Shown piece by piece: positions 1-64,000 of a stretch of 64,000 nt of DNA. The stretch comes from Candidatus Eiseniibacteriota bacterium (GTDB lineage Bacteria > Eisenbacteria > RBG-16-71-46 > CAIMUX01 > VGJL01). The DNA lies in the NCBI GenBank assembly GCA_041946735.1, contig JBHGAY010000008.1:64001-128000 (forward strand), written 5' to 3'. The notes beneath the pieces were generated by a model. That model made no database searches, was not told where the DNA came from, and worked only from the letters and a program-made list of their open reading frames with translations. Position 1 is the stretch's first letter. Each line of letters starts with the position of its first letter. The translations under genes were made by a program, and so were the position numbers.

Positions 1-1761
1 TCGGTGCTGATCTCGGGGTTCGTCGCGCTGACGCTGACGCCGATGATCTGCTCGAAGATGCTGCGGCCGCTGCACGGCAGCGGGACCGGTTGGGCGACCC
101 GCTCGTTCAATGCCTTCTTCGACGCGCTCAACCGGATCTACGACAATACGCTCCGTTTCGTGCTGCGCCGGCCGCTCGTGCCGATCGCCGCCGCCGTCCT
201 GCTGATGGTCACGGCCGTCGTGATCTTCCGGATCCTCCCGAGGGAGCTGGTGCCGATCGAGGACAGGGGGACGGCGTTCGGCGTGGTGATCGCGCCGGAG
301 GGCTCGACGCTCGAGTACACCGATCGGTACATGCGACAGGTCGAGGGGACGCTGATGGCGCAGCCCGAGACGAAGGGGCTCTTCTCCGCCGTCGGGCTCG
401 GCTTCGGCGGTCCGGGACGGGTGACGAACGGCTTCTTCTTCCTGCAGCTCAAGCCGCGCGACGAGCGGGAGCGATCGCAGCAGCAGGTGGTCGCGTCCCT
501 CTTCCCGCAGCTGATCTCGATCCCGGGCGTGCTCGCCTTTGCGATCAACCCGCCGAGCCTCGGCGGCCGGTTCTCCTCCAACCCGGTCGAGTACGTGCTC
601 CAGGCGGAGAGCTACGAGGATCTGAGCCAGGCGGTCGGAATCATGATGGGCAAGGCGTCGCAGCTCGGCTACCTCGTCAACCTCGACACCGATCTCCGCC
701 TGAACAAGCCGCAGCTCGACATCTCGATCGATCGGGAGCGCGCGGCCGGGCTCGGCGTCTCGGTCACGGACATCGGCTCCACGCTCGAGATGATGCTCGG
801 CGGCCGGGTGGTGAGCGAGTTCAAGCGGGGAACGAAGCAGTACGACGTGATCGCGCAGATGAAGCCGGCGAACCGCGCGACCCCCGATGCGATCGACGGC
901 ATCTACCTGCGGGGCAACTCCGGTCTCGTGCAGCTCGCCAACGTCGTCGACGTCCACGAGACAGTGGCTCCGAAGGAGCTGAACCACTACAACCGCGTCC
1001 GCTCCGCCACGATCACGGCGAACCTCGCTCCCGGAGTGAGCCTCGGGACGGCGCTCGACGCGCTCGACCGTATCGCCGCGAACGATCTTCCCCCCGGGAT
1101 CCGTCACGAGCTGGGAGGGCAGTCGCGCGAGTTCCGCGAGTCGAGCAGCAGCCTCTACCTCCTCTTCCTGCTCGCCGTCGTCTTCATTTTTCTCGTGCTG
1201 GCGGCGCAGTTCGAGAGCTTCGTCCATCCCTTCACGATTCTCTTGTCGGTGCCGCTCGCGGTGGTCGGCGCCCTGGTCTCGCTGCTGGCGTTCCACCAGT
1301 CGCTGAACATCTACTCGCAGATCGGCCTGATCATGCTGATCGGCCTCGTCACGAAGAACTCGATCCTGATCGTGGAGTACTCCAACCAGCTCCGCGCGCG
1401 CGGGCTGGAGACGCTCGAGGCGGTGCGGGAGGCGTCGAAGATCCGGCTTCGCCCGATCCTCATGACGTCCTTCGCGACGATCTTCGGGATCCTGCCGATC
1501 GCGATCGGGCTGGGCGCGGGCGCCGAGGCCCGCCGCCCGCTCGGGATTGCGGTCGTCGGCGGAATGTTCTTCTCGACCTTCCTCACCCTGATCCTCGTGC
1601 CGGTCGTCTACTCGCTCCTCGCCCGGTTCACCGGCGTGCGGGAAGAGGCCGGGATGAGCGAGCCGGAAGGGGAAGGGGGGGCGCGGGAGATCGGCGGAGC
1701 GCGCCGCGCAGGGGACGGCGGAAGGGCTGCGGTCCTCGGCACGGTCGAGCCGGTCGCGTAA
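1..1761 (+). CDS. RND efflux transporter permease (AcrB/MexF-like), 5'-truncated by window edge
   Basis: Frame open from position 1; motifs VALTLTPMIC, AAQFESFVHP, IGLIMLIGLVTKNSILIVE, RLRPILMTS. Confidence 0.93.
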   Translation, partial: SVLISGFVALTLTPMICSKMLRPLHGSGTGWATRSFNAFFDALNRIYDNTLRFVLRRPLVPIAAAVLLMVTAVVIFRILPRELVPIEDRGTAFGVVIAPEGSTLEYTDRYMRQVEGTLMAQPETKGLFSAVGLGFGGPGRVTNGFFFLQLKPRDERERSQQQVVASLFPQLISIPGVLAFAINPPSLGGRFSSNPVEYVLQAESYEDLSQAVGIMMGKASQLGYLVNLDTDLRLNKPQLDISIDRERAAGLGVSVTDIGSTLEMMLGGRVVSEFKRGTKQYDVIAQMKPANRATPDAIDGIYLRGNSGLVQLANVVDVHETVAPKELNHYNRVRSATITANLAPGVSLGTALDALDRIAANDLPPGIRHELGGQSREFRESSSSLYLLFLLAVVFIFLVLAAQFESFVHPFTILLSVPLAVVGALVSLLAFHQSLNIYSQIGLIMLIGLVTKNSILIVEYSNQLRARGLETLEAVREASKIRLRPILMTSFATIFGILPIAIGLGAGAEARRPLGIAVVGGMFFSTFLTLILVPVVYSLLARFTGVREEAGMSEPEGEGGAREIGGARRAGDGGRAAVLGTVEPVA

Positions 1762-1797
1762 GCCACCTCTCCGCGAGGGCGCGCATGAGGCGGCAGC

Positions 1798-2544
1798 TTA
1801 CTCCTTCCTGCCTCGAACGGGGGTTCGCGACCCGGCCCCGCGCGCTGCGAAGCGTGCGGTGATCCAGGCTCGCGCGCGCCGGCCGGCGAGCAGGGTGGCG
1901 ACCGCAACGACGACGACGGCGATCCCCGCCCAGAGCCAGGCGCCCGGCGGGAGGCGGCGCGCGTTCGCGCCGAACCAGCAGAGCAGGAAGTGCGACGGCA
2001 GCCGCGAGAGGACGATGAGCGGAAGCATTCTGGCGATCTGCAGGCGGCTGAGACCGATCGCGATGCAGGCGACGTCGTCGGGGAAGAACGGGAGCAGGAA
2101 GACGACGACGTAGAAGGCGGCCGACCGCTGTGACGACCACTCCTCGGCGAGGGCGATCGTGCGGCGGCCGAGGAGCCCGCGCAGGACCGGCCGGCCGAGG
2201 TGCCGGGAGAGCAGCAGAACGCTCCACGTCCCGGCGGCCCCTCCGATCGTGGAGTACAGCAGCCCGCGCCAGAGTCCGAACAGGAGGCCGCTGATCATCC
2301 CGATCAGATGGCCCGGGATCGGGGCGAGGATCACCTGGATGGCCTGGAGCGCGATGAGGACCACCGGCGCCCAAGCGCCGCGCGACGCGAGGAACGCCTC
2401 GAGCGCTTCGCGGTCCCGGAAGATCCGGACGAGCTGCGAGGGGGAGATCCAGAGCACGAGCGCTCCGGCGAACGCCGCGACGACGAGCGCGGCGAAGATC
2501 CACGCGCGGGCGCGCCGGCTTCTTTCGTCCCCCGGGACGCTCAT
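1798..2544 (-). CDS. TVP38/TMEM64 (VTT/DedA superfamily) membrane protein
   Basis: QAIQVILAPIPG, GLLFGLWRGLLYS, FLLPFFPDD motifs; multiple TM helices. Confidence 0.85.
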   Translation of the reverse strand: MSVPGDERSRRARAWIFAALVVAAFAGALVLWISPSQLVRIFRDREALEAFLASRGAWAPVVLIALQAIQVILAPIPGHLIGMISGLLFGLWRGLLYSTIGGAAGTWSVLLLSRHLGRPVLRGLLGRRTIALAEEWSSQRSAAFYVVVFLLPFFPDDVACIAIGLSRLQIARMLPLIVLSRLPSHFLLCWFGANARRLPPGAWLWAGIAVVVVAVATLLAGRRARAWITARFAARGAGSRTPVRGRKE

Positions 2545-2799
2545 GAGCAGAGAGTAGCGGCCTCGGCCCGCCTCGGCACGGTTGCTGCGGCGGAGACAGA
2601 CCGGCGAGCGGGTGGGAGTCTCGAAGGGTTCGGAACGAGGGAGTTCTCAGGACCTTCATTGGACCGGCCGATGCCTTCTCCGTACGATGGGAATCGAGGG
2701 AGCGGATCGGCGTGATAGCGGGACGCAAAGCGCGTCACCGGCCGAAGGCCGTCGAGCTTTCCTCTGGCAGGTCCCCCTGACCCCCCTGCCCCCCAACGG

Positions 2800-5700
2800 A
2801 TGAACATCGCACCGAGGAAGAAGGCGTTCGAGTTCTCGCTTCACGGCTGGTCCCGCCCGCGACTGCTCCCGCTGCGCTTCCAAAGGCCTCCGGACTGGCT
2901 GATCGCGACGGCCGTCGCCGGCGCCGTGGTGACGGTCTTCGTGGTCCGGGAGGCGAAGGAATCGACGCTCCAGTCCGGCCTGCTTTCCCGCATCGCCCGG
3001 CAGCTCACCTACCGTGTCGAGCCCGGGCCTGGCGATGCCATCCTCTTTCCTTCGGAAGGACCGTTCGACATCTCGCGCGGATATGCGGCGATTCCGCGGA
3101 TCACGGAACGGCTGAGCGGGAGCGGGTACCGGGTGATCGCCCAGGCGCGGATGTCGGAGCGGATGCAATCGCTCGCGCGCCACGGCGTGCCCCCGGTCTA
3201 TGACGAGAAGACGCAGGCCGGTCTGACCATCCTCGATCGGCAGGGGAAGCGGCTGTACGAGGTGTCTTCCCCGCGGCGCGCCTACTCCGACTTCGACTCA
3301 ATTCCTCCGCTCGTCGTGAAATCGCTGCTGTTCGTCGAGAATCGCGAGCTTCTCGAAAAGGACCGTCCGCGCCTGAACCCCGGGGTCGAGTGGGATCGCC
3401 TTGTGCGAGCCGCCTTCGAGTTCGCTCTCAATCGCGTCGGCCTCGATCGCGAGCAGCCGGGGGGAAGCACGCTCGCGACGCAGATCGAGAAATACCGCCA
3501 CAGTCCGGAGGGAAGGACCGAGGGGCCGGGCGACAAGCTGCGCCAGATGGCGGCGGCGAGCCTCCGCGCCTATCGCAACGGGCGCGTGACGCTCGACGCG
3601 CGCCGCTCGATCGTGGTCGACTACGTCAACAGCGTCCCTCTGAGCGCCTATCCGGGTTACGGCGAGGTGAGCGGGCTGGCCGAGGGGCTGTGGATCTGGT
3701 TCGGCGTCGATCCGCGCGAGGTCGATCTTGCGTTGCGCGCCCCTCCGCTTCCGGCGATCGAGGAGGTCTCCGCCGATCCTGTCGCTGCGAGCGGCGGACC
3801 GCGGAGCGAGGCGCGCGAGGCGAGCGAGGCGCCTCCGGAGGCGGGACGAATCGGCTCGCGGCCAGGCGAGTTCGCCGCGCCCGCCGGCGGCCCGGCGATG
3901 TCCCCGGCCGAAGCGTACAAGATGATCCTCAGCCTGATCGTCGCGCAGCGACGCCCGAGCGCCTACCTGCAGCCCTCCGGCCGCGAGCAGCTCGAACGCG
4001 AGACGGACCAGTATCTCTCGCTCCTCGCCCACGATCAGGTGATTCCCGCCGGCCTCGCCGCGCAGGCGCGCGCGAGCCGGCTCCGGTTCCGCGACGAGCC
4101 GGTCGCCATCCCGCGGCCCCCCTTCGTCCGGAGGAAGGCGATCAACGAGGTGCGGACCGATCTGCTGCGCCTTCTCGGGGTCGACGACCTCTACACGCTC
4201 GATCGCTTCGATCTGATTGCGAGAAGCACGATCGATCAGCACCTCCAGCAGCGCGTGACGCGCCTGCTGCAGCGCCTGCGCGATCCTGCCTACGTCGACT
4301 CGGCCGGCCTGCGCGCGGAGCGCCTGCTCGACCGCGGCGACCCTTCCGCGGTGGTGTACAGCTTCACCCTCTTCGAGCGGACGCCGGAAGGGAACCTGCT
4401 GCGGGTGCAGGCGGACAACGTCGACGAGCCGTTCGACGTGAATCAGGGATCGAAGCTCGACCTCGGTTCCACCGCGAAGCTTCGCACGTTGACGCACTAC
4501 CTGCAGATCATGGCCGAGCTGCATCACGAGATGGCGGGGCGGCCGGCCGGCGGTCTCCGGCTCGAGAGCGGCGAGACGGCCGATCCGCTACGCCGATGGG
4601 CCGCCGGCTGGCTCGCGTCTTCGCCCGACACCACGCTGCCGGCGATGCTCCACGCCGCGCTCGAGCGCCGCTACTCGGCCAGTCCCGGCGAGTCGTTCTT
4701 CACGGGGGGCGGGCTCCACACCTTCCACAACTTCACGAAGGACGAGAACGGCCGCATCATGACCGTCTCCGAAGCGTTCCGGAACTCGGTGAACCTCGTC
4801 TTCATCCGTCTGATGCGCGACATCGTGCGTCACGAGATGGCGCAGCTTCCCGCCTACGCTTCGGGGATCCTCGAGGATCCGAGCGACCCGGCGCGCCAGG
4901 AGTACCTCGCGCGCTTCGCCGACAAGGAGGGGAAGACCTACCTCGGGCAGTTCTGGAAGAAGTACCACGGCGAGCGGCGGCGTGGCGACCCGCTCGAGAT
5001 CCTCGTTCAAGGGATCGTGCCGACGCCGAAGCGGCTCGCGGTCCTCTACCGGTCGATCTACCCCGACGGCGATCTCGAATCGTTCGGAAGGTTCCTGCGG
5101 GCGCACCTGCCTGGCGCGGGAAGCGATCCGCAAGACGTCGCGGATCTCTACGACAACTTCGCTCCCGATCAGTTCACGCTCGACGAGCGCGGCTACCTCG
5201 CCAAGATCCACCCGCTGGAGCTGTGGCTCGTCCGGTATATGAAGGAGCACCCGGACGCGAGCTGGAAGGACGTCGTCGCGGCGAGCGAGTCGACGAGGCA
5301 GGACGTCTACGCGTGGCTCTTCAAGAGCACACGGACGAAGGCGCAGAACATCCGAATCTGGACGCTCCTCGAGGCAGAGGCGTTCGAACGGATTCACGAG
5401 GCGTGGCAGCGTCTCGGCTACCCGTTCGACCGTCTCGTCCCCTCGCTCGCCACCGCGATCGGCTCGTCCGCGGACCGTCCCGCCGCTCTTGCGGAACTGA
5501 TCGGCATCCTCGGCAACGACGGTGTCCGGCTTCCGAGCCGAAGCGTGACCGGCCTCGACTTCGCCGTCTCGACCCCCTACGAGACGCGGTTTGCGGCCGG
5601 CGAGGCGCAAGGGGAGCGGGTGCTGCCGCCGGCGGTCGCGGAGGCGGTTCGCGAGGAGCTGTTCCACGTGGTCATGGACGGGACGGCACGCCGCGCCTTC

Positions 5701-6120
5701 AACGACTACCGAGTCGAGGGGGAGAAGCTCCCGCTGCTGGGCGGGAAGACCGGCACGGGGGACCACCGGTACGAAACCTTCGGGCCGGGGCGGCGCCTGC
5801 TCGAGTCGCGCGTCGTGAACCGGACCGCGACCTTCGTCTTCCTTCTCGGCGACCGCTACTTCGGGACGATCACCGCCGTGCCCGGCGAGCGCGCCGCGCG
5901 CTACGACTTCTCGAGCGCGCTCCCGGTGCAGATCATGCGGATCCTCGCTTCCGATCTACGCCCTCTCGTCGACGCCGGCGTGCCGCCGCGCCGGCCGGAG
6001 CCTGCGCCCGGCCGTCCGGCCGAGGGCGAAGAGGAAGACGATTGGTCCGTCCCTGCGTTTTCCCCCTCGCCTGCCGCGGGCGCCGCGCCTGCCCCGGCCA
6101 TACTCGCCGTGGGGGACTGA
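2800..6120 (+). CDS. Large transglycosylase/transpeptidase (class A PBP-like) protein
   Basis: GT51-like GGSTLATQIEK; transpeptidase motifs GSTAK (SxxK), SVN (SxN), KTGTG; N-terminal TM. Confidence 0.82.
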   Translation: MNIAPRKKAFEFSLHGWSRPRLLPLRFQRPPDWLIATAVAGAVVTVFVVREAKESTLQSGLLSRIARQLTYRVEPGPGDAILFPSEGPFDISRGYAAIPRITERLSGSGYRVIAQARMSERMQSLARHGVPPVYDEKTQAGLTILDRQGKRLYEVSSPRRAYSDFDSIPPLVVKSLLFVENRELLEKDRPRLNPGVEWDRLVRAAFEFALNRVGLDREQPGGSTLATQIEKYRHSPEGRTEGPGDKLRQMAAASLRAYRNGRVTLDARRSIVVDYVNSVPLSAYPGYGEVSGLAEGLWIWFGVDPREVDLALRAPPLPAIEEVSADPVAASGGPRSEAREASEAPPEAGRIGSRPGEFAAPAGGPAMSPAEAYKMILSLIVAQRRPSAYLQPSGREQLERETDQYLSLLAHDQVIPAGLAAQARASRLRFRDEPVAIPRPPFVRRKAINEVRTDLLRLLGVDDLYTLDRFDLIARSTIDQHLQQRVTRLLQRLRDPAYVDSAGLRAERLLDRGDPSAVVYSFTLFERTPEGNLLRVQADNVDEPFDVNQGSKLDLGSTAKLRTLTHYLQIMAELHHEMAGRPAGGLRLESGETADPLRRWAAGWLASSPDTTLPAMLHAALERRYSASPGESFFTGGGLHTFHNFTKDENGRIMTVSEAFRNSVNLVFIRLMRDIVRHEMAQLPAYASGILEDPSDPARQEYLARFADKEGKTYLGQFWKKYHGERRRGDPLEILVQGIVPTPKRLAVLYRSIYPDGDLESFGRFLRAHLPGAGSDPQDVADLYDNFAPDQFTLDERGYLAKIHPLELWLVRYMKEHPDASWKDVVAASESTRQDVYAWLFKSTRTKAQNIRIWTLLEAEAFERIHEAWQRLGYPFDRLVPSLATAIGSSADRPAALAELIGILGNDGVRLPSRSVTGLDFAVSTPYETRFAAGEAQGERVLPPAVAEAVREELFHVVMDGTARRAFNDYRVEGEKLPLLGGKTGTGDHRYETFGPGRRLLESRVVNRTATFVFLLGDRYFGTITAVPGERAARYDFSSALPVQIMRILASDLRPLVDAGVPPRRPEPAPGRPAEGEEEDDWSVPAFSPSPAAGAAPAPAILAVGD

Positions 6121-6266
6121 CCGCTCGCCTGCTCGCCCCTCGCGCCTGCTCGCTCGCGCTCCGCCGCGCGCGCCCGCGCGCGAGTCCGCGCAGCCCCTCG
6201 GCGCTGGTCTCTGCTAGAATCGAGGTCGTCGATTCGTCCCCTGCACATGCAAGAAGGAGCGAGAGC

Positions 6267-7541
6267 ATGATTCCTGCTTCGAGGATCCCGCCTCTGCTCG
6301 TCGCGGCCTTCGTCGCGGCGCTCCTCGGGTCGGTTCCGCCCCTGCAGCGGAGCGCGCGCGCGCAGGAGATCCCCGCGGGCGGGGAGTGCGCCACGATCCT
6401 CACCGAGGAGGGCGCTCGCCAGGCCATCGAGCGGGATGACCGCGGAGCGTACCGCCTCGACCCTCGCGACGCCGGTCCCTGGCAGGTGAGGACGGCGGTG
6501 CACGTGGTCCGGACCGACGAAGGGCTGGGCGGCCTGACGGAGCAGGAGGTCGAGCGGTCCCTCGAGAGGGCGAACGAGCACTTCGCCCCGCTCGGCATCT
6601 CCTTCGTGATGGAGGGGCCGATCGATCACATCGACAGCGACGCCTTCTACTACGACATCGACACCCTGGCGGAGATCGATCAGCTCCGCGAGACGAACGT
6701 CGTGGACCATGCGATGAACGTCTACTTCACGGAGAACCTCGCGAACGAGAACGGGTCGTTCTGCGGGATCTCCTCGTTCACCTGGAGCCCGCATCAGGGC
6801 GTTGTGATCATGAACGCCTGCATCCCGTCGATCTGGAACCCTTCCACCTTCAGCCACGAGGTGGGCCACTACTTCGACCTGTTTCACACCCACGAGACGG
6901 CCTACGGCCGCGAGTGCGTGGACGGCTCGAACTGCGGGACAGCCGGAGACCGTCTCTGCGACACGCCCGCCGATCCGGGCCTGAACCGCTGCGGCCCGAA
7001 CGGCAACGACTACTGCGTCGATCCGTACTGCGTCTACACCGGCGCCTTCGTCGATCCGTGCCATGGCGACCCCAACCATCCGGCGACCGACAACATGCTG
7101 GCGTACTCGAGGCCCACCTGCCGGACGGTCTTCACCCCGCAGCAGTCGGAGAAAGCGGCCGCAACGCTCGTGAATCTCCGGCCGGACCACATTCTCGATA
7201 CGTCGGGGGCGGAAGAGTGGACGGGCTCCGGGCAGGAGAGCAGCGGGCCGCCGCTGCTGCACGTCGCGGTCCGAAGCCCGGTCTCGCGGACGATCGCGTG
7301 CCGCATCGCGATCGCAGAGGATCGAGCCGTCACGGCGCGGCTCGTCGATGCGTCGGGGCGGACGGTCGCGCAGCTGACGAGCGCGGATGAGACGATGCCG
7401 GCCGGAACTCACGACCTGTTCTGGGACGTGGGCGGCCGGCTGCCGAGCGGGATCTACTTCCTACAAGTCGAAGCACGGCCGGCGTGGCAAGGCCCGACCA
7501 AGGCGGCGAAGGTCTCCCGGCCGATCGTCGTCGTGCGCTAG
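6267..7541 (+). CDS. Secreted zinc metalloprotease (M43/pappalysin-like) with C-terminal FlgD/T9SS-like domain
   Basis: ATG 6267 after AAGGAG; signal peptide ending ARA-Q; HEVGHYFDLFH zinc motif; CDTPAD; C-terminal LPSGIYFLQV. Confidence 0.82.
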   Translation: MIPASRIPPLLVAAFVAALLGSVPPLQRSARAQEIPAGGECATILTEEGARQAIERDDRGAYRLDPRDAGPWQVRTAVHVVRTDEGLGGLTEQEVERSLERANEHFAPLGISFVMEGPIDHIDSDAFYYDIDTLAEIDQLRETNVVDHAMNVYFTENLANENGSFCGISSFTWSPHQGVVIMNACIPSIWNPSTFSHEVGHYFDLFHTHETAYGRECVDGSNCGTAGDRLCDTPADPGLNRCGPNGNDYCVDPYCVYTGAFVDPCHGDPNHPATDNMLAYSRPTCRTVFTPQQSEKAAATLVNLRPDHILDTSGAEEWTGSGQESSGPPLLHVAVRSPVSRTIACRIAIAEDRAVTARLVDASGRTVAQLTSADETMPAGTHDLFWDVGGRLPSGIYFLQVEARPAWQGPTKAAKVSRPIVVVR

Positions 7542-7581
7542 CCGGCCCGTCCCTCGGCCGCTTTGCGTCCTACCGATCCGG

Positions 7582-7959
7582 CTACGGCGCGACCGGCGGC
7601 GGCTCCATCACCGACAGGCGATTCCCCCACGGGTCGCGGAGATTCGCAATCGTCCCGTAGGGCTGCACGTTCAGCCCGCCGACCTGCTCGAACCCTGCCG
7701 TCAGCGCGCGGTCGAGAGCTGCCCGGACGTCCGGCACGCGGAAGGACACGATCGCTCCACCGCGGAACGGAACGGTCTGGTCCGCTCCATTCGTCTCCTT
7801 CAGCTCGGGGTCGGCGTGCAGCGCGACGTTACCGCCTTCGAGGGAGAACTCCACCCAGTCGCCGTCGGCGAGGAAGGGCTCTGTCTCGAACAGGCGGGAG
7901 TAGATCCGGGTCGCCTTCTTGGTGTCACCGACAAGGTAGAAGCTCACTCCGACTCGCAT
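7582..7959 (-). CDS. VOC/glyoxalase family protein
   Basis: GGAGG RBS before ATG; SFRVPDV, QPYG, DPWGNRL motifs. Confidence 0.8.
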   Translation of the reverse strand: MRVGVSFYLVGDTKKATRIYSRLFETEPFLADGDWVEFSLEGGNVALHADPELKETNGADQTVPFRGGAIVSFRVPDVRAALDRALTAGFEQVGGLNVQPYGTIANLRDPWGNRLSVMEPPPVAP

Positions 7960-7980
7960 CGATCCTCCACGCGGCAATCT

Positions 7981-10113
7981 TCAAGCGCCGTACTCTTCCT
8001 CGTAGGTCCTCTTCAACCGGTCGACGACGGCCGGGTCGGCGAGGGTGGTCGTATCGCCCAGCACCTTTCCCTCCGCGATGTCGCGCAGGAGGCGGCGCAT
8101 GATCTTTCCGCTGCGGGTCTTCGGCAAGTCGGCCGAGAAGATCACGTCCTCCGGGCGGGCGAGCGCGCCGATCCGGTCGGCGACGAAGTCCTTCAGCTGG
8201 CGCGCGAGATCGGGCCCCGCGCCCGCGGCTCCCTCCCGAAGCGAAACGAACGCGGCGATCGCCGTCCCCTTGACGTCGTGCGCCCTTCCGATGACCGCAG
8301 CCTCGGCGACCGAAGGGTGCTCGACCAGCGCGGACTCGACCTCCATCGTGCCGATGCGGTGGCCGGCCACGTTGATCACGTCGTCGACCCGCCCGAGAAC
8401 CCAGAAGTATCCATCGCGATCGCGCTTCGCTCCGTCTCCGGGGAAGTAGATCCCGGGCCACTTCGACCAGTACGTGGACCGAAAGCGTTCCTCGTCTCCG
8501 TAGATGCCGCGCATCATCGCCGGCCATGGCTCGCGAATCGCCAGGTATCCGCCGCCGATCTCGACCGTCCGGCCCTTCTCGTCGAGGATGTCCGCCGCGA
8601 TGCCGGGGAGCGGGCGCGCGCATGATCCCGGCTTCGTGACGGTGATGCCCGGGAGCGGCGAGATCAGGATCATTCCCGTTTCGGTCTGCCACCACGTGTC
8701 GACGATCGGGCATCGGCCGCCGCCGATCTTCTCGTGGTACCAGACCCACGCCTCGGGATTGATCGGCTCCCCGACGGTGCCGAGAAGCCGCAGGCTCGAG
8801 AGGTCGTGGCGGGCCGGCCACTCCTCCCCCCACTTCATGAAGGCGCGGATCGCGGTGGGCGCCGTGTAGAGGATCGTGACGCCATGATCCTCGATGATCT
8901 GCCAGAAGCGGTCCTTGTCCGGCCAGTCGGGAGCGCCCTCGTAGAGAAGCACGGTCGCTCCGTTCGCGAGGGGACCGTAGACGACGTAGGAGTGCCCGGT
9001 CACCCAGCCGATGTCGGCCGTGCACCAGTAGACGTCGTCCTCGCGCAGATCGAAGACCCAGCGCGTCGTCGCCGCGACCCCGGTCAGGTAGCCCCCCGTG
9101 GTGTGGACGATCCCCTTCGGTTTCCCGGTCGTCCCGGACGTATAGAGGATGTAGAGCATGTCCTCCGCGTCCATCGGCTCCGGCTCGCAGTAGTTCTCCG
9201 CTTCCTGGAGCAGCCGGTGGTACCAGTGGTCCCGCCCCTCTTTGACGCGCAACGGGAAGTCCCCCCGCTTGACGATCACGACGTGGCGGATCGAGGGGCA
9301 GCTCATCACGGCGTAGTCGGCATCGTGCTTGAGCGGCAGGAGGTTGCCGCGCCGGTAGGCGCCGTCGGCGGTGATGAGGAGCTTCGCCTGCGCATCCTGG
9401 ATCCGGTCGCGCAGAGCCTCCGCGCTGAAGCCGGCGAAGACGACGGTGTGAACCGCGCCGATCCGCGCGCAGGCGAGCATCGCGACGACCGCTTCGGGGA
9501 TCATCGGGAGGTAGATCGCCACACGGTCGCCCTTGGCGATGCCGAGCGAGCGCAGGGCGTTGGCGAAGCGATTGACGCCGCGGTAGAGGTCGAAGTAGGT
9601 GAGCGTCCGGCGCTCGCCCGGCTCACCTTCCCAGACGATCGCGGCATGGTTTCGATGAGGTCCGAGCGCGTGGCGATCGACGCAGTTGACCGAGGCGTTC
9701 AGCTTCCCGCCTTCGAACCAGCGGAAGTCGGGCGCCTCGCCGGTCAGCACCTTCCGCCACGGAGCGATCCAGTCGAGGCGGTGCGCCTCCTCCTCCCAGA
9801 AACCCTCACGGTCGTAGTCGGCCCGGTGATAGATCCCCTCGTCTCGCACGACCGCCTCCCGCGCGAAGGCGGGAGGCGGGGGATACGAGCGGGTCTCCTC
9901 GAGGAGAACGTCGATGCCGTCCGGCGTCGCGCCTCCGTCGTTCGGAGCCGATGCCGGCTCTGGGAGTGACGCGGACGCCGCGTCCGCCGCTGGCGTCGAG
10001 AGTCCCTTCGAAGCCGATCGCCGGTTCGCGCCTGCATCCTTGGGGGCGTGACCGTTCCCAGGCAACGGGGGAACGGACCCCGAGGAGCCCGATCCTCGTG
10101 AACTCTCGCTCAT
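7981..10113 (-). CDS. acs: Acetyl-CoA synthetase (acetate-CoA ligase) with low-complexity N-terminal extension
   Basis: [14 protein letters not shown]-binding motif, [33 protein letters not shown] acetylation motif. Confidence 0.95.
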
Positions 10114-10288
10114 GGAGCCTCCTCGTCCCCGCGGGCGGTCTCTGGGGAAACCGAGCAGGCTAGCGAGCGGGAGCGGCGCCGGTCAACGACGGCGGCGTCG
10201 CCCGCCTTACCGGCCGCGCCGGCCGCGCCGGAAGCTGCCTCCCGCTCGCCAACCGGCCGCGAAGCAGCATCGCCGCGGTCGCGACCGG

Positions 10289-11674
10289 TCACGTCCGCGG
10301 CGCGATGTTCTGGTTCATCCGGAACAGGTTCGTCGGATCGTACTTCGCCTTGATCTTCGCGAGCCGCTCGAGCGTCGCCGGCGGATACGCCTGCTTCACG
10401 CTCTCCTCGCCGGTGTCGCTCGGAAGGTTCACGTAGACGCCGGCGCTGAACGGCGCCGTCGCTTCGTGCAGTCCGCGCACCCACGCGAGGCACTCCGCAT
10501 CCTGAGCCGGGTCGCGCCACCGGGTGTGGATGTTCATCAGATAGGGAACGTCCCGATGCGCGTACGCGGTCGCTTCCACCGGCACTCGGGAAGGCGCTCC
10601 ACCCATTTGTGCGATGAGGATCTCGCACTCGTCCGAGGGGAGACTCTTGGCGCCTTCGAGAATCGCATCGACGAAGCCGTCCGGAGTCCCGGTCAGATGG
10701 TGCGACTTCCAGTAGTTGCGGGCGCCGTGCTCGGCCAGCGGATCGAGGCCCGACTGCCAGGCTGTCCACGGCTGTGTGCCGATCGCCTCGCCGAGCGACG
10801 GAGTCGCGTTGCGAAGCGGATCGATCGCGTCCTTCCCTTCGGCGGGATCGCCGGCCCAGGCGAAGGCGACGACGACGATGAGCTTCCCGTGCGCCTCGGA
10901 GGGCAGGAACGGCAGGGGCGGCGCCTTGCGAACGACGTTCCAGACGGTCAGATCGTCCGGCGCGCTCGCGAGGAAGTCGCGCTGGAAAGCGAAGTACGGC
11001 TTCGCGTCCTCGAACCGCTTCACGATCAGGCCGGCGAACACGTCAGGCCCGTGAGGATCGCACCGGAAGTCGAAGCGCGTCACGACGCCGAAGTTTCCTC
11101 CCCCTCCACGGATCGCCCAGAAGAGATCGGCGTTCTCGCCCTCACTCGCCGTCCGGACTTCGCCGTCCGCCGTTACGACCTCCGCGGAGAGAAGATGATC
11201 GATCGTCAGGCCGTACTTGCGGCTGATCCACCCGAAGCCGCCGCCGAGTGTGAGGCCTCCGATGCCGGTATGGGAGATCACGCCCGCGGGCACGGCGAGG
11301 CGGTGCGACGACGTCGCGGCATCGAGATCGCGGAGGAGCGCTCCGCCGCCGGTCGACGCCCTCCGCTGCTCCGCATCGACCCGCACGGACCTCATCGGAG
11401 AGAGGTCGAGCGTGAGGCCGCCGTCGCAGACGGAGAGGCAGGCAGCGCTGTGGCCGCCGGCCTTGACGGCAAGGAGAACGCCGCGGTCTCGCGCGAAGTC
11501 GATTCCGGCGGCGACGTCGCTCGCATTGGTGCACTGCAGGATGGCCGCCGGCCGGCGCTCGATCATCCCGTTCCACATCGCGCGCGCCTCGTCGTACCCC
11601 GCTTCGCCGGGGAGCAGGAGTCGCGCTCCATCCCTTTCTCGCAGAGCCGTGAAGTCCAGATTGGAAACCGCCAT
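10289..11674 (-). CDS. FAD-binding oxidoreductase (FAD_binding_4 plus berberine-like domain)
   Basis: KAGGHS flavinylation His, GIGGLTLGGG, DLFWAIRGGGGNFGVVT, KAKYDPTNLF. Confidence 0.9.
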   Translation of the reverse strand: MAVSNLDFTALRERDGARLLLPGEAGYDEARAMWNGMIERRPAAILQCTNASDVAAGIDFARDRGVLLAVKAGGHSAACLSVCDGGLTLDLSPMRSVRVDAEQRRASTGGGALLRDLDAATSSHRLAVPAGVISHTGIGGLTLGGGFGWISRKYGLTIDHLLSAEVVTADGEVRTASEGENADLFWAIRGGGGNFGVVTRFDFRCDPHGPDVFAGLIVKRFEDAKPYFAFQRDFLASAPDDLTVWNVVRKAPPLPFLPSEAHGKLIVVVAFAWAGDPAEGKDAIDPLRNATPSLGEAIGTQPWTAWQSGLDPLAEHGARNYWKSHHLTGTPDGFVDAILEGAKSLPSDECEILIAQMGGAPSRVPVEATAYAHRDVPYLMNIHTRWRDPAQDAECLAWVRGLHEATAPFSAGVYVNLPSDTGEESVKQAYPPATLERLAKIKAKYDPTNLFRMNQNIAPRT

Positions 11675-12050
11675 GGTGAAATCCTCCCCGGTTGCGCGGC
11701 GCTCACGCGGCGTCGCGCATGGTGAGAACGGATACGGTGGCCGGCTTGGATCGCCGGTGGCTAGTCATGGGAACGGGAGAGGATAGCAGACGGCTTGGGG
11801 TTCCACCCTGGGAAAGCGCCATCGCGACCCCCGAACGGCCGCGCGGCCTCCGGACCGAGCCGGTTGCCCGTTGCCGCTCGATCCTGTCGAACCGGCGAAG
11901 GCGAGCAGGCTCCTCGCCCGCGTCGCGACGTGCCGCTTTCGCCACTCGCAACGCGACGTATACTGCCCGCGGTCGAGAGGCAGCTCCAGCGGCGGGGATC
12001 GGAGTGGCCCCGAGCGCCGAACCGGCGGATGCGGGAGGGAGGGAGGGACG

Positions 12051-12887
12051 ATGAGGATCGTGAGCCTTCACGACCGCGGCAGGATCGAGAGGTTCCTGCG
12101 TCGCGATCCTGGTCTCCATCTCTACGCGCTCGGGGATCTCGATGACTTCTTCTGGCCCTCGACCGTCTGGCTGGGAATCGAGGACGACGATACGACCGCG
12201 CAACGCGGAGCGCCCGAGCTTCGGGAGGTTGCACTGCTCTACGTCGCTCCGCGGCCGCCCGTCCTGCTGCTGTTCAGCGAGGAGCCGGGTGCGCTTGCCG
12301 CCCGCGCCCTGCTGCGCGGGATCCTTTCCGTCCTGCCGCGCGAGGTCTACGCGCACCTCTCTCCAGGGCTCGCGGCGATCGTGACCGACGCCTTTCATCC
12401 GGATCCGCACGGAGAGCACGTGCGAATGGTCTGGAGGGATCGCGCGGCGGCTGGGCGAGTCGATGTCTCCGGCGCCGTGCGACTCGGTCCCGCCGATGCG
12501 CCGGCGCTCGATCGTCTCTATCGCGAAAGCTATCCTGGAAACTGGTTCGATCCGCGCATGCTCGAAACGGGCCACACGTGGGGCGTGCGGTCAGGCGGGA
12601 GGATCGTCAGCGTCGCGGGGCTTCACGTCTACTCGGCCGCGCATCGGGTCGCGGCGATCGGCAACGTCGCCACGCATCCCGACTTCAGGCGGCGCGGTCT
12701 CGGCACCGCCGTCTGCGCGCGGCTGTGTCTCGATCTCGCCGGCGAGTGCGAGACGATCGGGCTGAATGTGAAGGCGGACAATGCAACCGCGGTCCGGAGC
12801 TACGAGAGGATCGGATTCGTGGCGGCCACTCGCTATGAGGAGTACTCCCTCACTGCGATCACAAACACAGCGCCGGCGCCCGAGTGA
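12051..12887 (+). CDS. GNAT family acetyltransferase (FR47-like C-terminal domain)
   Basis: GGAGG RBS; NVATHPDFRRRGLG motif A; N..A...YERIGF. Confidence 0.85.
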   Translation: MRIVSLHDRGRIERFLRRDPGLHLYALGDLDDFFWPSTVWLGIEDDDTTAQRGAPELREVALLYVAPRPPVLLLFSEEPGALAARALLRGILSVLPREVYAHLSPGLAAIVTDAFHPDPHGEHVRMVWRDRAAAGRVDVSGAVRLGPADAPALDRLYRESYPGNWFDPRMLETGHTWGVRSGGRIVSVAGLHVYSAAHRVAAIGNVATHPDFRRRGLGTAVCARLCLDLAGECETIGLNVKADNATAVRSYERIGFVAATRYEEYSLTAITNTAPAPE

Positions 12888-12962
12888 TCGAGGGCATCGA
12901 TCCGATCGAGCGCCGGCGGGACGGGCTGGCGGGCGGGCGGGACGTTGCGCGAAGGCGCCTGG

Positions 12963-13559
12963 TCAGGGCGCCGGGGCGTAGTACGGGTTGCGCCCTGCGG
13001 CGTGGTCGGTCGTGTCGAGGATCGCGCCCACCTCGGGGACCGCTTCACGGATCGCCCGCTCGATCCCGAGCTTGAGCGTCATCTTGGCCGCGCCGCACCC
13101 CTGGCAGCCGCCGCCGAGCCGCAGGAAGACCTCGTTCCCCTTCACGTCGATCAGCTCGCACATTCCGCCATGGGACGCGATGGCCGGGTTGATCTCGTTG
13201 GCGAGGAGAGTCTCGACCTTCCAGCGGATCACTTCCTCCGACGGGAGGTTCCTGGCGATCTCATCGGAGATCGCAGGCCGGCCCGAGGTGAGGACGTTGC
13301 GGATGGCGCCGCCGATCTGCTTGGCGATCGGGCGCCAATCCTCCACACCCATGGTCGTGACGGTCACGATGTTGTCTTGCACCAGGACCGACCGGACGCC
13401 TTCGATCGCGAAGAGCTCCTCGATCAGCGGGGATCCCGGCGCCTTCTCCGGCGAGCCGAAATAGAACGACCGGCCGGGATAGACCGGCTGGCTCACGGCG
13501 AAGCGGCACGACTCGAAGTCCAGGGGCTCGGCGGTGATCTTGATATCCTGCGGATCCAT
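12963..13559 (-). CDS. Nfu/NifU-like Fe-S cluster carrier (Nfu N-terminal scaffold plus NifU C domain)
   Basis: SPLIEELFAIEGV; INPAIASHGG; LGGGCQGC CxxC; DTTDHAAGRNPYY as in NfuA. Confidence 0.87.
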   Translation of the reverse strand: MDPQDIKITAEPLDFESCRFAVSQPVYPGRSFYFGSPEKAPGSPLIEELFAIEGVRSVLVQDNIVTVTTMGVEDWRPIAKQIGGAIRNVLTSGRPAISDEIARNLPSEEVIRWKVETLLANEINPAIASHGGMCELIDVKGNEVFLRLGGGCQGCGAAKMTLKLGIERAIREAVPEVGAILDTTDHAAGRNPYYAPAP

Positions 13560-13732
13560 CCTCTTCCTTCCCGCGCGGGGCTTCCGCGCCCTTGTTCGCG
13601 GCGACCGCCGCTTCCGTTGCAGTATAGGGGGGAGGCGGCGACCCCCCAACCACCGAAAACAAGGCCGGCTCGGGGGTGGTTCCGGGCGCGAGGGCGGCGC
13701 GACAGGATGCGCGACAGGGACGCGATCTGTGA

Positions 13733-13786
13733 CCGCGAAACGCTTTGCGCCGCGAAACGCTCGGCGACCGCAAAACGCTCCGCGAA
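13733..13786. repeat. Three copies of CCGC(G/A)AAACGCT at 17-18 bp spacing
   Basis: Copies at 13733, 13750, 13768 in the divergent nfu/gluconokinase intergenic region. Confidence 0.7.
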
Positions 13787-13830
13787 TCGGTAGCCGCCGG
13801 GCATCCGACGCGTTCCGCTAGACTTTGCTC

Positions 13831-14385
13831 ATGGCTTCTCCTCCTGCCGATCAAGGCGCGGCTGCTCCGCGACTCTCGACCACGCCTCCGCTCGTCCTCG
13901 TGCTGATGGGCGTCTCGGGTGTCGGAAAGACAACGCTAGGGTTGGAGTTGGCTGCGACCCTTGGTTGGGATTTCGTCGAGGGGGACGCCTTCCACTCCGC
14001 CGCCAACGTGGAGAAGATGAGCCGCGGCATCCCGCTCGACGATGACGATCGCCGCCCCTGGCTCGATGCGCTCGCGCGAGTGATCGCCGATCGCATCCGG
14101 AAGGGCAAGCGGTCGATCGTCGCCTGCTCCGCGCTGAAGAGGAAATACCGGGAGCGACTGAGGGACGGTTCGGATCGAGTCGGCTTCGTCCATCTCGAGG
14201 CGGATTACGAGTCGATCGCCCGCCGCCTGCGATCGCGCTACGGCCACTTCGCCAAGGTGGACCTGCTGGCGAGCCAATTCGAGACGCTCGAGGCCCCGGA
14301 GCCGGACGAGGGGGTCCTCGTGATCGACGCGATGGCCGATCCGCGTGAATCGATCCGGAGAATCCGCGAAGCCTTCGGGGTCTGA
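13831..14385 (+). CDS. Gluconokinase (GntK/IdnK type)
   Basis: MGVSGVGKT Walker A, EGDAFH, PLDDDDRRPW, CSALKRKYR, SQFETLE. Confidence 0.9.
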   Translation: MASPPADQGAAAPRLSTTPPLVLVLMGVSGVGKTTLGLELAATLGWDFVEGDAFHSAANVEKMSRGIPLDDDDRRPWLDALARVIADRIRKGKRSIVACSALKRKYRERLRDGSDRVGFVHLEADYESIARRLRSRYGHFAKVDLLASQFETLEAPEPDEGVLVIDAMADPRESIRRIREAFGV

Positions 14386-14504
14386 GCCGCACGAAGCCGC
14401 ATCGGAGCGACGTCTGAGCCGCGGCTGGACCCGCCCACCCTCTCCCGGTATACTTTCCCACGGCATTCCGACAGCCCTTTCTCATTCCAGCAGAGGAGAA
14501 CAAG

Positions 14505-16292
14505 ATGACCTCGTTCCGTGCCGCTCTCTGCTCCGTGGCCGGCGTCGCTCTGGCCGCGAGCCTCCCGCTCATCGCATCCGGCTCCTCCTCCCCGCGCATC
14601 GAGCTCGGAAGGTCCGTCTCCGACCCGGCGCCGGCGAGGGGCCCGTCCTCCGTATGGACGCCCGCCGGCCCGGCAGCCGGCGCTGCGGGCGATCGATCGT
14701 GGCCGGTCGGCCTCGTCAATCCGATCGGATCCCCCGTCTTCTGCGACGTCGATGGCGATGGCCTCGACGAGGTCGCCGTCGGGGGCGAGACGCGCGCGCT
14801 GCTGCTCGACACCCAAGGCAACCCGAAGCCCGGGTGGCCACAACCGATGGGCGAGACGAACCACGCTCCGGCGATCGGGGACATCGACGGCGACGCGACG
14901 ATGGAGATCGTCTTCACCGTCTGCGGCATCCCGCCGCAGATCTGGGCCTTCGAGGTCGACGGGAGCTTGCAGCCCGGCTTCCCGATCGACCTTCCGTTCC
15001 ACAACTGGCTGAACGTCAGCGGTCCGGCGCTCGCCGATCTGGACGGCGACGGCGACCTCGACGTCGGGGCGGCCGCCGAACTGGGTATCTACTTCTTTGA
15101 TGGCTCGGGACGTCCTCTGGAAGGCTGGCCGTACCTCTGGATCGCGCCGCAGCAGAACATCCAGTGGTCCTGTCCGTCGATCGCCGACATTGACGGCGAC
15201 GGGCTTCTCGAGATCGCGTGCGCCAACAACAGCCTCTATTACGAGTCGGTGCACGTCGTCGACTGCTTCGCCCAACCCGAGCCCGGCTGGCCGACCTACG
15301 ACATCGAGCCGGTTTTCGCGTCGACTGCGCTCGCCGACCTCGATGGCGACGGGGACTACGAGGTGATCGCGAAGGACGGGGAGAACACCTGGATCGGCCA
15401 CCGGCTCTACGTCTGGCATCATGACGGCACGCCGATGGCCGGTTTCCCGATGTCGATCTGCGAGGACTGGGTTTCCTCGCGCTCGAACCCCTCGGTCGGA
15501 GACGTGCAGGGGGACGGCGTCCTGGAGATCGTGACCGCGACGTGCGATGGAAACGTGCACGTCATCCGCCCCGACGCTCACGAGCTTCCCGGATGGCCCA
15601 AAGCGCTCACGCCAAACGGCTCGATCTCGACTCCCGCTTTGGCCGACGTCGATGCCGACGGGCAGCAGGAGATCTTCCTCTGCTACTGGCAGGACTACTC
15701 CCAGTATGTCGGCGGCTGGAATCTCGACGGGACGGTGGTGCCTGGCTTCCCGAAGTTGCTGCTGGCGGGGACCGAATGGGACGCGCACGGCTCGCCTCAC
15801 GTCGCCGACTTCGATCATGACGGCCGCTTCGAGGTCGCTGCGTGCGGGACGAACTGGACGAGCGGGAATGTCTGCGTCTTTCCGATCGAGGGGTCCGTCT
15901 ACACGCCCGGCGTCACGGTCTGCGAGTGGCCGAAGATCCGGCGGGACCTCGCCGCGACCGGGACCTATCCGGCCCTCGATCCCGCGGGGATCGGCGATCC
16001 GGCCGTCTTCGCAGCCGGTTCCTTCGCTGTCTGGCCGAACCCCGCAGGCCCTTCGGTCGTCGAGTTGCGGTACGCCGCGCGCGGACTTGCTTCTCCCGCG
16101 GCCGGCCTCCTCCGCGCGTTCGATCCTCTTGGCCGGGCCGTCGGCGCCGTCCAGGTGGGAGCGGCCGGAACGATCGCAATCCGTGACCTGTTCGGCGGCG
16201 ACGGCAGCCCGGCGAGCGGAATCTACTGGCTGCGCTGGGAGCCGAGGAGTGGCGCCCCGCGGTCGACGCGCTGGATCCGGCTTGCTGATTGA
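14505..16292 (+). CDS. Secreted FG-GAP/VCBS-repeat beta-propeller protein with C-terminal sorting-like domain
   Basis: GAGGAG RBS; repeated D(L/I/V)DGDG and PGWP motifs; WPNP...ASGIYWLRW tail. Confidence 0.85.
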   Translation: MTSFRAALCSVAGVALAASLPLIASGSSSPRIELGRSVSDPAPARGPSSVWTPAGPAAGAAGDRSWPVGLVNPIGSPVFCDVDGDGLDEVAVGGETRALLLDTQGNPKPGWPQPMGETNHAPAIGDIDGDATMEIVFTVCGIPPQIWAFEVDGSLQPGFPIDLPFHNWLNVSGPALADLDGDGDLDVGAAAELGIYFFDGSGRPLEGWPYLWIAPQQNIQWSCPSIADIDGDGLLEIACANNSLYYESVHVVDCFAQPEPGWPTYDIEPVFASTALADLDGDGDYEVIAKDGENTWIGHRLYVWHHDGTPMAGFPMSICEDWVSSRSNPSVGDVQGDGVLEIVTATCDGNVHVIRPDAHELPGWPKALTPNGSISTPALADVDADGQQEIFLCYWQDYSQYVGGWNLDGTVVPGFPKLLLAGTEWDAHGSPHVADFDHDGRFEVAACGTNWTSGNVCVFPIEGSVYTPGVTVCEWPKIRRDLAATGTYPALDPAGIGDPAVFAAGSFAVWPNPAGPSVVELRYAARGLASPAAGLLRAFDPLGRAVGAVQVGAAGTIAIRDLFGGDGSPASGIYWLRWEPRSGAPRSTRWIRLAD

Positions 16293-16449
16293 TCTTGAGC
16301 CTTGACCGATCGGTCGTAGAATCCACTCTCGTTGCCGCGCTTCGCGCCCCGAGGTCCGGCGGGATCCGGTCCCCGGGGCGCGAAGCGCTTTCGTGGAAGT
16401 CTTGCGGAGCGGCGCCCGCGGCGGGCGGATTGCGAGGAGGTCTGTGGCG

Positions 16450-17316
16450 ATGGGCAGGACGGCCGGGCGGCAGGCGCGCCCGAACGCGAAGGGTCGAGCG
16501 GCGGCGGTGACGGACCGGCACATGCTCTACGAGGCCGCCGTGCAATCGGTCGACTACGAACTGGACTTCTTCCAACGCGTGTTCCGCACCCGCCGCGGGA
16601 GGACGTTCCATCGCCTTCGCGAGGACTTCTGCGGCACCGGCCTGCTCGCTTGTCATTGGGTGGCGCGCAGTCCGAGCCATCAGGCGTGGGGCGTGGACAT
16701 CCATCGCCCGACGCTGGAATGGGGCGAGCGAGAGCACGCTTCCCGTCTCGGCTCCGCGCGCCCGCGCTTGACGCTGTTGTGCGAAGACGTCCGCACGGTG
16801 CGCGCTCCCCAGACCGACGTGGTCGTGGCGCTCAACTACTCGTACTCGGTCTTCAAGGACCGCTCCGTCCTCCGCGACTACTTCCGCAAGGTTTGCGCCT
16901 CTCTGGCGCCAGACGGTCTATTCTTCCTGGACGCCTTCGGAGGTACGGAGGCGACGAACCAAGGCTCGGAGGACAGGAAGGTGAAGCCGTCCGTCCGCCC
17001 GGACGGGACCAAGGTTCCGGGCTTCACCTACGTCTGGGAGCAGGCGAGCTTCAACCCGATCGACCATCACATCCGCTGCTACATCCACTTTCGCTTCCCG
17101 GACGGGAGGAAGATGGAGCGCGCGTTCCGCTACGACTGGCGCTTCTGGACGCTTCCGGAGCTGCAGGAGATCCTGCTCGAGGCCGGGTTCCGCTCCGCCG
17201 AGGTCTACCTGGAGGGATGGGACGACGAGGCCGACGAGGCGGACGGCATCTATCGCAGGCGGAAGCGCTTCGAAGAGATGGCGGGATGGGTCGCCTACGT
17301 GGTCGGGCTGCGATGA
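16450..17316 (+). CDS. Class I SAM-dependent methyltransferase
   Basis: GAGGAGG RBS; LREDFCGTG, GVDI, ALNYS motifs. Confidence 0.8.
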   Translation: MGRTAGRQARPNAKGRAAAVTDRHMLYEAAVQSVDYELDFFQRVFRTRRGRTFHRLREDFCGTGLLACHWVARSPSHQAWGVDIHRPTLEWGEREHASRLGSARPRLTLLCEDVRTVRAPQTDVVVALNYSYSVFKDRSVLRDYFRKVCASLAPDGLFFLDAFGGTEATNQGSEDRKVKPSVRPDGTKVPGFTYVWEQASFNPIDHHIRCYIHFRFPDGRKMERAFRYDWRFWTLPELQEILLEAGFRSAEVYLEGWDDEADEADGIYRRRKRFEEMAGWVAYVVGLR

Positions 17317-17545
17317 GGTAGCCGCAGCCGCCCCGCCGTCCGCCGCGCCCGCCGCGCCCGCCGCGCCGGTTATACATTGCGTCCCATCGCGTCTCTGAAG
17401 AGACATTGCCGCACATGTTCGAACTGTCATCCTCCCGAGTTTTCGTCTTGAACGTCCAACATCCCGGTCGGTTACGATGAGGATGTGAACCGCGCGAAGA
17501 GCGAAAGCGCATGTGAACGCGACCGTAACGGAGGTGACGACGAAT

Positions 17546-18439
17546 ATGACGAACAGACGCAGCGAGGCCCCGCTCGCGCTCGTGACGGGCATTTCGGGGG
17601 TGCAAGGAGCCGCTGCCGCGCGATGGCTGCTGGCCGAGGGTTTCCGGGTGCGCGGATGGACGGCCTTACCGGACTCCGACGTGACGCGATCGCTCCACGC
17701 TCTCGGTTGCGACATCCTCACCGGTCCTCTGGATACGCCGGAGCGCGCGGGCGCGGCGATGGCCGGAGCGCGGGCGGTCGTGAGCTGGCAGGAGTACGAC
17801 GTGCTTGGGGTCGACAGGGAAGTCGATCAAGGCCGATCCCTCGCGGCCGCGGCGGCGGGCGCAGGCGTCGAAATGCTCGTCTACATCTCGACTGCGAACG
17901 CGCGTCTCCGCACCGGCCTGCTCCGCTTCGACGTGAAGGAGAGGATCGAAGAGCAGGTGCGCGCATCCGGCGTCCCTTACTCGATCCTTCGTCCCGCCTT
18001 TCCAATGCAGGAGCTGGAACGCTACGGAGAGGAGATCGAGCGGCGCGGGGGGCGGCTGGAGCTGCCCGTCGGTCCCGAGGTTCCGCTGGAACTGATCGAT
18101 CTCGATGATGTCGCCGCGATCGCTTCCAGGGCGGCAAGCGATCCGGAATCGTTCGCCGGGCGCGAGATCGATCTCGCGAGCGAGGAACGGACGATGATCG
18201 AGATCGCGGAAGCCTTCGGCCGGGCGCTCGGCCGCGCGGTCCGCTACGAGGCGATCCCGTGGAGCCTCTTCCGGGAGAGGCGGGGTTCCGAGATGACGGC
18301 GGTCTATCGCTGGCTCAACAACGTCGGGTACGAGGTCGTCCTAAACGAGGTGCGCAGGCAGTTCCCGGGACTGCGGACGCTCGAGGAGTTCCTGCTCGAG
18401 CAGCACCATCGCGAGCGCCTCGGAGCGGGAGCGGCGTAA
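17546..18439 (+). CDS. NmrA/HSCARG family NAD(P)-binding protein
   Basis: GGAGGTG RBS; VTGISGVQG Rossmann motif; KERIEE, ILRPAF, IDLDDVA. Confidence 0.82.
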   Translation: MTNRRSEAPLALVTGISGVQGAAAARWLLAEGFRVRGWTALPDSDVTRSLHALGCDILTGPLDTPERAGAAMAGARAVVSWQEYDVLGVDREVDQGRSLAAAAAGAGVEMLVYISTANARLRTGLLRFDVKERIEEQVRASGVPYSILRPAFPMQELERYGEEIERRGGRLELPVGPEVPLELIDLDDVAAIASRAASDPESFAGREIDLASEERTMIEIAEAFGRALGRAVRYEAIPWSLFRERRGSEMTAVYRWLNNVGYEVVLNEVRRQFPGLRTLEEFLLEQHHRERLGAGAA

Positions 18440-18490
18440 CAAGCGGGCCGCAGGCGGCCGGAGCGATGCGGTCGCCTGCCGTCCGTCCCG

Positions 18491-19255
18491 TCAGGGACCG
18501 TGCCGGGCAGCCAGCGGCCCGCTTGGACCGCTCCCCCCGCCTTGCTGTCCGGACGGCCGGCGCCGCGCGGCAGCCGCCGCGATGATCCTCTTGCGCCTCC
18601 GCTCCCGCAGGAAGCCGGCCGCCCGCACGAGCATCAGGAAGGCGAGGATCGCCAGGAATCTCTCCGGCGTTCGCCGATCCGCCTTCACCCGCCAGAGGAA
18701 GTGGATCACCCCGAGCGCCGCGACGCCGTAGATGAGGCGGTGCAGGCGCTTCCAGCGAACGTACCCCATGCGGCGGACCGCCCGGTTCGTGCTCGTGATC
18801 GCGAGCGGCACCATCAAGAGCAACGCGACGAAACCGACGGCGATGAACTTCCGCTTCGTGATGTCTGCCACGATGTCGTCGAACGCGAAGAACTGATCCA
18901 GAGCGACGTAGACCGCGAAGTGCAGACAGGCGTAGGCGAAGGTGAACAGACCGAACATGCGGCGCAGGCGGAGGGGCCAGGTGATGCCGAGCGCAATCTT
19001 GGCCGGCGTGCAGGCGAGAGTGATCGTCAGCATCGTCAGGGTCCAGAATCCGAGCCGGTTGAGAATCTCGGCGATCGGGTCGGCGCCGAGCCCGCTCCCG
19101 AGGACCGCGTCGTAGCCGATCTTGCCGAGGGGAATCAGGGCGACCACGAACACGACGGGCTTGAGCCAGCGCCGCAACGCTGCGCGCGGGCGGGAGGGAC
19201 GGGCTCGGAGCGGGGCGCTCGCGCTAGAAGTTCTTCCGGAGGTCCATGCCTTCAT
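18491..19255 (-). CDS. msrQ: MsrQ heme-binding membrane subunit (start uncertain: ATG 19255 or TTG 19177)
   Basis: [34 protein letters not shown]; directly downstream of msrP. Confidence 0.88.
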
Positions 19256-20186
19256 AGAGCGAGGCCACCAGATCACCGTATCCATTGAACGGCATTGTGG
19301 GCCGCTTGCGAAGCTCGCCGATCCGCCGCTCCTTCGCCTGACTCCAGCGGGGATGATCGACGTCGGGATTCACGTTCGCGTAGAAGCCGTACTCGTTCGG
19401 CGCCGAGATGTTCCATGTGGTCGATGGCTGCTGCTCGGTGAAACCGATCGAGACGATCGACTTGATCCCCTTGAATCCGTACTTCCAGGGGACGACGAGA
19501 CGGATCGGCGCCCCGTTCTGCTTGGGGAGGGCGCGGCCGTAGAGCCCGACGGCGAGGATCGTGAGCGGATGCAGCGCCTCGTCCATGCGAAGCCCCTCCC
19601 GATAGGGCCACTCGAGGACGGCGCGCTTCTGCCCGGGCATCTCCTCCGGACGCAGCAGCGAGGTGAAGGCGACGAACTTCGCCCGCGGATCGGGCTCGGC
19701 CCAGCGGATCAGATCGCCGAGAGGGAATCCGACCCAGGGGATGACCATCGACCACGCTTCGACGCAGCGCATCCGGTACACGCGTTCCTCGAGCGGGAAG
19801 CGGCCAAGGATCTCCTCGAGCGCGTGGGTCCCGGCCTTGCCCGCCATCCCTTCGATCGACAGGCTCCAGGGCTCCGTCGTGAGGGCGTGAGCGTTTCGCG
19901 AGGGGTCGGCCTTGTCCGTCCCGAACTCGTAGAAGTTGTTGTAGGTCGTCACGTCCTCGTACGGAGTCCGCTTCTCGCTCGTCCCGTACGGACCGGGCTG
20001 GACACCCGGTAGCGGTGTGCCCGGCGGCTCCTTTCCCCCGGCGGCTCCGCTCACGGCGGGAAGGAGGAGCGAGGCAACCGCAGCGGCGCCGGCCGAAGCG
20101 CCGAGCGCGAGGAATTGTCGCCTTCGCAGATAGAGCGAGAAGGGGGTCGCCTCGGAGGCGGGCAAGCTCAGCGGGTGGCGTTTCAT
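19224..20186 (-). CDS. msrP: MsrP methionine sulfoxide reductase molybdopterin catalytic subunit
   Basis: Tat motif [51 protein letters not shown]. Confidence 0.95.
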
Positions 20187-20475
20187 GACCCGCCAGTATG
20201 CCCCGGCCGTCCAGGGCCCCGCAACTCGTGGTCGGGGGCGGCGCAATCCCGTTTTCAAGCGAGCGCCGGGCCCGAACGGCCGATAGGATATCGAGCGGGG
20301 AGGGGGCCGGCCGGCACGGAGCCGAGCCTTTCGATCGGGTGCGGAACCGGAGTTCGCGCTTGCCGTTGCCGGCCGTACCCGGCATCCTCGTTCCCTGGCT
20401 GGAGCGGGCGGCCATCAGGGCCGGGTCGTCTCTGCCGCAGGTGCCGTAATTCGAAGGACCGGTACGCCGAGAAGC

Positions 20476-22062
20476 ATGGCGAAAAGAGCCCTCACCTCCC
20501 AGAGCCCGCCCCGCACGATCCCCGAGTGGGTCGTGTCTCCCTGGTTCTACCTCCTGCTCGCCATCGCCGCCGGGGTCGTGATCGCGCAGCTGCTCACGGG
20601 ACAGCTCGCTCCCCGCTGGATCAAGGCGTTGATCGGTCTGGTGTTCCTCTTCGGCCTCTTCCGCCTGCCGCTCTACGCGGTCGTGTCCCTCTTCCTGATC
20701 GCGTTCCCGTTTCCGACGTGGATCTTCGTCGGCAACACGAACATCGTGCTGATCGTGATGATGCTCGCCTTCTGGGGGGTGAAGGTCCGCCTCGGCAAGG
20801 AGCCGGCGCCGCCGAAGACCTACCTCGACTACGCGGCCTGGACCTACCTGCTGGTGCATCTGCTCTCGTTCTTGAACGTGGGGAACGCCTCCGACCTGCG
20901 CAACGGGATCTACCAGGTCAGCTTCCTGGGGTCTGCGGTCGGCCTGTATTGGCTCGTCTCGAAGACGATCCGCGACGAGCACGAGCTCGAGGTTGCGCTG
21001 AAGGCGTTCGTGTTCACCTCGCTCCTCGTTTCGATCACGGGCGTCATGGACTACTTCTACCCGGCGGTGCAGCTGATCCCGGACTCGTTCATCGCGGCCG
21101 GCCCTACCGGCAAGCGGTTCGCCGAGGGAGGACGCGTCGGTGGCGTGTTCCGCTTCCATGGGCTGCTCGCCGACTTTTGCGCGATCCTCTTCATCTTGCA
21201 GGCCTACCTGTTCGTGAGATCGCGCAGCTTGCTGGGGAAGGCGTTCTACGCCGCGCTGATGGCCGCCGGCGTCTTCCAGATCATCGTCACGGCGAACCGC
21301 GGCGGTTTCGTGATCTGGGTGATCGGCCTCCTCTACATGTTCTGGATCGGGCGTGCGGCGTTGACGACGCGAAGGGTGGTGATCGCCCTGCCGATCCTCT
21401 TCGTCGTCGGTTACGTCGCCGAGATCGCGACCGCGCGCTATGGGCGCGTCGTCACGCTCTTCGCCCGGCTCCTCACGACGCACTTCGAGAGCGGTATTCC
21501 GGACACCCGCGTGCAAGTGTGGACCAGCGTTCTCCGGGAGATTCCGGAGCATATCTGGATCGGCCATGGGCCGTTCTACGACATGACGAGGGCGGGCGCG
21601 GGCGTGCTCTCGCGCAACTGGCCGCACAGCGCCTACCTCTGGTATCTCTGGACCACGGGGATCGTCGGTCTTGCCGTATTCCTCTGGATCCTGTTCAAGG
21701 TGCTCTGGAAGAGCCGGCCGGGGAAGCTCCAGTTCGGGAAAGTCTCGTTCGCCCACGGAGCGATGGCTGTCGCGCACATCCAGATCGTCCAGTTCGCCCT
21801 CGCGCAGATCCGCGACGAGCACCAGCGCGGGAACGTCTATCCCTTCCTGATGTGGGCCCTGATCGGCTTCGCCGTCGCTGCGCGGCGCATCAAGGAGGAG
21901 CGTGAGGAGGCCGAGGCGGAAGGTCTCGAGGGAGCGCCGGCAGAGCTGCGAACGCCCGCGGCGGGCGGGCCGCGCGCTGGCGCAGTCTCCGCTCCGTCCT
22001 CCGCTCCATCCTCCACTCCGGTCGACGCCGGGCCGCGGCCGAGGAGCCTCTACAGGATCTGA
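20476..22062 (+). CDS. O-antigen ligase/Wzy-like polytopic membrane protein
   Basis: Many TMs; TANRGG, DTRVQVW, WIGHGP, PHSAYL motifs. Confidence 0.75.
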   Translation: MAKRALTSQSPPRTIPEWVVSPWFYLLLAIAAGVVIAQLLTGQLAPRWIKALIGLVFLFGLFRLPLYAVVSLFLIAFPFPTWIFVGNTNIVLIVMMLAFWGVKVRLGKEPAPPKTYLDYAAWTYLLVHLLSFLNVGNASDLRNGIYQVSFLGSAVGLYWLVSKTIRDEHELEVALKAFVFTSLLVSITGVMDYFYPAVQLIPDSFIAAGPTGKRFAEGGRVGGVFRFHGLLADFCAILFILQAYLFVRSRSLLGKAFYAALMAAGVFQIIVTANRGGFVIWVIGLLYMFWIGRAALTTRRVVIALPILFVVGYVAEIATARYGRVVTLFARLLTTHFESGIPDTRVQVWTSVLREIPEHIWIGHGPFYDMTRAGAGVLSRNWPHSAYLWYLWTTGIVGLAVFLWILFKVLWKSRPGKLQFGKVSFAHGAMAVAHIQIVQFALAQIRDEHQRGNVYPFLMWALIGFAVAARRIKEEREEAEAEGLEGAPAELRTPAAGGPRAGAVSAPSSAPSSTPVDAGPRPRSLYRI

Positions 22063-22619
22063 CGGCCTGCTCTATCGCCGGCCTGCTCCCCCGCCGATCT
22101 GCTCCCTCCGCAGCCCGATCGCTCTGACCGCCCACCTCCTGCCGAGCTCCTGCCCATCCTGCTGACGAGTTGCCGGACCAACCCAGTCCGAAGTCGCCGG
22201 ACAATATCCTTTTTGCATCACGAACTTTCGTGGAGCCTCTTCGTATTTCGTGACCGCTTCTTCATGTCTACTAGTTAATATCCGCGCCGGATAGGTGCGG
22301 GGACCTCGCAGCGTTGCGATCGGCGCCCCCTGAGACGCGCCGATCGCCGGACCTCCCGTCGCCCTCCCCTCGCCGGGTCTCTTCAGCCACTCGAACGCGC
22401 GGCCGCGTCGTGTTCGCTCCTCGGCCAAGGCAGGGCTGCCCCGCCGCGGGCGGCAGGGAGGTAGGGATGCGGTTTCCTGCCCGGTTCTTCCGTGTTTCGT
22501 TGGCGTCGTTCCACCCGAGACGGCCGAGAGGCGAGGACGAATTCGTTCCTCGACCCGCCGTCGTTTCCCTCGGCGTTCTCTTCGACCGGCCGCGTGAAAG
22601 GCCGCTGCCCTGCGCACCC

Positions 22620-24662
22620 ATGCGCCTCGTGCTCCCGTCCTTGCTCGCGCCGCTGATCTTCCTGGCGCCGCCCGTTCGCGCGGGCAATAGCGCTTCCGTG
22701 GCATCGCTGGACGCGCGCGCGACCGCGGAATGTGCAGGTCTTCGCCTGTTTCTCGAGGGCGACGATGATCACGACGCGACCGCGACCGTCGCGTACAGGC
22801 CGAGCGGAGGCGCGTGGCAGCCGGCCCAGCCGCTGCTGCGTCTCGATGCGAACGCGACCGGCAATCTCCTCGCCGGAAGCGTCTTCCGTCTCGAGGAAGC
22901 GACCGACTACGAGTTCCGCGTGACGTTCTCCGATCCCGACGGCGGCTCGGACGTCCGGACCGTTGAGGCCCGTACCCGCGCCGCGCCCCGCGATCCCGTG
23001 CAGCCGAGGACGCGGTACGTCGTGCCGGGTTCGGGCGGGGGGAGCGGGACGGCATCCGATCCGTTCCGGGGCTTCGCCGCGGCGAACGCCGCGGCCGTTC
23101 CTGGAGACGTCTTCATCGTGCGGGCCGGCACGTACACCGGCACCGCGATTCTGGATCATTCCGGCACCGAGGAGAACCCGATCGTCTGGCGGGGCGAGGA
23201 CCCCTCCGCGGTGATCCTCGACGGCCAACTGTCCGTCTACCCGCTGCTCGACCTTCCTGCGGTGCGGCACGTCCATGTGGAAGGGATGACGCTGCAGAAC
23301 CCGCGCCGCTACGCGGTTCGCGCGACGGCCACCGAAGGCCTCGTGCTTCGCGGCTGCACGATCCGCGTCCCCGACGTTGCCGGCCAGGAGATGGGCGGCA
23401 TCTGTCTGCTCGGCGCCGGTCACTCCGACGCCTGGATCAGCGACAACCGAGTTTTCGGCCCGATCGTCTGGGAGGACGGGCGGGGCGACGACGACTCCTA
23501 CGCGATCCGCCTGCAAGGGCGCGGCCACGTGCTGCGCAACAACGAAATCCGCGATTGGTGGGACGGGACGAACGTCGGTGTGGACGATCCCTCCGTCGAG
23601 ACCTCCGACTGCGACGTCTCGCATAACGAGATCCACAACTGCATCGACGACGGCATCGAGACCGATGGCTCCTTCCACAACATCCGCGTCTTCGAGAACC
23701 GGATCACCAACGTCTTGTGCGGACTGAGCGCGCAGCCGGTCTACGGCGGCCCGGTGTACATGGTCCGCAACGTCGTCTACGACTGGCAGCTGAAGCCGTT
23801 GAAGTTCCATCTCGACCCATCCGGGCTGATCGTCGTGAACAACACCTTCGTGGGAGCCGACCCTCGCGGATGGGGCGGCGGCGAGTGGTGCAACACCTTG
23901 GTCGAGAACAACCTCTTCCTCGGAGGCAGCCAAGGCGGGCAGACGGGGCAGCCGATCTGTCTCGACACGGCCGGCGATCGGGCGCGGATGAACAACAACG
24001 GCTGGCGCCAGGTCGATCCGCAGCGCTTCGCCTACTGGAACGGCTCGTTCTATCCCACGCTCCAGGAGTTCCGGGACGCGACCGGCCTCGAAACTTCCGC
24101 GCGCCTCGTCGATCTCGACGTCTTCGTCGACGCCGAGGAGCCGCCGCTGGGCTCGTACATGGGTCAGGACGGCTTCATCCCGCCCTACGATCCGGGTAGT
24201 CAGGACTTGCGCCTGACGCAGGGCTGCGCCGCGGTCGACGCGGGGATCTACTTCGCCAACCTCGGGGGAACCTACACCGGCTCCGCTCCGGATCTGGGGG
24301 CGTACGAGACGGGACAGCAGGTTCCACTCTACGGGCCGCGGCCGGAGGCGCCGGCCGTCGTCGCGGCGAGCGTGGCGCGCTCGCGTCCCTTCCTGCATCC
24401 CGCGCTGCCGAACCCGTTCCACGCGGAGACAGTGATTCGTTTCGATCTCCCGGCCGAGGATCGGGTCCATCTGGCGATCGTCGACGCGGTCGGACGGCGC
24501 GTCCGCGTGCTTCTCGACGAAGCTTGCGGAGCGGGAACCAGAACGGTCGCGTGGGACGGCCGGGACGAGCAGGGCCGGGCCGTCGCTCCTGGCTTCTATT
24601 TCGCCCGGGTCGATGCGGATCGAGCGGGGATCGTGACCCGCAAGATCCTCAAGATCCGCTGA
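22620..24662 (+). CDS. Secreted right-handed beta-helix protein with FlgD-Ig C-terminal domain (start may be 22467)
   Basis: Signal peptide VRA-G; PGDVFIVRAGTY; beta-helix repeats (DDGIETD, NIRVFENRI); PDLGAYE; PNPF...WDGRDEQGRAVAPGFYF. Confidence 0.8.
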   Translation: MRLVLPSLLAPLIFLAPPVRAGNSASVASLDARATAECAGLRLFLEGDDDHDATATVAYRPSGGAWQPAQPLLRLDANATGNLLAGSVFRLEEATDYEFRVTFSDPDGGSDVRTVEARTRAAPRDPVQPRTRYVVPGSGGGSGTASDPFRGFAAANAAAVPGDVFIVRAGTYTGTAILDHSGTEENPIVWRGEDPSAVILDGQLSVYPLLDLPAVRHVHVEGMTLQNPRRYAVRATATEGLVLRGCTIRVPDVAGQEMGGICLLGAGHSDAWISDNRVFGPIVWEDGRGDDDSYAIRLQGRGHVLRNNEIRDWWDGTNVGVDDPSVETSDCDVSHNEIHNCIDDGIETDGSFHNIRVFENRITNVLCGLSAQPVYGGPVYMVRNVVYDWQLKPLKFHLDPSGLIVVNNTFVGADPRGWGGGEWCNTLVENNLFLGGSQGGQTGQPICLDTAGDRARMNNNGWRQVDPQRFAYWNGSFYPTLQEFRDATGLETSARLVDLDVFVDAEEPPLGSYMGQDGFIPPYDPGSQDLRLTQGCAAVDAGIYFANLGGTYTGSAPDLGAYETGQQVPLYGPRPEAPAVVAASVARSRPFLHPALPNPFHAETVIRFDLPAEDRVHLAIVDAVGRRVRVLLDEACGAGTRTVAWDGRDEQGRAVAPGFYFARVDADRAGIVTRKILKIR

Positions 24663-24791
24663 CCGAATCGGGATGGATGAGCCGCGGCCCGCGTGGTAGG
24701 CGGTTCGCGGCAACGACAGAGAGCAAAGGGACGGGCCGGAGGGCGGCCTCCGCCCGTCCCGATGGCCGCGGGCCCGTGGAACGCTACGACG

Positions 24792-27278
24792 TCAGCGCAA
24801 GAGCCGCAGCTTGACGCTCGCCGCCTCGCCGGCGAGTCTGCGCGTCCCGCTCGTCATTCGGGCGAGGTAGACGCCGCTCGGCGCCAGCTCGCCGGTCTCC
24901 ATGCGCCCATCCCACACGGCCTCACCGTTGCCGGAAGCGAGCATGCGCACGATTCTGCCTGCCGGGTCGACGATGGTGATCGTCGCTTCCTCCGTCCCCC
25001 GAGGCATGCGGAAGAGGATCCGCGGGGACGAGCCGGTCGCAGGATTGGGGAACGCGCGGAGCGACGAATCGTCCGAGCCGTTCCATGCCTCCTCGCCGAG
25101 ACCCGCCAGCGGCGGCAGCGCGCTGGTCCATGTCCCCGTGCTGGTGGAGAGGAGCACGCGTGGCTCGGAACCTCCGCTGTGCGCGAGACCGCGCGCGTAA
25201 CCGGAGCTGGCGAGGCCGGCGTTCCATGCCGAGAAGCTCGCTCCTCCGTTCGTCGACAGCATCACCTTCTCCGGGTCGGGCCGCGTGATCCACACGTTGT
25301 TCGCATCGTTCGGATCGCAGAGGACGCTCCAGACCGAGCCGGTGCCCGCGTATCCCGCGCTCGCCCAGCTGACGCCTCCGTTGGTCGTCTTGTACACGCC
25401 TCCGGCCCCGGCCGCATAGTTGCCGTCCGCGTAGTAGAGCGTCTGCGGATCGCCGCGGAGGACTGAAAGGCTCATCCCGCGCGCTCCCGGATGCAGGCCG
25501 GCGCTCGAATCGAACCAGTGAAGACCCCCGTCGGTCGTCCGGAGCGCTCCTCCGGTGTTCTGGCTGAAGTCGGCGAAGGCCGCGACGGCGATCTGGTCGG
25601 TCCCATCGTCGACGCGCTCGATGTCCTCGACAGTCTCCGACTCGATACTCTCGTACGCCTTCTTCCAGTTCGTCCCGCCGTCCGTGGTCAGCCAGACGGT
25701 CGCCTGGAAGCCGGCGACGCCGAAGTCAGCGCCTCCCGCTAGGATCGTGCCGGGCGCCTGGCGGCTGAAGCAGAGGCTCGTGAGGTCGGATTCGTAGAGG
25801 TCCCCCTGGTCGGGGCCGAGGCCCGTCCACGTGCCGTCCGGGTTGCGACGATACAGCCCCTCGGGAGCGACGCTGCTCGGTCCCGAAGAGATCGCGTAGA
25901 GCGTGCCATCGTAGGCGAAGCCCACGTGGCTATAGCGGGTGGGCGGGACCGCCTCGAGCCCCCAGCTCTCCCCGCCGTCGGTCGAGCGATAGACGCCGCC
26001 GTCGTTCTGGCCCTGGTACGCGATTGCGATCTCGAGGGGATCGACGGGGCTCGCGGCGACGGAATAGACATCGAGCGCCATGATCCCGTTCGAGGATGGC
26101 ACGAAGGTCGCGCCTCCATCCTCGCTCTGGTACACACCGAGAGAGCCCAAGCCGAGCAGGATCCGCGAGGCGCTCGCGGGGGCGAACCGAACCGAGCGGA
26201 CCGAGAACGACCCGCTTCCTCCGATCCCGAACGACCAGCTGACCCCGCCGTTCGTCGACCGGAAGACGCCGTCCCCGTCGGTGCCGGCGAGCAGGACGGA
26301 GGAGTTCGTGGGATCGATCTCGATGTCGCGCACGTAGAGGTTCGGCCATCCGCCGGACAGATCCGTCCAGCTCGCGCCGTTGTTCGTCGACGCGTAGAGC
26401 CCGACGTACTGCGATCCGAAGAGCATGCCGCCGCCGACCAGCACGCGGCTGCCGTCATGCACGACGTCCATCATCGGGTTGCCGGGAAGCCCCGCGGAGC
26501 GGTTGACCCAGCTCCCCCCGCCGTTCGTCGTCACCCACACGGCGCCGCCCCCGAAGCTGCCGCCGAAGCAGGCGTAGACCGAGTTGGAGTCGCCGGGGCG
26601 CACCGCGATGGAGCGGCACGCGAGCGGGGACATCGGGGGCGTCATGTTTGCCCAGCTCGTTCCGCCGTTCGTCGAGCGGATGACGTTGATCGGCTGGGCT
26701 CCCATCGCGTCGTCGACACCGGCCCAGATCGTGTTGGAATTGTTCGGATCGATGGTGACCTTGAAAATCACATCGTTCAGTCCGATGCCCAGCGCGAGCT
26801 GCGTCCAGTTCACCCCGGCGTTCGTGCTCTTCCAGATCCCATCGGTCGTCGCGGCGAAGACGGTCCCGGCCGGTGTGAACGCAATGCCATAGACGCTTTT
26901 CCCGGTGAGCGCCGAAACCGGGGACCAGTGGGCGCCGCCGTCGGTCGACCGGAACAGAAGCCCCGTGCCCCCGTCGGGCGCGAGTCCGGCGAGCGCCAGG
27001 TTGGGGTCGACCGGGGAGACGACCGCATCTTCGACGGTCCCCCCGAAGGGTCCGAGGGGGCCCCAGTCGGCCACGGGGGGATCTGTGCGCAGGTCGTCAC
27101 CAGGCAACCCGGGAGCCTCGATCCCGGGAGCGACCGCTTTCGCCCCCGTCCCGTCGATCCGGACCGAAGGATCTGCCGGATCCGGGAAGACGCGCTCGGG
27201 CGCCGGCGAGGCGAGCGAGGTGCTGGCGATCAGCAGGCAGAGGGCGAAGAGGGTGGTGGGAATGGAACGAACCCGCAT
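24792..27278 (-). CDS. Secreted BNR/Asp-box beta-propeller protein with FlgD-Ig C-terminal domain
   Basis: More than 10 (S/T)T(N/D)GGxxW repeats; signal peptide; FPNP...WDGRMETGELAPSGVYL. Confidence 0.85.
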   Translation of the reverse strand: MRVRSIPTTLFALCLLIASTSLASPAPERVFPDPADPSVRIDGTGAKAVAPGIEAPGLPGDDLRTDPPVADWGPLGPFGGTVEDAVVSPVDPNLALAGLAPDGGTGLLFRSTDGGAHWSPVSALTGKSVYGIAFTPAGTVFAATTDGIWKSTNAGVNWTQLALGIGLNDVIFKVTIDPNNSNTIWAGVDDAMGAQPINVIRSTNGGTSWANMTPPMSPLACRSIAVRPGDSNSVYACFGGSFGGGAVWVTTNGGGSWVNRSAGLPGNPMMDVVHDGSRVLVGGGMLFGSQYVGLYASTNNGASWTDLSGGWPNLYVRDIEIDPTNSSVLLAGTDGDGVFRSTNGGVSWSFGIGGSGSFSVRSVRFAPASASRILLGLGSLGVYQSEDGGATFVPSSNGIMALDVYSVAASPVDPLEIAIAYQGQNDGGVYRSTDGGESWGLEAVPPTRYSHVGFAYDGTLYAISSGPSSVAPEGLYRRNPDGTWTGLGPDQGDLYESDLTSLCFSRQAPGTILAGGADFGVAGFQATVWLTTDGGTNWKKAYESIESETVEDIERVDDGTDQIAVAAFADFSQNTGGALRTTDGGLHWFDSSAGLHPGARGMSLSVLRGDPQTLYYADGNYAAGAGGVYKTTNGGVSWASAGYAGTGSVWSVLCDPNDANNVWITRPDPEKVMLSTNGGASFSAWNAGLASSGYARGLAHSGGSEPRVLLSTSTGTWTSALPPLAGLGEEAWNGSDDSSLRAFPNPATGSSPRILFRMPRGTEEATITIVDPAGRIVRMLASGNGEAVWDGRMETGELAPSGVYLARMTSGTRRLAGEAASVKLRLLR

Positions 27279-27423
27279 GGCTGTCTCCTCCTTGCGTGAG
27301 TTCCGGATGTCGTGACACCGCGCGCAATTCTAGGCCCGCCGGACGCGATGTCCAAGCGCAAGCCCCCGGGTCGATGCCCGACGTTCGTTGGAGGTATAGC
27401 TTGTGCCTTTCTGAACTTACCTA

Positions 27424-27452
27424 TTGACACCTCTTCTAGCGCTCTGGATACT
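27424..27452 (+). promoter_or_regulatory. Sigma70-type promoter of the atp operon
   Basis: TTGACA (27424-27429), 17-bp spacer, GATACT (27447-27452). Confidence 0.7.
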
Positions 27453-27538
27453 GACCCTCTTGTGGGGTGGCGGCGAGGGGCGTGCGGCCCAGACGTCAGG
27501 CCTCCCTCCTGTCCGCGAAGAATCAAAGAGAGAACCAA

Positions 27539-27790
27539 TTGCGGGACGGCCGGAAAGGACAGCGCGGGGACGACCCGCGCACCTACTACCGAAGCGTCCT
27601 CGCCCTGATGACGATTCCGTTCGTCCTCGGAGTCGCGCCGGTGATCGGCTGGTGGTTCGGGCGATGGGTCGATCGGAAGGCCGGCACGGACTGGGTGTTC
27701 CAGGCGATCGGCGTCGCCCTCGGTCTCGGCGCGGGAGTCCGCGAGACCATTCTCGTCATTCGGAAGGTGCAGCGGGATCTGGATCGCTGA
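27539..27790 (+). CDS. atpZ: AtpZ/ATPase gene 1 family small membrane protein (TTG start inferred)
   Basis: Two TMs, GWWFGRWVDRKAGT motif; first gene of atp operon. Confidence 0.75.
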   Translation: MRDGRKGQRGDDPRTYYRSVLALMTIPFVLGVAPVIGWWFGRWVDRKAGTDWVFQAIGVALGLGAGVRETILVIRKVQRDLDR

Positions 27791-27799
27791 AGCGCGCAG

Positions 27800-29317
27800 A
27801 TGCGCGGGAGGTCGCTCGGCTTGGTAGGCGAATCGGCGGCGGCACGCGGGCTCGACTTCGGTCCGCGCTTTCTGCGCCGCATCCTCGTCACGACGACCTG
27901 GCTCGGTGGGGTCGTCTTCCTCTGCGTCGCCGTCTACGTGGGTCTTGGCGCGGCCCTCGCCTGGATCGCCGGCGTCGCGCTCGGCCTCGCCGACCTCCAT
28001 CTGCTCGATCGTCTTCTCGCCGAGGCGATGGGGGCGCGTCGAAAGCCCGCGCTCGTCCTCCTGGGCTTCCTCAAGGTGATCGGGATCTACGCCGCCGGCG
28101 CTGTTCTGCTCTTCGTCCTGCGGCTCTCTCCCTGGTATCTGCTCGCCGGCTTCTCCCTCTTTCTCGCCGTGATCTTCCTGAAGGTCCTCGGACGGCTCCT
28201 TCTCTCCTCCTCTCCGATGCGGAAGGACCGAGATGGCCCGGGCGGCCCCTGGCTGCGCCAAGGCCCGGGGCGTGGCCTCCTCCTCGTTCTCGCGTTCGCC
28301 GGCAGCCTCGCTCTCGGGGGAGCGGCGAGTGTCGCGCACGCGCAGGCTTCCACCGAGCACGGAGCCGCGGCGGTCGCGCAGGCTTCCCCCGAGCACGGAG
28401 CCGCGGCGGCCGCGCCACACGAGGCGGTGGCTCCGGACGGCCTGCCGGCGGGGAGCGACGTCGAGGAGGCGGCGGAGGAGACCACCGCGGAGCACGCGGA
28501 GGCGCACGGGGGTGGCGAAGAGGCTGCCCACGAGGGCCCGATGCTCGAGCTCCCCGACCTCTTTCACAATCTGGAGGCGTACTTCGGAGGCACGGGAGAG
28601 CAGCCTGCCGGCATCATCGACTACCTGTTCCTCTGGAGAGGCCCGATCTTCGCGCTGATCATCCTGCTCACCATCGCGACGCTCCTGCTTCGCGGAGCCG
28701 CGCGCCGCGCGATGATCCCCGGCGGCTTCCAGAATGCGGTCGAGTATGTCGTCGAGGCGTTCTACGACTTCACCTACGGGATCCTGGGACACCACGCGAA
28801 GGAGTTCGCGCCGTTCCTCGGGACGCTGTTCCTCTATATCTGGTTCATGAATCTCTCGGGGCTCGTGCCGCTCTTCAAGGCGCCGACCTCCCTCTTCGAG
28901 ACGACCCTCGCGCTCGCGCTGGTCGTCTTCCTGTACGTGCAGTGGACCGGGATCCGCAAGCTCGGCCTGCTCCGCTACCTGCATCACTTCGCCGGTTCGC
29001 CGTCGGACGTGATGGGATGGTGCATGGTCCCGCTGATGTTCCCGCTGCACCTGATCGGCGAAGTCGCGAAGCCGGTCTCCCTCTCGCTTCGACTCTTCGG
29101 CAACATCATGGGAGAGGACGTTCTGATCGCGATCTTCACCTGGCTCGGCGTCGCGATGCTGGCCGCGATCGGGTCTCCGATCGGAATCCCGCTCGAGTTC
29201 CCGTTCATCTTCCTGGGGCTCTTGCTCTCGACGATTCAGGCCCTGGTGTTCACGCTGCTCAGCGCCATCTACTTCTCGCAGATGCTCCCGCACGAAGAGG
29301 AGCATGGGGCTCATTGA
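27800..29317 (+). CDS. atpB: Fused ATP synthase protein I (AtpI-like, aa 1-139) and Fo subunit a
   Basis: C-terminal IPGGFQNAVE, KPVSLSLRLFGN (essential Arg), IQALVFTLL; N-terminal four-TM AtpI-like block in the same frame with no stop. Confidence 0.9.
   Translation: MRGRSLGLVGESAAARGLDFGPRFLRRILVTTTWLGGVVFLCVAVYVGLGAALAWIAGVALGLADLHLLDRLLAEAMGARRKPALVLLGFLKVIGIYAAGAVLLFVLRLSPWYLLAGFSLFLAVIFLKVLGRLLLSSSPMRKDRDGPGGPWLRQGPGRGLLLVLAFAGSLALGGAASVAHAQASTEHGAAAVAQASPEHGAAAAAPHEAVAPDGLPAGSDVEEAAEETTAEHAEAHGGGEEAAHEGPMLELPDLFHNLEAYFGGTGEQPAGIIDYLFLWRGPIFALIILLTIATLLLRGAARRAMIPGGFQNAVEYVVEAFYDFTYGILGHHAKEFAPFLGTLFLYIWFMNLSGLVPLFKAPTSLFETTLALALVVFLYVQWTGIRKLGLLRYLHHFAGSPSDVMGWCMVPLMFPLHLIGEVAKPVSLSLRLFGNIMGEDVLIAIFTWLGVAMLAAIGSPIGIPLEFPFIFLGLLLSTIQALVFTLLSAIYFSQMLPHEEEHGAH
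28340..28411 (+). repeat. 2 x 36-bp tandem repeat (AQASTEHGAAAV / AQASPEHGAAAA)
   Basis: Direct duplication visible in DNA within the atpI-atpB linker. Confidence 0.85.
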
Positions 29318-29378
29318 CGTTGGACACGGGCGGCCTCATGCGCCGGCCGTTCTTCAGCAAGCAAGGAGGTAGGCAGAC

Positions 29379-29609
29379 ATGACCGGTACGCTTCTTCACT
29401 TGGCGCTCCCCCTCGGCCTCGGGATCGCCGCATTCGGATCCGCCATCGGCCTCGGCCGCGCCGTCGGCAGCGCGATGGAGGCGATGGGCCGGCAGCCGGA
29501 AGCTGCCGGGAAGATCCAGGTCGGCATGGTGATCGGTTGCGCCTTCATCGAGGCGCTCACGATCTACGCCCTCGTCACCGTCTTCGTGCTCCAGGGAAGG
29601 CTCGGCTAG
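29379..29609 (+). CDS. atpE: ATP synthase Fo subunit c
   Basis: AAGGAGG RBS; RQPEA loop; conserved Glu in FIEALTIY. Confidence 0.96.
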   Translation: MTGTLLHLALPLGLGIAAFGSAIGLGRAVGSAMEAMGRQPEAAGKIQVGMVIGCAFIEALTIYALVTVFVLQGRLG

Positions 29610-29703
29610 CAGGACCAGAACCGTCTCGGAATCGACGGGAAGGCGGGACGTCGCGCTCAGCGGCGCTTGCGCGCCAGGCGGACTCCGAACGGGGGAGAGA
29701 GCG

Positions 29704-30216
29704 ATGGCAGCGGAAGTCAACGTACTGAATCCACACTGGAGCGAGGTCGCGACCCATGCGGTCGCCTTCGCCTTCGCGGTCGCCGTGCTCCGGCGCTACG
29801 CGTGGAAGCCGATCCTGGGGCTTCTCGAGGAGCGCCGCGCGAAGATCGTGTCGGACTTCGATGCGATCGAGAAGGGGAAGACGGCGAACGCGCAGATCCG
29901 CGCCGAGTACGAGCGCGAGCTTAAGACGATCGACCAGCAGGCGCGCGCCAAGATCCAGGAGGCGGTCGGAGAGGGACAGCGGGTCGCGGGCGAGATCCGC
30001 GAGCATGCGCGCCAGGAGTCGCGAGAGCTGATGCAGCGCGCGAAGGAGGAGATCGAGATCGAGAAGGACAAGGCGGAGGTCGCGCTGAAGGAGGACATGG
30101 TTCGCATGTCCCTCACGGCGGCCGAGAAGCTGCTCCGCTCGAAGCTCGACGACGCGACGCACAGGCGCCTGATCTCCGATGCGATCGACGACATGATGAG
30201 GATGCAGCTGACGTGA
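29704..30216 (+). CDS. atpF: ATP synthase Fo subunit b
   Basis: N-terminal TM, AWKPILGLLEERR, coiled coil; operon position. Confidence 0.93.
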   Translation: MAAEVNVLNPHWSEVATHAVAFAFAVAVLRRYAWKPILGLLEERRAKIVSDFDAIEKGKTANAQIRAEYERELKTIDQQARAKIQEAVGEGQRVAGEIREHARQESRELMQRAKEEIEIEKDKAEVALKEDMVRMSLTAAEKLLRSKLDDATHRRLISDAIDDMMRMQLT

Positions 30217-30761
30217 TCGACGAGGGCGTCGGAAAGCGTTACGCGCAGGCGCTGTTCGGAGCCGCCGAGAAGGCGGGAGAGCTGGACGCGGTCCAGTCGG
30301 ACTTGGACAGCCTCGAGGCGCTTCTCGAGAAGGATGAGAGTCTCATCCGCTTCCTCGAGTCGCCGCGCGAGCTGGACGAGGAGAAGGTCCATCTCGTCGA
30401 GATGCTCTTCCGCGGCCGCACGACCGGCCTGTTCGTGAGGCTTCTGCTCCTGCTCCTCGAGAAGAAGCGGATCCTCCATCTCCGGGACATTGCGCGGCAG
30501 TACCGTCATCTGCTCGAGGAGCATCGGGGGATCGCCGAGGCGATCGTGACGACCGCTGTTCCGCTGCCGAAGGATCTCGAGCCGCGGCTCGTGCAGGAGC
30601 TGGAACGAATCTTCGAGCGGAAGATCCGCATCCGCCCGCGGATCGATCCGCGGATCATCGGCGGAGTGGTCGTGATGGTCGAGGGCAAGGTCATCGACCG
30701 GTCGGTGCGACACGACATCGACCGGATGCGCGAGGAGCTGCTCGCCACGCCTGTCGTGTAG
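30213..30761 (+). CDS. atpH: ATP synthase F1 subunit delta
   Basis: KRYAQALF, DPRIIGGVVV...IDRSV; GTGA overlap with atpF. Confidence 0.93.
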   Translation: MIDEGVGKRYAQALFGAAEKAGELDAVQSDLDSLEALLEKDESLIRFLESPRELDEEKVHLVEMLFRGRTTGLFVRLLLLLLEKKRILHLRDIARQYRHLLEEHRGIAEAIVTTAVPLPKDLEPRLVQELERIFERKIRIRPRIDPRIIGGVVVMVEGKVIDRSVRHDIDRMREELLATPVV

Positions 30762-30910
30762 AAGCGAGCGCCGGCGCCTAGGAAGTGCGCGAAGCGTCGC
30801 GTAACGAGGCGCCGCGCCGGACGGCCCGAGGTTCGATCCGTCGGAATCTGGGTAGACATTTCCGATGCGCACGCGGCGCGATTGCCGGCGGCGCGAGAAG
30901 GGTGAACGAG

Positions 30911-32437
<1,527 letters not shown>

Positions 32438-32471
32438 GAGCCGCCGGAGCTCCCGGGGAGTCGGTGACGAG

Positions 32472-34842
<2,371 letters not shown>

Positions 34843-34877
34843 CGCGCAGGCGCGGACCGAGCGAACGGGGAGACCGA

Positions 34878-35285
34878 ATGGCCGAGACGTTTCATCTGAG
34901 CCTGCTGACGCCGGAGCGGTCGGTGCTCGAGGCGCCGGTGGAATCGATCATCGTTCCTGGAGAGGACGGCTACCTTGGAGTGCTCGCGCACCACGCCCCG
35001 TTGATCGCCGCCCTCGCTCCCGGGAAGCTGACGGTTCGGCGCGCCGACGGCACCACGAGCATCTGGGCGCTATCGGGCGGGTTTCTCGAGGTGTCCGAGA
35101 ACCAGGCGACGGTGCTGGCCGATGCTCTCGAGGAGCCTTCGAAGATCGATGTCGAGCGGGCGCAGCGTGCCGCCGACCGCGCCCGCGAGCGGCTGCGCGA
35201 CACGACCGGCGCGTTCGACATCGAAAGGGCCGGCCTCGCATGGGCTCGGGCTCTGAACCGGCTGAAGCTCGCGGGACCTGCCTGA
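34878..35285 (+). CDS. atpC: ATP synthase F1 subunit epsilon
   Basis: LLTPER, GYLGVLAHHAP, SGGFLEV; C-terminal helical hairpin. Confidence 0.95.
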   Translation: MAETFHLSLLTPERSVLEAPVESIIVPGEDGYLGVLAHHAPLIAALAPGKLTVRRADGTTSIWALSGGFLEVSENQATVLADALEEPSKIDVERAQRAADRARERLRDTTGAFDIERAGLAWARALNRLKLAGPA

Positions 35286-35668
35286 TCCGCCTGTCGCGCC
35301 CGGCATGCCGGATCGGCAGCCCTTGCCGATCGGTCCTCCTGCTCCTCTTCCTCGCTACCGGCCTCGCGGCGGGCGGCTGCGCGCGCAAGCAGCCGCCTCC
35401 GATCCAGACCGACCTGCGCTGGGAGGACGTGCGCCCGCTGATCGAGCGGACCTGCGTCGCCTGCCACTCCCGGGCCGACACGTTGAAGGGTCCCAACGCG
35501 CACGGCGTGAATCTCGAGAGCTACGAGCGCGTCGCGCGCCATCGGAAGTCGATCTATGAATCGGTCGTGAGCGAGCGAACGATGCCTCCCGACACGCTGG
35601 GCATCCGGCTGACCGACGGGGAACGCGCGCGCTTGTCGGAGTGGCTCCGCGGAGGGGCCCCGCGCTGA
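35240..35668 (+). CDS. Monoheme cytochrome c, predicted lipoprotein (start uncertain)
   Basis: Hydrophobic stretch ending AAGG-C; CVACH heme motif; MPP putative axial Met; nearest in-frame ATG at 35240 overlaps atpC. Confidence 0.72.
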   Translation: MGSGSEPAEARGTCLIRLSRPACRIGSPCRSVLLLLFLATGLAAGGCARKQPPPIQTDLRWEDVRPLIERTCVACHSRADTLKGPNAHGVNLESYERVARHRKSIYESVVSERTMPPDTLGIRLTDGERARLSEWLRGGAPR

Positions 35669-35702
35669 CCGGTGGACCGAGGCGAGACGCCTCCGCCGCA
35701 AG

Positions 35703-36947
35703 CTATCGGGTCACGACGAGCCGCTTCACCGCCTCGGAGCCCGCGCTGCGAACGCGAACGAGATAGACCCCGGCCGCCCACCGGCTCGTGTCGAACGTGA
35801 TCGCCCGGTCTTCCGAGGACGTGGCGACCTTCTCGGGAACGTCGAGCAGAAGCCGCCCCGAAAGGTCGTAGACCTGGGCGCCGAACGCCGTCCCTTCGCG
35901 GGCAGGCATCCGCAGGACCGCGAAGGACCGGCTCGGTTGAGGGAAGGGACCCTCCAAGCGGAGAGCGGGCGCGGGAGACTCTTCCGGGCCCACGGCGCTC
36001 GGTGCCCCGCAATCGCCGTCCCCGTCGAGCGTCCTCAGGAGCAGGCCGCCGGGGCCGGCGATCAGGAACTCCGAATCGGTGACCGCCTCGGCGGCATAGT
36101 AGTCGTGCGCCGGCGCCTGCAATGTGCACCAGTTCTCGCCTCCGTCGGCGCTGCGCAGCACCGCGCCTCCCAAGCCGGCGGCGAGAAGATGATCCTCGTT
36201 CTCCTTGCTGAAGCTGACCGCGCGAAGCGTGGCGTTCGTTCCGCTGGGCATGGCGCTCCACGTCTCCCCGCCGTCGGTGCTCCTGAGGATCGTTCCGGCG
36301 TCACCGACTACGTAGACGCGGCTTGGGTCGGTATGCGGCTGAGCGATCCCGTAGAGGTTCGCTGTCGTGCCGCTCTCGACCGCCGTCCACGTCACCCCGT
36401 CGGCGGTCTTCAGGATCGTGCCGCCATCTCCTACCGCCCATGCAGGTCCGGTGGGGAAGCCATCGCCGGCGTTCAAGTTGGCGTTCGTTCCGCTTTCGAC
36501 CTTCGTCCATGAGTTCCCCGCGTCCGTGGTCACGTAGATTCGGCCGCCGTCGCCGACCGCAACCGCCGAGGCGCCGGATCGCGTGAAGAGCCGGAAGTCG
36601 GCCGAATCGGGAATGTCGCGATGGAACAGGAACTGATAGACGCGCAGCCGGACGCTTCCGTGTCCGGCCCCGAGCCACACTTCGCCACCCGTCGGCTCTA
36701 CGACGGAATAGAGGGGCGCGTCGGTCTCGACGTACTGGGCGGTCCACTCTCCGCGATCGCCGCTGGAACGCGCCGCGAAGCCGTGGCCGCCCACGACCCA
36801 GTGATTCGCAAGGTAGGTGTTCTCGATCGCGAAAATGTCTTCCGTCGTGGGCAGATCGATCGGGGTCCAGCTCTGCGCGCCTGCCGGCGTGCCTGTCGCG
36901 AGGCCGCCGAGCAGGACGAAAGAGATCGAGAGAGGAGTGAGTCGCAT
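35703..36947 (-). CDS. Secreted YCF48/BNR-type beta-propeller with T9SS-like C-terminal domain
   Basis: Repeats VGDxGTIL(K/R)xxDGxxW; signal peptide AGA-Q; AAGVYLVRV...KRLVVTR. Confidence 0.83.
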   Translation of the reverse strand: MRLTPLSISFVLLGGLATGTPAGAQSWTPIDLPTTEDIFAIENTYLANHWVVGGHGFAARSSGDRGEWTAQYVETDAPLYSVVEPTGGEVWLGAGHGSVRLRVYQFLFHRDIPDSADFRLFTRSGASAVAVGDGGRIYVTTDAGNSWTKVESGTNANLNAGDGFPTGPAWAVGDGGTILKTADGVTWTAVESGTTANLYGIAQPHTDPSRVYVVGDAGTILRSTDGGETWSAMPSGTNATLRAVSFSKENEDHLLAAGLGGAVLRSADGGENWCTLQAPAHDYYAAEAVTDSEFLIAGPGGLLLRTLDGDGDCGAPSAVGPEESPAPALRLEGPFPQPSRSFAVLRMPAREGTAFGAQVYDLSGRLLLDVPEKVATSSEDRAITFDTSRWAAGVYLVRVRSAGSEAVKRLVVTR

Positions 36948-37218
36948 GTTCGGTTTCCTCGAGGGGCGGTTGGTGGCCCGGCTCGGCGCCCCGTTCCCTG
37001 CGAGAGCCGGGCGATCTTCACATTCGGTGCTTCACGCGCATGCTGGCCGGCGGGCGCCTCCGGCGCAGCGTCGAGCTCATCGTACCCGTGCGCTTCGACT
37101 TCCTGACAAAGGAAGAAAAGTACATGTAAGCATTACAGGCAGCGAAGCGGCACGAGGCTTTCGAACGGGCGTCGGCCGAGGACTGAACGGGCCGCGGAGC
37201 GAGCGCACCCAACCGGCG

Positions 37219-37313
37219 CGGCCGGGTCTGCGCTCTGCGGCCGGGTCCGCGCTTCGCCTCCGGGGCCGAGCTTCGCGGCCGGGTCCGCGCTCTGGGGCCG
37301 GGTCCGCGCTTTG
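37219..37313. repeat. 5 x 19-bp tandem repeat (consensus CGGCCGGGTCCGCGCTCTG)
   Basis: Units start at 37219, 37238, 37257 (degenerate), 37276, 37295. Confidence 0.85.
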
Positions 37314-37387
37314 ACCAGCCAGGCGGACTCCAAGCCGTCCCGTTCGGCGAGGTGACGGCGAGTGTGGCGCGGGCGAACGTGGCCTGG

Positions 37388-39142
37388 CTACCAGGAACCG
37401 CCGCCGCCTCCGCCTCCTCCTCCGCCCGAGGACCCGCCGCCGCCCGAGCCGCTCGAACCGCTCGAGCGCGGCGCGGAGGCCATACTGCTCCCGGTGCGGC
37501 TCATCGCGCTCGTGAGCCCCTGCTCGAAGCTGCCGGTCGAGAACGCCATTCCCGTCGTCGTGAACGATCCCGAGCGATACCAGGACGGGGGCCGGTCGTA
37601 GATTCCCTCGAAGCGCTTCGCCCATCGAGACGAAACGCCGAGCGCCATCGCGTAGGGAAGGAGCTTCTCGAAGAGCGTGCGCGCGTCGGCTGCCTCGAGC
37701 TTCTCCCGCTCGACCCGGTCCACGAACTCCTCGAACCCGAGCGCCCATGCGCGCGCCTCGACGCCGCGCCGCGTTCGCTGCGGCATCGCGGGCGCGAACG
37801 CCAGGAACGGGACGAAGCTCAGAACCGCGGAGAGGATCGGCACCCCGATCGCGTTGGGGAAGACGCCTCCGCGGACCTTCACCCAAAGCAGCCCCAGGCC
37901 CAAGACGATCAGCATCGCGAGGACCCCGTAGCCGACATAGCGAGCGCGGACGGACGAAGGATCGCTCGTCATCAGCTTCTGCTGGACGAGTCGCTTGTAC
38001 ACGGCCGACCGGATGCCGGGAATGTGCCGGTAGAACTTCGTGTTCAGATCCGAAAGCTCGACCTGATCCCCTGACTCGAAGAAGCCGTCGAGCAGCTTCT
38101 GCTCGTGCGGGAGGAGCGGGCGGCCGTCCTTCCCGGTTCCTCGGACGAAGGAGTAGTCCTTCCGGCGGAACAGACCCAGCACCTTTTCGTCCTGCTCCTC
38201 GATCGCGAGCCACCCGCGGATCGCGAGATCGATCAAGGTCGACGTGATGTCGCGCAGATCGACCTTCTCGTCGACCATCGTGCCGATCTCTGCGGGTGTG
38301 AGGTTCTGCGGTGGTTCGTAGCGAACCATGATGGTGTCGGCGGCCCGGGGATCGCGACCCCTCCGGCGATACGTCAGCCACAGCCCGGCCAGCACCACGA
38401 GCGGCGCGAGGAGGATGATGTTGTCCGAAAGGAAGCGCAGCGCCTTCTGCGTCGCGGTCGGAAATGTGACGGCGCCATGCGGCCAGGCGACAGCGACGGT
38501 GAGTCCCTCGAGAGGACCGAGGGGCCGCGTCGCCTGCACGTGCACCTCGCCGGCCGAGGGGAAGTCGAACTCCGCGTCGTGCCCTTGCTCCCCGAACGCG
38601 CCAGTGTAGGCGGCGCCGACCAGCGAGTCGGGCGGATACGGCTTGGGGAGATGGAGGGTCACGCCCGCCCGCGCGATTCCTTGATTCCACTCGTTGCCGG
38701 TCACGTTCCAGTAGACCTCGTCGTGCCGGGAGAGGTGGACGAGTCCGTTCTCGATCCGATAGCGAAGGACGTACGTGAACGGACCGCTGACGGTCCGGTC
38801 TGCGGAGCCGAGACGGATCTTCACGTACTGGCCTTCCTGGCTGACCTTCGAGTCGACGGATCCGCCTGCGCCATCCGACACGTCGAGAAGGCGGAAGCCG
38901 AGGCTGTACTGGTAGCCGGCCGGATCGGTATAGCGGACCGGGATCGTCCGGTAGATGCCGTGCCGTGGCTCCTGGAACTCGACATCGATCCGCTCCTCGA
39001 CGTTCATCTGCGCGTTGGGCAGGATCGTGAGGTCGGCGTCGAACGACTCGATCGAGAAGCCGCCAAGGTCCGCGATCGCCGGCCCGGAGGCCGTCGTCGC
39101 GAGCGTGCATGCGAACAGCAACGCGAGGAACTTCCTTCTCAC
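37388..39142 (-). CDS. DUF2207 predicted membrane protein
   Basis: HGIYRTIP, YWNVTGNEW, LPYAMALGV, terminal GGGGGGSW; GTGA overlap with lemA. Confidence 0.88.
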   Translation of the reverse strand: MRRKFLALLFACTLATTASGPAIADLGGFSIESFDADLTILPNAQMNVEERIDVEFQEPRHGIYRTIPVRYTDPAGYQYSLGFRLLDVSDGAGGSVDSKVSQEGQYVKIRLGSADRTVSGPFTYVLRYRIENGLVHLSRHDEVYWNVTGNEWNQGIARAGVTLHLPKPYPPDSLVGAAYTGAFGEQGHDAEFDFPSAGEVHVQATRPLGPLEGLTVAVAWPHGAVTFPTATQKALRFLSDNIILLAPLVVLAGLWLTYRRRGRDPRAADTIMVRYEPPQNLTPAEIGTMVDEKVDLRDITSTLIDLAIRGWLAIEEQDEKVLGLFRRKDYSFVRGTGKDGRPLLPHEQKLLDGFFESGDQVELSDLNTKFYRHIPGIRSAVYKRLVQQKLMTSDPSSVRARYVGYGVLAMLIVLGLGLLWVKVRGGVFPNAIGVPILSAVLSFVPFLAFAPAMPQRTRRGVEARAWALGFEEFVDRVEREKLEAADARTLFEKLLPYAMALGVSSRWAKRFEGIYDRPPSWYRSGSFTTTGMAFSTGSFEQGLTSAMSRTGSSMASAPRSSGSSGSGGGGSSGGGGGGGGGGSW

Positions 39143-39846
39143 GGAGCCTTGCCCTCCCTGTCCGTGGAGCCTTCTGCCGGGCCGAATTCCGGGCCGGATG
39201 CGCCGGATGCGGGGCCGGATTCCGGGCCGGATGCTGGGCCTGATGCTGGTCCTGACCCCAGGCCGCCCGCAGTCCCGAAGGAGACCGGTGGGGCGGCGGC
39301 CTCGAAGGGGTTCTCGAGCTCGAAGAACTCCCGATTCCGGAAGCCGAAAGGTCGAGCGAGCAGAAGATCCGGGAACGACTGCACCCGGGTGTTGAAGTCC
39401 CGCACCACCGCGTTGTAGTAACGCCGGGCGTTCTGCAGGTCGTCCTCGAGCTGGATCAAGGCCTTCTGCAGCTCGCGAAACTGTGCGTCCGCCTTCAGGC
39501 CGGGATAGGCCTCGGCGAGAGCCATGAGGCCGCGCAGGCCGCCGCCCAGTGCTCCTTCGGCCGATTGCGTCGCCGGGATGTCACGGCGATCGAGCGCGGC
39601 CGCCGCGCGCGTCCGCTGCGCGGCGACCTCCTCGAGCGTCGTCCGCTCGTGCCGCGCGTACCCCTTCGCGGTCTCGACGAGGTTGCCGACCAGGTCGTGC
39701 CGGCGTTTGAGCTGCACGTCGATGTCCGACCAGGACGCGTCCGCCCGGGTCCGCAGTCCGATCAGACGGTTGAAGGTCGCGATCGCCCAGACGACGACCG
39801 CCACGATCGCGAGGATTCCGAGAAGGAGCGGGATGTCCATGCCCAT
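39139..39846 (-). CDS. lemA: LemA family protein with C-terminal (GPxS)n extension
   Basis: WSDIDVQLKRRHDLV, EAYPGLKAD, ARRYYN...FP. Confidence 0.9.
   Translation of the reverse strand: MGMDIPLLLGILAIVAVVVWAIATFNRLIGLRTRADASWSDIDVQLKRRHDLVGNLVETAKGYARHERTTLEEVAAQRTRAAAALDRRDIPATQSAEGALGGGLRGLMALAEAYPGLKADAQFRELQKALIQLEDDLQNARRYYNAVVRDFNTRVQSFPDLLLARPFGFRNREFFELENPFEAAAPPVSFGTAGGLGSGPASGPASGPESGPASGASGPEFGPAEGSTDREGKAP
39179..39256 (-). repeat. 12-bp imperfect tandem repeat encoding GPAS/GPES in the LemA tail
   Basis: SGPASGPASGPESGPASGASGPEFGP. Confidence 0.8.
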
Positions 39847-40115
39847 GCCGCAAGGCTGTACACCACGGACGCCCCCGGCGCAGCAATATTCGCTCGGATA
39901 ACGGAAGCCGAAGCGCACGGTCGTTCGATTGCGGGAAGCCGGCCGGCGAGCGGAAACGGCCGGCGCGGCGAGCGTTTGCGCGTTTCGTGATCCGGCCGTG
40001 GCTGCTATTCTGCTCCGTTTTCGAATTGCGTCCGATGTCCGCCGGAAGGCGAAGCCGGAGAGGCCCTGATGGACTTCACCCAGCGCAACGCGACCGCCGC
40101 GCCGCAAGCCCTGCG

Positions 40116-41264
40116 ATGAGCGGAGCCGGCATCGCCCTGCTCGTCGCGATAGGGATCGTGACGCTCGTCTACGTCCCGGTCGCCGCAACGATCCGACCGC
40201 TCAGCGGGCCGGATGCGATGGAGCTCGCGGCACCGTTGCTGCTCTCGATGGGGAGGTGGATCCTATTGGCCATCCTGCTGCTGACGGCCGCGGCGCGCGG
40301 CGGCTTTCCATGGATCCATCGGATGGCTGCGGTTCAGGCGATCGCCGTCTTCGCGCTGCTCGCTGGCGTCGGGGTCCTCGAGGTCTGGTCGGTCGCTTCG
40401 GCGACGAGCTACTGGTATGGGACCTCCGCGCGCGTGTGGGTGGCCGCGTTCTGCGTCGTCGCGCCCCTGATCCTCGCCTACCTTGGCGCCATCGCCTGGC
40501 AGCGTGGTGGCCGCGTGACTCCGTTGGCCTCGGAAGGCGCGCCTTCGGGTGCCGCTTCACTCCGCCTGGCGGCGCTCACCCTCGTTCTCCTGATGGCCTG
40601 CGGGGCGGCGGCGCTCGCGTGGAAGAACCAGCAGGGTGCGCGCGAGAAGCGCGAGGCGCTGGCGCAACGAGCCGCCGAGGAGACGCGGGTCCGGGACGAG
40701 GGGATCGCCGCCTTTCGCGGGCTCGATCCGAACGCGCCGCTTCGCGATTGGCTTCCCTACACCTCGGATTCGATCGAGGAGATCCGCGAGGGGGCGGTCG
40801 CCGCGATCCGCTCCCGCCCGCGGCTGGACGAGGATCTGGCCGAGATCCTGCGAAGCGCCGAGCCGCTCCCCGCGCTCCGCTACATCTCGCAGTGGTACCG
40901 CAATCCTCCCGCCTCGCTCGCCGGGCCGGTGAGCGACGCCATCTCCTCGCTCCCGGACTGGGTGCGCCGCCGACTCGACGACTCCGATGACTCGAACAAC
41001 TACGAGATCGGTAACGCCTGCGACGCCTGCCTCGCGATCGTCGATGACTTCCACGACCCCCGCCTCGACTTCCGACCGGGGATCGAGCGGCTGGTCGCCT
41101 ATCTCGACTCCCGCGCGCTTCCGCCCGAGCGCATCAGCTATGACTCGACGCATCTCGCCCGTTCGACGCTCCATGCCTGGCTCGACGCGCACCGAGGCGC
41201 GGGAGCCAAGAACGCGGCGGACGACGCCGCCCGCCCCGCCGGCCGGGCGACGGATAGGCAGTAG
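40116..41264 (+). CDS. Hypothetical membrane protein (about 5 N-terminal TMs, helical C-terminal domain)
   Basis: Long ORF with hydrophobic helices and coding-like codon usage; no recognised motif. Confidence 0.65.
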   Translation: MSGAGIALLVAIGIVTLVYVPVAATIRPLSGPDAMELAAPLLLSMGRWILLAILLLTAAARGGFPWIHRMAAVQAIAVFALLAGVGVLEVWSVASATSYWYGTSARVWVAAFCVVAPLILAYLGAIAWQRGGRVTPLASEGAPSGAASLRLAALTLVLLMACGAAALAWKNQQGAREKREALAQRAAEETRVRDEGIAAFRGLDPNAPLRDWLPYTSDSIEEIREGAVAAIRSRPRLDEDLAEILRSAEPLPALRYISQWYRNPPASLAGPVSDAISSLPDWVRRRLDDSDDSNNYEIGNACDACLAIVDDFHDPRLDFRPGIERLVAYLDSRALPPERISYDSTHLARSTLHAWLDAHRGAGAKNAADDAARPAGRATDRQ

Positions 41265-41475
41265 GGGACGCCACAATGGGACGTCCGCCGGGGGGACGCA
41301 CGTGGGGCGGTATCAGGTGCCGTGCGAGCACGACTCTAGCGACGGATTCCCGAGACGCGACCAGACCGGACCGTCGAGCACATTCACGGACAAGCGGCCG
41401 CAGAACCCATCACCACCTCGGCCGGCGGCTCTCGCGCCGGCGCAATGCATTCACGGCCGCCACGGAGGACCTTTC

Positions 41476-43755
41476 ATGGCAGCATCGCTCACAACCGCGT
41501 CTCCAATCGGCGCACTCGTCCATGCTCGGGCCCGGGCGTTCTCCTGCCGCCGATACGGAAAGATGGCGGCGGCCCTTCTCCTCGCCCTTGGCGCGGTGCC
41601 CGTCATCGCCCTGAACGCCGCGCGAGCGGACGAGGACTACGTCTATACCTGGTCACTGCCGGTACCTCAGGGGAACGCGCTCGGCGGGTGCGACTTCGAG
41701 GACGCGGCGACCGGCTATGCCGTCGGACCGCGAGGCACCGTTGTCACGACGACCGATGGCGGCGCGACCTGGAGCGGGCGCGACCTCTATCCGGGCTTCT
41801 CCACCGATCTCGAAGACGTTCTCGTCCGTGGTCCGCAGCATCTCTTCGCGGTCGGAGAGGCGCCCGGCATTTTCGAGTCGATCGATGGAGGCGCCTCCTG
41901 GTCGGCGGTCGCGAATCCCTCGACCGGGCGATTGACCGACATCGAAGTGGTGACGGGATCAACCCTGTCCGCGCTCGGCGCCGGCGGCCAGGCGCTCCGC
42001 TCGACCGATGACGGAGCGACCTGGACCGCCCTCGTCCCGCCCGGCGCAAACGATCTCTACGAGCAGTACTGGTTCGACGCATCGAGCGGGTATGTGGTCG
42101 GCGATCGTGTCGCGCGGCGAACGACGAACGGCGGGCAGAGCTGGCTCGCGTTGACCGGAGTCCCAGAGGCGCAGGAGAAGTTCAGCGAGGTCTTCTTCAC
42201 CGATGCGCAGAACGGGTGGATCCTGGGAGACTTCTTCTACTGGCAGACGACGAACGGAGGGGCGTCCTGGACGCAGCACTCCTCCGGGCAGGCCCTCTAC
42301 CTCGGCGACACCGTCGTGCTCGGACCCCAGCGCTTCCTGGTCTCGACGAACGTCGAAGGCGCCTTCATCTTCGAGACGACGAACGGGGGAGCGAGCTGGA
42401 CCCCGCGCTTGTACAGCGGCGCGGATGCCTTCCTCGATTTCGATCGAACGCCGGACGGCACGTTGATCGCGGTCACGGGGCAGGGCAATGTCTTCCGGTC
42501 CACCGACGAAGGAATCACATGGACCGACCGGACCTACGCCGCCTACGACGGCCTTCGCGCGAACCTGGGAGCGGTCGCGATCGGACCGGCGGGACTCGGA
42601 GCGGCGGGCAGCGACGGGTGGCCGCCGACGCACTGGTATCGGACCGAGGATGGCGGCGCAAGCTGGCTGCCGCAGGATCCGGCGCCCAACATCGGCTTCA
42701 CGAACGCGATCTCCTACTGGGACGGCGTCCATGCCATCGCCGCGGGCGATTATGGAAAGATGTGGCGGACGATCGACGGCGGGCTGAACTGGACGCCGGT
42801 GAACTTGCCGAATCCTCCGCAGGACGCCCGTGGCTACCGGATGTCGCTTCCGGCGCCCGGCGTCGCCTTCGTCAGCGTCTTCAGCCAGAGCCTGTACATG
42901 GTCTGCAGGACGACCGACTACGGCGCCAGCTGGGAGTCGCGCAGCACGGGCCTCCCGACCGGCGTCTGGCTGGCCGGGATCTCGTTCCTCGATGCGAACA
43001 CCGGCTTCGTCGCGAGCAACGGCGGCGCGACGGCGACGATCTACGCGACGACCAACGGAGGAGCGTCCTGGAGCCCGATCGCCTCCGCCGGTCTCCCGAG
43101 CACGACGTCCGACATGCACTGGACCGATGCGCAGAACGGGGTCGTCACGGCGCGGTTCACGGAGGGCGGCATCTTCCGGACGACGAACGGCGGAGCAGTC
43201 TGGAACCAGATATGGGCCGGCGACGTCGGGAAGCTCGCGTTCGCGAGCGACGGCTTGCACGCGGCGGCGGCGGACCAGAGCTATCTCGACCACGGCATCC
43301 TCTTCGTGACGGAGGACGGCGGCGCTTCCTGGAACCCGCTCGAGCTTCCTTCGACGGCGACGTTCACGAGCATCCAAGCTGTCGACGACGGTTACTGGCT
43401 CGGAGGGTCGGGGAGCACGATCCTCAAGCTGACGCGCGCCAACCCGGCCTCGGTCGACACCGGGGCCCTGCCGGCGGCCGGACAGTCCTGCTCGCTGCGC
43501 TCCCGTGGGACGGCCGGCGGCTCGATCGAGATCGAGTACGAGCTTGCCGAACCGGGCGCGATCGATCTGTCGATCTTCGACGTGCGTGGCCGGCGCATCG
43601 CGACGCTCGATCGCGGCGAGCGCCCGGCGGGCACGGTGGTGACGCGCGCATGGGAAGGGACGGACGCCGGCCAGCGCGCGGCGAACGGCGTGTACTTCGC
43701 GCGGCTCGAGACTCCGCGTGAGGCCCGAGCCATCAAGATCGTCTTGCGCCGATAG
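41476..43755 (+). CDS. Secreted YCF48/BNR-repeat beta-propeller with FlgD-Ig C-terminal domain
   Basis: GGAGG RBS; many TT(N/D)GGxxW repeats; FDVRGRRI...WEGTD...NGVYFARL. Confidence 0.85.
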   Translation: MAASLTTASPIGALVHARARAFSCRRYGKMAAALLLALGAVPVIALNAARADEDYVYTWSLPVPQGNALGGCDFEDAATGYAVGPRGTVVTTTDGGATWSGRDLYPGFSTDLEDVLVRGPQHLFAVGEAPGIFESIDGGASWSAVANPSTGRLTDIEVVTGSTLSALGAGGQALRSTDDGATWTALVPPGANDLYEQYWFDASSGYVVGDRVARRTTNGGQSWLALTGVPEAQEKFSEVFFTDAQNGWILGDFFYWQTTNGGASWTQHSSGQALYLGDTVVLGPQRFLVSTNVEGAFIFETTNGGASWTPRLYSGADAFLDFDRTPDGTLIAVTGQGNVFRSTDEGITWTDRTYAAYDGLRANLGAVAIGPAGLGAAGSDGWPPTHWYRTEDGGASWLPQDPAPNIGFTNAISYWDGVHAIAAGDYGKMWRTIDGGLNWTPVNLPNPPQDARGYRMSLPAPGVAFVSVFSQSLYMVCRTTDYGASWESRSTGLPTGVWLAGISFLDANTGFVASNGGATATIYATTNGGASWSPIASAGLPSTTSDMHWTDAQNGVVTARFTEGGIFRTTNGGAVWNQIWAGDVGKLAFASDGLHAAAADQSYLDHGILFVTEDGGASWNPLELPSTATFTSIQAVDDGYWLGGSGSTILKLTRANPASVDTGALPAAGQSCSLRSRGTAGGSIEIEYELAEPGAIDLSIFDVRGRRIATLDRGERPAGTVVTRAWEGTDAGQRAANGVYFARLETPREARAIKIVLRR

Positions 43756-43882
43756 CGTTCGTCCAGCGCGACAAGAGTGGACACGGTCCCAGGAAACGCC
43801 GTAGAGCCGGGGAGGAGGGAGTGTAGAGGCTGCTTCCCGGCTCTGCTTCTGGCCGTCAAAGGTGCCTGTGCAATCCCGCCTT

Positions 43883-43952
43883 CATCCTCTGAGGACCATC
43901 CTCTGAGGACCATCCTCTGAGGACCATCCTCTGAGGACCATCCACTGGTGAC
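43883..43952. repeat. 14-bp tandem repeat CATCCTCTGAGGAC x4 plus one degenerate copy
   Basis: Perfect units at 43883, 43897, 43911, 43925; degenerate unit at 43939. Confidence 0.92.
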
Positions 43953-44149
43953 CATCGTTCCCGTCAGGATCGCGTCATCCGCGTTTCGAGCGGCCGTTTG
44001 CGTGCCCGCTTCTTGATCGAATCGTCATGACGCAATCGAAGGACTCCGGTGACGAGTCGTACGCCGCGAACGTGCAAGACCGCGACGCGGAAGGGTAGAG
44101 TCGAGGAGAACTCGGGCATGGCCATGCGAAAGTGAAAGGAGGAGTTCTC

Positions 44150-44782
44150 ATGCGAAAGGCTCTAGGCGTTTCCCTCTTGCTTGCCGGTCTCTGTCTCGCC
44201 TTTCCCGCTCACGCTCAGTACATCGGCATCCTGCAGTCCGCGGAAACCGTGGAGAAGGGCACGACGAAACTCATGATCGCGCCGATGGTGGTGTTCGGGA
44301 AGAACGGCGCGGACGACGAGATCGGAGCGGTCGCTCGTGCCGGCTACGGGTTCACCGACCGATTCGACGCCGAGGCGAAGTTCGGGCTGTTCGAGGACCA
44401 CACGGTGATCGGAGCGGACGGTGAGCTGTGGGTCCTCCACGGAGAACGCAAAGACGAAGGGGTGGACGGCTCGCTGACCGCCGGCGCCCACTACATCTTC
44501 GGCTCCGGTGACGCCTTCGACTCCTGGGGGATCGATCTCACGCCCACCTTGAGCGGACACGTCGTCCCCAGCTTCGAGCTGGTCGGCAGCCTGGACGTCT
44601 CCTTCGAGAACCTCCGGGACGTTCCGGAGGGAGTCGACGACACGTTCACCCGTGTCCATCTGGTCCCCGGGTTCGAGTACCGGCTGAGCGACGAGGCGGA
44701 CCTCGACGGAGAGGTAGGCATCGGGTTGAACGACGACTCGTTCACCTATCTCGGACTGGGGATCGTGTTCTACCTGCGGTAG
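44150..44782 (+). CDS. Predicted outer-membrane beta-barrel protein
   Basis: AGGAGG RBS; signal peptide AHA-Q; amphipathic strands; ends YLGLGIVFYLR. Confidence 0.7.
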   Translation: MRKALGVSLLLAGLCLAFPAHAQYIGILQSAETVEKGTTKLMIAPMVVFGKNGADDEIGAVARAGYGFTDRFDAEAKFGLFEDHTVIGADGELWVLHGERKDEGVDGSLTAGAHYIFGSGDAFDSWGIDLTPTLSGHVVPSFELVGSLDVSFENLRDVPEGVDDTFTRVHLVPGFEYRLSDEADLDGEVGIGLNDDSFTYLGLGIVFYLR

Positions 44783-44856
44783 GCTTCCGCTTGCTGCCCG
44801 CAGGGCCCTGGGTTGCGGCGCGGCCGTCCCGACCTTCCAGGCGAGGAGGAGATCCG

Positions 44857-45276
44857 ATGCGCGATTCCGGAGCGAGCGGCGCCCCATCGCCGGCCGGCCC
44901 GATCCCGGAGGATCGTTACGAGACGCACCTCGACATCCGCTTCGGCCCGCTCGAGATCGTCGACGTGCCGGCGGTCGTCGCAGCCGTAACGCATCCCTGG
45001 TACAACCAGACCCTCTGCGCGGTGAACGACTCCGTCGTGCGCCTCGGGGTCCTCCGGGGGGAGTACCACTGGCACAAGCACGACATGGAGGACGAATTCT
45101 TCTTCGTCGTCGAAGGGCGGTTGCTGATCGATCTGGACGGACGGACCGTCGAGCTGGCCGAGCGCCAGGGCTTCGTCGTTCCCAAAGGGACGCTCCACCG
45201 GCCCCGCGCGCCCGAGCGCGTCGTCGTCCTCATGGTGGAGGGAAGGACCATCGTCCCGACGGGAGATGCGGCCTGA
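44857..45276 (+). CDS. Cupin domain protein
   Basis: GEYHWHKH...DEFF...VVPKG..HRP cupin motifs. Confidence 0.87.
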   Translation: MRDSGASGAPSPAGPIPEDRYETHLDIRFGPLEIVDVPAVVAAVTHPWYNQTLCAVNDSVVRLGVLRGEYHWHKHDMEDEFFFVVEGRLLIDLDGRTVELAERQGFVVPKGTLHRPRAPERVVVLMVEGRTIVPTGDAA

Positions 45277-45355
45277 TCGCCCGCCGCTCCTCCCGTCCAG
45301 CACGCGGTCCGTTTACGCCGCCCCCACGGTCGGTCCTCTTACGTTCCCGCGCCGC

Positions 45356-45796
45356 CTACCCCAGGCTCTGCAGCACCTCTTCGGGGTGCGGCTCCGGCTT
45401 CACCTTGTCGTACGCCCGCTCGATCTTCCCGTCCGGCCCGATGACGTAGGTGATCCGGCGGGCGTGCGCGTCCTCGGCGCTGTCGCAAGCCCCATAGGCA
45501 AGGCCGATCGCGCGCGACGTGTCGCAGAGAAGCGGAAAAGGGAATCCCTGCGCCTCGGCGAACGACCGGTTCTGCTCGAGGGAGTTGAAGCTGCAGCCCA
45601 GGATGACGGCATTCTTCGTTCGGAAGCTCTCGATCCGGTCGCGGAACCCGCGACCCTCGGCCGTTCATCCACCGGTGTTGGCTTCCGGGTAGAACCACAG
45701 GACCACGTGGCGGCCGCGGTAGTCCGCGAGGCGGATCTTCTGCCCCGTGTGTGCCATGACTTCGAAATCGGGAGCCGGATCGCCGACCTTCAGCAT
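45356..45796 (-). CDS. bcp: Selenocysteine-containing peroxiredoxin (BCP/PrxQ subfamily), 146 aa, Sec44
   Basis: AAGGAGG RBS; MLKVGDPAPDF...WFYPEANTGG-TGA-TAEG...FPFPLLCD...RITYVIG; in-frame TGA at 45667-45665 occupies the PxxxTxxC cysteine position. Confidence 0.88.
45637..45655 (-). promoter_or_regulatory. Putative bacterial SECIS hairpin
   Basis: mRNA GGUCGCGG-GUU-CCGCGACC, perfect 8-bp stem starting 9 nt after the UGA, G at loop start. Confidence 0.75.
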
Positions 45797-45865
45797 GCGG
45801 ACCTCCTTGTCGGATTCGGGTGAGGGGAGTGCGGAGCAAACGACGCCCGCCCGCGCCAGCCGCGA

Positions 45866-45950
45866 CCGAGCCGGCCGCGCGCGTCGGCTCGCCGAGCCGG
45901 TCCGAGCCGGTCCGAGCCGGCACGAGTCGGCCGAGCCGGTCCGAGCCGGC
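45866..45950. repeat. Cluster of CCGAGCCGG repeats, mostly 10-bp period
   Basis: Copies at 45866, 45892, 45902, 45912, 45931, 45941. Confidence 0.8.
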
Positions 45951-46002
45951 CGGGTCCAGTCTACTTCAAGCCCGGTCGCGGGTCTGCTATCCTCGGCCCC
46001 CG

Positions 46003-47304
46003 ATGGCCATGCCTACCGAACGCTCTTCCTCTGTCCTGCTGCAGAGGCTCACCACTCTCGCCCGCTGGCGCCGCCTGATCCTTGCCCAGACGCTCGCCAC
46101 CGCGGCCGTCGCCGCGATCGTCTCGCTTCTGCTCCCCGAGTGGTTCCGGTCGACCGCTTCGGTATTCCCGCCCGAAGAGGAGCAGCCGTTCGTCGCCTCC
46201 GACGCCTCGCTTGCCCTCTCCGCGATGAACCTCGGGCGCGCCTCGCTCCCGCTGCTCACGAATCCTTCCGACCTGTACGGATCGATCCTGAAGAGCCGGT
46301 CGGTTCGCGAGGCGATCATCGAGAAGCACGGCCTCGAGGACGAGTTCAAGGTCGAGACGATGGACGACGCGCTCAAGATCCTCCGCGCGCGGACCCGCGT
46401 GAAGGTCGGAAACGATGGCGTCGTCTCGGTGACGGTCACCGACAAGAGCGCCGCGAAGGCGGCAGCGATCGCGAACGATTACGTGGCGATGCTCGACCAG
46501 AAGGTCCGTGAGAGACGCCGCTCGACCGCATCGGCGGTCCGCGCCTTTCTCGAGAATCGGGTCGAGGAGTGCCGCTCCGCGCTCGCCCAGGCCGAGGAGG
46601 ATCTCCAGAGGATTCAGCAACGCACCGGCATTCTCGCCCCCGAGGACCAGGCGAGGGCGATCCTGAACAGCGCGGTCCAGGTCGAGCTGGCCCGCCGGTC
46701 TCGTGAGGTGGAGTTGGGGATGCTCCGCGCCCAGGTGGGACCGAGCGACCCGCAGTACGCCCGCCTGACGCGCGAGATCGGCCTGCTGAACCGCCAGCTC
46801 GAGGAGATGGACCAGGGCGGCGGCGGTCGCGGTCCGCTCGTGGCGCAGGCGGGAGATCCGGCTGCGGGCGCCTTCTGGAACGACTCGGTGGCCGCCGGCA
46901 TGGTCGCCGTCCGCCCTCAGAACGTGCCGCTCGCCGAGTTCCCGGCACGGGCCGCCGTGTACCTCCGCGCCTACCGCGAAGTGAAGATCCAGGAGGCGCT
47001 CTACCAGATCCTGATCGAGCAGTTCGAGCAGAGCCGGATCCAGGAGCTGCGCGACACGCCGAGCGTCCAGGTGCTCGACGCCGCCGTCCCGGCCGAGCGG
47101 CGATCGCGGCCGATCCGCTGGCTGATCGTCGCAAGCGCGACGATCCTCGCGTTCGCGATCTCCTACGGCATGGCGCTCGGCTTCGACGCCCTCGAACGCA
47201 CTCGCCGCGAAGATCCCATTCGCTGGAAGACCCTCGGCGCCCTCGGTTCCAGCCTGCGCCCGAGCCGCTGGTTCGGGCGCGGCGACGACCTCCCCGCTCC
47301 GTAG
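46003..47304 (+). CDS. Polysaccharide co-polymerase / chain-length determinant (Wzz/GumC-like, GNVR domain)
   Basis: N-terminal TM, ILKSRSV, coiled coil, VQVLDAAVPAE..SRP.R followed by TM; no kinase domain. Confidence 0.85.
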   Translation: MAMPTERSSSVLLQRLTTLARWRRLILAQTLATAAVAAIVSLLLPEWFRSTASVFPPEEEQPFVASDASLALSAMNLGRASLPLLTNPSDLYGSILKSRSVREAIIEKHGLEDEFKVETMDDALKILRARTRVKVGNDGVVSVTVTDKSAAKAAAIANDYVAMLDQKVRERRRSTASAVRAFLENRVEECRSALAQAEEDLQRIQQRTGILAPEDQARAILNSAVQVELARRSREVELGMLRAQVGPSDPQYARLTREIGLLNRQLEEMDQGGGGRGPLVAQAGDPAAGAFWNDSVAAGMVAVRPQNVPLAEFPARAAVYLRAYREVKIQEALYQILIEQFEQSRIQELRDTPSVQVLDAAVPAERRSRPIRWLIVASATILAFAISYGMALGFDALERTRREDPIRWKTLGALGSSLRPSRWFGRGDDLPAP

Positions 47305-47342
47305 GCGGCGCAGGGCGGTCGGGCGGACACCCGCGGATCGAT

Positions 47343-48707
47343 ATGCGGCAACATTCTCCCTGGATCCCGGCGCGGCTGCTGCCGTCTCGCGACCTCCCAA
47401 ACGCGACCGTTCTCGCGGCCGGGCTTGCGATCGCGCTCCTCGGAAACGTGGCGATCCTCCTCGCTCTCCCGCGCGCCCACGTCCTTCTCGCTCTCGCTGC
47501 TGGAGTGGCGGCCGCGCTCTTCCTGATCGGGCGGCTCTCGTGGTCGGTCGCGCTCCTCGCCATCGGCGCGCCGCTCCTCGATCCGATCACGGTTCTGTTG
47601 CGCGACGAGGCGGTGCTCTTCTATGTGACACGCCTGCTCGTCGCCGGAGGAGCCGCCTGGCTCCTGTTCGTCTCTCCCGACCCGATCGAGCCTTTGATGC
47701 GCCTCGCGCGCGACCGGGTGTTCCAGGCGGCCGTCCTGCTCGGCGCCGTCCTCTTCGTTCGGGCGATCGACTCGCCGGCTCCCGAGTACGCGCGCTGGAA
47801 GATGATCAGCTACGCGGGGACCAACCTGCTTCTGTTCGCCGGAGGGTTCCTGGCGCTCGCCCCGCGGACGGCCGATGCTCCGGCTGCCTCGGATGCGCGC
47901 CTGCGCTCTCTCCTGCGCGCCTCGCTGGCGTTCGCGGTCCTGATGGGGTGCGTCGCGCTCCTGAACTGGCCGCTGCACTTTCACAAATACGGCGCGAGGC
48001 TGACGGCGCTCGGGATCAACCCGGTCTGGATGGCGCGGACGATGGGGCTGGGGATCTTGATCGCGGTCGCGTTTCGCGCGGAGGCGCGCATCGGGCGGGC
48101 GGCGGTCGTGGTCCTCTCCGCCCTCCTGGGACTCGTCCTCGTGCTCGCCGGCTCCCGCGCCCCGCTGGCGGGGACGCTTCTGGCGGTCGCCCTCTTCTCC
48201 CTCTTCCTCTACCGGCGGCGAATCACGTTTGCGCGGCTCGCGGCGCTTGCGTCCGCGGGGATCGCCACCGGAGGAGTGGCGCTGATCGCGATGCCCGAGG
48301 TGCTGCGCGAGCGTTTCCTGCATCCGACCGGGGAGCTGTCGGCGGTCGCGCGCATGGGGATCGCGCGCGTCGTGCGCGAGGGCTTCGCGCAGGCCGGCTG
48401 GCTCGGCCTCGGCACAGGCGGCTTCAGCAAGATGATGGGGCTCGGCGACCGCCGGGTCTACCCGCACAACCTGGTCGCCGAGATCACCATCGAGAACGGC
48501 ATCCCCGGTCTGGTCGCGCTCCTGCTCTTCCTCGGCCTCGCCTTCCATCGCGGGATCGTGGGGCTGCGGAAGCGGCGGGCGGGCGCGACGCCCGCCCTGT
48601 TGATGGCGCTGTTCATCTACGCGGTCTGGAACGCGCAGTTCAGTGGCGACATCACGGTGAACGAATGGGTCTGGCTCTTCGCCGGATGCCTCGCCGCCCG
48701 CGCATGA
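47343..48707 (+). CDS. O-antigen ligase/polymerase family protein
   Basis: NPVWMA, AGSRAP, GLGTGGF, YPHN...E.GIPG. Confidence 0.82.
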   Translation: MRQHSPWIPARLLPSRDLPNATVLAAGLAIALLGNVAILLALPRAHVLLALAAGVAAALFLIGRLSWSVALLAIGAPLLDPITVLLRDEAVLFYVTRLLVAGGAAWLLFVSPDPIEPLMRLARDRVFQAAVLLGAVLFVRAIDSPAPEYARWKMISYAGTNLLLFAGGFLALAPRTADAPAASDARLRSLLRASLAFAVLMGCVALLNWPLHFHKYGARLTALGINPVWMARTMGLGILIAVAFRAEARIGRAAVVVLSALLGLVLVLAGSRAPLAGTLLAVALFSLFLYRRRITFARLAALASAGIATGGVALIAMPEVLRERFLHPTGELSAVARMGIARVVREGFAQAGWLGLGTGGFSKMMGLGDRRVYPHNLVAEITIENGIPGLVALLLFLGLAFHRGIVGLRKRRAGATPALLMALFIYAVWNAQFSGDITVNEWVWLFAGCLAARA

Positions 48708-49975
48708 GCGGGGCGCGGCCGCTTCGGATCGCCGCCTTTTCCGCGGTCGACCTGTCCCTGCCTGGAGGGCACGCGCTCCACCTACGCGGCCTGCTCGATG
48801 CCCTCGCCTCCCGCGGTCACGACATCGTCCTCGTGACCCCCGCGCCGTCGGGCTCCGCGCCGCCCACTCGGTTCGCGCGCCTGACCGTCCCGCTGCTGCA
48901 ATGGCGCGTGCTCGGGCATTGGAGCTTCGAGCTGCTCGGCGGCGTGCGGCTGCTCGCGCGCGCCCTCCTCGCCCGCCCGCATCTGATCTACGCGCGGCAG
49001 GACCTCTACACGCGCGCGCCCGCGGTCGTCGCGCGCCTGCTCCGGCTCCCTCTCGTCCTCGAGGTGAACGCGTCGATCGTCGACTCGTTGCCGGCCGAGA
49101 CGCGGCGGAGCGTGCGGCGGATGGTGGCGGCGTCCGAGCAGCGCATGGCGCGCGCCGCTTCGGCCATCGTGGTGCTCGACGAGAGGCTGGGGGAGCGGCT
49201 CGCCGAGCGAACCGGCATCCCGCGCGAACGCCTGCGCACCGTCCCGATCGCCACGCACCTCCCGTCGGCGCTCATCCTTGCCGCGGGACCCGCCACGCGC
49301 CGCGAGGAGGGAATCGCCGCGGGGACGTTCGTGGTGGGCTTCGCGGGGAACCTCTCGCCCATGCAGGGGAGCGACCGGTTGCTCGAAGCGGTGGCGAGCT
49401 TCCCGGCCGTCGGCGCCGACCCGCCGGTCGTTTGCTGGATCGTCGGCGACGGAGCCGGCGCTGCGGCGCTGCGCCGCCGCGCCCGCGCGCTGGGTCTCGA
49501 CGGCCGCCGGGTTCGCTTCTTCGGCGGCCTGCTCCGCGAGGAGACGGACCGCCTTCTCGCCGCCTGCCACGTCCTCGTCGCCCCGTACCATGTCGATTCG
49601 TGGGAGCGCGCCTCGCGCGGCGGACCGATCTCCTCGAAAATCCTGACCTATCTCGCGTCCGACCGGCCGGTCGTCGTCACGCCGCTTTCTCCCTACGCCT
49701 GGATCGAGGAGAGGGGATTCGGCTCGCTGGCCGCGAGCGACGAATCGGCGGATCTGGCTCGTGCGATCGCCGCGTGGGCTGTCCGCTGGCGGGACGATGG
49801 GGCGCCCGAGGTCGACTGGCCGTGGCCGTCGCCCGGTCCCGCACGCCGCTGGATCGAGGCGGAGCGGACGTGGGATCACGCGGCTGCCGACGTGGAGGAT
49901 GTCCTGCGGGGGATCGCGGGGCCGGCGGCTCCGAGCGGACGCGCCGCTACTTCGTCAGCGCCACGACCGAGATGA
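48704..49975 (+). CDS. Glycosyltransferase family 4
   Basis: ATGA overlap with upstream gene; LEVNA, GFAGNL..MQG, IVGDG, KILTYLA. Confidence 0.82.
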   Translation: MSGARPLRIAAFSAVDLSLPGGHALHLRGLLDALASRGHDIVLVTPAPSGSAPPTRFARLTVPLLQWRVLGHWSFELLGGVRLLARALLARPHLIYARQDLYTRAPAVVARLLRLPLVLEVNASIVDSLPAETRRSVRRMVAASEQRMARAASAIVVLDERLGERLAERTGIPRERLRTVPIATHLPSALILAAGPATRREEGIAAGTFVVGFAGNLSPMQGSDRLLEAVASFPAVGADPPVVCWIVGDGAGAAALRRRARALGLDGRRVRFFGGLLREETDRLLAACHVLVAPYHVDSWERASRGGPISSKILTYLASDRPVVVTPLSPYAWIEERGFGSLAASDESADLARAIAAWAVRWRDDGAPEVDWPWPSPGPARRWIEAERTWDHAAADVEDVLRGIAGPAAPSGRAATSSAPRPR

Positions 49976-51242
49976 CGAGCGCCGTGATCCCGCTGATCGG
50001 CGCGAGCAGCGTCGACACGCGGTAGGTCCACCGCTCCGGGACGATCACCGTGGCGCCGGGGGCGAGGTAGGCTTCGCTCCCCACGTCCTGCGCCTTCGCT
50101 CCCTCCGCCGGGCGCAGCTTCCACCCGTCGCCGCGCCCCAGCTCGGTCGGGCCGCCCGCCATCCGCACGTAGTCCGAAGCGGTGCGGGTCGGAAGGTGCG
50201 CGTACGGTCCCGGATATCGCACCGCGCCGATCACGTAGACCCAGCGGTTGCGCACGGCTGCCTCGAGCTGATCGCCGGCTTCGAGCGGCAGGCTCTGCGC
50301 CTCCTCACGGCTCAGCGCGCGCCGCTCACCGCCACGCACGAGGAACACCTCGCCGCTCGCGTCCTCCGACAGCCCGCCCGCTCGAGCGAGCAGGAAGCCG
50401 GCCGTGTCCCCGTCGAGCCATTCGAGCATGATGTTCGGCGGTTCGACGATCCGTGAGCCGACGTTCGGGACGACGACCGCCTGAGTCGGTCCCGGTAGGC
50501 CTCGCACCGCTCCCGCGACCCGCACGAAGTCCTGGGCAGGCGGGACGTGCACGCGGCAACCGGGCCGCAGCGGCGGGTTCTGGTCGACGTCCCCTTCGAT
50601 CGCGAAGCGGACGAGATCGACCTCGCGCTTCGATCCGTCCGGCTGCTCGAGGACGACGCGGCGCAGCGTGCCGCCGGGGAGCGGCCCACCCGCTGCGGCG
50701 AGGGCGATCGAGAGCCGGTCGTATCCGCGCAGCGACTGGATGCCCGGATTGACAACGAGCCCGGTCACCGGCACACGGAAGGCGCCCGGCTGCAGGAGAT
50801 GGACGGCGAGCGGCTTGCCGGGGAACCGGACGCTGAGCTTCTCGCGAATCGCGCCGTCGACCTCCGCGAGGCTTCGCCCGGAAGCGGGGACCGAGTCGAC
50901 GCCCGGCAGCAGCAGGTCTCCCTCCGCGCTGACCGCGACGCGCCATCCGCGATCGGTCTCGCCGCCGACCTCGATCTGCACGACGTCTCCCGGGACCATC
51001 GTGTAGGTGGCGGGATCGATCGGACGCTCGAGCGCGGGAGAGACTTCCGGAGAGCCGCTCGTCGAAGTCGTGATCTGCCCGAGCTGCGAAGGACGGAAGA
51101 GCGCGTCGTACTCGAAGGAGCCGGCGTCGAAGCCGGCCGCGCCGGCCGGCCGCGAGGCGAGCGGCCCAAGGGTCGCGATGACCGCGACGAGCACCATGGC
51201 GACGCTCCGCGCGGTTTCGCTCGCTGCCGCTCTCGATCCCAT
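49947..51242 (-). CDS. Polysaccharide export protein with SLBB domains (Wza/KpsD-like)
   Basis: YTMVPGD, VSAEG, repeated V.V.G.V..PG and AGG SLBB motifs; C-terminal helix. Confidence 0.82.
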   Translation of the reverse strand: MGSRAAASETARSVAMVLVAVIATLGPLASRPAGAAGFDAGSFEYDALFRPSQLGQITTSTSGSPEVSPALERPIDPATYTMVPGDVVQIEVGGETDRGWRVAVSAEGDLLLPGVDSVPASGRSLAEVDGAIREKLSVRFPGKPLAVHLLQPGAFRVPVTGLVVNPGIQSLRGYDRLSIALAAAGGPLPGGTLRRVVLEQPDGSKREVDLVRFAIEGDVDQNPPLRPGCRVHVPPAQDFVRVAGAVRGLPGPTQAVVVPNVGSRIVEPPNIMLEWLDGDTAGFLLARAGGLSEDASGEVFLVRGGERRALSREEAQSLPLEAGDQLEAAVRNRWVYVIGAVRYPGPYAHLPTRTASDYVRMAGGPTELGRGDGWKLRPAEGAKAQDVGSEAYLAPGATVIVPERWTYRVSTLLAPISGITALVISVVALTK

Positions 51243-51354
51243 CGAGTCCCTCCCTTCGGCGGCCCCCGTCCCTCGTTCCGGTCGGATCATACGGACCGCG
51301 AAGCGCGTCCCGCAATCACACGGGAGCCAATCCGGATGCCGCCCGTCCTCGCGC

Positions 51355-51425
51355 CGCCCGCACCCGCGAACCCGCCACCCACGAACCCGCCCCCCACGAG
51401 CCCGCGAGCCCCCGCGAACCCGCCT
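51355..51425. repeat. Imperfect ~15-bp CCC(G/A)CGAACCCGCC repeats
   Basis: Several copies between ompW and the SLBB gene. Confidence 0.6.
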
Positions 51426-51434
51426 CGCTCCCTC

Positions 51435-52097
51435 TCAGAAGCGGAATCCGACGCCGAGCCCGAAGGTGAGCCTGTCGAGGTGCAGGGTCGACGTCCCTCT
51501 CTCCTGCGAGTCGACCTCGAGATCGAGCGGGTTCCATCGGAGGTCGAAGTTCCAGAGGACGTTCCGCGCCAGGCCGACGTCGGCCCCGAGCTGCACGGCC
51601 GGTCCGGCTCCCGTACGCACATCGTCGGAATCGAGCAGCCCGCTCTTCTCCCAGCAAACTGTGAGATTTCCTCCCAGCCCGACGTACGGGCGGAAGCTCG
51701 TGGAGCTGCGCGGCCGGTACTGCAGGAGCAGATCGATCGGGAGCAGTTCGAGCGAGCCGAGGCGCAAGTCGTCGCCGCCGTCCTGCTGCGCCACGTTGAC
51801 CTCGCGCGACTCGGTTCCTGCGGTCAGCTCGAGGGCGAACCGCCGGCTCACCGCCCGCGACACCGACGCCTCGAGCATGAATGCGCTGTAGACCTTGTAG
51901 CCGGGCGGGTCGGACTCCTCACTCGAGCCGGTCAGGATCGCGCGCGTCCGAAACGTCCACGCCGGCTCGCCGGACAGCGCCGGCTCGCCGGACAGCGCCG
52001 ACTCGCCGGACAGTGCCGACTCGGCGCGCGCCTCGGCCGCCGGCGTGCAAGCCGCCGCGACGATCAGGATCCCGACATAGAGATTTCCCCGCCTCAT
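51435..52097 (-). CDS. OmpW family outer-membrane protein
   Basis: LLP..LLLQY, FRPYVGLG, Q.GAD, terminal GVGFRF. Confidence 0.8.
   Translation of the reverse strand: MRRGNLYVGILIVAAACTPAAEARAESALSGESALSGEPALSGEPAWTFRTRAILTGSSEESDPPGYKVYSAFMLEASVSRAVSRRFALELTAGTESREVNVAQQDGGDDLRLGSLELLPIDLLLQYRPRSSTSFRPYVGLGGNLTVCWEKSGLLDSDDVRTGAGPAVQLGADVGLARNVLWNFDLRWNPLDLEVDSQERGTSTLHLDRLTFGLGVGFRF
51961..52023 (-). repeat. 18-bp tandem repeat encoding E(S/P)ALSG x3.5 after the OmpW signal peptide
   Basis: ESALSG ESALSG EPALSG EPA. Confidence 0.85.
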
Positions 52098-53392
52098 CCC
52101 TTCCCCTCCCTTTCACGAACCCTTTCGTCAGGAGCCCCCCCGCCGAGAATGCCACCTCGGACGCGACGAGCAACCGTCCGCGCGGACTCCGGCAGGTAGT
52201 CCTTCCATCCGACGAGCGACGGCTCGAGCGGGAAGATCCGCCGCCGCGGCCGCGGCAGCGGATAGCGACCCGCCGCCGCGTCGCGGACGAGGTTCGCGTA
52301 GTCGCGTCCCATCCGCTCGACCGTGAAGCGCTCGGCCACCGTCCGGTGAGCTTCCGCGGCCATCCGAAGCCACCCCTCCCGATCGGCGTCGACGGACGCG
52401 ACCGCGCGCGCGAAGGCGGAGGCGTCGCGCGGGACGAGCCAGCCGGACCGTCCCGGCACGACCGACTGGTCGGTCACCCCGCGGATCTCCGTCGCGATCG
52501 GCACGCATCCCGACGCCTGCGCCTCCAGGATCGAGACGCTCATCCCTTCGATCCGCGACGCCAGCAAGAGCGCGTGCGCGCCGCGGTAGACATTGCGCGC
52601 CGCCTCGCGGTCCAACTCTCCCAGCCAGTCGATCGAATCGGCGACGCCGAGCGCGCGAGCCTTCTCGCGCAGCCGCGCCGCGTCGGGACCGTCCCCCGCG
52701 ATGCGCAGCCTCGCGGCCCGCCCGGACGGCGCCGCCGCCTGCACTTGAGCCAGGATCTCCGGCAGCAGGAGCACCCCTTTCAGCGCCTCCTCGACACGCC
52801 CCACGTACGCGAGCACGAGCGGCCGATCCTTCTTCGCCCGCGCCTGCTCGAGGGCCGAGGGGTCGAGCGCGACGCCGTGCGGGATCCGCACGACCGGACG
52901 CGATCCGGCGCGCATCCGCGCCGCATCCTCGATCCGTTCCGACGGGACGATCAAAGCGTTCCACGCGTCGCGGGCCGCGCAGCCGGTCCGCAGCATCGGC
53001 TCGGTGGGGGAGTGGAGGACGGGAAAGACCGCCATCCGGTTCGGAAGGAGCCGCATGGCGGCCTGTGCCGGCTCGCAATGATGCAGCAGGATCGCGTCGT
53101 AGCGGAGGCGCGCGAGGGTGCGCCCGACACGCACCGCATGCGCCGCTCGCGAAAGCAGCTCGCCGCGAAGGATCGCGTGCGCCCGCATTCCGGCATCCGC
53201 GGCCGCTCGCTCGAACCAACCCCCGCGCTCCTGTGTCGCGAAGAGATCGACCTCGAAGCCGGCGCGCGTGAGCTCCCGGCCGATGTCGAGGAGGATCGAG
53301 CCGACGCCTCCGCATCGCAGAGCATAGGCCGCCTGCGCCACGCGCAGGGGGCGGCCGGCGTCTTCTCCAACTGCGCTGCGCTCGGTAGCCAC
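52094..53392 (-). CDS. Glycosyltransferase family 4
   Basis: IPHGV, YVGR...KG, IAGDGP, EGMSVSILEA (ExxxxxxxE). Confidence 0.87.
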   Translation of the reverse strand: MATERSAVGEDAGRPLRVAQAAYALRCGGVGSILLDIGRELTRAGFEVDLFATQERGGWFERAAADAGMRAHAILRGELLSRAAHAVRVGRTLARLRYDAILLHHCEPAQAAMRLLPNRMAVFPVLHSPTEPMLRTGCAARDAWNALIVPSERIEDAARMRAGSRPVVRIPHGVALDPSALEQARAKKDRPLVLAYVGRVEEALKGVLLLPEILAQVQAAAPSGRAARLRIAGDGPDAARLREKARALGVADSIDWLGELDREAARNVYRGAHALLLASRIEGMSVSILEAQASGCVPIATEIRGVTDQSVVPGRSGWLVPRDASAFARAVASVDADREGWLRMAAEAHRTVAERFTVERMGRDYANLVRDAAAGRYPLPRPRRRIFPLEPSLVGWKDYLPESARTVARRVRGGILGGGAPDERVREREGKG

Positions 53393-53510
53393 GGGAGAGA
53401 TCGTAGCACTCCCGCGTCATGCGGACAGACCGCGCGGGCGCCCTAGGCAAGGGGCCGAGCCCGAAGGGCAGGAGCGGCCGATCGGCGGCCGGGGGCGGCA
53501 ATGGAGAGCC

Positions 53511-54890
53511 TTACCGCCGCCTCCCTACGCTCCTGCCCTCCGACCTCGTGGGTCGTTCCGCGAGGGATCGTCGCGCTCCAGCAGCCACGGCCGCGGCCGC
53601 TGCAGCCGCCGGAACGGCGCGCAGCGGGCTCCCCGCAGCCCGCCCCAGCCGCTCGAGATCCCCGGCCGCCGCACCCGAATCGACCCGCAACTGTCCCTGG
53701 GCGATCGGGACCGCGATCTTCAGCATCAGGCTGAACGCGAGGAAGCCGAACGCGAAGATACCGGCCGCGACACGAAGCTCCGTGACCGTCGGGGCGTATT
53801 CGTAGATCTCGCCCAGCGCGTCGGGGGTGAGTCCCGGAATGATCAAGCCCATTCCCTTTTCGATGTAGACGCCGGCGTAGGTCGCCAGGCATCCGAGGTT
53901 CAGCGTCCACGGATTGCGCCTCGCCGAGGGGACGATGAACAGCCCAAAGGCGACCAGGTTCAACGCCACCGCCGTCCACGCGTAGGGGACGAGCGTGCGA
54001 TGGTCCCCGAGTCCCTGGTACCAGTACCGCGTGTAGAGCAGGTGCTCCGTGTGGGAGTAATACTCCTTGAACGCCTCGGCCCCGTGCAGAAAGAGGTTCA
54101 GGAACATCGCGTAGGCCATCAGCTCCGCGATCTTCCAGATCGCCTCGTCCTGGATCTCGAACCGCGTGAACCGCCGCAGGAGCTGCAGGACGAAGAGCAG
54201 AATCGCCGGCCCCGAGCAGAACGCCGACGCGAGGAACTGGGGCGCGAGAATCGACGAGTTCCAGTAGGGCCGCGCGGCCAGCCCGTTGTACAGAAACGCG
54301 GTCACCGTGTGGATCCCGACCGCCATCGGGATCGACAGCAGGACCATCGGGACCACGAAGCGTTTGACGTAGGGGCGCCCGGTGAACGCGCGGTAGAGGA
54401 TGTGTGTCACGACCGCCAGGTTCACGAGGAAGTACAAGTTCAGGACGAGGACGTCCCACGCGAGGATCGACCTCGGGAAGTTCAGCCGCCCGAACGGCGG
54501 AAGGAGATGCCAGAACCGGTCGGGGCGCCCGATGTCGACCAGGACGAAGAGCAGGCACATGACGATCGCGCTGACCGCGAGCAGTTCTCCGTATACGACG
54601 ATCTGGCGGATCGGCTTCCAGTCGTACACGTACGCGGGGATCACGAGGATCACCGCCGCGGCCGCGACGCCGACGAGGAACGTGAAGTTGCCGATGTAGA
54701 AGCCCCAGCTCACCTGGTCGCGCATCGCCGTGACGGCGAGCCCGGTCCCGACCTGCCCGGCGAACGCCAGCGCCCCGGACGCGATCAGCCCGGCGAGGAG
54801 GGCGAGCCATCCCCACCAGGCAGCGTTGCCTCGGACGACCGCGCGGACGCTTCCGCCTACGAAACGGGAGAACAATCGCACCTGGATCAC
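53511..54890 (-). CDS. NrfD/PsrC/DsrP-family quinone-interacting membrane subunit
   Basis: WGFYIGNFTFLVG, DIGRPDR, HTVTAFL, EKG...IIPG; about 10 TMs. Confidence 0.9.
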   Translation of the reverse strand: MIQVRLFSRFVGGSVRAVVRGNAAWWGWLALLAGLIASGALAFAGQVGTGLAVTAMRDQVSWGFYIGNFTFLVGVAAAAVILVIPAYVYDWKPIRQIVVYGELLAVSAIVMCLLFVLVDIGRPDRFWHLLPPFGRLNFPRSILAWDVLVLNLYFLVNLAVVTHILYRAFTGRPYVKRFVVPMVLLSIPMAVGIHTVTAFLYNGLAARPYWNSSILAPQFLASAFCSGPAILLFVLQLLRRFTRFEIQDEAIWKIAELMAYAMFLNLFLHGAEAFKEYYSHTEHLLYTRYWYQGLGDHRTLVPYAWTAVALNLVAFGLFIVPSARRNPWTLNLGCLATYAGVYIEKGMGLIIPGLTPDALGEIYEYAPTVTELRVAAGIFAFGFLAFSLMLKIAVPIAQGQLRVDSGAAAGDLERLGRAAGSPLRAVPAAAAAAAVAAGARRSLAERPTRSEGRSVGRRR

Positions 54891-54897
54891 GCCGACC

Positions 54898-55848
54898 TCA
54901 TGTCCCGTAGAAGTAGAAGAACTTCGGGACGGTGTTCAGGTCCTCTTTCAACACGAGCACCCGCTTGTGCTCGATGATGTAGCGGATCTCGCTGTCGGGA
55001 TCGAGAAGGTTGCCGAACTTGCGGGCCCCGACCGGGCAGACTTCCACGCACGCCGGATACCGCCCTGCGCGGGTCCGCTGGATGCAGAACGTGCACTTCT
55101 CGACGACCCCCTTCGGTCGCGGTCGGTTGCCCAGGACGTGCATGTTCGGATTCAGCTCGTCGGAAGGAATCGACGGAGCGGCCCAGTTGAAGTGCCGTGC
55201 GCCATAAGGGCAGGCGGCCATGCAGTACCGGCAGCCGATGCACCAGTCGTAGTCGATCACCACGATGCCGTCCGGCTCCGTCCACGTCGCCCCGGTCGGA
55301 CAGACCTTCGTGCACGGAGGGTTCTCGCACTGCTGGCAGGAGACCGGCACGTAGAACTTGCCCTCCTGGGGGACCTGCTCCGGGTCGTAGTAGGCGTCGG
55401 CCTCGGAGAGATCCACACCCTTCTCCTTGTCCATCTCGAGGACCCGGATCCACTGCACTTGCGGATCGCGAGAAGGGTTGTTCTCCTCGACGCAGGCATA
55501 GACGCAGCGGCGGCACCCGATGCAGCGCGAGATGTCGAGGGCATAGCCAAAGAGGACGCCGCGGGCCGCAGGTGCATCGCTCAGACTCACGTCGGACCGG
55601 CCGTACTGGTTCCTGTAACGCTCCTCCATCTCGTGGATCGCCGAGCGAAGCCGGTCGGGCGGGAAGTCGCGCAGGCGTCGCGGCCCGCAGGAAGTCAGGA
55701 TCCAGACCGCGGCTGCGGAGGCGGCCGAAGCGAGGAGCTTCCTTCGAGTGAGCCCGCCCGAAGCGCACCCTTGCGCGCAGGCCGCCGCGTCGGCGACCTC
55801 CTCCATCTGCCGCCGGCCGTCCGGTCCGACCCCGTCGCATGCGCTCAT
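54898..55848 (-). CDS. Four-cluster 4Fe-4S protein (NrfC/DsrO-like), Tat lipoprotein
   Basis: TRRKLL...LTSC; CIGCRRC...C, CQQCENPPC..VCP, CIGCRYCMAACP, CTFC...CVEVCP. Confidence 0.9.
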   Translation of the reverse strand: MSACDGVGPDGRRQMEEVADAAACAQGCASGGLTRRKLLASAASAAAVWILTSCGPRRLRDFPPDRLRSAIHEMEERYRNQYGRSDVSLSDAPAARGVLFGYALDISRCIGCRRCVYACVEENNPSRDPQVQWIRVLEMDKEKGVDLSEADAYYDPEQVPQEGKFYVPVSCQQCENPPCTKVCPTGATWTEPDGIVVIDYDWCIGCRYCMAACPYGARHFNWAAPSIPSDELNPNMHVLGNRPRPKGVVEKCTFCIQRTRAGRYPACVEVCPVGARKFGNLLDPDSEIRYIIEHKRVLVLKEDLNTVPKFFYFYGT

Positions 55849-56504
55849 CGTGATTCTCCTGGGTCCTGCGTAACGGGCGCCTTGCTCAGCCCCTGGGGTC
55901 GTTGTGGGGGCAGGGGAGGCGGTTTCGGCGCGAGCGGCCGGAATCGCGGCTGGTGGGGATTGTGGCAGTGCGCGCAGAGAAGGTACTGCTTGTGGCCATC
56001 CCACTGGCCGCTGCGGCGTCCGTGCACTCCCGCCTTCCAGTCCCGCAGCTTCTCCCCGTGGCACTGCCCGCAGAGTCGGTAGGACTCCTCGAAGGAGATC
56101 CGCTCGCCGCTCGCGAGATGAAGGGAGTCGCGCTGGGCCGGGTCGTGGCAATCGAGGCACCAGCGATGCTCCTCGTCGTGTGCGAGGACGATGTCGGGAT
56201 GGGAGTCGGCCAGCTCGCGGCGAGTCGGGTTGGGCTCCATCCACGCGTGACAGTTCGAGCATGGGAAGATCCCATCGCTGAAGGGGGGCGGAGGCACCTC
56301 CACGCGCTCCTCGATCCCCTTCGCCCTGTCGCCGGCGGACGGAGACTCGGAAACCGTGGCCCGGGCCGGCGGCGTCGCGTTGGCCGCAAGCGCCCGTGAC
56401 GAGGGCGCGGGGGTCTGTGCGGCGCGCACCGCGGCCACCAGGACGAGGACCAAGAGCCCGATCCCGAGAACGACTACGAGCCGGCCGACTCGCTCCCTGC
56501 GCAT
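55845..56504 (-). CDS. Tetraheme cytochrome c
   Basis: CSNCH, CLDCH, CGQCH, CAHCH; N-terminal signal/TM; GGAGG RBS. Confidence 0.88.
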   Translation of the reverse strand: MRRERVGRLVVVLGIGLLVLVLVAAVRAAQTPAPSSRALAANATPPARATVSESPSAGDRAKGIEERVEVPPPPFSDGIFPCSNCHAWMEPNPTRRELADSHPDIVLAHDEEHRWCLDCHDPAQRDSLHLASGERISFEESYRLCGQCHGEKLRDWKAGVHGRRSGQWDGHKQYLLCAHCHNPHQPRFRPLAPKPPPLPPQRPQGLSKAPVTQDPGESR

Positions 56505-56563
56505 TCGATTTCGCCCTCCCTCCGTCCCTGCTTGCTTCGCTCCCGGCCGCGCTTCTCCGTTGC

Positions 56564-57034
56564 TCAGGAGAAGCGGACCTCGACCGCGCGCTGCATCTCT
56601 CGCGCCCACATCGCCTGGAAGATCCCGAGGCGGCGGCCGATGACCCCGGCCAGGTTGTGGGTGACGCGCAGGCCGACGCCCGGGCGCGCCGCGAAGTGCT
56701 CGAGCATCTCGTCGCGCGGGAAGATCAAGACCTCGCTTTCGGATTTCGCCGTCGCCTTCAGCGTGAATCGGTAGGGAGGAACGAGCCCGGACCAGCCGAC
56801 CGTCTCCCCTGCGAGGCGCTCTTCGACGAGAATGTCTTCCTCCTCTCCGCGGACCTGGATCGGCAAGGTCAGCGCGATCCGGCCGCGCGTGAGGAGGTAG
56901 ACCCGGTCGGCTGGATCGCCCAACCGGAAGAGGACCGTGCCGGCGGGGGCAGGGGCCCGAGACCCGAGGGCGAGGACCTCCTCCGTTTCCCGCGGCGTGA
57001 GGCCGTTCAGCAGATCGGTCTGCGGATGAGGCAT
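56564..57034 (-). CDS. Stand-alone cyclic-nucleotide-binding (Crp-like effector) domain protein without HTH
   Basis: LFRLGDPADRVYLLTRG, GETVGWSGLV, TATA. Confidence 0.82.
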   Translation of the reverse strand: MPHPQTDLLNGLTPRETEEVLALGSRAPAPAGTVLFRLGDPADRVYLLTRGRIALTLPIQVRGEEEDILVEERLAGETVGWSGLVPPYRFTLKATAKSESEVLIFPRDEMLEHFAARPGVGLRVTHNLAGVIGRRLGIFQAMWAREMQRAVEVRFS

Positions 57035-57050
57035 CGTGCTACCCCTTTCC

Positions 57051-57386
57051 TCACTGGAGAAGCGGCGAGGCGGTCGGCGAGTGCAGCCTCTCGCTCGTCG
57101 GAACGGCGAGGAAGGCCTCGGCGGCTGCCTGCTCGCACCGGACATGGCTCTCGATCTGGCTGAGAAGGACCTCGATCGGGAACCGGGAGGGCCGCGGGCG
57201 AGCTGCGACTAGCTGGCTGGCGAAGAACCGGGACGATCCGAACGCATCGAGCGTATCGGCCGTTTCAGCGGCTGCTGGGGCCTCGCGTTCGGCAGGGACT
57301 GAAGACCTTCCGACCCTAACGAAGAGGATCGATGTGAGCACCGTGATCGCGACACTCAGGCAGACGAGCACCAGAAACACCATCAT
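57051..57386 (-). CDS. Small single-TM hypothetical protein, first gene of the respiratory operon
   Basis: AAGGGGGAG RBS; N-terminal hydrophobic helix; follows the sigma54 promoter. Confidence 0.65.
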   Translation of the reverse strand: MMVFLVLVCLSVAITVLTSILFVRVGRSSVPAEREAPAAAETADTLDAFGSSRFFASQLVAARPRPSRFPIEVLLSQIESHVRCEQAAAEAFLAVPTSERLHSPTASPLLQ

Positions 57387-57453
57387 CGAAGCTCCCCCTT
57401 GTCCGTGGCTGCCCCCGTCGGAGCGCGAGAGACCGCATGTCGTCCTCGGCCCC

Positions 57454-57470
57454 AGCAAGTACGGGGCCAG
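57454..57470 (-). promoter_or_regulatory. Sigma54 (-24/-12) promoter
   Basis: Minus strand CTGGCCCCGTACTTGCT = TGGC-N7-TTGC (GG-N10-GC); adjacent GAFTGA activator. Confidence 0.75.
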
Positions 57471-57625
57471 CGCCGCTTCGCTTCCGATCGAGTGGAAGGT
57501 GGGGGGCGAGCGTGCCGCCGCGCGGGACAGGGAAGTGGCGGTCCTCTCGCGATTGAGGAGGGGCGCGAGAAGCCGGACGGCGAGGGGGCCGGTCCGCGCG
57601 CGCAGTAGCGATTCCGTCCATCGCC

Positions 57626-57643
57626 TTGTGCATTCCTGCACAA
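57626..57643. promoter_or_regulatory. Palindromic operator TTGTGCA-N4-TGCACAA (Rex-box-like)
   Basis: Perfect 7-bp inverted repeat with 4-bp spacer; Rex consensus is TTGTGAA-N4-TTCACAA. Confidence 0.55.
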
Positions 57644-57646
57644 AGC

Positions 57647-57679
57647 TGACAATCTGTCACCGTCTCTGACAATCCGTCA
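57647..57679. promoter_or_regulatory. Tandem palindromes TGACA-ATC-(T/C)GTCA, putative bEBP upstream activating sequences
   Basis: Copies at 57647-57659 and 57667-57679, 20 bp apart, about 180-210 bp upstream of the sigma54 promoter. Confidence 0.65.
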
Positions 57680-57804
57680 CGACGTCGCCCGAACCCCCCG
57701 CCCCGTTCCACCTCCTCACCCGCCGACACTTTCACGCGAGCGATAGCTCGAACGTTGACGATCGGCTCTCCGTGCTTCACCATCGGTGACGCAAGAAGGT
57801 GCCG

Positions 57805-59805
57805 ATGAGACTTCGCCTGACGGACATGACGGTCGCGCTGGCCCTCGGCACAACCGCGGCCGTCATGATCGCGTGCGGCCTGGGCGCCTGGATTTACTCC
57901 CGACATCATTATCGAGACCTCCTCGAGACCGCGCGCAGCAGCGCGCGCTCCCAGAGCGAGATGATTCGCACGGCGCTCGAGCACCAGATGATGGAGAACG
58001 ATCGAAGCCTCATCGAGCCGCTGATCCAGAGCTTCCGCGGCGAGCCGGGAATCGAGGCGGTCGCGCTTCTCGATCGCGAGGGCCGGGCGCGCTACTCGAG
58101 CGTGCCGCTCGACCCGGGCAACGATCTGACGATCGGATCGCCCACGTGCCAGGCGTGCCATCGCTTCCCGCCCGAGCAGCGGCAGTCGAGCCGGGTGATC
58201 GAGGCCCGCGGCGGGACGGTGTTACGCACCGTTCTTCCGATACGGAACCAGCCGCGATGCCACGGATGCCACGATCCGGCGCAAAAGAGCAACGGCATCC
58301 TGATCGTCGATGCGGACGCCGGCGCGATGCGCGCTTCGCTCGACCGGGATCTGCGGTGGCTGACGATCACCAGCGGGGCGTTGATGTTCCTCTTGGTCGT
58401 CGGGATCGGCGTCGTCGTCCGGCTCGTCGTGATGCGCCGCCTGCAGCGTTTCGAGACCACCGCGCGCCGGATCGCGGCTGGCGACCTTGATCGGCGCGTC
58501 CCGGCGACCGGCTCGGACACCATCGACTGGCTCGCCCGCGAGTTCAACTCGATGGCCGACTCGATGAGCGGATTGATCGGCCAGGTGCGCGACCAGAGGG
58601 AGCGCCTCGAGCGTGTGATCAACAGCATCGACGACGGGATCGTCGTCCTCGACCGGGATCGAAAGGTGATCGCGGCCAACGATGCATTCCTCCGGCGCAC
58701 CGGGCACGATCGAGAAGAGATCGTGGGGTCCTGCTGCCGGAACGTCGCGGCGGGTGTGTGCGATGCGAGGGATTGCCCCACCCTCGCATGCCTCGCGAGG
58801 GGGGAGCGCTCGGTCCGAATTTGCGAGCGGCGGTCGAAGCAGGGCGAGGTCGCGTGGGAGGAGGTGCACTCCTCGCCGATACGCGGCCCGTCCGGAAACG
58901 TCCTGCAGGTCGTGGAGGTGTGGCGCGACATATCCGACCGGCGGGCGGCCGAGGCGCGCCTGGCCGAGTCGCACCGCCTCGCCTCGCTGGGGCTCCTCGC
59001 GTCGGGCTTCTCGCACGAAATGAACACGCCGCTCGCGACCGTGCTCGCCTGCGTCGAGGGGATTCTCCGCTCCGTCGAGTCGAACGAAGGGGGCGCGCCC
59101 GCGGGAGCCGCCGGCAACGGCGGAGAAGGAATTCGAGCCGGCGCCGCGACCGGCGGCATCGACTCCGAAGGCATCGTCGAGAACGCGCGGACGGCGCGCG
59201 CCCAGCTCTTGCGCTGCCGGGACATCACCCGGCATTTCCTCCATCTGTCCCGCGGACGACCCTCCGAAGCCTACTTCGTCGACGTCGATGCCGCGATCGG
59301 CTCGGTCGTTCCCCTGATCGCCCCGGCAGCGCGCGAGCATCGTGTCGACATCCGCGTGGAGGAGACCGCCGGGAACGCGCGCGTGCGCGTCGACGACGCC
59401 GCGCTCCAGCAGGTCCTTCTGAACCTGCTGCTCAACGCCGTGCAAGCCTCCCCTCAGGGCGGCGAGGTGCGGGTGCGTGTCGTGCGGGGGGATCCGGTCC
59501 GCATTCGTATCGCGGACGACGGTTGCGGAATCGCTCGCGAAGACCAGAAGCGAATCTTCGAGCCGTTCTGCAGCCTGCGTCGTGGCGGGACAGGCCTCGG
59601 CCTCTTCCTGTCCCTCAACTTCGCGCGCGGCTGGGGGGGAGACATTCGCGTAGAGAGCGACCTCGGCCGTGGATCGGTTTTCGAGATCCTCATTCCTGAA
59701 GCGGCCCCGGCATCGCCATTAGCAGTGGCCCCGGCATCGTCACCGGCAGCGGAAAGGCTTTCGAACGTGGCTCCCGGCCATGCCGCGGTGAAAGAGACCC
59801 CATGA
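57805..59805 (+). CDS. Sensor histidine kinase with periplasmic two-heme c domain, HAMP and Cys-rich PAS
   Basis: CQACH and CHGCH between two TMs; HAMP (D.IDWLAREFNSM); PAS; H-box SHEMNTPL; N, G1, F, G2 boxes. Confidence 0.9.
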   Translation: MRLRLTDMTVALALGTTAAVMIACGLGAWIYSRHHYRDLLETARSSARSQSEMIRTALEHQMMENDRSLIEPLIQSFRGEPGIEAVALLDREGRARYSSVPLDPGNDLTIGSPTCQACHRFPPEQRQSSRVIEARGGTVLRTVLPIRNQPRCHGCHDPAQKSNGILIVDADAGAMRASLDRDLRWLTITSGALMFLLVVGIGVVVRLVVMRRLQRFETTARRIAAGDLDRRVPATGSDTIDWLAREFNSMADSMSGLIGQVRDQRERLERVINSIDDGIVVLDRDRKVIAANDAFLRRTGHDREEIVGSCCRNVAAGVCDARDCPTLACLARGERSVRICERRSKQGEVAWEEVHSSPIRGPSGNVLQVVEVWRDISDRRAAEARLAESHRLASLGLLASGFSHEMNTPLATVLACVEGILRSVESNEGGAPAGAAGNGGEGIRAGAATGGIDSEGIVENARTARAQLLRCRDITRHFLHLSRGRPSEAYFVDVDAAIGSVVPLIAPAAREHRVDIRVEETAGNARVRVDDAALQQVLLNLLLNAVQASPQGGEVRVRVVRGDPVRIRIADDGCGIAREDQKRIFEPFCSLRRGGTGLGLFLSLNFARGWGGDIRVESDLGRGSVFEILIPEAAPASPLAVAPASSPAAERLSNVAPGHAAVKETP

Positions 59806-61169
59806 AGACCGCCGTCTCGCTGCTCGTCATCGACGACGACGAGACATTCGGCCGCGTCCTGGCGAGGGAGCTGGAGCGGCGAGGCTTCGAGGTCGCGACG
59901 GCGATCTCGGGAGGCGACGGTATCGCTCGGGCGATACAGGTCGAGCCGGCCGTGGTCCTCCTCGACCTGCGGCTTCCCGATATGGACGGGCTCGAGGTGC
60001 TTCAGGCGCTGCGCGAGCGATGTCCGGGGACGGAGGTCATCCTGCTCACGGGGCATGGATCGATCGACACGGCGATCGCCTCGGTCCGCGCCGGGGCCTT
60101 CGACTACGCGGTCAAGCCGTGCCCCCTCGATGAACTGGAGGTGCGGATCCAGAAGGCGCTCGAGCGGCAGTTCCTCAGCCGGCGCGCGCGTCTCCTGGAG
60201 CGCGGGCTCACCCCGCCCGACCCGGCCGGCTCGTTCCGCGGCGAGAGCGATGCCTTTCGCGATCTGATTCGCCGCATCGAGCGCGTGGCGGCCAGCGACT
60301 CCACGGTCCTTTTGGTCGGGGAGACCGGTTCCGGAAAGGAGATGGCCGCCAAGCTGCTGCACGCCCGCAGCCCGCGCGCCGCCAGGCCGTTCGTCGTCGT
60401 CGACTGCGCGGGGCTGCAGGAAGGGCTTCTCCAGAGCGAGCTGTTCGGCCACGAGCGCGGCGCGTTCACGGGAGCCGATCGCGCGAAGCCCGGCCTCTTC
60501 GAGGTCGCCCACGGCGGCACGATCTTCTTGGACGAGATCGGCGAGGTGAGCCATGCGACGCAGGTGAAGTTGCTGCGTGTCCTCGACACCGCAACGTTCC
60601 GCCATGTCGGAGGGACGAAGGAGATCCAGGTCGACGTGCGGATCCTCGCGGCCACGAACCGCGACCTCGTGGAGATGGTCGCGGACGGCCGTTTCCGCGA
60701 GGACCTCTACTACCGTCTCAGCACGATCACGATCGATCTGCCGCCGTTGAGAGAGAGGCGGGTCGATATCGATCTGCTCGCCGAACATTTCGTTTCGCTG
60801 CTGAACGATCGATACGGGACGGTGAGACGCATCGGAGCCGCCACGCTCGAGACGCTTCGCCGCTACGACTGGCCCGGCAACGTGCGCGAGCTGCTCCACG
60901 TCATCGAGTCGTCGATGATCGTCTGCGAAGGATCGGAGATCCTGCCGGAACACCTACCGGCTTCGCTGCGCCGGCTCGCGGCGCCGCCGGGACCTGCGCC
61001 GCGAGGGCCGGAGCGCGACCATCTTCCCACACTGAAGGAGATGGAGCGCGCGCACATCGAGCGCGCGCTCGGAGCTTCGGCCGGCCACCGGGGGAATGCC
61101 GCCCGCGCGCTCGGAATCAGCGAACGCAACCTCTATCGGAAGCTTCGCGAGTACGGCCTGATGGAGTAG
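59802..61169 (+). CDS. Sigma54-dependent response regulator (NtrC family)
   Basis: REC (DDD, DLRLPDMDG), GETGSGKE, GAFTGA, WPGNVREL, Fis-type HTH. Confidence 0.95.
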   Translation: MKTAVSLLVIDDDETFGRVLARELERRGFEVATAISGGDGIARAIQVEPAVVLLDLRLPDMDGLEVLQALRERCPGTEVILLTGHGSIDTAIASVRAGAFDYAVKPCPLDELEVRIQKALERQFLSRRARLLERGLTPPDPAGSFRGESDAFRDLIRRIERVAASDSTVLLVGETGSGKEMAAKLLHARSPRAARPFVVVDCAGLQEGLLQSELFGHERGAFTGADRAKPGLFEVAHGGTIFLDEIGEVSHATQVKLLRVLDTATFRHVGGTKEIQVDVRILAATNRDLVEMVADGRFREDLYYRLSTITIDLPPLRERRVDIDLLAEHFVSLLNDRYGTVRRIGAATLETLRRYDWPGNVRELLHVIESSMIVCEGSEILPEHLPASLRRLAAPPGPAPRGPERDHLPTLKEMERAHIERALGASAGHRGNAARALGISERNLYRKLREYGLME

Positions 61170-61559
61170 CAGCTGTGTGTCGCCGCGCCCCTCGACCCGC
61201 CGACGCTCGCCGGGGCAAGCCGGATAGGAGTGACGCCTCGTCAGCCTAACCACTCGCCGGGGAATATGTTGCCGGAAGGCGGGAGCGCGTGCGGAAGCGG
61301 GCGCATCGGGACGGCGCTGCGCCGGGACACGGCGTGCCGGATCCGCCGCGGCGCCCGGATTTCGAAGCCGGGCCAGAGGTTGCACCTTCCGAGCGTGGAT
61401 GAACGCGCTATACTTTGTGGCGCAGCAGCCATGAGTGGCTGTTCTGTCGCTCCCTGGCCCGAGCCTCTGGCTTGCTGTCTCCGTCGAGGCGCGGGTCGAG
61501 AATGGAACGACCGCGAGCAAGCGTTTCAGCGACCGGGACTTCACGAAGGAGGTGCGCTT

Positions 61560-62561
61560 GTGGTGTTGGTAAGGCGATTCGCGGTTCTCGGACTCTTCAT
61601 CATGCTCGCGGCTGTCGCAATTGTTTCGACCGCGAGCGCTCAGCTCGATGGGCGCACGAACGAGACCGGAGGAGATCGTGACGTCTCCGGCCAGACGGTA
61701 CGCACCCATCTGTATGGGACCCCCGGCAACTGCCTCCGTGTCGTGACGGCGGGTGTGCAAACGCGCAATGCGGACCCGGCGCCTCCCACGGCAGGCGGCT
61801 CGATCGTCCTTCCTGCTGGGCCGGAGGCGGGGAATGTCGTTTGGGCCGGACTCTACTGGGAGATCCTTGGCAGTACGGCTCCGGTCAACGCCGTGACGCT
61901 GAACGGGTCGGCCGTGACTCCCGTCGCTCTCCCCGTCACCGCCTCGCCGTGCTGGCCCGAGGCCAACGCCTATCCGTTCTTCGCCGATGTGACAGGGCTC
62001 GTCGTCGCCGGCGTCAACGTCGTCGCCGGGCTCGATGACAGCGGAACGCTGGCTGTCGGTCCCGAGAGCGAGGGAGCATCCCTGGTCGTCGTGTATCAGG
62101 GGGACCAGACGAGCGGCAGCGCGTGCGAGATCATCGTGACCGACGGAAACGATCTGACCCGTCTGAGCGGGCAATCGTACGAGAACCTGCTTCCGGTCTC
62201 GTGCGGAGATGACGTCGCGGCGACGTTGACGTTCCTCGGCGCCGACGGCCAGACCGGAATCCACGGGTTCGCGCCGGACGATCAGCTCTGGAACCACGTG
62301 GTTCTCTCGGGCAGTCAGGACGACTGGAATGCCAGCGATCCGGACGCTCCGGGCGCCGAGGCCGAGCTGGGCTGGGACACCGACTCCTGGGCCGTCACGA
62401 CGGGCGGGTCGAACGTCGCGGCGATCGACATCCCGCTCCTCGGCGGGCCGGGCGACTGCGTGAACTGGATTGCCACCGTGCTCGAGGTGGGTGTCGGCGA
62501 GTGCCTGCCGACGCCGACGCGGAGCAGCACGTGGGGTGAGATCAAGGCGATCTATCGCTAG
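61560..62561 (+). CDS. Secreted hypothetical protein ending in TWGEIKAIYR
   Basis: AAGGAGG RBS before GTG; signal peptide ASA-Q; WAGLYW and EGASLVVVY motifs reminiscent of DUF3344-like domains. Confidence 0.72.
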   Translation: MVLVRRFAVLGLFIMLAAVAIVSTASAQLDGRTNETGGDRDVSGQTVRTHLYGTPGNCLRVVTAGVQTRNADPAPPTAGGSIVLPAGPEAGNVVWAGLYWEILGSTAPVNAVTLNGSAVTPVALPVTASPCWPEANAYPFFADVTGLVVAGVNVVAGLDDSGTLAVGPESEGASLVVVYQGDQTSGSACEIIVTDGNDLTRLSGQSYENLLPVSCGDDVAATLTFLGADGQTGIHGFAPDDQLWNHVVLSGSQDDWNASDPDAPGAEAELGWDTDSWAVTTGGSNVAAIDIPLLGGPGDCVNWIATVLEVGVGECLPTPTRSSTWGEIKAIYR

Positions 62562-62614
62562 ACACGAGACGAGCGCGCCGATCCCTGCCGGCAGGCGAGA
62601 GACCGGCTCCTCGC

Positions 62615-62665
62615 GATAGAGAAGAAGATCCTCCAGGTTTCCGGCCTGGAGGATCCTTCTCTATC
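62615..62665. terminator. Long hairpin between convergent genes, probable terminator
   Basis: GATAGAGAAG-aa-GATCCTCCAGG...CCTGGAGGATC-CTTCTCTATC. Confidence 0.65.
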
Positions 62666-62720
62666 ACGGCGTTTCGCGCATGCGGCCGGGTCCGCCGCTT
62701 GCGCACCAAGCCCCGGTCGG

Positions 62721-63332
62721 TCAGCTCCGCTGCTGCCCGTCCGCATGCCCGGCTCCCGAACGCGCTCTCCACTCCGATTGAAGGATGGCGAAGACCAGGT
62801 CGCCGGCCCAGGCTCCCTTGAACCAGAGGCTCTCCTGGAAGTGCGCCTCCTGTCGCATACCGAGACGACGGAGCAAGGCGATCGAGGGGGAGTTGCGCGG
62901 ATCGACCGAAGCGTAGACGCGATGTTTGTTCATCGGGCCGAAGAGATGGTCGAGCAACGCGGTGACCGCCTCGGTCGCAAAGCCCCGGCGCTGATACGCC
63001 GGCGAGATGGTGAACCCGATCTCGACCTGGCATCGCTGGTCGGCCGGAAAGTGGACGCCGATGTCGCCGACGAGCGTTCCGGGACGAGCTGCCTCGAGAG
63101 GGCGGATCGCGATCTGAAACCAGGTTCCGGGCGTCGCGAACTCGACGACTGCGAGATCGCCGAGAAACGCGACGACCTCGTCGAGCGAAGCAGGCTCCCA
63201 CGACTGGTAGCGGCATACCTCCGGGTCCGACCTGTACGCGAAGAGCGCGGGGGCGTCCTCGGCGTGGAACGAATCCAGGATCAATCGCCGGGTGCGAATG
63301 ACCTGCGAGGGGAAGGCTCGGAAAGCGGCCAT
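62721..63332 (-). CDS. GNAT acetyltransferase, RimJ/RimL family
   Basis: TRRLIL, EIGFTISP.YQRRGFATEA, N..S..LLRRLGM. Confidence 0.88.
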   Translation of the reverse strand: MAAFRAFPSQVIRTRRLILDSFHAEDAPALFAYRSDPEVCRYQSWEPASLDEVVAFLGDLAVVEFATPGTWFQIAIRPLEAARPGTLVGDIGVHFPADQRCQVEIGFTISPAYQRRGFATEAVTALLDHLFGPMNKHRVYASVDPRNSPSIALLRRLGMRQEAHFQESLWFKGAWAGDLVFAILQSEWRARSGAGHADGQQRS

Positions 63333-63577
63333 CGTGCTCCTCTAGGCGGCCATCATGCTCTCCTCACGCTCCGGGCCTCGAAGCCGAGAGGCGAACTGAC
63401 AGGTGCCGTGCGATGGGGATGATACAGCCTCTCCCGAGTCGCGGCCGCGCGCCGGCGCAGGTTGCAGAAGGGCCGCGCCGGTCGAATGCCGTGCGCGGCT
63501 CCCCTGTTGGAGGCTCCGGGGGTCGTCCGGCGCTCCTGAATCGGGCTCGGTGCGAGATCCGGCCTCTTCCGATCCGG

Positions 63578-64000
63578 TCAGGGATCGACCTTCACGATCC
63601 TCGCGGTCGCCGTCTGGCCGGCCGTCGTCAGCCGGCAGAAGTAGACGCCGGCCGGCACGGACCGGCCTTCCTCGTCCTTGCCGTCCCAAACGAGCGAGTG
63701 ATCGCCCGCCCGCTGGGACCGCATCGTCAACGTTTGAATCATCCGGCCGCCCACGTCGTGAATCGCGAGCTCGACGGGCGTCTCGTCCACGACCCGGTAG
63801 CGGATCACCGCCGAGGTGGAGATCGGATTCGGCTGGACGAGGACACGGGCCGCCAGCTCGCTGACGGGGGTCCCATCGTCCACGCCAGTCGGGTAGAGCC
63901 CATGCGGACCCGGTCCCCAAGGAGTGACGCCGTGGCAGACGGAGCAGGTGCGTAGCGTCCCGGCGTGGCCCTGCAACGCAACCGTCTGGCGGTTGTCACG
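63578..64000 (-). CDS. C-terminal part of a c-type cytochrome with FlgD-Ig C-terminal domain (5'-truncated by window edge)
   Basis: Frame open to 64000: RDNRQTVALQGHAGTLRT-CSVCH...PNP...WDGKDEEGRSVPAGVYF. Confidence 0.8.
   Translation of the reverse strand, partial: RDNRQTVALQGHAGTLRTCSVCHGVTPWGPGPHGLYPTGVDDGTPVSELAARVLVQPNPISTSAVIRYRVVDETPVELAIHDVGGRMIQTLTMRSQRAGDHSLVWDGKDEEGRSVPAGVYFCRLTTAGQTATARIVKVDP

Follow-up and report, generated by a model that had tools for sequence, protein, structure and literature searches.

The genome of an uncultured soil bacterium of the Candidatus Eisenbacteria (G000, an assembly in 72 contigs) encodes a homologue of AtpI and subunit a of the ATP synthase in one open reading frame, and its sequence indicates that this single-frame fusion is genuine. 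The frame lies in the window, the 64,000-nucleotide stretch of DNA analysed here. Taken as a whole, the account in which a recent fusion gave rise to one precursor that signal peptidase I would cut after A181 is assigned a probability of about 0.6.

The coordinates of the features are collected in Table 1. As the earlier note had described, every listed part is present in the 505-aa frame, which on the checked translation has 0 internal stops and runs from a four-helix block through a basic stretch, a signal-peptide-like segment and a His/Glu/Ala linker to a full subunit a. The first stop of the frame is at 29315, and the AtpI block is not a separate polypeptide here. The atpZ-like gene is the first of the atp cluster and its TGA lies 9 nt upstream of the fused ORF in the same frame; the order at the locus is atpZ (PF09527), the AtpI block, ATP-synt_A, ATP-synt_C and then atpF, H, A, G, D and C, as far as about 35285 (ORF list). 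The block thus immediately precedes atpB, the place taken by AtpI genes in many atp operons (order read from ORFs and Pfam), in agreement with the synteny of atpZ, this block, atpB and atpE in the Bacillus pseudofirmus OF4 operon as given in an excerpt of PMC4453477. A PF00119 profile search of the 94.8%-complete genome returned the fused ORF as its single match, no V-type subunit I occurs in the same genome, and the fused gene is the sole source of subunit a found there.

Table 1. Features of the fused atpI::atpB locus, in positions of the window.
Feature	Position	Strand	Basis
atpZ-like gene, PF09527 ATPase_gene1	27467..27790	+	Pfam E 2.3e-9, 37.6 bits vs cut-off 26.6; coordinates from ORF list
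Fused atpI::atpB ORF	27800..29317	+	505 aa plus stop; ORF list and translation
AtpI block, aa 1-139, four helices	27800..28216	+	AlphaFold2 (AF2); homologous blocks in 24 loci
Conserved cytoplasmic AtpI tail, aa 132-158, including Met140 at 28217	28193..28273	+	aligned with tails of L003-L006
Fusion joint G157-R158-G159	28268..28276	+	MAFFT DNA alignment of G000 with L003-L006
Signal peptide that once stood at the N-terminus of subunit a, now within the frame	28277..28342	+	homology to stand-alone relatives
36-bp tandem duplication, AQAS(T/P)EHGAAA twice	28339..28415	+	Tandem Repeats Finder: period 36, 2.1 copies, 95% matches, score 140
Predicted periplasmic disordered Ala/Glu/Gly/His-rich linker, aa 182-245	28343..28534	+	composition, AF2
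Subunit a core, aa 246-505	28535..29314	+	PF00119 (ATP-synt_A) 178.1 bits vs cut-off 33.9, aa 286-493, E 3e-52; TIGR01131 129.3 bits vs cut-off 102.6
atpE (subunit c)	29379..29609	+	PF00137 E 2.3e-15; AAGGAGG upstream

The junction is reproduced outside the source assembly. In an independent study, run X2 yielded a contig (record 9, depth 7.9) that agrees with 27932-28353 throughout (0 differences, 0 gaps); the joint is therefore not a one-off assembly error, and the possibility raised earlier that reads would reveal a stop or frameshift between the halves is not borne out. Run X1, the probable source, covers the whole stretch at a depth of 28.9 and alone backs the 36-bp duplication because X2 has a hole at 28354-28525. 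Run X3 covers 13 of 30 bins, with the joint outside them, and the raw reads of run X9, from the study of X1, contributed 4 reads of 90-95% likeness in the conserved part only. It is thus very improbable that the organism really has two genes and that errors of sequencing or of metagenome assembly have produced the single frame. The division of the assembly into 72 contigs and the unfused state of the informative family relatives (4/4) would suit such an error, but the exact X2 match and the X1 depth speak against it, no frame at the joint retains a remnant of an ATG/TGA overlap, a 14-nt loss is atypical of homopolymer errors, and natural fusions of atpI and atpB are common within the phylum.

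The relationship of the N-terminal block to AtpI is established by transitive homology. Residues 1-139 gave no PF03899 or NCBIfam match at E <= 1, and a PF03899 scan of the bacterium's own genome returned only a weak unrelated place (contig C33, E 0.049). A tblastn search with the block found 24 loci (E 1e-39 to 7e-5 outside the two loci of G000 itself), of which 19 entered alignment A1; partial matches (L003, L005, L014, L017) and L019, nearly identical to L016, were left out. Within this alignment, the G000 block retains 7 of 7 invariant columns and 17 of the 18 relatives' blocks match PF03899 positions 1-99 at E <= 0.1, three of the 18 passing the cut-off of 25.1 bits. Additionally, a search with the block profile found stand-alone forms, and 20 of 32 representatives of these match PF03899 at E <= 0.01 (5 above the cut-off). 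The N-block is thus, by this indirect route and without a direct profile match, identifiable as an AtpI relative, and the doubt expressed in the earlier note that it might lack AtpI homology falls away. A likeness to presenilin, the sole match of the N-block profile among PDB sequences (E 0.037), was dismissed as noise.

AtpI proteins have four helices. AlphaFold2 places helices in the block at residues 22-46, 49-78, 82-106 and 111-136 (pLDDT 85-97 per block), for which the positive-inside rule implies an N-in/C-in topology, and four transmembrane helices are also ascribed to the plant relative CGL160 in an excerpt of PMC4383579. Compared with stand-alone AtpI/UncI (PF03899), the G000 block likewise has four hydrophobic helices and lies after atpZ and before atpB, and its relatives match the model end to end, whereas the block itself is too diverged for a direct Pfam match, carries an extra conserved basic tail of ~25 residues outside the model, and continues into subunit a with no stop codon.

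The subunit a core extends from a conserved ELPDL motif to the C-terminal PHEEEHGAH and is 70-79% identical to that of sister genomes. Its R431-L432-F433-G434-N435 (LRLFGN motif) is invariant across 28 fused sequences, and the arginine of this motif is the essential c-ring-facing Arg (E. coli R210). The linker preceding the core (64 residues: 21 A, 12 E, 7 G, 6 H) has an AF2 pLDDT <50 across residues 191-249, and its length and repeats vary among relatives.

The alignment with sister genomes shows how the two genes were joined. In all four informative genomes of the same family (L003-L006), atpI and atpB are separate genes in different frames that overlap by ATGA in three genomes and by TGATG in one, and the final codons of atpI include an SD-like GGAG in L003, L004 and L006 and only a weak GAGCGGA in L005; G004, of the same family, was unused (4 TGA and split matches at the locus), and loci L028-L031 were scored 'unknown', being at contig ends or without an N-block match. 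At the joint the sisters carry 14 extra nt (11 in L006) that contain the SD, ATG and TGA, and R158-G159-LLLVL of G000 aligns with RR-ILPLVL of their signal peptides. The fusion is accordingly best described from this alignment as the product of a recent 14-nt (3n+2) deletion that removed the ribosome-binding site, ATG and TGA, the exact size being alignment-dependent and the 3n+2 net difference between conserved flanks being the firm part. The deletion joined the AtpI tail (...LRQGPG) to the signal-peptide arginine and core, giving RG-LLLVLAFAGSLALGG-AASVAHA/Q. By the same comparison, the ancestral state is shown to be two genes coupled by an ATGA overlap, the second encoding a subunit a with a classical N-terminal Sec signal peptide. 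A purpose-built design, as implied by the earlier note, does not fit this evidence, which is that of a recent 14-nt deletion inheriting an existing N-terminal signal peptide.

The same alignment bears on Met140 (28217; numbering checked on the translation), which lies in a tail of net charge +4 (R132-R158, 6 K/R vs 2 D; the basic stretch is R141-R158). It was previously noted that this codon has no SD and might nonetheless be the main start: the former holds, as the 21 nt upstream are C/T only with 0/6 matches to AGGAGG, whereas the downstream atp genes have a purine-rich SD in 7/7 cases (4-6 of 6 matches). The latter, production of subunit a mainly from Met140 by SD-independent internal initiation with the full-length fusion being minor or irrelevant, appears improbable, even though Met140 is the only in-frame ATG, GTG or TTG between aa 124 and the signal peptide (the scan ended at about aa 207) and its product would be a normal-looking precursor with a long basic n-region ahead of the same signal peptide. 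The tail aligns with ...M(Q/S)xER.G.GG.LLR.GPG of stand-alone AtpI in L003-L006, and since Met140 falls inside this conserved tail it is not an inherited start; the aligned residue in the sisters is Met (3/4) or Leu (1/4), with their atpB starting ~20 codons farther downstream. Furthermore, ribosomes translating the AtpI block are unable to stop before atpB.

Phylogenetic analysis places this fusion apart from others in the phylum. In a 48-row subunit-a tree (including 10 of 28 fetched fused proteins, with 5 of 15 unfused loci as outgroups), G000 falls within nested clades of 33, 29 and 26 rows (SH-aLRT 99, 97 and 98), and the remaining 32 members of its clade are all unfused. One clade for all fused forms was rejected by the AU test (p about 1e-9). 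Because it is nested inside clades that are otherwise unfused, the G000 fusion is, on this tree, secondary; a fused ancestor whose state G000 merely kept was ruled out, G000 being two well-supported nodes deep among unfused forms. A search of relatives for both domains on one ORF, as had been proposed, found older AtpI-a fusions in at least 32 of 120 other Candidatus Eisenbacteria genomes, from no fewer than 5 other families, and the tree indicates that the fusion arose at least twice. A protein search with residues 1-300 only gave no matches, and the whole-protein query gave relatives. The earlier remark that the arrangement is not described holds for the literature searched, which contained no report of AtpI fused to subunit a, of a signal peptide on a bacterial subunit a or of the ATP synthase of Eisenbacteria (in the AtpI paper PMC4154653, 'fused' occurs 0 times and 'fusion' once), but public Eisenbacteria genomes commonly hold such fusions as 'subunit A'.

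The internal segment has the build of a signal peptide, with basic R153 and R158, an h-region L160-G174 (LLLVLAFAGSLALGG), a c-region A175-A181 and small residues A179 and A181 at -3/-1 of the predicted site A179-H180-A181/Q182 (Q182 at 28343-28345). It starts at residue 159, behind four helices, and is not N-terminal in the precursor; AF2 predicts a helix at 157-193 with a pLDDT of 55-70. Among the closest stand-alone subunits a, 30/32 open with a basic n-region and an uncharged segment (median 19 residues), and N-termini homologous to the G000 segment (M-x-R-R, h-region and AxA) occur in 30/32 relatives. A positive linker precedes the segment in 29/29 fused forms examined (net +2 to +11). 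The predicted topology of the segment, internal and running in-to-out, fits signal peptidase I, and the genome has three Peptidase_S26 profile matches (E 3e-47 to 2e-42). On the basis of these features, a cut after A181 by this enzyme is considered likely. By eye, a similar build is seen in other exported proteins of the window, e.g., ...GTPAGA/QSW in a 414-aa ORF.

The 36-bp duplication creates a second A191-V192-A193/Q194. This site is present, as the earlier note had stated, and was rejected as the working cleavage site: being 12 residues farther along than the first, it is distant from the hydrophobic core, and its use is unlikely.

Small residues at -3/-1 of the segment end, a crude rule for a signal peptidase site, were found in 24/30 stand-alone forms vs 10/32 older fusions (Fisher p 1.4e-4, a value that treats kin as independent). 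Excluded from the 30 were P0005 (truncated gene call, no signal segment) and P0024 (truncated call, its segment being subunit a helix 1), and 32 of 33 older fusions were scored, P0233 having no anchor motif. In the older fusions the segment end is often Pro followed by Gln or Asn, suggesting that many of them are without a site and probably stay tethered; a tethered AtpI-a appears viable, since the 22/32 older fusions lacking small -3/-1 residues persist nonetheless. The intact site in G000 may reflect too little time for decay.

These older fusions are a reason to consider that no cut occurs in G000 either, such that the old signal peptide would be a permanent fifth transmembrane anchor and AtpI, tethered via the ~64-residue disordered periplasmic linker, would become a fixed stator-side companion of the complex. 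Their persistence in at least 5 other families despite the loss of the small residues (22/32, many ending Pro-Gln or Pro-Asn) is in keeping with such a tether, and a long linker with pLDDT <50 at 191-249 would force no clash. We nevertheless regard permanent tethering in G000 as rather unlikely: its segment is a textbook signal peptide that keeps the 15-residue core, GG and A at -3 and -1 as in the unfused sisters, and signal peptidase I, with three paralogues in the genome, would be expected to cut an exposed site. Additionally, AtpI is not known to be a subunit of purified F-type ATP synthases (the E. coli and Bacillus enzymes). A complex prediction for the AtpI block (aa 16-139) with subunit a (aa 246-505) scored 0.00 and was counted neither way. 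Of the alternatives offered in the earlier note, a precursor that is then separated or remains tethered, the single ORF and the internal signal-like segment are real, and separation by cleavage stays a likely outcome judged from the segment's features.

Under the preferred reading, cleavage at A181, translation would start at or near 27800, coupled to atpZ, and the four AtpI helices would insert N-in/C-in with the basic tail remaining cytoplasmic. The old signal peptide would then insert as a fifth, in-to-out segment, exposing A-H-A181/Q182 at the outer face to a cut by one of three signal peptidase I paralogues. The products would be AtpI (aa 1-181), lengthened at its C-terminus by one helix from the old signal peptide, and a mature subunit a with an acidic/His-rich periplasmic N-terminus (aa 182-505), in a 1:1 ratio and at one insertion site. 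The fusion would be tolerated since the signal peptidase site undoes it post-translationally, and on this proposed reading the recurrence of fusion and separation of atpI and atpB in the phylum would follow from that reversibility. A broader generalization is tentatively put forward: the fused protein may be a membrane polyprotein cut at a former signal peptide, which would allow genes to fuse and split cheaply, with the site decayed and the halves tethered in older lineages and AtpI acting in cis at 1:1.

The closest relatives by sequence are P0002-P0034, stand-alone subunits a of the long form from sister Eisenbacteria, which carry the name 'F0F1 ATP synthase subunit A' at NCBI and JGI and show 64-78% identity (best local BLASTP, 50-68% of the query). 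They share with G000 the acidic/His-rich N-terminal extension, the ELPD/N motif and the signal peptide, but begin with Met and a basic n-region and are 282-381 aa long; sister atpI, read in four genomes, is a separate overlapping gene, whereas G000 has no start, stop or SD there. The older Eisenbacteria fusions (e.g., P0091, P0049 and P0033; 448-579 aa) have the same part order as G000, namely AtpI block, positive linker, one hydrophobic segment, His/acidic linker and subunit a, but are at most 48% identical, belong to a different part of the tree and have a hydrophobic segment (median about 20 residues) that is often Pro-ended, with a -3/-1 site in 10/32.

Beyond the phylum, the cytochrome b-c1 precursor FbcH of Bradyrhizobium japonicum, said to have been described by Thony-Meyer, James and Hennecke in 1991, is reportedly encoded by one gene with an internal signal peptide, a polytopic membrane protein coming first and a cut yielding two membrane proteins of one complex. 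This mechanism resembles the one proposed for G000, though the proteins and the complex differ. Aquifex subunit c is made with a cleavable signal peptide, and the presequence of yeast Atp6 is removed by Atp23. In both, an N-terminal segment of an Fo membrane subunit is removed, as proposed in G000, but they lose a short peptide whereas G000 would lose a whole assembly factor.

The accepted role of AtpI is to help with c-ring assembly. An excerpt of PMC4154653 describes it as the gene of the atp operon that is understood least. Its natural fusion to subunit a, which one quarter or more of the sampled phylum genomes carry and which arose at least twice, is Rosetta-stone evidence that AtpI acts near subunit a too, and it offers ready-made constructs (fused, split and cleavage-site mutants) for probing this. 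If the polyprotein reading is true, then AtpI, whether cut free or tethered, would work in cis and at 1:1 where subunit a is inserted, and not only as a free c-ring chaperone. A stop/start overlap together with a cleavable signal peptide would additionally provide a route for two membrane-protein genes to merge harmlessly, one whose causal 14-nt deletion is still readable against the sister genomes. Current annotation lists the fused proteins simply as 'subunit A', for which they are about 150-250 residues too long, and overlooks the AtpI part.

The fused atpI::atpB frame is not an artefact. In Logan contigs of the probable source sequencing run (X1), the whole stretch was recovered at a depth of 28.9 with no difference, and a contig from an independent study's industrial-waste metagenome (X2) covered positions 27932-28353, including the entire joint, without any difference or gap; the single frame without a stop between the halves, as described in the earlier note, was thereby reproduced. 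The reported 36-bp duplication was also found (28339-28415, period 36, 2.1 copies, 95% matches), and is read from X1 only, X2 coverage having a hole over it. A single PF00119 match and no V-type subunit I were found in the genome (G000, 94.8% complete); therefore, the fused gene must provide subunit a. Its residues 286-493 match ATP-synt_A (178 bits), and the TIGR01131 match exceeds the cut-off.

Features in and around the atp cluster (window numbering)
Feature	Position	Strand	Remarks
Fused atpI::atpB frame	27800-29317	+	One open frame, 505 codons, within the atp cluster
atpZ-like gene	Ends 9 nt upstream of the fused frame		PF09527, E 2e-9
Subunit a N-terminal extension	28343-28534		Same region in L003-L027 (loci of related genomes) and P0002-P0113 (database proteins)
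Subunit c gene	From 29379		PF00137; downstream of the fused frame
Frames for b, delta, alpha, gamma, beta, epsilon	After subunit c		ORF listing and family matches
Short frame, signal-like hydrophobic start and C-x-x-C-H (CVACH) haem-binding motif	About 35300-35668	+	Just downstream of atpC
Two predicted exported proteins flanking the cluster	24792-27278 and 35703-36947	Both -	Read by eye

The atpZ, atpI and atpB sequences share one reading frame in the window (27788-27802), and all that parts atpZ from the fused frame is its TGA and three codons, so that one more stop-codon loss would merge three genes.

The first 139 residues (N-block), previously called AtpI-like, gave no Pfam or NCBIfam match of their own, but the assignment held through relatives and synteny. 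The block is clearly homologous to same-position blocks in 24 related loci, and the full PF03899 (ATP-synt_I) profile matched 17 of 18 aligned related blocks at E <= 0.1, 3 of them exceeding the gathering score. A block profile searched against 1.84 billion proteins gave 1429 representatives at E <= 0.001; among 32 stand-alone representatives scanned, PF03899 matched 20 at E <= 0.01 (5 exceeding the cut-off). The order atpZ-atpI-atpB is likewise given for Bacillus pseudofirmus OF4 in PMC4453477. The N-block is accordingly read as a diverged AtpI on the homology of these PF03899-matching relatives and on synteny. An AlphaFold2 model placed its helices at residues 22-46, 49-78, 82-106 and 111-136 (pLDDT 85-97), followed by a fifth helix at 157-193 (pLDDT 55-70) and disorder at 191-249.

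The origin of the fusion can be read by comparison with sister genomes. Within the same family, four genomes are informative (loci L003-L006); in all of them atpI and atpB are separate and in different frames, with a stop/start overlap of ATGA in L003, L004 and L005 and of TGATG in L006; a GGAG resembling a ribosome-binding site (SD) lies within the final atpI codons of L003, L004 and L006, and only a weak GAGCGGA in L005. In the DNA alignment, G000 is 14 nt shorter than L003 and L004 and 11 nt shorter than L006 (both 3n+2), and the missing nucleotides coincide exactly with the sisters' GGAG...ATGA; one deletion thus took away SD, start and stop and brought the frames into register. Beyond this gap, R158-G159-LLLVL of G000 is aligned to the sisters' RR-ILPLVL. 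The earlier note had correctly placed Met140 at 28217 behind a C/T-only run. M140-RKDRDGPGGPWLRQGPG is the counterpart of the conserved sister AtpI tail (...LKVLGRLLL-x3-M(Q/S)xER-G-GG-LLR-GPG-x5-stop), where the aligned residue is Met in three of four and Leu in one; Met140 is therefore a tail residue, not a former atpB start. That subunit a is mainly started at Met140 is improbable, as this codon lacks any SD whereas all seven downstream genes (7/7) have one.

By the names of its database matches, the organism belongs to Candidatus Eisenbacteria. The best 31 database matches (64-78% identity) are all stand-alone subunits a of 282-381 aa, and each fused match is at most 48% identical to G000. 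In a 48-core subunit-a tree, G000 falls within nested clades of 33, 29 and 26 rows (SH-aLRT 99, 97 and 98), the other 32 rows all being unfused, and a single clade for all fused forms was rejected by the AU test in a 30-locus tree (p about 1e-9). The G000 fusion, which links AtpI to subunit a, is therefore its own recent event, still readable in the sequence.

In 30 of 32 stand-alone relatives, subunit a opens with a basic n-region that leads into an uncharged segment of median length 19 residues, and small residues occupy -3 and -1 in 24 of 30 segments; of 31 rows counted, 15 have E and 7 have Q directly after the segment. In the sisters, subunit a starts M-x-R-R, ahead of the hydrophobic core and A-x-A. 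The lineage's subunit a is thus made as a precursor with an apparently cleavable Sec signal peptide; next come a stretch rich in Ala, Glu, Gly and His and then the conserved ELPD/N motif. The basic stretch, LLLVLAFAGSLALGG and A-H-A181|Q182 noted earlier are all present in the 505-aa frame, where the same element comes after the four helices and a tail carrying a net charge of +4; by the positive-inside rule, the segment would start in the cytoplasm and place A-H-A at the outer face, like an ordinary signal peptide. Because the site is intact, correctly oriented and the same as the sisters' N-terminal one, cleavage by signal peptidase I at A-H-A181|Q182 is favored, with a probability of about 0.6. 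Three S26 signal peptidases are encoded in G000.

Rather unlikely is that the G000 fusion stays uncut, with AtpI tethered to subunit a; this would agree with the older fusions, where by a crude rule, and among non-independent kin, small -3/-1 residues end the segment in only 10 of 32, compared with 24 of 30 among stand-alone forms, and where Pro-Gln or Pro-Asn ends it in many. In all 29 fused forms examined, the linker is net positive (+2 to +11) and is accompanied by a single hydrophobic segment and an acidic/His-rich stretch. With so few small residues at -3/-1, long-standing AtpI-a fusions probably work uncleaved, and the cleavage site of G000 might merely be young. In several older fusions, an A-x-A|QEH or A-x-A|EEP motif occurs roughly 20 residues beyond the hydrophobic segment; it resembles a relic of the former site, or a cleavage region shifted outward by an insertion. 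The carriers are one group of old fusions: L008, L009, L015 and L022 (proteins P0049, P0048, P0059 and P0091). AtpI, subunit a and the Sec signal peptide are known families; their combination was not found in the literature searched. FbcH, the reported cytochrome b-c1 precursor of Bradyrhizobium japonicum, is the nearest mechanistic precedent known.

Across 41 related genomes, the genes are fused in G000 and 10 others, separate in 15 and undecidable in 4. In an even phylum sample, 33 of 121 genomes including G000 (32 of 120 without the unpublished G052) have a fused match, defined as one stop-free match from residue <=73 to residue >=501; this is a lower bound, since further genomes hold both parts in one open frame. 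Outside G000's family (f1), fused genomes belong to five families (f2, f5, f11, f13 and f14). Nine of the best 150 AtpI-profile representatives are 453-561 aa long: ATP-synt_A is present in five newly found and scanned (P0130, P0135, P0177, P0233 and P0241), and the remaining four came from the subunit-a search. Two shorter representatives among these 150 are fused forms truncated at contig ends. NCBI and JGI label the fusion proteins plain subunit A. The 7-contig genome G004, of the same family, was omitted from all counts; its atpI-atpB region (G004:C1:1652596-1654123) has 4 TGA within the atpI match and subunit a over several frames, which points to frameshift errors or decay.

Throughout the lineage, subunit a carries a predicted periplasmic N-terminal extension that is ~12-100 residues long and has a high content of His, Asp/Glu, Ala and Gly, often with short tandem repeats (HGEAT x4 in L015, AHD(A/T)K x3 in L006, AHA/DHA runs in L021) and closed by a conserved PELP(N/D) motif; a role in metal binding or proton collecting at the outer half-channel entry is conceivable. 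The C-terminal tail M-L-P-H-E-E-E-H-(G/A)-H (29285-29314, and all relatives) is conserved whether or not the protein is fused, and P497 and H498 are invariant in 28 sequences. The CVACH frame, within the listed frame 34757..35668, may encode a small c-type cytochrome. Read by eye, both flanking exported proteins contain many repeats of an ST(N/D)GG..W motif, and their C-terminal domains, each of about 80 residues, resemble one another.
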